Notes under the pieces: generated by a model
Told to the model about the DNA's origin: nothing
What the model saw: the letters and a program-made list of their open reading frames with translations, nothing else
Database searches by the model: none
Part shown: piece by piece, positions 1 through 32,000 of the stretch
Numbering within the stretch: position 1 is the stretch's first letter
Layout of the letters: each line of letters starts with the position of its first letter
Assembly (NCBI RefSeq): GCF_900199515.1
Contig: NZ_LT963434.1
Location: forward strand, 843,272 to 875,271
DNA length: 32,000 bases
Source: Massilicoli timonensis
Lineage (GTDB): Bacteria; Bacillota_I; Bacilli_A; Erysipelotrichales; Erysipelotrichaceae
Direction of reading: 5' to 3'
Program-made: the position numbers and the translations under genes

Positions 1-606
1 GATTCGCAGATCGATCGGGAAATCGGGACCGACCGCTTTTCGTACCTGCTTTAAGATCATAAGCGGGAAACGCATGCGGTTTTCCAAAACGCCGCCATAA
101 TGATCCGTGCGTTTGTTCCAAGCCGGCGATAAAAACTGTGCGGGCAGCCACCCATGCGCAAAATGAAGCATGACCATATCAAAGCCGAACTGTTTGGCAT
201 CTAACGCCGCTTCTGCGAATTTTTCGGCAAGTTCCGCCAGTTCCGTTTCCGTGAGCGCGCGAATCCGTGTCCCCTCATCATTGACGCCGTCGCAAGGTCC
301 TACCGTTTCTGCTCCGCGGTTATAAAGCCCCATGTGTATCAATTCCAGTGAAACTCTGGAACCGCCCGCTTTTAATTGATTCAGCGTATGGCGCGTCTTT
401 TCCCGTTCATACTTTGAAAACAGATAAGGCGTATCCCACCATGCTCCTTTCACATTGATCCCGCCGCTTCCCATTACGATCAATCCCGCCTTACAAGCGA
501 TCTTGTCGATCGAAAAAGGTGAGGTAGGAGCCGCAATTACTCGATTCTGCAAGGTTAGTTGATTGATCTTGATCGGTTCAAATAAACAACGATATGCTTC
601 TTTCAT
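1..606 (-). CDS. Old Yellow Enzyme-family NADH:flavin (FMN) oxidoreductase, N-terminal ~200 aa only (3' end beyond left edge)
   Basis: Absent from the ORF track because it runs off the window. Hand translation of the minus strand from ATG 606-604 gives MKEAYRCLFEPIKINQLTLQNRVIAAPT...MLHFAHGWLPAQFLSPAWNKRTDHYGGVLENRMRFPLMILKQVRKAVGPDFPIDLRI. This carries the HxAHGxLxxQFLSPxxNxRTDxYGGxxENRxRF signature of OYE/2,4-dienoyl-CoA-reductase-like flavoenzymes. The ATG overlaps the MATE stop (ATGA at 603-606). Confidence 0.8.
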   Translation of the reverse strand, partial: MKEAYRCLFEPIKINQLTLQNRVIAAPTSPFSIDKIACKAGLIVMGSGGINVKGAWWDTPYLFSKYEREKTRHTLNQLKAGGSRVSLELIHMGLYNRGAETVGPCDGVNDEGTRIRALTETELAELAEKFAEAALDAKQFGFDMVMLHFAHGWLPAQFLSPAWNKRTDHYGGVLENRMRFPLMILKQVRKAVGPDFPIDLRI

Positions 607-2033
607 ATAGATACCTCCGTTTCATTTATCGTTTTTTCTTCCCTGGTCACATCTTTTATCCAACGGCCTTGCATGATGCGTATCGTGCTCGTTCCCAACT
701 TGATCACATCATCAAAGCGCAGCACCAGAAAAGTAAACCAAACCGGCAAGTTCCAAACAAAGGCACAGAGATAGCCAAGCGGAATACAGATCGTCCAAAG
801 GAAGAGAATATCATTGATCAAGACAAATTTAGCGTCGCCACCGCCGCGCAAGATCCCGATCATATTGACAAATGCGTTGGGACGAAGTCCTTCCAAAAAT
901 GCACCGATCAACAAAATATCCATTAAATAGCCCATGCTCTCCGCACTGATGTCATAAAGAAAAGGCATACTATAACGGCTTAAAAATACAAATGTGAACG
1001 CAAACAGACCGACCCCGACCGCCGCTTTTTGTAAACGGGCGATCACTTCCTTTAACTGTCCCTGCTTCCCCGCACCGATCGTGTTGCCGACGATGACTGC
1101 CGCCGCTGCCGCAATCCCCTGCGACATGACCGAAGAAAGCTGCGATACGACATTGTAAATGCTGTAGGCAGCCGTTACTGCCGTTCCCATATGGCCGATG
1201 ATGACCGTAAGCAGCGAGAAGCCAAGCGACCACAGCATTTCATTGCAGATGACCGGCACGCTGTTTTGTATGAACCGCCTGCGTAAAGAACGATCTAAAT
1301 GAAGCAGATCGCGTATTTTCAACATGATCTTTTTCTCAAAATATTTCATGTAAACCAAAACGGTGATACATTCGCAAATACGGGCGATCGTCGTCGCTAA
1401 GGCCGCACCGCTGACTCCCATTTCGGGCATGCCCAGATTACCGAAGATCAAGATCCAGTTCAAAACGATATTGACAGACAGTGACACCAGCGAAGCGATC
1501 AGTCCGATCCGCACCGTTCGCACAGCCCGCAGCACATTGCCGCTGATCGTCGCAATGCCGAAAAAGAGATAGGAAACACTGACGATGCGCAAATAATCTG
1601 CTCCCAGCGCGATTACTTCCGGATCGTTTGTAAAGATGTGCATGACCATGCGCGGCGCAAACAAAGAAAGCGCGACCATGATAAAAGCGAACAATAGAAC
1701 GATCCGATACGTATAAGCCAGTGTTCTGCGGATGCTTTCTCGATCTTTCCTGCCCCAAAACTGTGCCACCAGCACATTGGTTCCTCCGGCAGTTCCATAA
1801 ATCACCAGCGTAAAGATAAAAAACAGCTGATTGGCCAAAGCCGAGGCGGACAGCGCCGCTTCTCCAAGCGAGCCCAGCATCAGCGTATCCATCATTGATA
1901 CGCCGACCGTGATGAGATTCTGCAATGCGATCGGCATTGCGATCACCATCATGCTTCGATAAAACTGCTTTTTTCCCATTCCCTTCACCTGCCTTCTTTT
2001 GAAAAAGGAAGCGATCGCTTCCCTTTTGCTCAT
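603..2033 (-). CDS. MATE-family multidrug/metabolite efflux transporter
   Basis: 476-aa polytopic membrane ORF. The N-terminal MVIAMPIALQNLITVGVSMMDTLMLGSLGEAALSA motif and overall 12-TM layout are typical of MATE (MatE repeat) proteins. The start ATG overlaps the stop of the upstream SIS gene (ATGA at 2030-2033). An internal start (MGKKQF) is also possible. Confidence 0.85.
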   Translation of the reverse strand: MSKREAIASFFKRRQVKGMGKKQFYRSMMVIAMPIALQNLITVGVSMMDTLMLGSLGEAALSASALANQLFFIFTLVIYGTAGGTNVLVAQFWGRKDRESIRRTLAYTYRIVLLFAFIMVALSLFAPRMVMHIFTNDPEVIALGADYLRIVSVSYLFFGIATISGNVLRAVRTVRIGLIASLVSLSVNIVLNWILIFGNLGMPEMGVSGAALATTIARICECITVLVYMKYFEKKIMLKIRDLLHLDRSLRRRFIQNSVPVICNEMLWSLGFSLLTVIIGHMGTAVTAAYSIYNVVSQLSSVMSQGIAAAAAVIVGNTIGAGKQGQLKEVIARLQKAAVGVGLFAFTFVFLSRYSMPFLYDISAESMGYLMDILLIGAFLEGLRPNAFVNMIGILRGGGDAKFVLINDILFLWTICIPLGYLCAFVWNLPVWFTFLVLRFDDVIKLGTSTIRIMQGRWIKDVTREEKTINETEVSI

Positions 2034-3106
2034 TCTTCGTCGTGTGTATTAAAATACTTCGCCTCCGGAAGCGGATCCTGTAGTTTCCATTCTTTCGTCA
2101 CGATGCCGTAATCTGCCGCCAAACGATGCGCCAGAATTTCTACGACCGGCGCATACTCCAAACATCTGAACACGCCGCCTACCGCATCAAAAGGAAGATC
2201 ACGCGCATCTATCGTATTTTGTCCGATCACAAAGCAGTCACCGACTTCTTTTTTCACATAGTTTGCCAAACCGTTTGCGATTCCTTCATTTCGTCCGTCA
2301 TTTAAGATGATAATGCCCATTTTCTTCGTAAAGCCCATCGTCGGTCCATGCATGCCATCATCCATTTCATAACCGACACATAAGAACCGCTTTGCGATTT
2401 CCAAGATCTTTAACGCGCCTTCCTGAGCAACGCCCCACAAAGGACCGGCACCGTATAAAGCAAAGCTTTCTACATTCATGAGTTTCCATTTATTGTCGTC
2501 AAACCATTTCATCGTTTTTTCACAGATCGCCTTATGGCTGGCCGGCACACGACGCGCATCCGCCAAATAACTTTCATACGCTTCTTCACTTAAATAACCT
2601 CTTGCCAGGCCGATTTCCATGCCGATCATGATCTGCGTCAGGATCGAAGCGCAATAGCCGATCGTACGCTGTCCAAACTCCTCATTGCCACATCCCATAT
2701 CGACATGCGCACCGCTTTCCTTTGCCAGTGGGGTCGTATTGGCTTCGCTCATGGCAACAACTAGATTGCCTGCTTCTTTCATCTTTTTCTGCGCTTCCTG
2801 CGTCAGTGTGGAAGTGCCGGACTGAGAAGTAAAAAGATAGAGCGCGTTAGGATTATAGGCTTTCTTTGCCAGAAATACATTTGGCAAGATCGCTGTTGTG
2901 CTGATGCCGCTCACTTCTTCCACAACTTCACGTGATGTCTGCGAACATGTATTGCTCGTACCCGATCCCACCAATACGATCTCATCAATTTCCTGTAGAC
3001 GCGGGGCAATATATGCCATCATCTCTTTTGTCGCTTCTTTGCGGTTTTCCAAGATTGCTTCGATCACGGAAGGTACCCGCTCGATCATATCCATTAACGT
3101 TAACAT
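2030..3106 (-). CDS. Double-SIS-domain protein, GlmS C-terminal/FrlB-like (putative fructosamine/glucosamine-6-P deglycase or isomerase)
   Basis: 358 aa. Contains VLVGSGTSNT and TSQSGTST (SIS phosphosugar-binding motifs) and a second SIS half with GVAQEGALKILE...HGP. It sits directly after the PTS EIID gene, as in gfr/frl-type operons. The exact substrate is not determinable from sequence. Confidence 0.75.
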   Translation of the reverse strand: MLTLMDMIERVPSVIEAILENRKEATKEMMAYIAPRLQEIDEIVLVGSGTSNTCSQTSREVVEEVSGISTTAILPNVFLAKKAYNPNALYLFTSQSGTSTLTQEAQKKMKEAGNLVVAMSEANTTPLAKESGAHVDMGCGNEEFGQRTIGYCASILTQIMIGMEIGLARGYLSEEAYESYLADARRVPASHKAICEKTMKWFDDNKWKLMNVESFALYGAGPLWGVAQEGALKILEIAKRFLCVGYEMDDGMHGPTMGFTKKMGIIILNDGRNEGIANGLANYVKKEVGDCFVIGQNTIDARDLPFDAVGGVFRCLEYAPVVEILAHRLAADYGIVTKEWKLQDPLPEAKYFNTHDEE

Positions 3107-3235
3107 AACTCCTCCTTCATTGCTTTGTCATTATCATTTTCTCATCTTCATCATTTGGGTTTGCTTATTTCATCAGTGGTGATAAGCGCAGATGCCTATC
3201 ACCGCATAGAGAGATTTTATTTACTTTCAGACATT

Positions 3236-4057
3236 TTATAAGATACCGACATAAGTCAATAAGATCGCCAAGATCATGATCGTAAAGATCAAGACTGTCG
3301 GTTTGACATTCTTATTCAGCAGCTTGAAGCAGCCAAGGGTCAGCAGCAGCGGAAGCAGACATGGGAAGATCGTGTCGATCATATCCTGAATGCTTTGGGT
3401 TGCGCCGTTCATCTCAAATACATATGCGATCTTCATAGATACCATCGTAGCCGTCATTGCTCCTACGGTCATCAAACCGACAATGCTGGCAGCTTTGGTA
3501 ACAAAGCTCATGATGCCGCTTTCTTCTGCCTGCGACATGAATTTTGAACCTAATCCATAACCGATATAAGGACCCATGAAACGTACCGGGATCGCCAGTG
3601 CATTATATAATACCAAGAACATGATCGGTCCTAAGATACTGCCATTCGCAGCCAAAGATAATCCGATACCCATCGTAATGACACGCCATGTGCTTTGAAA
3701 GATCGAATCACCGATACCGGCAAACGGTCCCATGAGCGACGCTTTGACCGCATTGATCGACGCTTTATCGAAATTCGCATCTTCCGCTCCCTGTTTTTCC
3801 ATAGAAGCCGCCAGACCGGTAATAAAACCGGATACGGTCGGCGTCGTATTAAACAGTTCCCAATGCCGTTTATAACCCTCGATGCGGTCTTCTTTCTTAT
3901 CATAGAAACGGTTGATGACCGGAATCATCGTATAAAGAAACGACAGCGCCTGCATTTTTTCCCAGTTATACGGTGCGCTCATCGTATGTGAACGCAAAGC
4001 GATCTGGAAACACATCTTGCTTTCTTCTTGCGTCAAATTTAATTTATCCTTAATCAT
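3236..4057 (-). CDS. PTS mannose/fructose/sorbose-family EIID component
   Basis: Membrane ORF following EIIC. The N-terminal LTQEE...FQIALRSHTMSAPYNWEKMQALSF region is typical of EIID-Man. I prefer the ATG at 4057 (MIKDKLNL), preceded by GAGGAGG, over the track start at 4081. It overlaps the EIIC end by 8 nt. Confidence 0.8.
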   Translation of the reverse strand: MIKDKLNLTQEESKMCFQIALRSHTMSAPYNWEKMQALSFLYTMIPVINRFYDKKEDRIEGYKRHWELFNTTPTVSGFITGLAASMEKQGAEDANFDKASINAVKASLMGPFAGIGDSIFQSTWRVITMGIGLSLAANGSILGPIMFLVLYNALAIPVRFMGPYIGYGLGSKFMSQAEESGIMSFVTKAASIVGLMTVGAMTATMVSMKIAYVFEMNGATQSIQDMIDTIFPCLLPLLLTLGCFKLLNKNVKPTVLIFTIMILAILLTYVGIL

Positions 4058-4838
4058 TGAACAATTCCTCCTCACTGTCATCAGCTGTTGCCAATGCTAC
4101 CGTATTTTTACGCTTTGCCATTTCTCCTTCAAAATACAGGATGATGACCAAGATAATTCCGGTAATCGCGATCGCCATTAACGGCATGCCGCAGTAAGCC
4201 GCCATGATGAAACCTAAGAAATAATAGACAGCTAATTTCTTGGTCCACATCATCTTTAACAATAAGCCGAATCCGACTGCCGCCAGCATGCCTGACGCAT
4301 TACCCATACCATCTAATAATACCTGTGGAATATCATTGATGATGCCTTCCATCGCGCTGGATCCCAAAGCGACCGCAGCACCGCAAACAAGTCCTTTGAA
4401 CACATACATCGTGCCTGATACAACCGGTACGATACGCTGCAAACCTTTCCAGTTTCCGTTCTCTACCCATTTGTCGATCAATGGGCTCCATAAAGAACGA
4501 AGTGCAACCAGCGGTACAAACAGCATTTGACAAAGCATGGAAGCCGGTACTGCAAGGGCGAACGCCGTCTCTACTCCCTGCCCTAAGATGATCGCATAAG
4601 CCGTTCCTACGGCAGTACCTGAACAAGCATCCGGCGGTACGGTACCTCCGATTGCCATGACCCCCATAAATACCAGTTCCAACGATGCCCCAACCGTTAC
4701 TCCGGTCGTCACATCACCCAGTACGATACCGATTGCCGTACCGACCACTAATGGTCTGGTCGTCATCGGGTACGAGAACCATGTTTCGATAAACTCTAAT
4801 ACAAAAACGGTAATCCCGACTAAAATAGCCTCAGTCAT
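4050..4838 (-). CDS. PTS mannose-family EIIC component
   Basis: 262-aa hydrophobic ORF located between the EIIB and EIID genes. Gly/Ala-rich TM segments are typical of EIIC-Man (PTS_EIIC sorbose type). Confidence 0.85.
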   Translation of the reverse strand: MTEAILVGITVFVLEFIETWFSYPMTTRPLVVGTAIGIVLGDVTTGVTVGASLELVFMGVMAIGGTVPPDACSGTAVGTAYAIILGQGVETAFALAVPASMLCQMLFVPLVALRSLWSPLIDKWVENGNWKGLQRIVPVVSGTMYVFKGLVCGAAVALGSSAMEGIINDIPQVLLDGMGNASGMLAAVGFGLLLKMMWTKKLAVYYFLGFIMAAYCGMPLMAIAITGIILVIILYFEGEMAKRKNTVALATADDSEEELFND

Positions 4839-4852
4839 AAATCATTTCCTCC

Positions 4853-5326
4853 TTAACCTAAAATTTTATCAATGTTGTGCTTCGATTCACTTGGAACCAT
4901 ACGCAGTTCCAGTTCTGTAACTTTCTTGCGCATACGGCGTAAAATCGCGATTTCTTCTTCCGTCAAATAGATTCCTGCCGCTACCATCTTTCCTCCTTCC
5001 TTTTTCTTCACGCCGCCGACATTGACTTTGTCGATCTGATTGGTATGTGCAACCAGTTTTTCAGCGTCTTCGATCGTTCTGGTGATCACAAAGATCTTGA
5101 TCCCTTTCGCTTTCGGATTATTCAACAAAGCAATCGCGTCCTCAATCGTTTTGATTGCCAATTTCACCCCTGCCGGCTTTGCCATCTTTAAGGCCAGCTT
5201 GCTCATTTCATTGGTGGCAGCCTCGTCATTGGCGATCAAGATCGCCTCCGGACCGACCGCGTTGGTCCATGTCGTCGCCACCTGCCCATGGAGCAGTCGA
5301 TCATCTACTCGCAATAGTTCTACCAT
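4853..5326 (-). CDS. PTS mannose-family EIIB component
   Basis: 157 aa starting MVELLRVDDRLLHGQVATTW. This is the canonical EIIB-Man phospho-His motif (RIDxRLxHGQV). Confidence 0.9.
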   Translation of the reverse strand: MVELLRVDDRLLHGQVATTWTNAVGPEAILIANDEAATNEMSKLALKMAKPAGVKLAIKTIEDAIALLNNPKAKGIKIFVITRTIEDAEKLVAHTNQIDKVNVGGVKKKEGGKMVAAGIYLTEEEIAILRRMRKKVTELELRMVPSESKHNIDKILG

Positions 5327-5754
5327 AAACAGTCATCCTCCAATCCTTTCGCAATTTCTGAAACAACACTATCGTGATCAAAGATCAGCGTATTTTCCTT
5401 CGCACTGTTCACCACCTTGTTAAGCAGCGGGCGCACCTTTGCATCTTCACTGCTCAGTTTCAGCTCCAGCACCATAGAAAGCGTCATTCCCGTTACTAGA
5501 TAGACATTTTCATGATCCATCAGCTGCATCAACTGGTTGTGTACGCTTCCGCCGTTGATATCGCATAATATGACAAATTCCCAGTTTTCATGCGTATCAA
5601 CTTGTTTTTTGATATGCTGGTAAATTACCTGCGGCTGTCCATAGCAATCTAATCCATATACATCTATATCCGAACAGTCGCCGATGATCATCTGTGCGGC
5701 ACTGAACATTCCTTCTGCCAAAGAGCCATGCGATGCCAGTATGACCTTTCGCAA
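5320..5754 (-). CDS. PTS mannose-family EIIA component
   Basis: Contains KVILASHGSLAEGM, the EIIA-Man active-site His context. The track start (GTG at 5775) would place AAGGAGGG inside the ORF. The TTG at 5754 lies 8 nt after that Shine-Dalgarno site and gives the usual short N-terminus, so I prefer it. Confidence 0.8.
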   Translation of the reverse strand: MRKVILASHGSLAEGMFSAAQMIIGDCSDIDVYGLDCYGQPQVIYQHIKKQVDTHENWEFVILCDINGGSVHNQLMQLMDHENVYLVTGMTLSMVLELKLSSEDAKVRPLLNKVVNSAKENTLIFDHDSVVSEIAKGLEDDCLW

Positions 5755-5797
5755 CTTCCATCCCTCCTTTGCCACTGATTCGCTTCACTTATCTATA

Positions 5798-5813
5798 AGC
5801 AAAAAGCGTGCCA
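5798..5813 (-). promoter_or_regulatory. Sigma-54 (-24/-12) promoter of the PTS operon
   Basis: The minus strand reads TGGCACGCTTTTTGCT, which is TGGCAC-N5-TTGCT and a near-perfect match to the TGGCAC-N5-TTGCW consensus. It lies ~45 nt upstream of the EIIA start and directly downstream of a LevR-type sigma-54 activator gene. Confidence 0.8.
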
Positions 5814-5839
5814 ACTTTTCTCATTTCAGTCGGCACGCT
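5800..5839 (-). terminator. Putative intrinsic terminator of the LevR-like gene (overlaps the sigma-54 promoter)
   Basis: The minus strand reads AGCGTGCCGAC-(13-nt loop)-GTTGGCACGCT followed by TTTTT. The stem is 11 bp with one mismatch and lies ~65 nt after the regulator stop codon. Confidence 0.5.
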
Positions 5840-5904
5840 GCTTTCAACTACATAAAACAACGGTTTTATCAGTTTATTTTTTTCCATGTGACAAATAACA
5901 GAAT

Positions 5905-8736
5905 TTACAGATTTTCAAAGTCATTGACACTATTTTCGTTTCTATTGACACTTTTAACAGGACGATGATAAATATACGCATAGATATAAGCGATCTCATT
6001 GACCGGAATTTCCACATTGTAGATGCGCTCTACATCCGCAAAAATCGTTTTGACCAGTTTGATGAAATCCGGATGCGCGGCAGTGAATTTATCCACATCC
6101 TCATAATAGACAGCCTGCTTGTCGATGATCAAACGCTCGATCAGACAGGCGATATGCACATACAATCCCATGACGACTCCAGCAGGGAAGACGATCTGCA
6201 AGCCCTTTTGTAGTTTTGCGATAATATCCTGTACACTGTCCATGATCTTTTCCGTATCCAAGATCGTGAGATAGCCAAGCAGATGATCCATAGAGAAATA
6301 CTTGATCATGTTTTCATTGAACACCGTAATCTGCTTTTCATCTAAATACGGTGCAAAGATCGCCAAGATCGTATCCAAATGCTTTTGTTCCAGCAGTTCT
6401 TCGATCGAGATGAAGCAGATGCCGATCTGCGGATCTTTTGTTCCGACGATGCCGATGACATTGCATTTTTGAAAGATCGGATCATGGATACCAATCGTAG
6501 AAAGGGACGCGTAGTCATAAGGAATGATCTTGATGTCCACTGCCTGCGGCAGCGACTGCTCGATCAAAGAAGCGATCTTTTCAGCCGTGCCGATGCCGGT
6601 TTCACATACGGTCAAGATCGTATTTTGTTTCTTGCGGTTAGAGATGATCTTATAACGGTGTTGGTTGCGGATACTGGCTTCTTCCAAGATCTGATCGATC
6701 GAATTGCCATCTAAGATCATGGAACCGATATCCAGTGCCAGTTTGGTCGATACATTGTTGATGATGCCCAGATCGACATTCGATACATTTTCTAAATAAG
6801 CATATATATCTTCTAACGATCCCATATCGACCATGACGATGAATTCACGGCAGCCCTCTTTCTGCAATAGATATTCACGCAGACGGGAAACGACCAAAGT
6901 AAAATCACTTTCGATCGGCATATCGATCGCATCGAATACTTTTCGATTCAGGAGCTGATTGACAACTTCCGCAATGCTGCTGGCGATGTTGTAGCCATGT
7001 GCGATGATAATGCCGGGGATCGCCGCCTTTTTCATATCTCGATCAAAATAATGGAAGAATAAAAATACATTGATCTGTCCGATCCTGCCGATATGTAAAT
7101 GCAAGGCGTCTTCGATCAGCGCCGCGACATCCACCGCTACGCTGTAATCAAGCGGATAATAAGTCTTGATCAGCTCTAAGCACTGATTCAGTTCTTGATT
7201 CAGCGTATGGCTGAAGGCTTTTCTGACCGTTGCATGATTGAGATAATCCATGATCAGTCTTGATAAAATGATCGTTTCATTGTTGGATACCTTCTCCAAA
7301 TGATATTTGGAAGCGATGATCTGAAAGATATTGCTTAGCAGGTTATAGACGAATTTACTGTTGGGAGAATCCTTTTCTTCTTCACTGTAATATAGATCAT
7401 CAATGTATTGTTCGATGCGCTCGTGCATGGAATACGCGAATGCGGGAAAATTGCTTTCTTTGTTTGGAAAGGTAGAGAAGCTGCGCAGGACCGAAAGATT
7501 GAACTGATACAGCTGGCTGTTTCGCTTTTCATCTTCCATCACTTCCAGATCGATCATCGTATGATCGTCAAACTGCGCCTGCGGCACTTCCCGCCGCTGC
7601 ATATCCAGAAGTTCACTAGGCAGATCATAAATATGGATCTCCACGTCCTGTGTATCGCCGCGATGCAGCAGCGCTTTTGCCACACTGGCTTTGACATAGT
7701 TTTTCAGTTCTCCGACATTGCCTAAATAGTCCACTGATTCCATGACCTGATAAGCCAGCTTGGAAATACGGATCGACTGATGGATCGCCTTGGCTTCACG
7801 CTTGAACAGATAAGCGATCAGTTCTTTTTTCTCGGCACGGGAACGCTGCTTCAAAGAAGGCAGTTTGACCGTGATCGGAATGCGCCTCAGCATCGTTTTC
7901 AATAAACAGGTCTTGGGATCCTCGGTCGTCGCAAAGATCATGCGCACACTGCCCTCATACCAAGTATCATTATCGCCCACCATATGATAAATGCCTTTAT
8001 CCATGAACAGAAAGATCTTTTCTTGGCTCTCCGGCTTCAGGGCATGCACTTCATCTAAAAATAATACACCGCCCTCAGCAGCCGCAATAAGCCCTTGACG
8101 ATCTTTATCCGCCCCGGTGTAAGCACCTTTTTTATAGCCGAATAAATTGGTGAGCAACAGTTCCGGATTATTGGCATACTCGGCGCAGTTTACCGTTACA
8201 AAACGGGCGTCTGGCTGAATGCGTCCTGTTTCTTTCGCATATTCATACATACAGCTCGCCAACATGGATTTTCCGGTTCCCGTCGGTCCATTCAATAAAA
8301 TCGGCAACCCCTGCCCCGGATAACTGATAGCCGCTTTGCACTGCTCGATGCAATAGCTCAGACTTTCATTTGCGCCGATCATCAAAGAGAAAGAAGCGGA
8401 TCTTCCTTCCGCAAGGGTGATTTCTTCCATCAGTTCTAAAAGGCTTGTATAGCTTCGGCTAAGCGCTTCTAAATGGAACTGTTCAAGGAATGCCTTTCTG
8501 GGAAAGTAGTAAACCGGTCTGCTGTCGATCTTAAAGACGAGATCCTGTGCAAACAGTTGGTTGAGATAATGAGAAATCAGATTACGGCTTACTTGAAAAT
8601 GATCTGCCAGCCCTTGTGCGGTAAAGCCTTTCAGCGTTTCTCTGTTTCCCTCTTTCAATACTTGAATGGGTTGGATTCCCAGTTCTATACAAAGTGCGTC
8701 ATAGATCGCTTTTTTCATTTGATTTTCCTGCGCCAT
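5905..8736 (-). CDS. LevR-type sigma-54-dependent transcriptional activator (HTH, AAA+, PRD, EIIA-Man-like, EIIB-Gat-like, PRD)
   Basis: 943 aa. Walker A LLNGPTGTGKS, the sigma-54 contact loop GYKKGAYTGAD (GAFTGA equivalent) and Walker B VLFLDEVH are present. An EIIA-Man-like GIIIAHGYNIASS segment and an EIIB-like TVCETGIGTAEKI segment follow. GGAGG lies 7 nt upstream of the ATG. Confidence 0.9.
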   Translation of the reverse strand: MAQENQMKKAIYDALCIELGIQPIQVLKEGNRETLKGFTAQGLADHFQVSRNLISHYLNQLFAQDLVFKIDSRPVYYFPRKAFLEQFHLEALSRSYTSLLELMEEITLAEGRSASFSLMIGANESLSYCIEQCKAAISYPGQGLPILLNGPTGTGKSMLASCMYEYAKETGRIQPDARFVTVNCAEYANNPELLLTNLFGYKKGAYTGADKDRQGLIAAAEGGVLFLDEVHALKPESQEKIFLFMDKGIYHMVGDNDTWYEGSVRMIFATTEDPKTCLLKTMLRRIPITVKLPSLKQRSRAEKKELIAYLFKREAKAIHQSIRISKLAYQVMESVDYLGNVGELKNYVKASVAKALLHRGDTQDVEIHIYDLPSELLDMQRREVPQAQFDDHTMIDLEVMEDEKRNSQLYQFNLSVLRSFSTFPNKESNFPAFAYSMHERIEQYIDDLYYSEEEKDSPNSKFVYNLLSNIFQIIASKYHLEKVSNNETIILSRLIMDYLNHATVRKAFSHTLNQELNQCLELIKTYYPLDYSVAVDVAALIEDALHLHIGRIGQINVFLFFHYFDRDMKKAAIPGIIIAHGYNIASSIAEVVNQLLNRKVFDAIDMPIESDFTLVVSRLREYLLQKEGCREFIVMVDMGSLEDIYAYLENVSNVDLGIINNVSTKLALDIGSMILDGNSIDQILEEASIRNQHRYKIISNRKKQNTILTVCETGIGTAEKIASLIEQSLPQAVDIKIIPYDYASLSTIGIHDPIFQKCNVIGIVGTKDPQIGICFISIEELLEQKHLDTILAIFAPYLDEKQITVFNENMIKYFSMDHLLGYLTILDTEKIMDSVQDIIAKLQKGLQIVFPAGVVMGLYVHIACLIERLIIDKQAVYYEDVDKFTAAHPDFIKLVKTIFADVERIYNVEIPVNEIAYIYAYIYHRPVKSVNRNENSVNDFENL

Positions 8737-8935
8737 GTGCGTCCCTCCTCTTTTTTGTTATACCGATGATTTCCCCTTTTCATTCTATTTCATTATAAAG
8801 ACAGTACAGCGAAATTTCAAGGCAGCTATGCTTGCGCATATGCCATATACTTCAGTAAAATTAAGATTTTCTGTCTGTTTTTTTCTTCCTTATTATTTCA
8901 ATCTGTATTATAATTAGAAAACGAGGTGATAAAAC

Positions 8936-10528
8936 TTGAAACAAAGAAAAAGGACATCCGGCAGACCGGTCAAGCTGAAACGCGGTTCTTCTTTTGATGT
9001 ATTGATCGCGATCATTGCGGTTTTGACTAGCGCTGCCTTTCTATATTCCTTGTTTTCATTTAAGGTGATCCCGACGAAATGGGTCATGTTGATCATGCTG
9101 GGCCTATCGTTTGTATTATTGATCTTAGCTTTTTTAAGCATCGTGCGCACCAAACGCTGGATCAGCGTCGTAAAACGATTTTTACTGCTTTTGATTGCGA
9201 TCGCCACCAGTGTCGGCACATTGTTTGTATGGCGCTTAAAGGACAGCATTTACCAGATCGGCAATTCCACGACGACGGAAATCGCCTATGTACTGGTAAA
9301 AGCGGACAGTGATATTCAAAAACAGAGCGAGCTTTCGCAAAAGAGCGTGCTTTATCATGACGGCACCGATGCGGATATCGGCAAAAAAGTACAGGAAGCG
9401 TTAAATAAAGAAGTGGCGAATATTCGCTATGAGAAAAATGAAAGCTATCTGGATATGAGTGAAGCGCTGTTGGCAGCACAGTGCGATGCGATCATCGTAC
9501 CGCAGTCACAGTACAACTATTTGACCCGCAAAAACGAGAACCTGTCTGCTTCCGTACGCATTTTAAGCGAAATCACCTATACCAAAGAACATACCTCCAG
9601 CGGCAATATCGACATTACCGAAAAGCCGTTTGTCGTATTCGTCAGCGGTATGGATGAAGCAGGCGAACTCAACACCGATCTGCACAGCGATGTCAATATC
9701 CTGATGCTGGTCAATCCGATCACCAATGAGATGAAGATGATCAATATTCCACGTGACTCTTATCTGCCAAATCCGGCTTTGGAATATGGCAATGATAAAT
9801 TAACGCATACGGGCATGTATGGCGTGGAGAATACATTGCAGACGATCGAAAATCTGTTTCAGGTCGATATCGATTACTATGTGAAGATCAATTTTTCATC
9901 GTTGATCGAAATCGTCGATACGTTAGACGGTATTAACGTCGATGTCCAGATCACATTCTGTGAACAGGATGAAAACCGCAGCTTTGCACAGGAAGATCTG
10001 ATCTGTCTGAATGCCGGTCCTCAGGAATTAAACGGCAAACAGGCCTTGGCCTACGCCCGCCACCGCGACAGCTATGTCGATCAGGACCTTTCCAGAAATA
10101 AAGCGCAGGTCGATATCGTCAAGGGAATCGTAAAGAAGATCCTATCGCCATCCGGCATCACCAAAGTGGATACGCTGCTTGGCAATGTCAGCGATTATGT
10201 CATGACGAACTTCAGCGGCGATGAGATTTCTGCTTTTGCGGCCAGTGAACTGGAAGACGGAGAAGCTTGGACGATTTCTTCGCTTACGATCAGCGACCGC
10301 ACTTTCGACAGCAGGATCAATGCGTCGGCGCCGGATCTGGGACCGTTAGATGTTTATTTGTTCTCAAAAGAAGATGTGGCGGAAGTAAGAGAAGCGATCG
10401 ATTCCTTTATCGATCCACAAAAGCTTTCCGATTTCAGCTTTGATTTAGATGATCTGCATGGCAAGACTTATGAGAAATTAAAAAACAACGGCGTCGTATA
10501 TGATGTCGATGCGCAGTATCCACATTGA
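8936..10528 (+). CDS. LytR-CpsA-Psr (LCP) family cell-envelope glycopolymer transferase, paralogue 1
   Basis: 530 aa with a TTG start 6 nt after GAGGTGA. Three N-terminal TM helices are followed by LCP motifs: VFVSGMD, DVNILMLVNP, INIPRDSY, NDKLTHTG and ALAYARHRDSYVDQDLSRNKAQ. Confidence 0.85.
   Translation: MKQRKRTSGRPVKLKRGSSFDVLIAIIAVLTSAAFLYSLFSFKVIPTKWVMLIMLGLSFVLLILAFLSIVRTKRWISVVKRFLLLLIAIATSVGTLFVWRLKDSIYQIGNSTTTEIAYVLVKADSDIQKQSELSQKSVLYHDGTDADIGKKVQEALNKEVANIRYEKNESYLDMSEALLAAQCDAIIVPQSQYNYLTRKNENLSASVRILSEITYTKEHTSSGNIDITEKPFVVFVSGMDEAGELNTDLHSDVNILMLVNPITNEMKMINIPRDSYLPNPALEYGNDKLTHTGMYGVENTLQTIENLFQVDIDYYVKINFSSLIEIVDTLDGINVDVQITFCEQDENRSFAQEDLICLNAGPQELNGKQALAYARHRDSYVDQDLSRNKAQVDIVKGIVKKILSPSGITKVDTLLGNVSDYVMTNFSGDEISAFAASELEDGEAWTISSLTISDRTFDSRINASAPDLGPLDVYLFSKEDVAEVREAIDSFIDPQKLSDFSFDLDDLHGKTYEKLKNNGVVYDVDAQYPH
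9956..10008 (+). repeat. 53-nt block nearly identical to 11756-11808 (copy 1, inside LCP paralogue 1)
   Basis: TTCTGTGAACAGGATGAAAACCGCAGCTTTGCACAGGAAGATCTGATCTGTCT. Only position 9998 (C) differs from the second copy (T at 11798). The flanking coding sequence is much more diverged. Confidence 0.9.
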
Positions 10529-10543
10529 TGTTACTTTTGAAAA

Positions 10544-10567
10544 AGCCTCTGTTACAGGGGCTTTTTT
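10544..10567 (+). terminator. Intrinsic terminator after LCP paralogue 1
   Basis: AGCCTCTG-TTA-CAGGGGCT hairpin (one G-U pair) followed by a T6 run, 16 nt after the stop codon. Confidence 0.7.
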
Positions 10568-10750
10568 ATTAGATCGTGAAGTGCATTTTTCTTACTCTTT
10601 ATCTAAGCGCAAACGATGGAAAGCGGTTATTTCAATCATTTCATCTGTCAGTGCTGTCTGTTTCCGATCTTTTCTTTTTCATTCTTTTTACAATTTTATT
10701 AGTTATCTTGCCCTATTATCGTGTATAATACTGATATTGAGGTGATATTG

Positions 10751-12529
10751 ATGAAATTATTAAAATCTCGAAAATTCTGGGATGCGCTGCTGGCGGTTTT
10801 GTTTGTGGCAGCGGGATCCTATTTGGTATATCGGCTTTATGCGTTCCGCTTTCTGCCGGATAAATACTTATACATGATCATTTTGATCTTGGTCTTGCTT
10901 GCTTTGATCTTTATCCTGATGATCTTTGCGAAAGTCAAAGAGTGGATCCAGTGGATCAAACGCGTGCTTATCGTGCTGCTGTGCATCGGTTTGACATTTG
11001 CGGCAGTAACGATCGGCAATGTGGAATCTTCTACCCGCAAGATCACCGCAGCGGAAACCATCGGCTACACCAATATCCATGTCGTTGTGCGAAATGACAG
11101 CGGAATTGATGCGATTGCCGATCTCAGCGATAAAAAGGTGCTAATCCAAGATGGCAACGACAAAGAATACGGTGAATATGTAAAAAAGAAGATCACTGCA
11201 TCCAAGAAAGCCAAAGATGTGACATTTGAGGAAAAACTGGATTACAGTACGATGATCAGCGATCTGCTGAATGAAAAGTGCGATGCGATCGTCATTACCG
11301 ACGCCGCTTATCAGACGCTGGGGCAAAGCATTGCTGCGGTAAAGAGCGATACCGGCATCATTCAGACCTATAAGAAAAAGAAAACCATTACCGCAAACGG
11401 CAGTGAAAAGGATATCCGCTATGAAACCTTTACGATCTTTATTACCGGAAATGAAGGAACCGGCGATATCAACACGGATAACAACAGTGATGTCAATATG
11501 TTGCTGATCGTGAATCCGCTTGCGGCACACGTGGAAATGATCTCCATTCCGCGCGACAGCTTTGTGCCGAATCCGGCACTGGGCAACCGCAATGACAAAT
11601 TGACGCATACCGGTTCTTCCGGCAGTGAAAATACGGTAACGGCGATCGAACAGTTGTTCGGTATTGATGTAGATTTCTATTTGAAGCTCAATTTCAGCTC
11701 CGTTATCGAGATCGTCGATGCACTGGACGGCATTGACATCGATATTCCGCTTGATTTCTGTGAACAGGATGAAAACCGCAGCTTTGCACAGGAAGATTTG
11801 ATCTGTCTAAGCAAGGGCGAACAACGGATCGACGGCCGTGAGGCACTTGCCTATGCCCGTCATCGCCACAGCTATGTCGATCAGGATCTATCGCGCAACC
11901 AGGCACAGCAGCGCGTATTCCAAGCAATCGTCAAACGTATGCTGCATATCGGCAACGTCGGTAAGATCGAAAAGCTGATGGATATTGCGACTCGCCTTTG
12001 TGCGACCAATATGCCGATCGAACAAGTAACCAACTTCATTTCTTATCAGTTGGATCATCCGCAGGAGTGGACGTTCTCCTCGATCTCTTTGAACAACGGC
12101 TATTCGGATATGCTTGCGACTGCCAGCATGGGAAGCGCGCTTCCGCTCAGTGTTTATCTGTTAAATAAAGATGATATTCAGGCGGTGATCGATCGTTATC
12201 AAGAACTTTGCGAGCTGATGAATTTTTCGACCTTCGCTTTTGATCTCAACAATTTAGAAAAAGATCGGGTCTATGTATCAAGCGATTATAACTTCTTATG
12301 GGCAGGCGATAACACATCACAATGGGAAGCCGTCATAAATGAAGAAACGATCTTGCCGGATACGCCGACCCAGACTCCTAGTGAGCCAAGCGAGCCGACA
12401 ACGCCGACGCAGCCAAGCGAGCCAAGCACCGGCGGCAATGAAGAAACGACTGCGCCAAGCGAGCCGGATGAAGGAAATACGGAAACCGATCCAAGCACAC
12501 CGGATACTTCACAAACGGTACAGCCATAA
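10751..12529 (+). CDS. LytR-CpsA-Psr (LCP) family protein, paralogue 2, with a Pro/Thr/Glu-rich C-terminal tail
   Basis: Same architecture and motifs as paralogue 1 (ISIPRDSF, NDKLTHTG, ALAYARHRHSYVDQDLSRNQAQ). I prefer the ATG at 10751 (MKLLKSRKFW), 5 nt after GAGGTGA, over the GTG at 10721 in the track. A TATAAT lies at 10724-10729. Confidence 0.85.
   Translation: MKLLKSRKFWDALLAVLFVAAGSYLVYRLYAFRFLPDKYLYMIILILVLLALIFILMIFAKVKEWIQWIKRVLIVLLCIGLTFAAVTIGNVESSTRKITAAETIGYTNIHVVVRNDSGIDAIADLSDKKVLIQDGNDKEYGEYVKKKITASKKAKDVTFEEKLDYSTMISDLLNEKCDAIVITDAAYQTLGQSIAAVKSDTGIIQTYKKKKTITANGSEKDIRYETFTIFITGNEGTGDINTDNNSDVNMLLIVNPLAAHVEMISIPRDSFVPNPALGNRNDKLTHTGSSGSENTVTAIEQLFGIDVDFYLKLNFSSVIEIVDALDGIDIDIPLDFCEQDENRSFAQEDLICLSKGEQRIDGREALAYARHRHSYVDQDLSRNQAQQRVFQAIVKRMLHIGNVGKIEKLMDIATRLCATNMPIEQVTNFISYQLDHPQEWTFSSISLNNGYSDMLATASMGSALPLSVYLLNKDDIQAVIDRYQELCELMNFSTFAFDLNNLEKDRVYVSSDYNFLWAGDNTSQWEAVINEETILPDTPTQTPSEPSEPTTPTQPSEPSTGGNEETTAPSEPDEGNTETDPSTPDTSQTVQP
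11756..11808 (+). repeat. 53-nt block nearly identical to 9956-10008 (copy 2, inside LCP paralogue 2)
   Basis: Same sequence with 1 mismatch, offset exactly 1800 bp from copy 1. A further identical 20-mer, CACAGCTATGTCGATCAGGA, follows ~60 nt downstream in both genes. Confidence 0.9.
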
Positions 12530-12535
12530 AAAAAG

Positions 12536-12569
12536 AGCAACATGCGTGAGCGTGCATGCTGCTTTTTTT
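12536..12569. terminator. Bidirectional intrinsic terminator between convergent genes
   Basis: AGCAACATGC-(8 nt)-GCATGCTGCT hairpin with one mismatch. An A-run lies on the left and a T7 run on the right, between the LCP2 stop (12529) and the stop of the minus-strand 397-aa gene (12568). Confidence 0.6.
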
Positions 12570-13761
12570 ATGCTTGTGTCTTTGGCGTTTCTTCTTTGAT
12601 GTAAGTCATCTTTTTTAACAGTGCTAGCGCTGTTTCCAATAAGGCAGCTTCCTGATAGATAAACTGCACTTGCAGCGCTTCTTCATCATGCACGATCTGC
12701 GCATCTAACACTTGATGATCCACTTCCTTTATCAAACGATAACTGCCCTGCAAGCCTTCCCCATCCATCACGAGCGCATGTTCATAAGCCGCTTTTCGCA
12801 AAGGGACAGGCGTTGCTTTCATCATCCATGACCACGGTGCGTTTTCGCTTTCATAAGGTCCGATCAAGATCAGCGCATCGCTGAAAGCATCTTCCTGCTT
12901 TTCACACGTACCTATGGCGGCAATGCGCCAGTTGTGAAAAGGATAATATACATGATGGCGGCGGTATCCGAAAGCTGTTGTTTCATCCAGCTTATGCGCC
13001 AGATGGATCTGCGGCGTTCTGCCCAGCACCTGACACAATTCACTGTACGCGTGCATCGGAATCGCGATCTGCGCGTCTTTTTCATAGGCAATCTCAAAGC
13101 GATCCACGATCTCATGTGCAATCTGTTTGGTCGTTTCATTCATGTTGGCGTAAGTAAAATAGCCTTCTTTCCACAACAGCGCCAAAGCGGTATTGCGATA
13201 AAAGGACGCGTCTTTTTCGATCTGATTCCAAACAAATACACGCTGTGCCAGTTCCGGCGCCTCATTCATTGCGATCTCATCATACGACAAGTAGCCAAGC
13301 GGGGTGATCACATGTGCTTCCTTTGGCTGCGGTTCATAGCTTTGATGATCCCATGCGATCATGAATTGTGCATCAAAAGCAGCGCCGATGATCTGTTCCC
13401 GCATTTCCTCCAGCCATTCATAAAAGTGCGCTTCCAGCAATTCAAAATCCTGATGGGTGAGATAATTGCTGGAATCCTGCAAAGAAAAATCGATCTCGCT
13501 TTCCTCCTGTATCTTTTGCATCAGCCTCAAAGCCGCATGATGAAACCCCGCACCGGCATAACTGGTGATCGCCGTTAAGCTCACAAAGCCTTTTTCATAC
13601 ACACATGAAATGATCCCATTTGGACAAAGGTGCAGTTGCACCAGATCGCCATAGTCCTCCACTTTGATCTGTTCCTTTTCGCCCAGCTCTCGCAGTTGCT
13701 TGGTAAAGCTTTCCGGCTCCAGTTTCCCCAGCGCGCCTTCCATCAGTAATTCGATTTCCAT
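12568..13761 (-). CDS. Hypothetical cytoplasmic protein, 397 aa, no family recognised
   Basis: Long ORF with protein-like acidic composition. GTGAGG lies 7 nt upstream of the ATG and a terminator lies downstream. I cannot assign any motif. Confidence 0.6.
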   Translation of the reverse strand: MEIELLMEGALGKLEPESFTKQLRELGEKEQIKVEDYGDLVQLHLCPNGIISCVYEKGFVSLTAITSYAGAGFHHAALRLMQKIQEESEIDFSLQDSSNYLTHQDFELLEAHFYEWLEEMREQIIGAAFDAQFMIAWDHQSYEPQPKEAHVITPLGYLSYDEIAMNEAPELAQRVFVWNQIEKDASFYRNTALALLWKEGYFTYANMNETTKQIAHEIVDRFEIAYEKDAQIAIPMHAYSELCQVLGRTPQIHLAHKLDETTAFGYRRHHVYYPFHNWRIAAIGTCEKQEDAFSDALILIGPYESENAPWSWMMKATPVPLRKAAYEHALVMDGEGLQGSYRLIKEVDHQVLDAQIVHDEEALQVQFIYQEAALLETALALLKKMTYIKEETPKTQA

Positions 13762-13782
13762 TTTTTAGCCTCACTTTCCATC

Positions 13783-13804
13783 TAAAAAAGCTGATTGCTC
13801 AGCT
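13783..13804 (-). terminator. Intrinsic terminator after the lipoprotein gene
   Basis: The minus strand reads AGCTGA-GCAA-TCAGCT followed by T6, directly after the stop at 13806. Confidence 0.6.
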
Positions 13805-13805
13805 T

Positions 13806-14414
13806 TTATTCTAATCCGATCACTTCTAAGCGCCCCTGCGCATTCTTCATGACCTGAATGCTCATAGACGTCTTCAGCGCATCGTTTGACAGTTCGGTAT
13901 TCTCATATTTCGCCGTTAAGGATACGATATAACCTTCCCCGCTCGTTTCACCGATATAAAGTGAAGAAGGCGTGATCTTTTCCGTTTTGAGTTCCTTCAT
14001 CTGCGGCAGAGAATCTTTATCATACTGCTTTACGATCGTCGCATAGCTGTTGTAATAATTGCTCTGCGCATACAGGGAAAACTCCTCGCGGTAATCCTGC
14101 GGCAGATACGTCAGACCGCCGATATCCGTACCGTCTTTCTTATTCGCCAGCGTCAGAAAGTCAAAGGCAAAATTCTTTGCCACCAGCTCTGCACATTTTT
14201 CTTCATCCGCTCCGTCCTTCAACGCTTTGCTCAGCTGATTGAACAGCTCGGTCTGCGTATTGTTTGGATCCTGCGGTGCTTCATATATCTCATTGGTTAC
14301 CAGTTTCACCTTTTTATTGGCTTCTTCTTTTTCACTGTCTTCGCCGCCGCAGCCGCTTACCGTAAACAGCAGGCAGGCAAACAAAGCAAGGGTCATTTTC
14401 CTAAAATTCTTCAC
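13806..14414 (-). CDS. Putative lipoprotein of unknown function
   Basis: 202 aa with signal peptide MKNFRKMTLALFACLLFTVSGC. The lipobox is V-S-G-C and is followed by a Gly/Glu/Ser-rich linker. GTG start 8 nt after AGGAG. Confidence 0.7.
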   Translation of the reverse strand: MKNFRKMTLALFACLLFTVSGCGGEDSEKEEANKKVKLVTNEIYEAPQDPNNTQTELFNQLSKALKDGADEEKCAELVAKNFAFDFLTLANKKDGTDIGGLTYLPQDYREEFSLYAQSNYYNSYATIVKQYDKDSLPQMKELKTEKITPSSLYIGETSGEGYIVSLTAKYENTELSNDALKTSMSIQVMKNAQGRLEVIGLE

Positions 14415-14450
14415 ATTGACAACTCCTCTCGCTTTATAAGTATAGCATAT

Positions 14451-15611
14451 TTATTCTGCTGTAAGCAAAATTTTTATCTGTTCAAACAAATTTTTATGCC
14501 AAGCGCCGCCGCCCTGTGCCAGCACTTCATTGCCGCCGCCATGCAAATGCAATACCGGGGCAATGCGGCGATATAAATCATCGGCTTTTTCTTCTAAAGT
14601 GGAAGAAACGGCGATCACGACCTGCGCACTGTCATAGATCTTTGCCACAAACACGACGATCCGCTCATAATGCGATACGATATAGCGCGCATATTGAGAA
14701 AGCGACTTCACGTCAATATCATCAAACTCCATAAAGATCGTATGCGGAAAACGCTTCGCCAAATCAGCGGCGCCCAGTTTATAATACTTGTGCTTCCAAA
14801 CGATCAGATCGGCACTCAGCGCTTTGACCTCATTGCCCAGCTTATAAATACCGCTGTTAATGTAAAGATGCGGCAGGGCCAGCGCTTTTCCCGCTTCATC
14901 CAGCACCGTATAGCGTTTATCAATGTTTTCCAGCAGCTGATCGCCGGCTTGATATAGGATCTTATAGCCGTTTGTCGTCTTTTCATAGCCCATGATATAG
15001 ATCGACTGAATATAGCGCAAACTTGGCACATGCATACAGCCGCATGGATTATAATCCAGATTGCCGATGCTGACGACGCGCAGATCATCATGTGCCAAAC
15101 GCTTGAGCGGGGCGTGCTTCATCGCTTCTTCATGGGTCGGATAAAACACCTTGATTGGCAGATCGTCGCGAATCAGGCCATTGCATAAGATCTGTAATTC
15201 ACTGACCTGTTTTTCACTGAAGCTCTTTAAGTTAAACTCAATATCGTTCTGTTCATCACTCACATGATGCGCCAAGACCTCGGTATGATAAACCTGATTG
15301 ACCAGCGCCGAGATCAGATGTTGCGCCGTATGGATCTGACATTTGCGAAAACGCGCGTGCATATTGATCGACAGATGCACCTGTCCGCTCAGTTTCACAT
15401 CCAACAAATGCCAAAGCATACCGCGTTTTTCTCTTAAAGCCAAGACCGGATGATTGGCGATGACCCCCTCATCACTGCTCATGCCGCCGCCCTCATAAAA
15501 GAAGATCGTTTCCCGCAAAGCATGCCAGTACAGGCCGTTCTCTTCCTCCACCTCGATCACTTCGCTTTGAAATTCGCTTAAAAAGCAGTCATCCAATAAA
15601 CGATTCAACAT
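14451..15611 (-). CDS. AlaX-L-type alanyl-tRNA editing protein (tRNA_SAD editing domain + DHHA1 domain)
   Basis: Carries the HxxxH motif HTAQHLISAL, the CxxxH motif CGCMHV and the C-terminal DHHA1-type GGGNEVLAQGGG. I prefer the ATG at 15611 (MLNRLLDD), preceded by GGAAGGAGTG, over the track start at 15659. Confidence 0.8.
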   Translation of the reverse strand: MLNRLLDDCFLSEFQSEVIEVEEENGLYWHALRETIFFYEGGGMSSDEGVIANHPVLALREKRGMLWHLLDVKLSGQVHLSINMHARFRKCQIHTAQHLISALVNQVYHTEVLAHHVSDEQNDIEFNLKSFSEKQVSELQILCNGLIRDDLPIKVFYPTHEEAMKHAPLKRLAHDDLRVVSIGNLDYNPCGCMHVPSLRYIQSIYIMGYEKTTNGYKILYQAGDQLLENIDKRYTVLDEAGKALALPHLYINSGIYKLGNEVKALSADLIVWKHKYYKLGAADLAKRFPHTIFMEFDDIDVKSLSQYARYIVSHYERIVVFVAKIYDSAQVVIAVSSTLEEKADDLYRRIAPVLHLHGGGNEVLAQGGGAWHKNLFEQIKILLTAE

Positions 15612-15730
15612 CCTTTCACTCCTTCCTGTTCTCTCTATGTTATTCTCATTCCGATACACTTATTTCTTATTATTTTATCACAGTTCCGTTTGATTTCCTG
15701 TCATTTTTTATGTGAAATGATGTTATCTCA

Positions 15731-15739
15731 TGCTATAAT
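15731..15739 (+). promoter_or_regulatory. Extended -10 promoter element (TGcTATAAT) for the methyltransferase gene
   Basis: TGCTATAAT lies ~37 nt upstream of the start codon in the divergent intergenic region. No good -35 was seen. Confidence 0.45.
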
Positions 15740-15775
15740 GATAGACAATGAGAAAAAAGAAAGAACGGAGGAGCC

Positions 15776-16654
15776 ATGATGAAACAAATTGCGCTGCACT
15801 GGGAAGACTATGAATGTCTGGATGCCGGAAACAATGAAAAGCTGGAACGCTGGAAAGATGTGATCCTGCGGCGTCCCGATCCCAGCGCCCTATGGCCGCT
15901 TCAGGAGGAAAGCAAGCTGTGGAAGCATCCCCATGCGCATTATCATCGTTCAAAGCAAGGGGGCGGACACTGGGAATACTTAAAGCCGTTAAAGGAGAGC
16001 TGGGTCATTTCCTATCGGGATCTGCGTTTTAAGGTGTCGCCGACCGGTTTTAAGCATACCGGCTTATTTCCCGAACAGGCAAGCAACTGGGATTTTATGA
16101 TGGAACAGATCAAAAACGCCGATCGCGAGATCCGCGTCCTGAACCTGTTTGCTTATACCGGCGGGGCGAGTATGGCCTGTGCGGCAGCCGGGGCGGCGGA
16201 AGTCGTGCATGTCGATGCCAGCAAGGGCATGGTGCAGTGGGCAAAAGAAAATATGGCGTTATCCCATTTGGAAAACAAAAAGATCCGTTTTATCGTTGAC
16301 GATGTCTTAAAATTTGTGGCGAGAGAAAAACGGCGCGGTCATACATATCATGCGATCATCATGGATCCGCCCAGCTACGGACGCGGTCCCAATAAAGAAG
16401 TATGGAAGATCGAAGAACAGTTATATCCGCTGGTTGCCGCATGTATGGAAATCCTTGACGATGATCCGCTGTTCTTTTTGATCAACGCTTATACGACCGG
16501 TTTCCCGCCGACCGCATTAGAAAACATTTTGGCGTCTACCGTGATGAAGAAACATCCAAACGGCGTGATCGAAGCAGGTGAAAATACATTGCCGATCAGC
16601 GCTTCTGCGCTTACGTTGCCTTGCGGCATCTATGGGCGCTGGGTCAAAAAATAA
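15776..16654 (+). CDS. Class I SAM-dependent methyltransferase (RlmI/RlmK-like, probable RNA methyltransferase)
   Basis: 292 aa. SAM-binding motif VLNLFAYTGGASMACAAAGA...VHVDAS and catalytic IIMDPPSYGRG (DPPxY/F) are present. The second ATG at 15779 is an equally possible start. Confidence 0.75.
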   Translation: MMKQIALHWEDYECLDAGNNEKLERWKDVILRRPDPSALWPLQEESKLWKHPHAHYHRSKQGGGHWEYLKPLKESWVISYRDLRFKVSPTGFKHTGLFPEQASNWDFMMEQIKNADREIRVLNLFAYTGGASMACAAAGAAEVVHVDASKGMVQWAKENMALSHLENKKIRFIVDDVLKFVAREKRRGHTYHAIIMDPPSYGRGPNKEVWKIEEQLYPLVAACMEILDDDPLFFLINAYTTGFPPTALENILASTVMKKHPNGVIEAGENTLPISASALTLPCGIYGRWVKK

Positions 16655-16666
16655 AAGCTGCGCACT

Positions 16667-16692
16667 AAAAAAGGACATCTGTCCTTTTTTTT
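16667..16692. terminator. Bidirectional intrinsic terminator
   Basis: AAGGAC-ATCT-GTCCTT hairpin flanked by an A6 run and a T8 run, between convergent genes (stops at 16654 and 16698). Confidence 0.65.
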
Positions 16693-16697
16693 GATCG

Positions 16698-17504
16698 CTA
16701 AGCGAACGCACCGTTTTTCAAATGTCCGTATGTAATGGCGATATTGACTGCTTCTCTTGCGGAAAACAGACGGCAGCGGTCATTGTTGATATACATAAAT
16801 TCAACGATCTTGCGATCCTCCATGACCATGCCGACTTCCTGAAACACGTCGTTTTGATAAGGGATATCCAACAGCTCCTGAAACGCTGTTTCCCCGCCTT
16901 TGGCAATCGGTACGCTTACCAAACGCACCGGCAGATCTAACGCATGGTTTGCCATTTGAAATACGGCACAGGAAGCATAGCCGCATCCAAACAGCAGCAC
17001 ATAGCCATTTAACTCACAAAGCTTGCCAAGCGGTGATTCTTCATTCAAGCCGAAATGCAGCGGATGCTTTTCCACGATTACCTTTGCGTACTTGCCCCAT
17101 GCAAGGAAAGAATAAAGCGGGTGATGGGAACGCAGCACGCCTTCATTGCGCATAAATTGGGCAGCTAATGTATTGCGCGGCGCATCCAGCTTGCGATCAA
17201 AAGGACGCTCGCCTTTGCGGATCTGTTCCCACTGCTCCCGATATTCCTTGCCATCCCACAGGCATGCGGGATCTTTTTTATAAGGTGTAAAAGCAGGCAT
17301 GACCAGCGTGCCTTCATAGCCGATCACTTCCATGATCGCATCGATCAGTGTCTGCGCGCCGCCGATGATCTTCCCCAGCTTTTCCATCTTGCCCTGCACA
17401 AGCAGCACCATGCCTTTGCGTACGCCCATGCCCTGCAGCTGTTCCTTGATATAATGCTTATCGCATACGCAGGGAATCTGTTTCTGCTCTTTTCGCTGTG
17501 TCAT
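16698..17504 (-). CDS. AAC(3)-family (Antibiotic_NAT fold, YokD-like) N-acetyltransferase
   Basis: Contains LQGMGVRKGMVLLVQGKMEKLGKIIGGAQTLIDAIMEVIGYEGTLVMPAFT, which matches the conserved N-terminal block of aminoglycoside 3-N-acetyltransferase-family proteins. I prefer the ATG at 17504 (MTQRKEQ), 5 nt after AGGAGGG, over the track start at 17588. Confidence 0.7.
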   Translation of the reverse strand: MTQRKEQKQIPCVCDKHYIKEQLQGMGVRKGMVLLVQGKMEKLGKIIGGAQTLIDAIMEVIGYEGTLVMPAFTPYKKDPACLWDGKEYREQWEQIRKGERPFDRKLDAPRNTLAAQFMRNEGVLRSHHPLYSFLAWGKYAKVIVEKHPLHFGLNEESPLGKLCELNGYVLLFGCGYASCAVFQMANHALDLPVRLVSVPIAKGGETAFQELLDIPYQNDVFQEVGMVMEDRKIVEFMYINNDRCRLFSAREAVNIAITYGHLKNGAFA

Positions 17505-17505
17505 G

Positions 17506-18000
17506 TTATCCCTCCTGCTCGCTTCTGCTGTTTCCATGCGCCAGTTTTCCCGCTGCCGCTGCGGCGATCGCACCGACGATATCATCAAGAAATGTATGGC
17601 ACACGCCTTCCTGATGTGTATTCAGCTTGCCGATGATTCCCGGCTTTACCTTGTCGATATAACCGAAATTGGTAATGGCGATCGACCCATACAAATGACA
17701 GATACCATATGCCAATACCTCGTCAATGCCATATAGCGGCGCATCCTGCATGAGCAGACGGCGCAGATCCTGATCGATCATACTGCCTTGTTCCGCGCTC
17801 CTGTCTAATTCGATTGCCGTTATGATCGCGTGCTGCACCTCCCGCTTATGCAAAACGTCATCTACCATTTTCAGACACTGGGTTACATGCAGATCCTCGA
17901 TATACTGCTTCTGCAAAAATAAGACGCATTCCGCAATATCCTCTCTGCGCACACCGCGTTTCTCTAATAATCCGACACATTTCATATACATGTGCTTCAC
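17506..18000 (-). CDS. PgpA/YutG-family protein (phosphatidylglycerophosphatase A-like)
   Basis: 164 aa. LLEKRGV..EDIAE.V.FLQ, YGIDEVLAYGI, YGSIAITNFGYIDKVKPGIIGKLN and CHTFLDDIVGAIAAAAAGKLAH resemble Bacillus YutG-type proteins as I recall them. The stop codon lies 1 nt before the acetyltransferase start. Confidence 0.6.
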   Translation of the reverse strand: MKHMYMKCVGLLEKRGVRREDIAECVLFLQKQYIEDLHVTQCLKMVDDVLHKREVQHAIITAIELDRSAEQGSMIDQDLRRLLMQDAPLYGIDEVLAYGICHLYGSIAITNFGYIDKVKPGIIGKLNTHQEGVCHTFLDDIVGAIAAAAAGKLAHGNSRSEQEG

Positions 18001-18131
18001 CTCGCTTTTTTGACTCTGCTATGCTTTATCATACCGTATTTTATGATGTTCTATGATTGATTTTATAAACTAATTGTATCATAATAAAAACAGTTACGGA
18101 AAGGAAAAGATTTCAGATACTGAAATCAGGT

Positions 18132-19643
18132 ATGAAAATGACAAAACAAGAAGCAAGTGCCTTTTTAACTTCCTATATGGAAAAGTTGAGCGCCTACCAG
18201 TGTGCGCTGTCGATCATGAATTTCGATCAGTCTACCGTTGCCCCAAAAGACGGTGCACCTTACCGCAATAAATGTGTTGCGATCCTCAGCGGAGAGTTAT
18301 TCAGTCATTTGACTGATCCCGATGCGATCGCCAAACTAGAAGCGATCGTCAAGATGGAGGATAGCGATGCACTGGATCTGATCAATGCCAAGCTGCTGTT
18401 AAAAGATCTAGAGGAACTGCGTTTTTTGCCGAAACCGTTTTATGTTGCTTATCAAAACTGTGTCGGTGATGCTTCCAGCGCCTGGGAGGAAGCCAAAAAG
18501 CAAAATGACTATGCGTTGTTTGAACCGCATTTACAAAAAGTCATTACGATGTTGAAGGAATCACTTTCTTACCTGCACAGTGAGAAAAGCGATTATGAAG
18601 TGCTGTTAGATCGCTTTCAGCCGGGCATGAGCATGGAAGCCTATGATGAATTTTTTGCCCTGATCAAAAGCAGACTGCTGCCTTTTATCAAACGTCTCCA
18701 AAAAGAAGGCAAGCCGATCGACGATACGATCCTGCATCAGCACTATGACAGCGCCGTACAAGAACAAGTCATGCATGATTTACAGGCATATCTCCACTAT
18801 GACCCGCGCAAGATCTATATGGGCGTTACGATGCATCCGTTCACCTCTAAGATCTGTGCCGATGATACGCGTCTTTCCACCGCTTATGTGGAAGACAATC
18901 TGGTTTCTTCGATCTTCTCGATCATTCATGAATATGGACATGCGCTGTATGGCATGCAGGTGGATCGCGCTTATGATGGCATGCCGGCGGGCGACAGTCT
19001 TTCACTGGGTATGCACGAGAGTCAAAGCCGTTTACTGGAAAACAATATCGGCAGACGCCGGGCATTTTGGGAAAGCAACTTCCCGCAATTAAAAAAACGA
19101 TTCCCGGAACAGTTAGAAGCACTGACGCTCGATGATTTCATCAAGCTGCTGCACGTTTCTAAACCATCGCTGATCCGTACCGAAGCCGATGAGCTGACGT
19201 ATCCGATCCATATTCTGATCCGTTATGAGCTGGAAAAGATGATCTTCAATGAGGATCTGCCTTTAGAGCATTTAGATAAAGTGTGGGCAGATAAATATGA
19301 GGAATATCTGGGGATCCGTCCAAGCAAGCCGGCTGAAGGTATTTTACAGGATATGCACTGGGCAAACGGCATGTTCGGCTATTTCCCGACTTATGCGTTA
19401 GGCAGTGCGTTTGCGGCACAGTTCTTTGCCCAGATGCAAAAAGATATCCATGTAGATGAAGCACTGAAAAAAGGTGATTTCGACATCATTATGGATTGGC
19501 TGAAAGAACATATCCACCGTTATGGGGCAACGAAAACACCGGAAGAGATCATGATGGCCGTGTGTGGCAAGCCCTTTGACCCTAACTGCTACATCGATTA
19601 TTTGATCGAAACGTACAGCGCCTATTACGGACTTGATCGATAA
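18132..19643 (+). CDS. M32-family metallocarboxypeptidase (Taq/YpwA-like)
   Basis: 503 aa. Zinc motif HEYGHALY (HExxH), downstream HESQSRLLEN and the IRTEADELTY block are characteristic of peptidase family M32. Confidence 0.9.
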   Translation: MKMTKQEASAFLTSYMEKLSAYQCALSIMNFDQSTVAPKDGAPYRNKCVAILSGELFSHLTDPDAIAKLEAIVKMEDSDALDLINAKLLLKDLEELRFLPKPFYVAYQNCVGDASSAWEEAKKQNDYALFEPHLQKVITMLKESLSYLHSEKSDYEVLLDRFQPGMSMEAYDEFFALIKSRLLPFIKRLQKEGKPIDDTILHQHYDSAVQEQVMHDLQAYLHYDPRKIYMGVTMHPFTSKICADDTRLSTAYVEDNLVSSIFSIIHEYGHALYGMQVDRAYDGMPAGDSLSLGMHESQSRLLENNIGRRRAFWESNFPQLKKRFPEQLEALTLDDFIKLLHVSKPSLIRTEADELTYPIHILIRYELEKMIFNEDLPLEHLDKVWADKYEEYLGIRPSKPAEGILQDMHWANGMFGYFPTYALGSAFAAQFFAQMQKDIHVDEALKKGDFDIIMDWLKEHIHRYGATKTPEEIMMAVCGKPFDPNCYIDYLIETYSAYYGLDR

Positions 19644-19708
19644 GTTCCCATTACTTGTTCATAATGAAAAAAAACAGCGAGCAAACGATCACAAGCTGTT
19701 GATGCAAA

Positions 19709-19746
19709 TAAAAACCGCTCTTCTTAAAAGAAACAGCGGTTTTTAT
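19709..19746. terminator. Bidirectional intrinsic terminator
   Basis: AAAACCGCT...AGCGGTTTT long hairpin with inner TTCTT/AAGAA pairing. A/T runs flank both sides, between convergent genes (stops at 19643 and 19827). Confidence 0.65.
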
Positions 19747-19826
19747 TTGTCTGTCAACGGTCATCTGTTCTTTTCTGCGACCGTCTGTCTGCTTCAACAC
19801 GCTCTCTGCGCATCATTTTTTCAGTT

Positions 19827-20912
19827 TTATTTTTCATCAAACAGGGATATCTCAAAGGTTTGTTCATAATCCCTGCCCATGGAAATCGTAGCCGTGCGTT
19901 TGGTGTTGTTGTAAACAACTGACCACTGGGTGGAGCTGATGCTGCCGCTGTCCGTCTTATGCGGCTTCTGTGATGCACTTTTCAACAATTCCATCGCTTC
20001 TTTTTCTGAAAGCACGCCGTTTTTGGCATCCAGCTCTGTCGTTAAGATTTCATATCGATCCTGCCCATGACCGAAATCATAATCGCCCGGTGTCAATAAA
20101 AAGTTGGTTGCCGCCTGATAAGCGCCTTGCGGCTCTACCAGCTTCATTTCATTGTCGATGTATTCTACGATCACTGAATTGCCTTGCGCATCGGCAATAT
20201 GGAAATGATAGCAGCTGTTGGCGCTGGAATGCATATCATACTGCTCTAACAGCGCAACCGCTTCTTCTACCGTCGCACAGCGATCTAAGATCATACGGAT
20301 CGCCGTTGTCGTCGTAATATCGGTCTTATCCGTATCCTGATTGGTTTCCTCGGTTGGGATCAACAAGACGCCGATGCTGAGCCCTTTCTCATTGATGCCG
20401 TCTAATGGGGCATAAGGACCGGCTAATGTCGTGATGCTGCTAAGCAGGCTATCCGGCAGTTTTTCCTCTCCATAACCGATAAAGCCTAAGTTTACCATAG
20501 AAACCGATTCATAGCCGTCGTCCGGTTTGGTGCGTACCAGCATGGCCGGTGAATAATCTAAATCGAAATTGCGTCCGAACAAGTAATCGCCGTCCGGTGT
20601 CGTTGCCGTAAAAGTAGAACAGCCAAGACTGGGAATATTGATTTCGATCGGCAAGCCTTTTAACAGTCTTTTTACCACGAACGATACCAGTTCCCCGTCA
20701 TTAGAAGCGCCGCCCTGCTCCAAAAACGCATCTAAGCCATAATCACCCTGATAATCCATCGTATAGAGCGGGTAATCATTTACTTTCTCTAATGATCGAA
20801 GGGTGCTGATCTCATTGTGGAACAGCGCATATATGCCGATACATACCGCAAGCAGCACAGCTGCGACCGATGCAGCGACAATTTTTAATATTTTCTTTGT
20901 TTTCTTGCTCAT
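19827..20912 (-). CDS. Membrane-anchored Ntn-hydrolase, choloylglycine hydrolase/C45-like (linear amide C-N hydrolase)
   Basis: N-terminal TM anchor ILKIVAASVAAVLLAVCIGIYALF. Putative nucleophile context SLGCSTFTATTPDGDYLFGRNFDLDY, with LDGINEKGLSIG further on, as in the BSH/PVA/C45 clan. I prefer the ATG at 20912 (MSKKTKK), after GGGAGG, over the track start at 20936. Confidence 0.7.
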   Translation of the reverse strand: MSKKTKKILKIVAASVAAVLLAVCIGIYALFHNEISTLRSLEKVNDYPLYTMDYQGDYGLDAFLEQGGASNDGELVSFVVKRLLKGLPIEINIPSLGCSTFTATTPDGDYLFGRNFDLDYSPAMLVRTKPDDGYESVSMVNLGFIGYGEEKLPDSLLSSITTLAGPYAPLDGINEKGLSIGVLLIPTEETNQDTDKTDITTTTAIRMILDRCATVEEAVALLEQYDMHSSANSCYHFHIADAQGNSVIVEYIDNEMKLVEPQGAYQAATNFLLTPGDYDFGHGQDRYEILTTELDAKNGVLSEKEAMELLKSASQKPHKTDSGSISSTQWSVVYNNTKRTATISMGRDYEQTFEISLFDEK

Positions 20913-21094
20913 AATACCTCCCATGTGCCATTGCACATACTCGCTATGATAGCACTTATTACTTTGAATGTCAAACTTTGATTAAAAAGTATTTCCTGTT
21001 ATATTGATCTGTTTCCCTTGGCAAAGGTAAGAAAAGATGTGGAAGCGCAGGGAAATAGTACAAAAATTGCCACTTGTTTGGGTGAAAATTGGTA

Positions 21095-21122
21095 TTGGCA
21101 AAAAACAGGACGATTTTATAAT
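21095..21122 (+). promoter_or_regulatory. Putative sigma-A promoter of the PRD regulator/PTS operon
   Basis: TTGGCA - 16 nt - TATAAT, ending 18 nt before the ATG at 21140. A CAGGAGG RBS lies at 21128-21134. Confidence 0.4.
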
Positions 21123-21139
21123 GGAAACAGGAGGCGGCC

Positions 21140-23056
21140 ATGATCACTTTAACCAAAAGACAGAAAGATATTTCCTTATATCTGCTGAAGCAGAACGATT
21201 ATCTCACCGGCAGACAGCTGGCCGAGCATTTTTCCGTCAGCATCCGTACGATCCGCAATGACCTTGATCAGATCGAAGCCTATTTGAAAGAACGGCAGCT
21301 TCTGATCGTGCGCAAAAGCGGAATCGGCGTACGCATTTTCATAGATGTGCAGAAGCGAATGGAATTAAAGCAGATGCTGGAGGCAAGCGATGGACATTAC
21401 CTCAATAAAGAGGAACGCCATGCCTTGATCTTGACACTGCTGCTGATTCATGATTCCTGTACCTTTCAGGAACTGGGAGAAGCGTGTCAAGTCAGCCGGC
21501 AGACGATCATCAACAGCTTTGCGGAAATTGAAGCGATCATCAAAAAGAACGCTTTGCATATCACGAAGCAGCAAGGCGTCGGGATTTCTTTAAGCGGTGA
21601 TGAGCGTGCGCTGCGGCAGCTTTTCCTGCAGATGGTAAATGAATATCCGCTGATCGTAAGCAACGCCGTTCCTTTACAGCTGGCAAGTGAACGCTATGAC
21701 AGCGTCATATCCCAAATGATCCGGGAAATCGAACATGCCCACAGCATTCGTTTCGTCAATAAAAACCGTTTGACGCTGCTGCTGACTTTCTTTTTATGGC
21801 GCATGGAACAAGGGCATTGTCTAAAACGTGCCAAACGATTACAAAAGCAAGAGGAAGAACTGTTTCATACCTTGACGCCTTATATCAGCGCAAAAGCGGA
21901 ACGCGCCTATATCAGCACCATTATGCTGAGTGAACGCATGCAGCAGGATCATGCTTCCGAAACGATCTACGATGACGCTTATCTGATTTCTCATGAACTG
22001 CTGGACGCCTTAAAAAGGCTGCACCACATTGATGAACTGGAAGATGAAGAAATGATACGCGGATTAACGATCCATATTCGCTCTGCCATCTACCGCATCC
22101 GCAATCACATTGCCATACGCAATGAACTGTTGGAAGAAATCAAGCTTTCGATCTCTTTGATCTATGCGTTTACCCGCAAGCAGCTCTCGCTCATGGAAAC
22201 ACGCTTTCACATTCATTTCAACGAGCATGAAACAGCTTATATCGCCATGTATATCGCTTCGATCTATGAACGCAATATCAAAGCATCTACTACGCTGCAC
22301 ATCTTGCTGGTCTGTTCCTTCGGTTTGGCAAGCAGCGCTATCCTAAAGACCCGCATCGAACAGACGTTGGCCGAATGTCATGTCGACGGTCCGATGTCAA
22401 AGGCCGAAGCGGAAATATTTTTATCAAAGCAGAAAGTGGATCTCATTATTTCCACCAATACCTATGAACGAAATGATATTCCGGTGCTGGTCGTCAATCC
22501 GCTGCTATCCGCAAGCGACATCGAAAAGATCAAAAATCGCCTGTTTCAGGATTCTTATTCCAAGATGTGCGATCACTTTATCAAGTCCAGCGAAAGCAGT
22601 GAAATCGCAAAAATACCGCATGCGATCAGTGATTATATCGAAAAAGACGCCATACAGGTCATCGAACGCTGTGAAAGCTGGGAAAAGGCGATCGCCTTGG
22701 CAGCCGCTCCGCTGTTGGCGAAGCAAGCGATCGAACAGCGCTATGTGAACGCTATGATCGACGCGGTAAAAAACTATGGCACTTATATGGTCTTGACACC
22801 GGGCTGTGCTTATGTCCATGCCGGGATCCATGACGGCATCAAAGAGAACTGCACGGCGCTGCTTACGATGCATCAGCCGCTGCTTTTCGGTGATCACAAC
22901 GCAAAAAGCGTTCATACCATCGTCGTATTGGGGATCCATGACAAAGAGGACAACGATTTATTGAATTTGGCATATATTTTAGAAAAGGAGCGCAATATCA
23001 AGACACTGTGCGCAAAAGACGTCGATGTGCAGGCGATCTTATCCATGCACGACTGA
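21140..23056 (+). CDS. PRD-domain transcriptional regulator of the MtlR/LicR (BglG-family) type: HTH, 2 PRDs, EIIB-like and EIIA(type 2)-like domains
   Basis: 638 aa. N-terminal DeoR-like HTH (LTGRQLAEHFSVSIRTIRNDLDQIE), central PRD-type helical repeats, an EIIB-like LLVCSFGLASSAILKTRIE segment and a C-terminal EIIA-2 domain (SWEKAIALAAAPLL...CAYVHAG) paralogous to the next gene. Confidence 0.85.
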   Translation: MITLTKRQKDISLYLLKQNDYLTGRQLAEHFSVSIRTIRNDLDQIEAYLKERQLLIVRKSGIGVRIFIDVQKRMELKQMLEASDGHYLNKEERHALILTLLLIHDSCTFQELGEACQVSRQTIINSFAEIEAIIKKNALHITKQQGVGISLSGDERALRQLFLQMVNEYPLIVSNAVPLQLASERYDSVISQMIREIEHAHSIRFVNKNRLTLLLTFFLWRMEQGHCLKRAKRLQKQEEELFHTLTPYISAKAERAYISTIMLSERMQQDHASETIYDDAYLISHELLDALKRLHHIDELEDEEMIRGLTIHIRSAIYRIRNHIAIRNELLEEIKLSISLIYAFTRKQLSLMETRFHIHFNEHETAYIAMYIASIYERNIKASTTLHILLVCSFGLASSAILKTRIEQTLAECHVDGPMSKAEAEIFLSKQKVDLIISTNTYERNDIPVLVVNPLLSASDIEKIKNRLFQDSYSKMCDHFIKSSESSEIAKIPHAISDYIEKDAIQVIERCESWEKAIALAAAPLLAKQAIEQRYVNAMIDAVKNYGTYMVLTPGCAYVHAGIHDGIKENCTALLTMHQPLLFGDHNAKSVHTIVVLGIHDKEDNDLLNLAYILEKERNIKTLCAKDVDVQAILSMHD

Positions 23057-23069
23057 AAGGAGAAAGACA

Positions 23070-23504
23070 ATGGAAGAAGTGATACATTTTCATCATATTT
23101 TAATCAATCAGCATGCTGATTCATGGGAGGACGCCATCAGACAGGCAGCCGCTCCGCTGATCAAAAGTGAAGCGATCAAGGAAGCGTATGTCGACAGCAT
23201 GATCAACAGCGTCAAGACGTTGGGACCATACATCGTCATCATGCCGCATTTTGCCTTAGCGCATGCCGCACCTAGCGATGCGGTAAAACGAAGCGAGATT
23301 TCCATCGCAACCTTTGTGGAAGATGTCATCTTTCACAGCGACAATGACCCGGTGAAAGTCGTCATGTGCCTTGCCTGCAAAGATAAGACTTCGCACATGA
23401 AACAGTTATCACTGATTGCGGAAAAGCTGATGAAGGAAGAGATCATCGAACAGATCTGTGCCTGTCAAAGCGTACAAGCGCTGTATGAATTATTGAATCA
23501 ATAG
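23070..23504 (+). CDS. PTS EIIA component, ascorbate/mannitol/fructose (type 2) family
   Basis: Contains SWEDAIRQAAAPLIKSEAIKEAYVDSMINSV...PHFALAHAAP, the EIIA-2 phospho-His context. I prefer the ATG at 23070 (MEEVIHF), after AAGGAG, over the track start at 23025. Confidence 0.85.
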   Translation: MEEVIHFHHILINQHADSWEDAIRQAAAPLIKSEAIKEAYVDSMINSVKTLGPYIVIMPHFALAHAAPSDAVKRSEISIATFVEDVIFHSDNDPVKVVMCLACKDKTSHMKQLSLIAEKLMKEEIIEQICACQSVQALYELLNQ

Positions 23505-23550
23505 CCTAAAGTATCTCTACTTTAAGCATAGATGAGAAAGGAGGAACATC

Positions 23551-23838
23551 ATGAAAGTACCTAAGATCCAAACCGTATGCGGATTTGGCTGCGGTTCTTC
23601 GCTGATGCTGCGCATGAACATCGAAGCCATTGCCAAAAAAGCCGGTGTTGCCATTGAAGCATTTTGCGGAGATGTCGGAACTTGTCTTTCCAATCAATGC
23701 GATGTCATCTTTATTTCCAAAGAATTGGCAGAACGCATTGAAGATCGGGCAAGCGTGCCGGTTGTCGTCATCGGCAATTTCATGAACAAGGCGGAAGTGG
23801 AAGAAAAGACACTCGCCTACTTTGAAACATTGAAATAA
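23551..23838 (+). CDS. PTS EIIB component, ascorbate (UlaB/SgaB-like) family
   Basis: 95 aa starting MKVPKIQTVCGFGCGSSLMLRMNIE. This is the CGxGxGSS phospho-Cys loop. A GGAGG RBS is present. Confidence 0.85.
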   Translation: MKVPKIQTVCGFGCGSSLMLRMNIEAIAKKAGVAIEAFCGDVGTCLSNQCDVIFISKELAERIEDRASVPVVVIGNFMNKAEVEEKTLAYFETLK

Positions 23839-23858
23839 GATAGAAAGGGGTTTACTTT

Positions 23859-25133
23859 ATGGTAGTTTTAGATTTTATTATCAATGAGATCTTCGGTCAG
23901 GGTGCGATCTTTATTGCGCTGATCGCCATGATCGGTCTGCTCTTGCAGAAGAAAAGCGCATCGGAAGTCATCCGCGGCACCTGTATGACCGCAGTTGGTT
24001 TCTTTATCTTATCGACCGGTACCGGTTTGATTACCGGCAATTCCATTGACGGTATCGCTACGGCATTCAATACGATGATGCCGCAGGCGATTCCTTCCAC
24101 CACTGTTGATATCGGTGCGCAGTTTGGTACTGAGATCGGTATCGTTATGGTCGTTGCTTTTGCCATCAACTTGCTGGTGGCGCGTTTCACGAAGTGGAAA
24201 TCGGTATTTTTGACCGGGCATATGCTTTACTGGTTTCCGTTTGTCTTTATCGCAGCCGGCGTAGATGCCGGATTGACCGGTGGTAAACTGATCGCTTTGG
24301 CGACTGTCTTTACTGCGGTGTATATGATCGTTTCACCGAACCTGATGCGTCCGTTTGTGAAACAGGTAACGGGTGATGATTCTTTTACCATCGGGCATCC
24401 GACAACCTGTCTTTCCGTGATGTCCGGCTTGATCGGTAAAGTCATCGGCAACAAGAACAAATCAACAGAAGATCTGAAGATCCCGCAGTCTTTCGGCTTC
24501 TTGCGTGAAATTGCGATCACCGGTTCTTTTGCGATCGCGATCACTTATCTGGTCATGTATTTCATCTTGCTTGGCAATGGCTATGATCCTGCCGTCGTAT
24601 GGGGCTACAGCGAAGCTTCGACCGGTGTTTTCACTTATATCTTTACCCATGCCATCTATTTCGGTGTCGGCATTACCATCATGTTACAGGGTGTGCGTAT
24701 GCTGATCGCGGAAATCGTACCGGCATTTAAGGGAATCGCCGATAAATTTGTACCGGATGCCATCCCGGCGCTGGATGTACCGGTTATCTTCCCATATGCG
24801 CCAAATGCCTTGATCATCGGATTCCTAGTTGCTATGGTCACTTCTACGATCACGATCTTATTGACTGCCGGCATGTTCCCGACCGTTATCATTCCGCTGA
24901 TCTCTACCTGCTTCTTTGAGATCGGCTGTGCGGCGATCGTCGGCAATGCGACCGGCGGGGTACGCGGTGCGATCGTCGGTGCGGCGTTATCCGGAGTCGT
25001 TATGGTATTGCTGGTAGGCTTCGGCGCTTACTTCTTCAATAACACGATCCAGCAGTGGATGTTAGTCTACGGCGGTCAGGACTTCTCGCTGTGGGGCATC
25101 ATCGAAGGCTTTATTGCCGGATTGATCGCATAG
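23859..25133 (+). CDS. PTS EIIC component, ascorbate (UlaA/SgaT-like) family
   Basis: 424-aa polytopic membrane protein immediately after EIIB. The N-terminal FIINEIFGQGAIFIALIAMIG is typical of SgaT/UlaA permeases. Confidence 0.85.
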   Translation: MVVLDFIINEIFGQGAIFIALIAMIGLLLQKKSASEVIRGTCMTAVGFFILSTGTGLITGNSIDGIATAFNTMMPQAIPSTTVDIGAQFGTEIGIVMVVAFAINLLVARFTKWKSVFLTGHMLYWFPFVFIAAGVDAGLTGGKLIALATVFTAVYMIVSPNLMRPFVKQVTGDDSFTIGHPTTCLSVMSGLIGKVIGNKNKSTEDLKIPQSFGFLREIAITGSFAIAITYLVMYFILLGNGYDPAVVWGYSEASTGVFTYIFTHAIYFGVGITIMLQGVRMLIAEIVPAFKGIADKFVPDAIPALDVPVIFPYAPNALIIGFLVAMVTSTITILLTAGMFPTVIIPLISTCFFEIGCAAIVGNATGGVRGAIVGAALSGVVMVLLVGFGAYFFNNTIQQWMLVYGGQDFSLWGIIEGFIAGLIA

Positions 25134-25147
25134 AAAGAAGGCGTTTT

Positions 25148-25891
25148 ATGCAGTTTCTGTATTTAGATCGCATCCATGAACTGTTAAGCTGCATCGAACA
25201 GGAAGAAACAGGTGCCATGGAAGCATGTGTGGAACTGTTAGCGAAGTGTGTGATGGATCATCATTCCATTTATACCTTCGGTGCCAGTCATGCCGGTATC
25301 CTCAGTGAGGAACTGTATTATCGTGCCGGCGGGCTCATGCTCTTCAATCCGATCTTTGCAAGAGAGCTGATGTTAGACAATGAACCGATCACCCTGACAT
25401 CGAAAATGGAACGCTGCGTCGGCTATGGCACGCAGATCGCCAACAGCAAGGTATCGTTTCAAGAGGGCGACGTCTTGATCATTCATTCCGTATCCGGGCG
25501 CAATCCGGTCTCGATCGAAATCGCCATGGAAGCCAAGAAACATCATGCCAAAGTCATCGCGATCACCAATCTCGCTTATTCAAAAAGTGTTTCTTCCCGT
25601 CATCCAAGCGGGAAACGCCTGTTTGAATTGGCCGATTTGATCCTAGACAATCACGGTGATATCGGCGATGCCTGTGTTTCCATCAGCGGACTGGAACAAA
25701 AGGTATCGCCTACCTCTACCGTAGCAGGCGCCGTGATGCTGAATGCGATCGTTGCGGCATTGGCACAGCGTCTGGTGGATCTGGGCATGAAGACACCGCC
25801 GATCTTCTACAGCGCCAATTTAGACGGCGGCGATGCGAAAAACGAAGAACTGTACCAGGCCTATCGTTCCAGCATTCACTATTCTTTTTGA
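25148..25891 (+). CDS. SIS-domain protein (UPF0309-like sugar-phosphate isomerase/binding protein)
   Basis: Contains IYTFGASHAGILSEE and LIIHSVSGRNPVSIEIAMEAK, which are SIS-type motifs. I prefer the ATG at 25148 (MQFLYLDRI) over the track start at 25055, which overlaps the EIIC gene. Confidence 0.7.
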   Translation: MQFLYLDRIHELLSCIEQEETGAMEACVELLAKCVMDHHSIYTFGASHAGILSEELYYRAGGLMLFNPIFARELMLDNEPITLTSKMERCVGYGTQIANSKVSFQEGDVLIIHSVSGRNPVSIEIAMEAKKHHAKVIAITNLAYSKSVSSRHPSGKRLFELADLILDNHGDIGDACVSISGLEQKVSPTSTVAGAVMLNAIVAALAQRLVDLGMKTPPIFYSANLDGGDAKNEELYQAYRSSIHYSF

Positions 25892-25942
25892 TCAAATACA
25901 GCGTCATGTTGCGGACATGGCGCTTTTCTTATTTTCAGGTGA

Positions 25943-25998
25943 TTTGGTATTGATTTTGTCATAACAATTTGGTATAGTAAAAGCATAAATTGGTATAG
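25943..25998 (+). promoter_or_regulatory. Three direct copies of a TTGGTAT(A/T)G motif overlapping the promoter (candidate GntR/HutC operator)
   Basis: ATTTGGTATTG at 25942-25952, ATTTGGTATAG at 25967-25977 and AATTGGTATAG at 25988-25998. The GGTAT cores start at 25946, 25971 and 25992. GT-n-TA cores are typical of HutC-subfamily half-sites. Confidence 0.4.
25950..25978 (+). promoter_or_regulatory. Putative sigma-A promoter of the FrlB-like SIS gene
   Basis: TTGATT (25950-25955) - 17 nt - TATAGT (25973-25978). An AAGGAGGA RBS lies 6 nt before the ATG at 26019. Confidence 0.55.
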
Positions 25999-26018
25999 CC
26001 ATAACTAAGGAGGACATT

Positions 26019-27140
26019 ATGAGCGAAAATAAGAAAAACATGAATGATTTTATCTTGGAAGCAAGAGAAGTCGGGCTGGAAAATTTAGGTAAGCGAAAAG
26101 AATTAACTGCATCTTTGGTCGATCTGTATGTGAAAAACAACTATAAAGACGTGACCATCGTTGCCTGCGGTTCTTCCAGCAATGCGTCTAACTGCGCCAA
26201 AGTATTCATGCGTGATGTATTAGATGCGGAAGTAAAGGTCGTATCACCTTTTACCTTTGAACACTATGAAAACAAAGTGAGCGATGATACGATGGTATTC
26301 GTCATCAGTCAGAGCGGTTACAGCACCAATTCGATCTCGGCCTTAGATAAATTAAGAGCGATGGGCAAACAGGCGATCGGCATCACCGGCGATGTCAATT
26401 CCGATATGAAAGACCACTGTGATCTGTTAGTGGACTATGGCGTTGGCGTAGAAACGGTCGGCTATGTAACCAAAGGCGTTGTTACGCTGTGTGAATACCT
26501 GATGCTGTTTGCTTTGGAGGCGGCGTTAAGAACCGGACGTATCAATGAAGAACGCTATCAGTATTTCATCGATCAGATCGAACTGGCATTTACCTGCCAT
26601 AAAGAGATGTATGATGCGACTTTGGCTTTCTATGAAAAGAACAAAAAAGTATTGTTAAGCATGCCGCATGTTTATGTATGCAGCTGCGGTGCGGCAATGG
26701 GCCCGGCACTAGAAGGCGCTTTGAAGATCGGTGAAACGATCCAGATTCCTTCTTTCGCTTATGAGATCGAGGAATATATCCATGGTCCAAACCTACAGCT
26801 GACCCCGAATTATCCGGTATTCTTCATTGACAACCACGATGAGACCAGCAGTCGTATCGCCCAGATCTATGATGCGACAAGCGCTGTCAGCGATAAGACG
26901 TTCATGATTTCCAACAACCGCAAAGGTGATCGCATCATCTCGATCGAACATGCGACTTGCCCAAATGTTGCGCCGTTATATGAAGTCGTACCATTCCAGT
27001 ATCTGGCTTACAAGGTTACGACGGAATTAAAGAAATGGTCCAAACATCCGATGTTTAAGGAATTTGATAAGATCGCTTCCAGCAAGAGCGAAAATTACCG
27101 TACCAACAGTCCGCTTGCCACAAATGAGGACGAACTGTAA
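26019..27140 (+). CDS. Double-SIS-domain protein, GlmS C-terminal/FrlB-like (second copy in the window)
   Basis: 373 aa. Contains VACGSSSNAS, ISQSGYSTNS, GPALEGALKIGE and EEYIHGP. It has the same architecture as the 2030-3106 product but is clearly divergent from it. Confidence 0.75.
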   Translation: MSENKKNMNDFILEAREVGLENLGKRKELTASLVDLYVKNNYKDVTIVACGSSSNASNCAKVFMRDVLDAEVKVVSPFTFEHYENKVSDDTMVFVISQSGYSTNSISALDKLRAMGKQAIGITGDVNSDMKDHCDLLVDYGVGVETVGYVTKGVVTLCEYLMLFALEAALRTGRINEERYQYFIDQIELAFTCHKEMYDATLAFYEKNKKVLLSMPHVYVCSCGAAMGPALEGALKIGETIQIPSFAYEIEEYIHGPNLQLTPNYPVFFIDNHDETSSRIAQIYDATSAVSDKTFMISNNRKGDRIISIEHATCPNVAPLYEVVPFQYLAYKVTTELKKWSKHPMFKEFDKIASSKSENYRTNSPLATNEDEL

Positions 27141-27161
27141 AAAAGAAGCAAAACGAGAAAA

Positions 27162-27186
27162 AGCAGAAAATTCTTCTGCTTTTTTT
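27162..27186 (+). terminator. Intrinsic terminator after the SIS gene
   Basis: AGCAGAA-AATTC-TTCTGCT hairpin followed by a T6 run. Confidence 0.7.
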
Positions 27187-27213
27187 GACAGATACGCCAG
27201 AAACGTGTAAGAT
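27185..27213 (+). promoter_or_regulatory. Putative sigma-A promoter of the GntR pair
   Basis: TTGACA (27185-27190) - 17 nt - TAAGAT (27208-27213). GAGGT lies 5 nt before the ATG at 27235. Confidence 0.55.
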
Positions 27214-27234
27214 ACAGGTAAACCGAGGTATTTT

Positions 27235-27948
27235 ATGAAACGATTGACACAGGATATTATGATCTGCAATGAATTAAAATATATGATTGCGCACCGGCCG
27301 ATCCGCGAAGGGGAAAAGCTGCCCAGTGAACGAGAGCTGGCGCAGCTATTGCATGTGCAGCGGGCGACGATCCGCACCGGATTGAAACTGCTGATGCAGG
27401 AGGGCTGGATCTATTCCCGCAACCGCAGCGGCTACTATGCTTCTAAGCGCCGCATCATTAAAAATGTATCGCGTCTTGCTTCCACGACACAAGTGATGTT
27501 AAAGGAAGGAAAACTGCTGCGGCTTCATGTCGTCTCGATCAAAGAAGTCGCGCTTCCCCTTGACAAACAGGAAAAAATGCAGACAAAGGAAAAAGCGGCT
27601 TATGAGGTAAAGCGGATCCGGGAAATCGAAGGTGAACCGGTTTCCTTAGAAATCTCTTATCTTCCTAAAACGCTGGTACCGGATTTTGAAACACAGCCGT
27701 TTCATGAAAAGTCTTTATATGGCATCTTAGAAGATCATTATCAGTTTTGGCTGGATCGCTCCGCACAATCGATCTTGGTAGAGCGCTGTGATCGGGAAAT
27801 CGCAGATCTGCTTCAAGTGGAGGAAGGCTGCTTCTTAGTAAAACAGGAGGGGGTCGTATATGATCGAAGCGGACAAGCGATCGAATTTGCGCAAAGCTAT
27901 ATGAAGCCGGATCGTTTCATCTATGAAAGCAGTGGTGAAAGCGAATGA
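27235..27948 (+). CDS. GntR-family (HutC subfamily, UTRA effector domain) transcriptional regulator 1
   Basis: 237 aa. The wHTH is GEKLPSERELAQLLHVQRATIRTGLKLLMQEGWIYSRNRSGYY. C-terminal length and pattern are consistent with a UTRA domain. Confidence 0.85.
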   Translation: MKRLTQDIMICNELKYMIAHRPIREGEKLPSERELAQLLHVQRATIRTGLKLLMQEGWIYSRNRSGYYASKRRIIKNVSRLASTTQVMLKEGKLLRLHVVSIKEVALPLDKQEKMQTKEKAAYEVKRIREIEGEPVSLEISYLPKTLVPDFETQPFHEKSLYGILEDHYQFWLDRSAQSILVERCDREIADLLQVEEGCFLVKQEGVVYDRSGQAIEFAQSYMKPDRFIYESSGESE

Positions 27949-28688
27949 ACAAACAGCCGATGTATATGCAGATACAGCAGGATTTGTTGAAAAAGATCAA
28001 TGACGGCACCTTTCTGCCGGGAGAGATGATTCCCAGTGAACGACAACTGGCAGCACAGTATCAGGTAAGCCGTCTGACGGTGCAAAATGCCGTAAACGCT
28101 TTGGTCGAAGCAGGCAAGCTCGTACGCTCCAAAGGCAAAGGCACCTTTGTGATCAAACGTAATTCCGGCAAATTTTCATGGAACAGTCCTAATACGATGG
28201 GACTAAGCGCCATCTTCAAGGAACGCGGGATCCGTAAGAAAGACAAAGTGCTGATCAGTGATGAAATACCGGCATCTCCTTATCTTGCCGATAAATTAAG
28301 TGTACCTCTGCATACGCCGCTTTTCATTTTAACGCGTATTCGTTGTGCAGACGATGATTCTTTTGCCGTGGAATACAGTTATCTGCCGCTGCACTACTTT
28401 CCTGATATTGCGGAATATGACTATGCCCATGTATCGCTTTATGCATACATGCGCAGCCGCGAACATCTCCCGGTTTCTTTTCGACAAAAGCTCATCATCA
28501 TTGCGGCTGACGAAAAACTGGCGAAACAGTTAAGCATCCCGCTAGGTGATCCGCTTTACTACTTTGAATTTACCGGCATAGATGAAGCAGGCAATCTGGT
28601 CGAATATACCGAAAGCTATATTCGTTGTGACAAAACGACTTTTATCTATGAAGCAATGCGCGACAATACGAATGCTTACATGAAATAA
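27945..28688 (+). CDS. GntR-family (HutC subfamily, UTRA domain) transcriptional regulator 2
   Basis: 247 aa. The wHTH is GEMIPSERQLAAQYQVSRLTVQNAVNALVEAGKLVRSKGKGTFV. The start overlaps the stop of regulator 1 (ATGA at 27945-27948). Confidence 0.85.
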   Translation: MNKQPMYMQIQQDLLKKINDGTFLPGEMIPSERQLAAQYQVSRLTVQNAVNALVEAGKLVRSKGKGTFVIKRNSGKFSWNSPNTMGLSAIFKERGIRKKDKVLISDEIPASPYLADKLSVPLHTPLFILTRIRCADDDSFAVEYSYLPLHYFPDIAEYDYAHVSLYAYMRSREHLPVSFRQKLIIIAADEKLAKQLSIPLGDPLYYFEFTGIDEAGNLVEYTESYIRCDKTTFIYEAMRDNTNAYMK

Positions 28689-28709
28689 AAGGGCCAATCA
28701 GCCCTTTTT
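28687..28709. terminator. Bidirectional intrinsic terminator
   Basis: AAGGGC-CAATCA-GCCCTT hairpin followed by a T5 run. It lies between the GntR-2 stop (28688) and the stop of the minus-strand orphan gene (28726). Confidence 0.65.
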
Positions 28710-28725
28710 ATATGGATGCCTCGTC

Positions 28726-30039
28726 TTATCTTTTTATAGCATGCGCATCAATCATTTCTGCCAATTTATCAGCTCGTTTATCCATGCGTGATACAATGTT
28801 GTCTAACATTTTTTCATAATCGCTTTTATTTATTTTATCAAAATTATAATCTAAGGAAGCATTTGTGAACAGTTTTTTTCCATACAAACGTCCATCCTTT
28901 ACACCAAATTCCTCCTCTAATGCCAAGTGTACTTGATTCTCTATTAAAAACGCTTTCCATCTCTCCAATTCCTTTTTATCCGCTTTCGAAACGATCGCTC
29001 CTCTACAATTAGTTTTCACAAGATTACATTCATTTTCATTAAGCGCAAGTTCGATCAATTCCACAAATAAAGATAACTGATCATGCGCTTCATATTTTTT
29101 GTCCTTTATGATGCATTTGCCGATGCCTTTGTACTGATTCATATTTTGTGGCAGCGGCATCATATTAGAAATTGAATAAACTCGTTGTATCAATACATTT
29201 AATTTAGGAAAGGCTTTGGTCAGCTTTTCCCATTCCCCGACAACTTTTTCATCATGCAGTACATAACGATGTACAAATTCCTTTTTTCCTATTTGATCTA
29301 AATTATACTTTTTATCTGCGTAAGGCAATCGCAATCCGATTTTACAGATTCCCCAAAATGACTGCATAATATCATAATAGCCAAAATCATTCCAATTTAA
29401 TAAACGATACAATTCCCAATTATGCTCTCCCGGCTTTTCCAGATCCTTGCTAATCGGATCACAGTGAAAACGGCAGATTTCTTCCATTGGATCATGGCAA
29501 TGATATTTTTGAGGCAGAAGCGACTGTAAAAAGCATGCCTTTAATACTGCTTTTAAGGCGCTGTTTCGCCAATAAGAACGTAATTGAAAGCGCTCCTGGT
29601 CTGTTTTTTCTAAAATTTGACTGTCACACATTTTTTCACTCGCTTCCTGCAAATACTTCCTATTCAATTTATATTTTTCTGCACATTCCGTAATCGAACA
29701 ACTTTCTTCTAACAGCGCAAACAAGATACATCGCCATCCATCTGCCGTTATTTCCCCGATCTTTTCTTCGTTCAACCGCTTCAATATCTGAAACTGTGCT
29801 TGCGTTAGCTTTAACGCATCCTTTATCTTATATTGTTTTCCCTCACACTGAATGAGTCCTTTTTTCAGTAGTTTTCTCAATGCTTTCTCAACTGTCTCTA
29901 TTTTGTAATGTGTTGGCTTCATTAGATCCATAGTAGAAAAATGCGTTCTTTGTGTATGACACACTTCATTTGACAATACCAACAAAATAAAAAACTCCGT
30001 TTTATTGACTCCCAGATGAACAAACTCTTGAAGCTCCAT
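28726..30039 (-). CDS. Orphan protein: two N-terminal winged-helix-like segments plus a ~270-aa C-terminal region with no recognisable family (AT-rich, probably horizontally acquired)
   Basis: I prefer the ATG at 30039 (MELQEFVHLG, 437 aa), 5 nt after GGAAGTGAGG, over the track start at 30078. Segments such as ETVEKALRKLLKKGLIQCEGKQYKI and SITECAEKYKLNRKYLQEASEKM look like wHTH recognition helix plus wing. The C-terminal part contains a Cys/His cluster, YHCHDPMEEICRFHCDP. GC is visibly lower than in the flanks. Confidence 0.6.
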   Translation of the reverse strand: MELQEFVHLGVNKTEFFILLVLSNEVCHTQRTHFSTMDLMKPTHYKIETVEKALRKLLKKGLIQCEGKQYKIKDALKLTQAQFQILKRLNEEKIGEITADGWRCILFALLEESCSITECAEKYKLNRKYLQEASEKMCDSQILEKTDQERFQLRSYWRNSALKAVLKACFLQSLLPQKYHCHDPMEEICRFHCDPISKDLEKPGEHNWELYRLLNWNDFGYYDIMQSFWGICKIGLRLPYADKKYNLDQIGKKEFVHRYVLHDEKVVGEWEKLTKAFPKLNVLIQRVYSISNMMPLPQNMNQYKGIGKCIIKDKKYEAHDQLSLFVELIELALNENECNLVKTNCRGAIVSKADKKELERWKAFLIENQVHLALEEEFGVKDGRLYGKKLFTNASLDYNFDKINKSDYEKMLDNIVSRMDKRADKLAEMIDAHAIKR

Positions 30040-30058
30040 TTTTTCCTCACTTCCTTTT

Positions 30059-30066
30059 CCCCCCCC
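30059..30066 (-). repeat. G8 homopolymer (C8 on the plus strand) in the leader of the orphan gene
   Basis: Read directly from the sequence: ...TATAGGGGGGGGAAAAGGAAGTGAGGAAAAAATG on the minus strand, 20 nt upstream of the ATG. Confidence 0.9.
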
Positions 30067-30077
30067 TATAACAAACA

Positions 30078-30095
30078 AGGCACCTGTCAGTGCCT
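30078..30095 (-). terminator. Weak hairpin/possible attenuating terminator between the HD gene and the orphan gene
   Basis: AGGCAC-TGACAG-GTGCCT (6-bp stem) followed on the minus strand by TTGTTTGTT. The plus-strand version is followed by a T7 run. Confidence 0.35.
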
Positions 30096-30102
30096 CATTT
30101 TT

Positions 30103-31044
30103 TTACTGTTTCTTCGCAATCGCTTCATCTTCCCACTGTTCGATCAAATGATTCGCATCAGCGATGGAAATCGGTTCCAGTTTTTCGATTTCACTGTAAG
30201 GGGTCGTGATTGCCTGCCATTTCATCATACTTTTCTGATAACAGTAGCTTTCCTGTCCATTGCTTTGATAAATGGTGTCTTTTTCCTTGAAATAGGACAC
30301 GAATAACTCTTTATAAATCGTATTCAGCTCCCAGAACATCGCATAATCCTGAAGCGGCGAAAATGCGTCGATCAGCTTGGAAAAATACCAGCAATGGTGC
30401 TGCTTGCCGCGGTTAAAACGATTCCACACCGCCTCGCCCTCCTGTAAATAATTGGCTTTGGTGCTGCGTAAATTGGCGAGCTTATCGGCGCAGGAAATCA
30501 TCAGATTATCCAGCGTAGCCTTCGTTTCCAAATAATTGACATAATTCTGTTTGCGCTCTTCCCATGATTTCCCCTCTTCCTGCGTACAGTCTTCCACCAG
30601 CATCCGCACGCGTTTGCCAAAGCGCTGTTCCAGCTCTTCTTTGCTTGTTCCCGTATCCTCTAATGTATCATGAAGCAGACCGGCGATGATGACATCTTCT
30701 TCAGCGCCCGCATCCGTCAAGATCTGCGCGACCTCAAAAGGATGCACGATATAAGGAATTTTTGTTCCCTTGCGCATTTGTCCTTCATGAGCGACACAGG
30801 CAAACTGGATCGCCTCATGCAGCTTCATATACTGTTTGGTCGGCGGTGCACCGGACGCATCCTCCTTGCGGATCAAATGCAGCGCTTCCGCTTTGCTTAA
30901 TTCTTGAAAATTCTCTTTGAAGCGCAGGATCTCTCCATACAGATTACACTTCTCAAAGCTGTGCGTAACCTTGGAATAAATAAAGGCCCCTTCTCCCTGC
31001 ACCTTGAAGATACTGCCGGATTCACTCAAATAATAGTTTGCCAC
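30103..31044 (-). CDS. RelA/SpoT-type HD-domain hydrolase (small alarmone hydrolase-like) with extra N- and C-terminal domains
   Basis: 313 aa with a GTG start 7 nt after GGAGG. Motifs: AHEGQMRKGTKIPYIVHPFEVAQIL, AGLLHDTLEDTGTS, RFGKRVRMLVEDCT and CADKLANLRS. Together these are the full motif set of the (p)ppGpp-hydrolase HD fold. Confidence 0.8.
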   Translation of the reverse strand: MANYYLSESGSIFKVQGEGAFIYSKVTHSFEKCNLYGEILRFKENFQELSKAEALHLIRKEDASGAPPTKQYMKLHEAIQFACVAHEGQMRKGTKIPYIVHPFEVAQILTDAGAEEDVIIAGLLHDTLEDTGTSKEELEQRFGKRVRMLVEDCTQEEGKSWEERKQNYVNYLETKATLDNLMISCADKLANLRSTKANYLQEGEAVWNRFNRGKQHHCWYFSKLIDAFSPLQDYAMFWELNTIYKELFVSYFKEKDTIYQSNGQESYCYQKSMMKWQAITTPYSEIEKLEPISIADANHLIEQWEDEAIAKKQ

Positions 31045-31062
31045 TGCTTCCCCTCCTTTTTC

Positions 31063-31098
31063 ATAAAAGGAAAGAGAACCGACAGGCTCTCTTCCTTT
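31063..31098 (-). terminator. Intrinsic terminator after the EF-G-like gene
   Basis: The minus strand reads AAGGAAGAGAG-(loop)-CTCTCTTTCCTT (one bulged base) followed by a T-rich TTTTAT. Confidence 0.55.
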
Positions 31099-31107
31099 TC
31101 CTGCTTG

Positions 31108-32000
31108 TTATTCTTCCATTTCCGCTCTTGCCTGCGCGATCACGCGCTCTGCCAGATTGGCAGGCAATGGTTCATAGCGGTCAAACACCTGTGTAAAGGT
31201 ACCGCGTCCCTGCGTCATTGCCCGCAGCTCGATCGGGTACTTCATCATTTCCGCCATCGGCACATGCGCCTGGATCAACTGATAGCCATCCTGCTGATCC
31301 ATGCCGATGATCATGCCGCGGCGCTTATTGAAATCGCCCATGATCGTTCCGGTATATTCATCCGGCACTTTTACGCTTACCTGCATGATCGGTTCTAATA
31401 AAATCGGATTGGCTTTTGCCATCGCGTCCTTAAAAGCCAGACGTGCCGCCATGATAAACGCCATTTCTGATGAATCGACATCATGATATTTACCGTCCGT
31501 AAGCACCGCTTTGATATTCACCACTTTATAACCGGCAAGCGCACCATGTTCCATACATTCTCGCAAGCCTTTCTCCACTGCCGGGAAGTATTGACGCGGT
31601 ACGGCGCCGCCGAATACTTTTTCCTCAAATACCATTTCTTCCTCGTCTTCATTCGGTGAGAAATCAACGAATACATGTCCGAATTGTCCATGACCGCCGG
31701 TCTGTTTCTTATGACGGCCTTCGCCGGTTACCGCTTTGCGGATCGTTTCCCGATACGGCACCTTCGGTTCTTCCAATAATACCTCTGCTTTATATTTGGC
31801 TTTTAACTTCGCCAAGATCACTTCAATATGCTGATCCCCGACACCGTATAATACCATCTGTTTTGTTTCCGGGTTATTGACGACTTTCATCGTCGGATCT
31901 TCTTCACACATCCGCTGTAAGCCGTTGCTCATCTTATCCTCGTCATTTTTCGTCTTCGGTGAGACCGCCATTGCCAGCATCGGTTCACTGAATTTGATCG
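31108..32000 (-). CDS. Elongation factor G-family translational GTPase, C-terminal ~297 aa (5' end beyond right edge); probably an EF-G paralogue
   Basis: The frame is open to the window edge (..IKFSEPMLAMAVSPKTKNDEDKM). Domains III-V carry GGHGQFGHV, VFGGAVPRQYFPAVEKG and PILLEPIM. The genomic context is not the rpsL-rpsG-fusA-tuf operon. Confidence 0.85.
   Translation of the reverse strand, partial: IKFSEPMLAMAVSPKTKNDEDKMSNGLQRMCEEDPTMKVVNNPETKQMVLYGVGDQHIEVILAKLKAKYKAEVLLEEPKVPYRETIRKAVTGEGRHKKQTGGHGQFGHVFVDFSPNEDEEEMVFEEKVFGGAVPRQYFPAVEKGLRECMEHGALAGYKVVNIKAVLTDGKYHDVDSSEMAFIMAARLAFKDAMAKANPILLEPIMQVSVKVPDEYTGTIMGDFNKRRGMIIGMDQQDGYQLIQAHVPMAEMMKYPIELRAMTQGRGTFTQVFDRYEPLPANLAERVIAQARAEMEE

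Follow-up and report, generated by a model that had tools for sequence, protein, structure and literature searches.

A compositionally foreign gene beside an HD hydrolase gene of Massilicoli timonensis is probably a lone acquisition from a Firmicute conjugative element or plasmid

Do a Rel/SpoT-type HD hydrolase gene and the low-GC gene directly downstream of it form a functional module, or are they neighbors by chance? This question is raised by a 32,000-nucleotide stretch of Massilicoli timonensis DNA, referred to here as the window (Table 1). The original prediction proposed that the hydrolase and an orphan DNA-binding protein constitute a toxin/antitoxin-like or defense module, with a separate insertion beside a housekeeping HD gene as the fallback.

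Table 1. Positions of features in the window
Feature	Positions	Strand	Basis
Foreign-protein CDS, 437 aa	28726..30039	-	ORF list; stop codon 28726-28728
Alpha/beta C-terminal domain, residues ~160-437	28729..29562	-	Alignment A1, AF2; common to stand-alone conjugative-element proteins
Predicted winged helix 2, residues ~80-155	29575..29802	-	AF2: H99-111, H116-123, H127-139, E143-145, E150-153
Predicted winged helix 1, residues ~1-75	29815..30039	-	AF2: H13-29, H36-43, H47-59, E63-66, E69-72
Shine-Dalgarno-like AGGAAGTGAGG	30045..30055	-	5 nt ahead of ATG; direct sequence reading
Hairpin AGGCAC-N6-GTGCCT	30078..30095	-	Between HD stop codon and foreign gene; terminator scan and RNA fold
Rel/SpoT-type HD_4 hydrolase gene, 313 aa	30103..31044	-	Pfam HD_4 1.4e-20; TIGR00691 hydrolase region 4.9e-24
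Bidirectional terminator-like hairpin	28687..28708	.	Between foreign gene and convergent GntR/UTRA gene; terminator scan and fold
SNP-free island	28768..30861	.	Window and nine other contigs (L001-L008, L045), pairwise blastn SNPs

The composition of the downstream gene is atypical of the host, and its codon usage is foreign. The block at 28726-30078 contains 35.6% GC compared to 46.3% in the rest of the window and 46.4% in the HD gene, and it is the GC minimum among all 1353-nt windows of the 32 kb (mean 45.8%, sd 2.6; ≈3.9 sd below the mean). In 100-nt steps, low GC spans ≈28.6 to 30.0 kb. GC3 is 34% compared to 48-56% in five adjacent genes, and isoleucine is encoded by ATT, ATC, and ATA 9, 9, and 10 times compared to 113, 379, and 23 times across 12 other window genes. 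These values confirm that the gene is compositionally foreign, as had been claimed. By contrast, the claimed scarcity of GATC held only as a count. GATC is observed 433 times in the whole window compared to 123 expected (O/E 3.5), and the 9 sites in the 1353-nt block are not a significant deficit relative to the 14.3 expected at the host O/E once base composition is corrected for (P=0.095). The sites lie in frame GAT/C within the block and G/ATC outside.

The true start of the foreign gene is the ATG at 30039, which gives a 437-aa protein, and homologues begin at the equal position. Hairpins had been noted at both ends of the block, and both were recovered by terminator scanning and RNA folding. 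The hairpin between the two genes folds at -16.2 kcal/mol (z=-3.6) and looks like a terminator for the HD gene; alternatively, it could be an operator palindrome. The hairpin at the other end has a folding energy of -13 kcal/mol on either strand (z -2.0 and -2.5). A scan found no sigma-70-like promoter match between the first hairpin and the ATG, and expression of the foreign gene may therefore depend on read-through from the HD gene. No Rfam match of relevance was found in 27500-32000. The reported lack of an integrase and of flanking repeats was reproduced: there is no integrase within ±10 kb of the gene, and no direct or inverted repeats above chance surround it. The window copy is flanked by chromosomal EF-G/HD and GntR/SIS/PTS genes, and the ±10 kb around it contain no transfer, replication, or recombination genes, implying that it does not lie inside a conjugative element or plasmid here.

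We then considered the proposed pair, in which the HD hydrolase would neutralize or complement the winged-helix (wHTH) protein in a toxin-antitoxin-like or anti-phage system. The arrangement itself is suggestive, in that 63 nt separate two co-oriented genes, no promoter match was found for the foreign gene alone, and its ORF shares the reading frame of the HD stop codon, although this last arrangement has a chance probability of roughly 0.1. However, the preset linkage check, that HD_4 should be a conserved neighbor of homologues, revealed no linkage outside the species. Across 312 kb of sequence at 34 family loci of other organisms, HD_4 gave 0 matches while positive controls worked, and no family member occurs beside HD homologues in four other-species loci (L009-L012). 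The original prediction had itself named homologues that are never linked to HD hydrolases as grounds for abandoning the module, and the sampled loci supply those grounds. Moreover, the HD gene (GC3 56%) has host-like GC, is paired with an EF-G paralogue, has >1200 homologues, and is separated from the foreign gene by the terminator-like hairpin. The comparison with known pairs leads to the same result. ToxSAS/small alarmone hydrolase toxin-antitoxin pairs were reportedly described by Jimmy and colleagues in 2020, and the window resembles them in the Rel/SpoT-type HD hydrolase gene directly upstream on the same strand. In contrast to toxSAS, the partner in the window lacks a RelA/SpoT synthetase domain in Pfam and NCBIfam searches (weak wHTH matches only), none of the other sampled genomes conserves the adjacency, and the HD gene is the host-like, EF-G-paired gene described above. 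For the window protein, as for each of the 37 family members, searches of PADLOC-DB 2.0 returned only wHTH/HTH-type matches (Csa3, CasR, CARF-HTH, and control protein).

Variation within the species also bears on this pair. The SNP-free island takes in the foreign gene and extends over three quarters of the HD gene from its 3' end, whereas its flanks contain ≈9-10 SNPs per kb. This shared island could be taken in favor of the pair, but it stops within the HD gene at 30861 instead of at a cassette boundary. A pattern that is SNP-free around the gene and recombinant on either side is compatible with homologous recombination having recently spread the insertion. Taken together, these results make a module of the HD hydrolase and the wHTH protein extremely unlikely. 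One apparent junction was discarded: the contig with the closest HD relative (L013, 77% identity) seemed to show an HD gene followed by another gene, but a Nextera adapter is present at the breakpoint, and this chimeric contig was dropped as junction evidence. A scan of genome contigs with the HD protein returned only a 36%-identical Acidobacteria gene, the species being absent among GTDB representatives, and thus the scan yielded neither a sister genome nor an empty site.

The claim of two winged-helix segments in the N-terminal half was supported by structure prediction and by Foldseek matches to multi-winged-helix proteins. AlphaFold reached a pLDDT of only 35 from the single sequence, whereas the AF2 model built on alignment A1 (pLDDT 87.8, pTM 0.73) shows two wHTH units followed by an alpha/beta domain; the N-terminal half of this model is based on five aligned sequences. 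In the model, each N-terminal unit is predicted to adopt a winged-helix fold of three helices and a beta-hairpin wing. Foldseek wHTH matches had probabilities of 0.9-1.0, yet E-values of just 0.01-0.5, and winged helix 2 matched the tandem winged-helix proteins SelB and PF0095. Profile matches point in the same direction at lower strength. The best Pfam match, DnaD_N, is below threshold (E ≈1e-5 [2.2e-5], 25.0-25.6 bits depending on the start, cutoff 27), as are MarR (E 1.3e-3, 19.1-19.3 bits, gathering cutoff 24.6) and TrmB (12.5 bits, cutoff 25.6), and HTH_Cmi2_C matches weakly across residues 78-148, in winged helix 2. Among the A1 members, three to four are matched by TrmB (E-values down to 1.3e-7), and faint precomputed TrmB marks are present on the relatives P0124 and P0140. 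A literature search gave nothing relevant on family motifs or "Cmi2". The predicted N-terminal half thus resembles TrmB/MarR tandem winged-helix factors (P. furiosus PF0095, PDB 2quf/2qlz; MepR, 3eco; Foldseek probability 0.92-0.99). Unlike these regulators, the window protein is below the Pfam thresholds and adds an unrelated 270-aa C-terminal domain that they do not have.

Plasmid and phage initiators of the RepA/RepE type and the DnaD N-terminal domain share the two winged helices, and the gene could in principle encode a replication or DNA-processing initiator left over from a replicon module. Consistent with this reading, DnaD_N is the top Pfam match, weak matches were obtained to Phage_rep_O and PHROG replication-initiation families, BFVD matches include Rep and RepL-like proteins (E 0.08), and homologues occur on plasmids and ICEs. 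But every Rep or DnaD match is below threshold and reflects a generic wHTH only, no iterons, tandem repeats, or origin-like repeats were detected in or near the gene, and none of the short homologue contigs has a circular overlap. In addition, what the family conserves is the non-winged-helix C-terminal domain, which is mostly headless and within type IV secretion (T4SS) operons. We regard an initiator as very unlikely.

The C-terminal domain, modeled mostly at pLDDT 87-98 on A1, had been described as ≈270 aa without a nameable motif, and indeed no match to it was found in Pfam, NCBIfam, PHROGs, PADLOC, PDB, or BFVD; the fold search used the full-length model against PDB and BFVD only and could miss a distant fold relative of this domain. 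A word-indexed homologue search with the protein and then a family profile returned essentially the self-match only, and relatives emerged only from an exhaustive HMMER search. This phmmer search recovered ≈35 distant relatives of the 437-aa protein, with E-values to family members of 1e-49 to 1e-10. Four are full-length (P0123, P0124, P0125, and P0140; ≈25-35% identity), and ≈30 are stand-alone proteins of ≈270 aa that align solely to residues ≈160-437. The term orphan therefore applies to close relatives, but not overall. Residues K304, D320, W361, L374, F391, and R422 are invariant in A1, ≈14 positions are near-invariant, and the window protein keeps most conserved positions; the A1 HMM scores its ORF at 230 bits. 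Judged from this full-length domain match and the six invariant residues, the window protein is a member of an unnamed family defined by the ≈270-aa domain. The Cys/His cluster pointed out earlier is present in the window protein; it is not conserved in A1 and so is not a family metal site.

A minority of members carry DNA-binding heads: the window protein and four relatives have tandem wHTH, one member has an XRE HTH, and another has a ribbon-helix-helix (domain matches TrmB/MarR, HTH_3, and RHH_1, respectively). Some consensus positions differ in the wHTH-fused members. His288 is replaced by Tyr or Phe in this subgroup, Gln394 by Ala in the window protein and P0123, and P402 is also replaced in the window protein. 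Two sets of candidate relationships were rejected. About 17 strong-looking phmmer matches (E down to 3.5e-22; proteins of <1,000 to ≈5,900 aa; residues ≈150-215) were discounted as repeat-summed artefacts from Thr/Ser/Pro-rich proteins with repeats FTLNFTITNL..., which we take to be vertebrate MUC16-type SEA repeats; a weak Mucin-16 PDB match to residues 152-222 is the sole tool support for that identification. A NADAR/YbiA-like reading of "NFMPCP...KG" was dropped after hhalign of the C-domain profile to a YbiA sequence gave a probability of 0.2%.

Most occurrences of the C-terminal domain are stand-alone proteins encoded within or next to type IV secretion/transfer clusters of Firmicutes. 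Conjugation or plasmid hallmarks are present at 16 of 27 family loci (L014-L040), including genes for the VirD4/TraG coupling protein (T4CP), VirB4, PrgI, a Maff2/TrbC-like protein, TrbL/VirB6, and an NlpC/P60 lysin, together with MobL/MobA relaxases, DUF3991-Toprim, topoisomerase III, and ParA/ParB. A further locus (L042) contains topoisomerase III and two serine recombinases. In tblastn searches, a canonical family member matched one Clostridium plasmid gene, annotated "hypothetical protein" and located near ParA, and the window protein had no match in the phage and plasmid collections. Loci of full-length homologues have 29-32% GC.

Atypical composition and codon usage, combined with homologues on mobile elements, mark the gene as a horizontally acquired islet. 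We conclude, with a probability of roughly 0.7, that a single gene of this unnamed family was acquired from a low-GC Firmicute conjugative element or plasmid and persists as a lone copy whose adjacency to the HD gene is incidental. The fallback of the original prediction fits this conclusion in composition, mobile-element relatives, and absent HD linkage. The insertion would have occurred between the terminator of a resident EF-G-paralogue/HD-hydrolase pair and the convergent GntR gene. In the mechanism that we propose, the two winged helices would bind DNA, most simply the control region of the protein's own gene, and the C-terminal domain would be the effector or sensor part. Because two near-invariant polar positions (H288 and Q394) are replaced, this domain may work by binding instead of catalysis in the wHTH-fused branch. 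Our best guess is that the protein is an autoregulated accessory protein of mobile-element origin. The main value of these results is negative, since an apparent module of an alarmone hydrolase and a DNA-binding orphan is most simply a chance adjacency produced by single-gene insertion. As a by-product, they delineate a small unnamed family with a confident predicted structure and no counterpart in the domain, defense, and structure libraries searched, which recurs in conjugative elements of gut Firmicutes next to the genes for the coupling protein and the T4SS, and sometimes carries one of three types of DNA-binding heads.

Mobile elements encode effectors fused to autoregulating DNA-binding domains, such as anti-CRISPR-Aca fusions (AcrIIA1) and HTH-bearing antitoxins. 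The family offers a functional analogy, in that its domain occurs on mobile elements either alone or on interchangeable wHTH, XRE HTH, or RHH heads; PADLOC, PDB, and BFVD searches detected no sequence or fold similarity to known Acr, antitoxin, or defense proteins. A speculative extension, to which we assign rather low odds, is that the C-terminal domain defines an undescribed accessory family of Firmicute conjugative elements that acts in inter-element or host-element conflict. Its members would be expressed alongside transfer genes, for example as anti-defense or defense/exclusion effectors, and some would have the domain fused to their own repressor-like DNA-binding head; the window copy would be a captured single-gene version, possibly domesticated. 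If the domain were an anti-defense or exclusion factor, it would be a new player in conjugation biology.

Finally, the acquired gene might instead be an inert relic, the decaying remnant of a lost mobile element with little or no expression and no function in the host. Its isolation is consistent with decay: the gene stands alone, with no element genes around it, it lies behind a terminator-like hairpin without a promoter match, it lacks the 128-aa downstream partner kept by its two closest relatives (P0123 and P0125), and consensus H288, Q394, and P402 are replaced. However, the H288 and Q394 replacements also occur in intact relatives, most invariant family residues are retained, and the 437-aa frame is unbroken behind a strong Shine-Dalgarno sequence. 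The gene is present in each of the 14 contigs of the species, with no empty-site allele among them, and the full 437-aa gene is called in 12 (eight places shown) and is intact in 12 of 12 contigs that encode the full protein. In the other two (L044 and L045) the frame is broken; adjacent genes are broken as well, and these breaks therefore look like read error. The one diverged allele differs by 3 synonymous and 4 non-synonymous changes, small counts that give a pN/pS of ≈0.3 and likewise speak against decay. On balance, an inert relic appears unlikely.

The low-GC ORF next to the Rel/SpoT-type HD_4 gene (hereafter the foreign gene; see table) differs in composition from the DNA around it. GC content is 35.6% in the block that contains it, compared to 46.3% in the remaining 30.6 kb and 46.4% in the HD gene. 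No 1353-nt window of the 32 kb has a lower value (≈3.9 sd under the mean of these windows), and the trough lies at ≈28.6-30.0 kb when followed in 100-nt steps. Third-position GC is 34%, compared to 48-56% in five neighbouring genes, and the Ile codons ATT, ATC, and ATA occur 9, 9, and 10 times, compared to 113, 379, and 23 times in 12 other window genes. The codon usage of the gene is foreign to the window, and these measures bear out the foreign composition proposed in the original prediction. The nine GATC sites cited in its favor were counted correctly, but the shortfall is not significant (14 expected at the host ratio; P=0.095); their codon frame differs from that in the rest of the window. 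Over the whole window (1-32000), no tetranucleotide is more over-represented than GATC (433 sites versus 123 expected; O/E 3.5), CGAT (2.6) and ATCG (2.3) are also enriched, and GAGT, CTAG, TAGG, and TAGT are depleted (0.10-0.17). The frame is xxG|ATC for 220/286 GATC sites in 12 large ORFs. This pattern points to a strong and unexplained bias of the organism, related to sequence context or methylation.

Features of the locus, in minus-strand order, and of the 437-aa protein (AlphaFold model with the family alignment)
Feature	Position	Strand	Remark
EF-G paralogue, 3' part	31108-31980	-	First in order
HD_4 gene, 313 aa	30103-31044	-	After EF-G paralogue
Spacer, 63 nt	Between HD gene and foreign ORF	-	Hairpin 30078-30095
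Foreign ORF, 437 aa	28726-30039	-	ATG 30039, stop 28726
Second hairpin	28687-28708		Common to foreign gene and convergent GntR/UTRA gene
GntR/UTRA gene	27945-28688		Convergent to foreign gene
wHTH 1	Residues ~1-75
Linker helix			Between wHTH 1 and wHTH 2
wHTH 2	Residues ~99-155
Alpha/beta C-domain	Residues 160-437		Ends in 32-residue helix

A 450-aa, TTG-started version of the foreign ORF is not the likely gene. ATG 30039 is preferred because AGGAAGTGAGG lies just upstream, gene callers chose this start in 12 metagenome contigs, and it matches the equivalent start residue of the homologues. Both predicted flanking hairpins are real, folding at -16.2 kcal/mol (z=-3.6) in the spacer and -13 kcal/mol downstream. 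As also predicted, no flanking repeats above chance surround the gene and no integrase occurs within 10 kb; tandem repeats were likewise not found. The TAA that ends the HD gene (30103-30105) shares its frame with the foreign ORF, and the 21 intervening codons are all sense codons (30040-30105), so that a fused protein would result from stop read-through; the shared frame is probably a coincidence (chance probability roughly 0.1). The convergent regulator gene is the second of two tandem GntR/UTRA genes (27235-27948 and 27945-28688) with overlapping stop and start, downstream of a SIS/PTS sugar operon (EIIC-GAT, IIB, IIA, PRD-regulator).

The original prediction suggested that the HD and foreign genes could form a toxin/antitoxin-like or defence module. 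The HD protein does contain a genuine hydrolase domain of the Rel/SpoT type (HD_4, 1.4e-20; TIGR00691, positions 1-122), with the motifs HEGQMRKGTKIPYIVHP, LLHDTLEDT, and CADKLANLR visible in its sequence, and has extra N- and C-terminal regions. Its gene has >1200 homologues and host-like composition. An HMM built from 120 HD homologues, which found every positive control, detected no HD_4 gene in the 312 kb of 34 family loci taken from other organisms, and the family HMM found no member in HD loci of other species (L010-L012, at 59% identity, and L009). Moreover, neither a RelA/SpoT synthetase domain (Pfam) nor a defence-system match (PADLOC) was found in the foreign protein. The original prediction was to fall if homologues were never linked to HD hydrolases, and no linkage appeared in the loci scanned; on this criterion the module fails and we consider it very improbable. 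The data support the fallback given in the original prediction, an independent insertion adjoining the HD gene. An exact-peptide scan of 185,579 GTDB species representatives gave no close match to the HD protein (best, 36% identity in an Acidobacteria MAG). The order of EF-G paralogue and HD gene recurs in a 77%-identical relative. The EF-G paralogue, 692 aa at full length, comes immediately before the HD_4 gene (313 aa); this arrangement was noted at window 30103-31980, in the same-species contig L001 (6854-9937), and in L013 (791-1986), and the two genes could form a conserved translation-GTPase/alarmone-hydrolase pair. The public metagenome contig L013 (ERZ27236797:k141_190618), which carries the closest HD relative, at first appeared to have a different gene after HD. 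This contig is chimeric, with the Nextera adapter CTGTCTCTTATACACATCT located precisely at its breakpoint (~1929-1950), joining a truncated HD gene to an unrelated DAO/Rieske gene fragment, and so gives no junction information.

A word-indexed search of 5.8 billion proteins matched the foreign protein only to itself. Its own cluster holds 73 sequences on 12 contigs, and the eight places shown have identical synteny and belong to one species (≥99.5% identity). Exhaustive phmmer against 1.84 billion cluster representatives gave 58 matches. Two are fragments of the gene itself, and ≈17 long Thr/Ser/Pro-rich repeat proteins, presumably vertebrate MUC16-type SEA repeats, were discarded as a repeat-summed artefact struck repeatedly by residues ~150-215. 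The genuine relatives comprise four full-length proteins (P0123, P0124, P0125, and P0140; 445-459 aa, ~25-35% identity), a fusion with an XRE-HTH head (P0134), and about 30 shorter proteins (260-330 aa) aligned with residues ~160-437 only. The gene is thus an orphan as regards close relatives, but not at the level of these distant ones.

The family alignment (37 sequences) contains six invariant positions (K304, D320, W361, L374, F391, and R422), about 14 near-invariant ones, the motifs FDVINSFW, SFPEKY, ANFMPCP..FN..KG, D(Y/F)LPLMIDKIQ, W..W.I.NR, and G.PLF.GQSL..P.P, and a long C-terminal helix ending R..RA. The Cys/His cluster singled out earlier consists of non-conserved residues. The foreign protein retains most conserved positions, and we regard an inert relic as unlikely. 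It departs from the consensus in Tyr for His288, Ala for Gln394, and Lys for Pro402, the first two replacements being partly common to other wHTH-fused members. Loss of these two near-invariant polar residues suggests that the C-domain in this subgroup may act by binding rather than catalysis.

With this alignment, AlphaFold reached pLDDT 87.8 and pTM 0.73 (pLDDT 35 from the single sequence), a confident model, and showed the two winged helices that had been predicted. Pfam, NCBIfam, PHROGs, and PADLOC were each scanned with the foreign protein and then with all 37 members. Only DNA-binding regions at the N-terminus were matched, by TrmB/MarR-type wHTH families in a few members and by HTH_3 and RHH_1 in one member each; the C-domain had no match in any library, the family profile found no PDB sequence, and the one plasmid copy is annotated 'hypothetical protein' in RefSeq. 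The C-domain is therefore unnamed in all libraries searched, in agreement with the earlier failure to place a motif there.

Family loci were collected by alignment pattern scans (one IMG/VR and 25 metagenome loci) and protein look-ups; neighbouring ORFs were called and clustered, and one representative per recurrent cluster was annotated with Pfam. Stand-alone family genes sit within conjugative elements, with a VirD4/TraG coupling protein upstream (L015, L018-L020, L023-L026) and genes downstream such as those for a Maff2/TrbC-like protein, DUF4313, PrgI, and a VirB4 ATPase (L017, L021, L023, L024, L026, L032, L039). Further neighbours are MobL or MobA/VirD2 relaxases, DUF3991-Toprim, topoisomerase III, TrbL/VirB6 with NlpC/P60-lysozyme, and ParA/ParB. 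Among the 27 loci from L014 to L040, 16 have conjugation or plasmid hallmarks; of the 11 lacking them, eight are contigs of ~5 kb or less. P0125 adjoins topoisomerase III and two serine recombinases, and a Clostridium plasmid copy lies near ParA. DNA around full-length homologues has 29-32% GC, which fits the composition of the foreign gene. L015 (IMGVR_UViG_3300009117_000043) is filed as viral in IMG/VR, but its family gene is surrounded by a VirD4-type coupling protein, a MobL relaxase, and DUF3991-Toprim, and the contig resembles a conjugative element more than a phage.

We conclude, with a probability of about 0.7, that the foreign gene is an independent, mobile-element-derived DNA-binding accessory gene; any specific activity of its protein is much less likely, and a Rep-like initiator is quite improbable. 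The foreign composition, family membership, N-terminal fold, mobile-element setting of the relatives, and lack of HD linkage are shown by the data. A conjugative element or plasmid of low GC would be the source of this single, horizontally acquired gene, which would have landed between two terminators. Its tandem wHTH is predicted to bind DNA and probably controls expression of its own gene, since one effector domain occurs alone or behind wHTH, XRE-HTH, or RHH heads, an arrangement typical of autoregulated mobile-element effectors, for example fusions of the antitoxin or Acr-Aca type. The C-domain would serve as effector or sensor; that it is a new conflict effector of conjugative elements is a tentative and rather doubtful idea. 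Foreign genes of this sort are ordinary, and it is the particular family that has neither a name nor a structural match in the libraries searched.

Within the species, the window and nine other contigs share a SNP-free stretch (28768-30861) spanning the foreign gene and, from its 3' end, three quarters of the HD gene, where about 18 SNPs are expected at the density of the flanks (about 9-10 differing sites per kb). The flanks occur in recombinant combinations (L045 agrees with the window to the left of the stretch and with L002/L003 to its right). Together, these patterns look as if homologous recombination had recently spread one allele of the insertion and carried adjacent DNA along; the island ends inside the HD gene, not at a cassette boundary. 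No empty-site allele was seen among these contigs. The L044 allele is about 1% diverged (3 synonymous and 4 non-synonymous differences over 756 nt), with a pN/pS of about 0.3 from counts too small to prove constraint. Broken gene calls in L044 and L045 look like read errors, since all genes on both contigs are fragmented.

Among the full-length relatives, P0123 and P0125 come closest to the foreign protein. Pfam matches are absent from the precomputed gene tables for the product of a 128-129-aa gene downstream of and overlapping each of theirs (L014, 1867-2253; L042, 7685-8074), and the window contains no counterpart. The two products share 32% identity (blastp E from about 1e-14 to 5e-17), and this small protein is a possible partner of the closest relatives.
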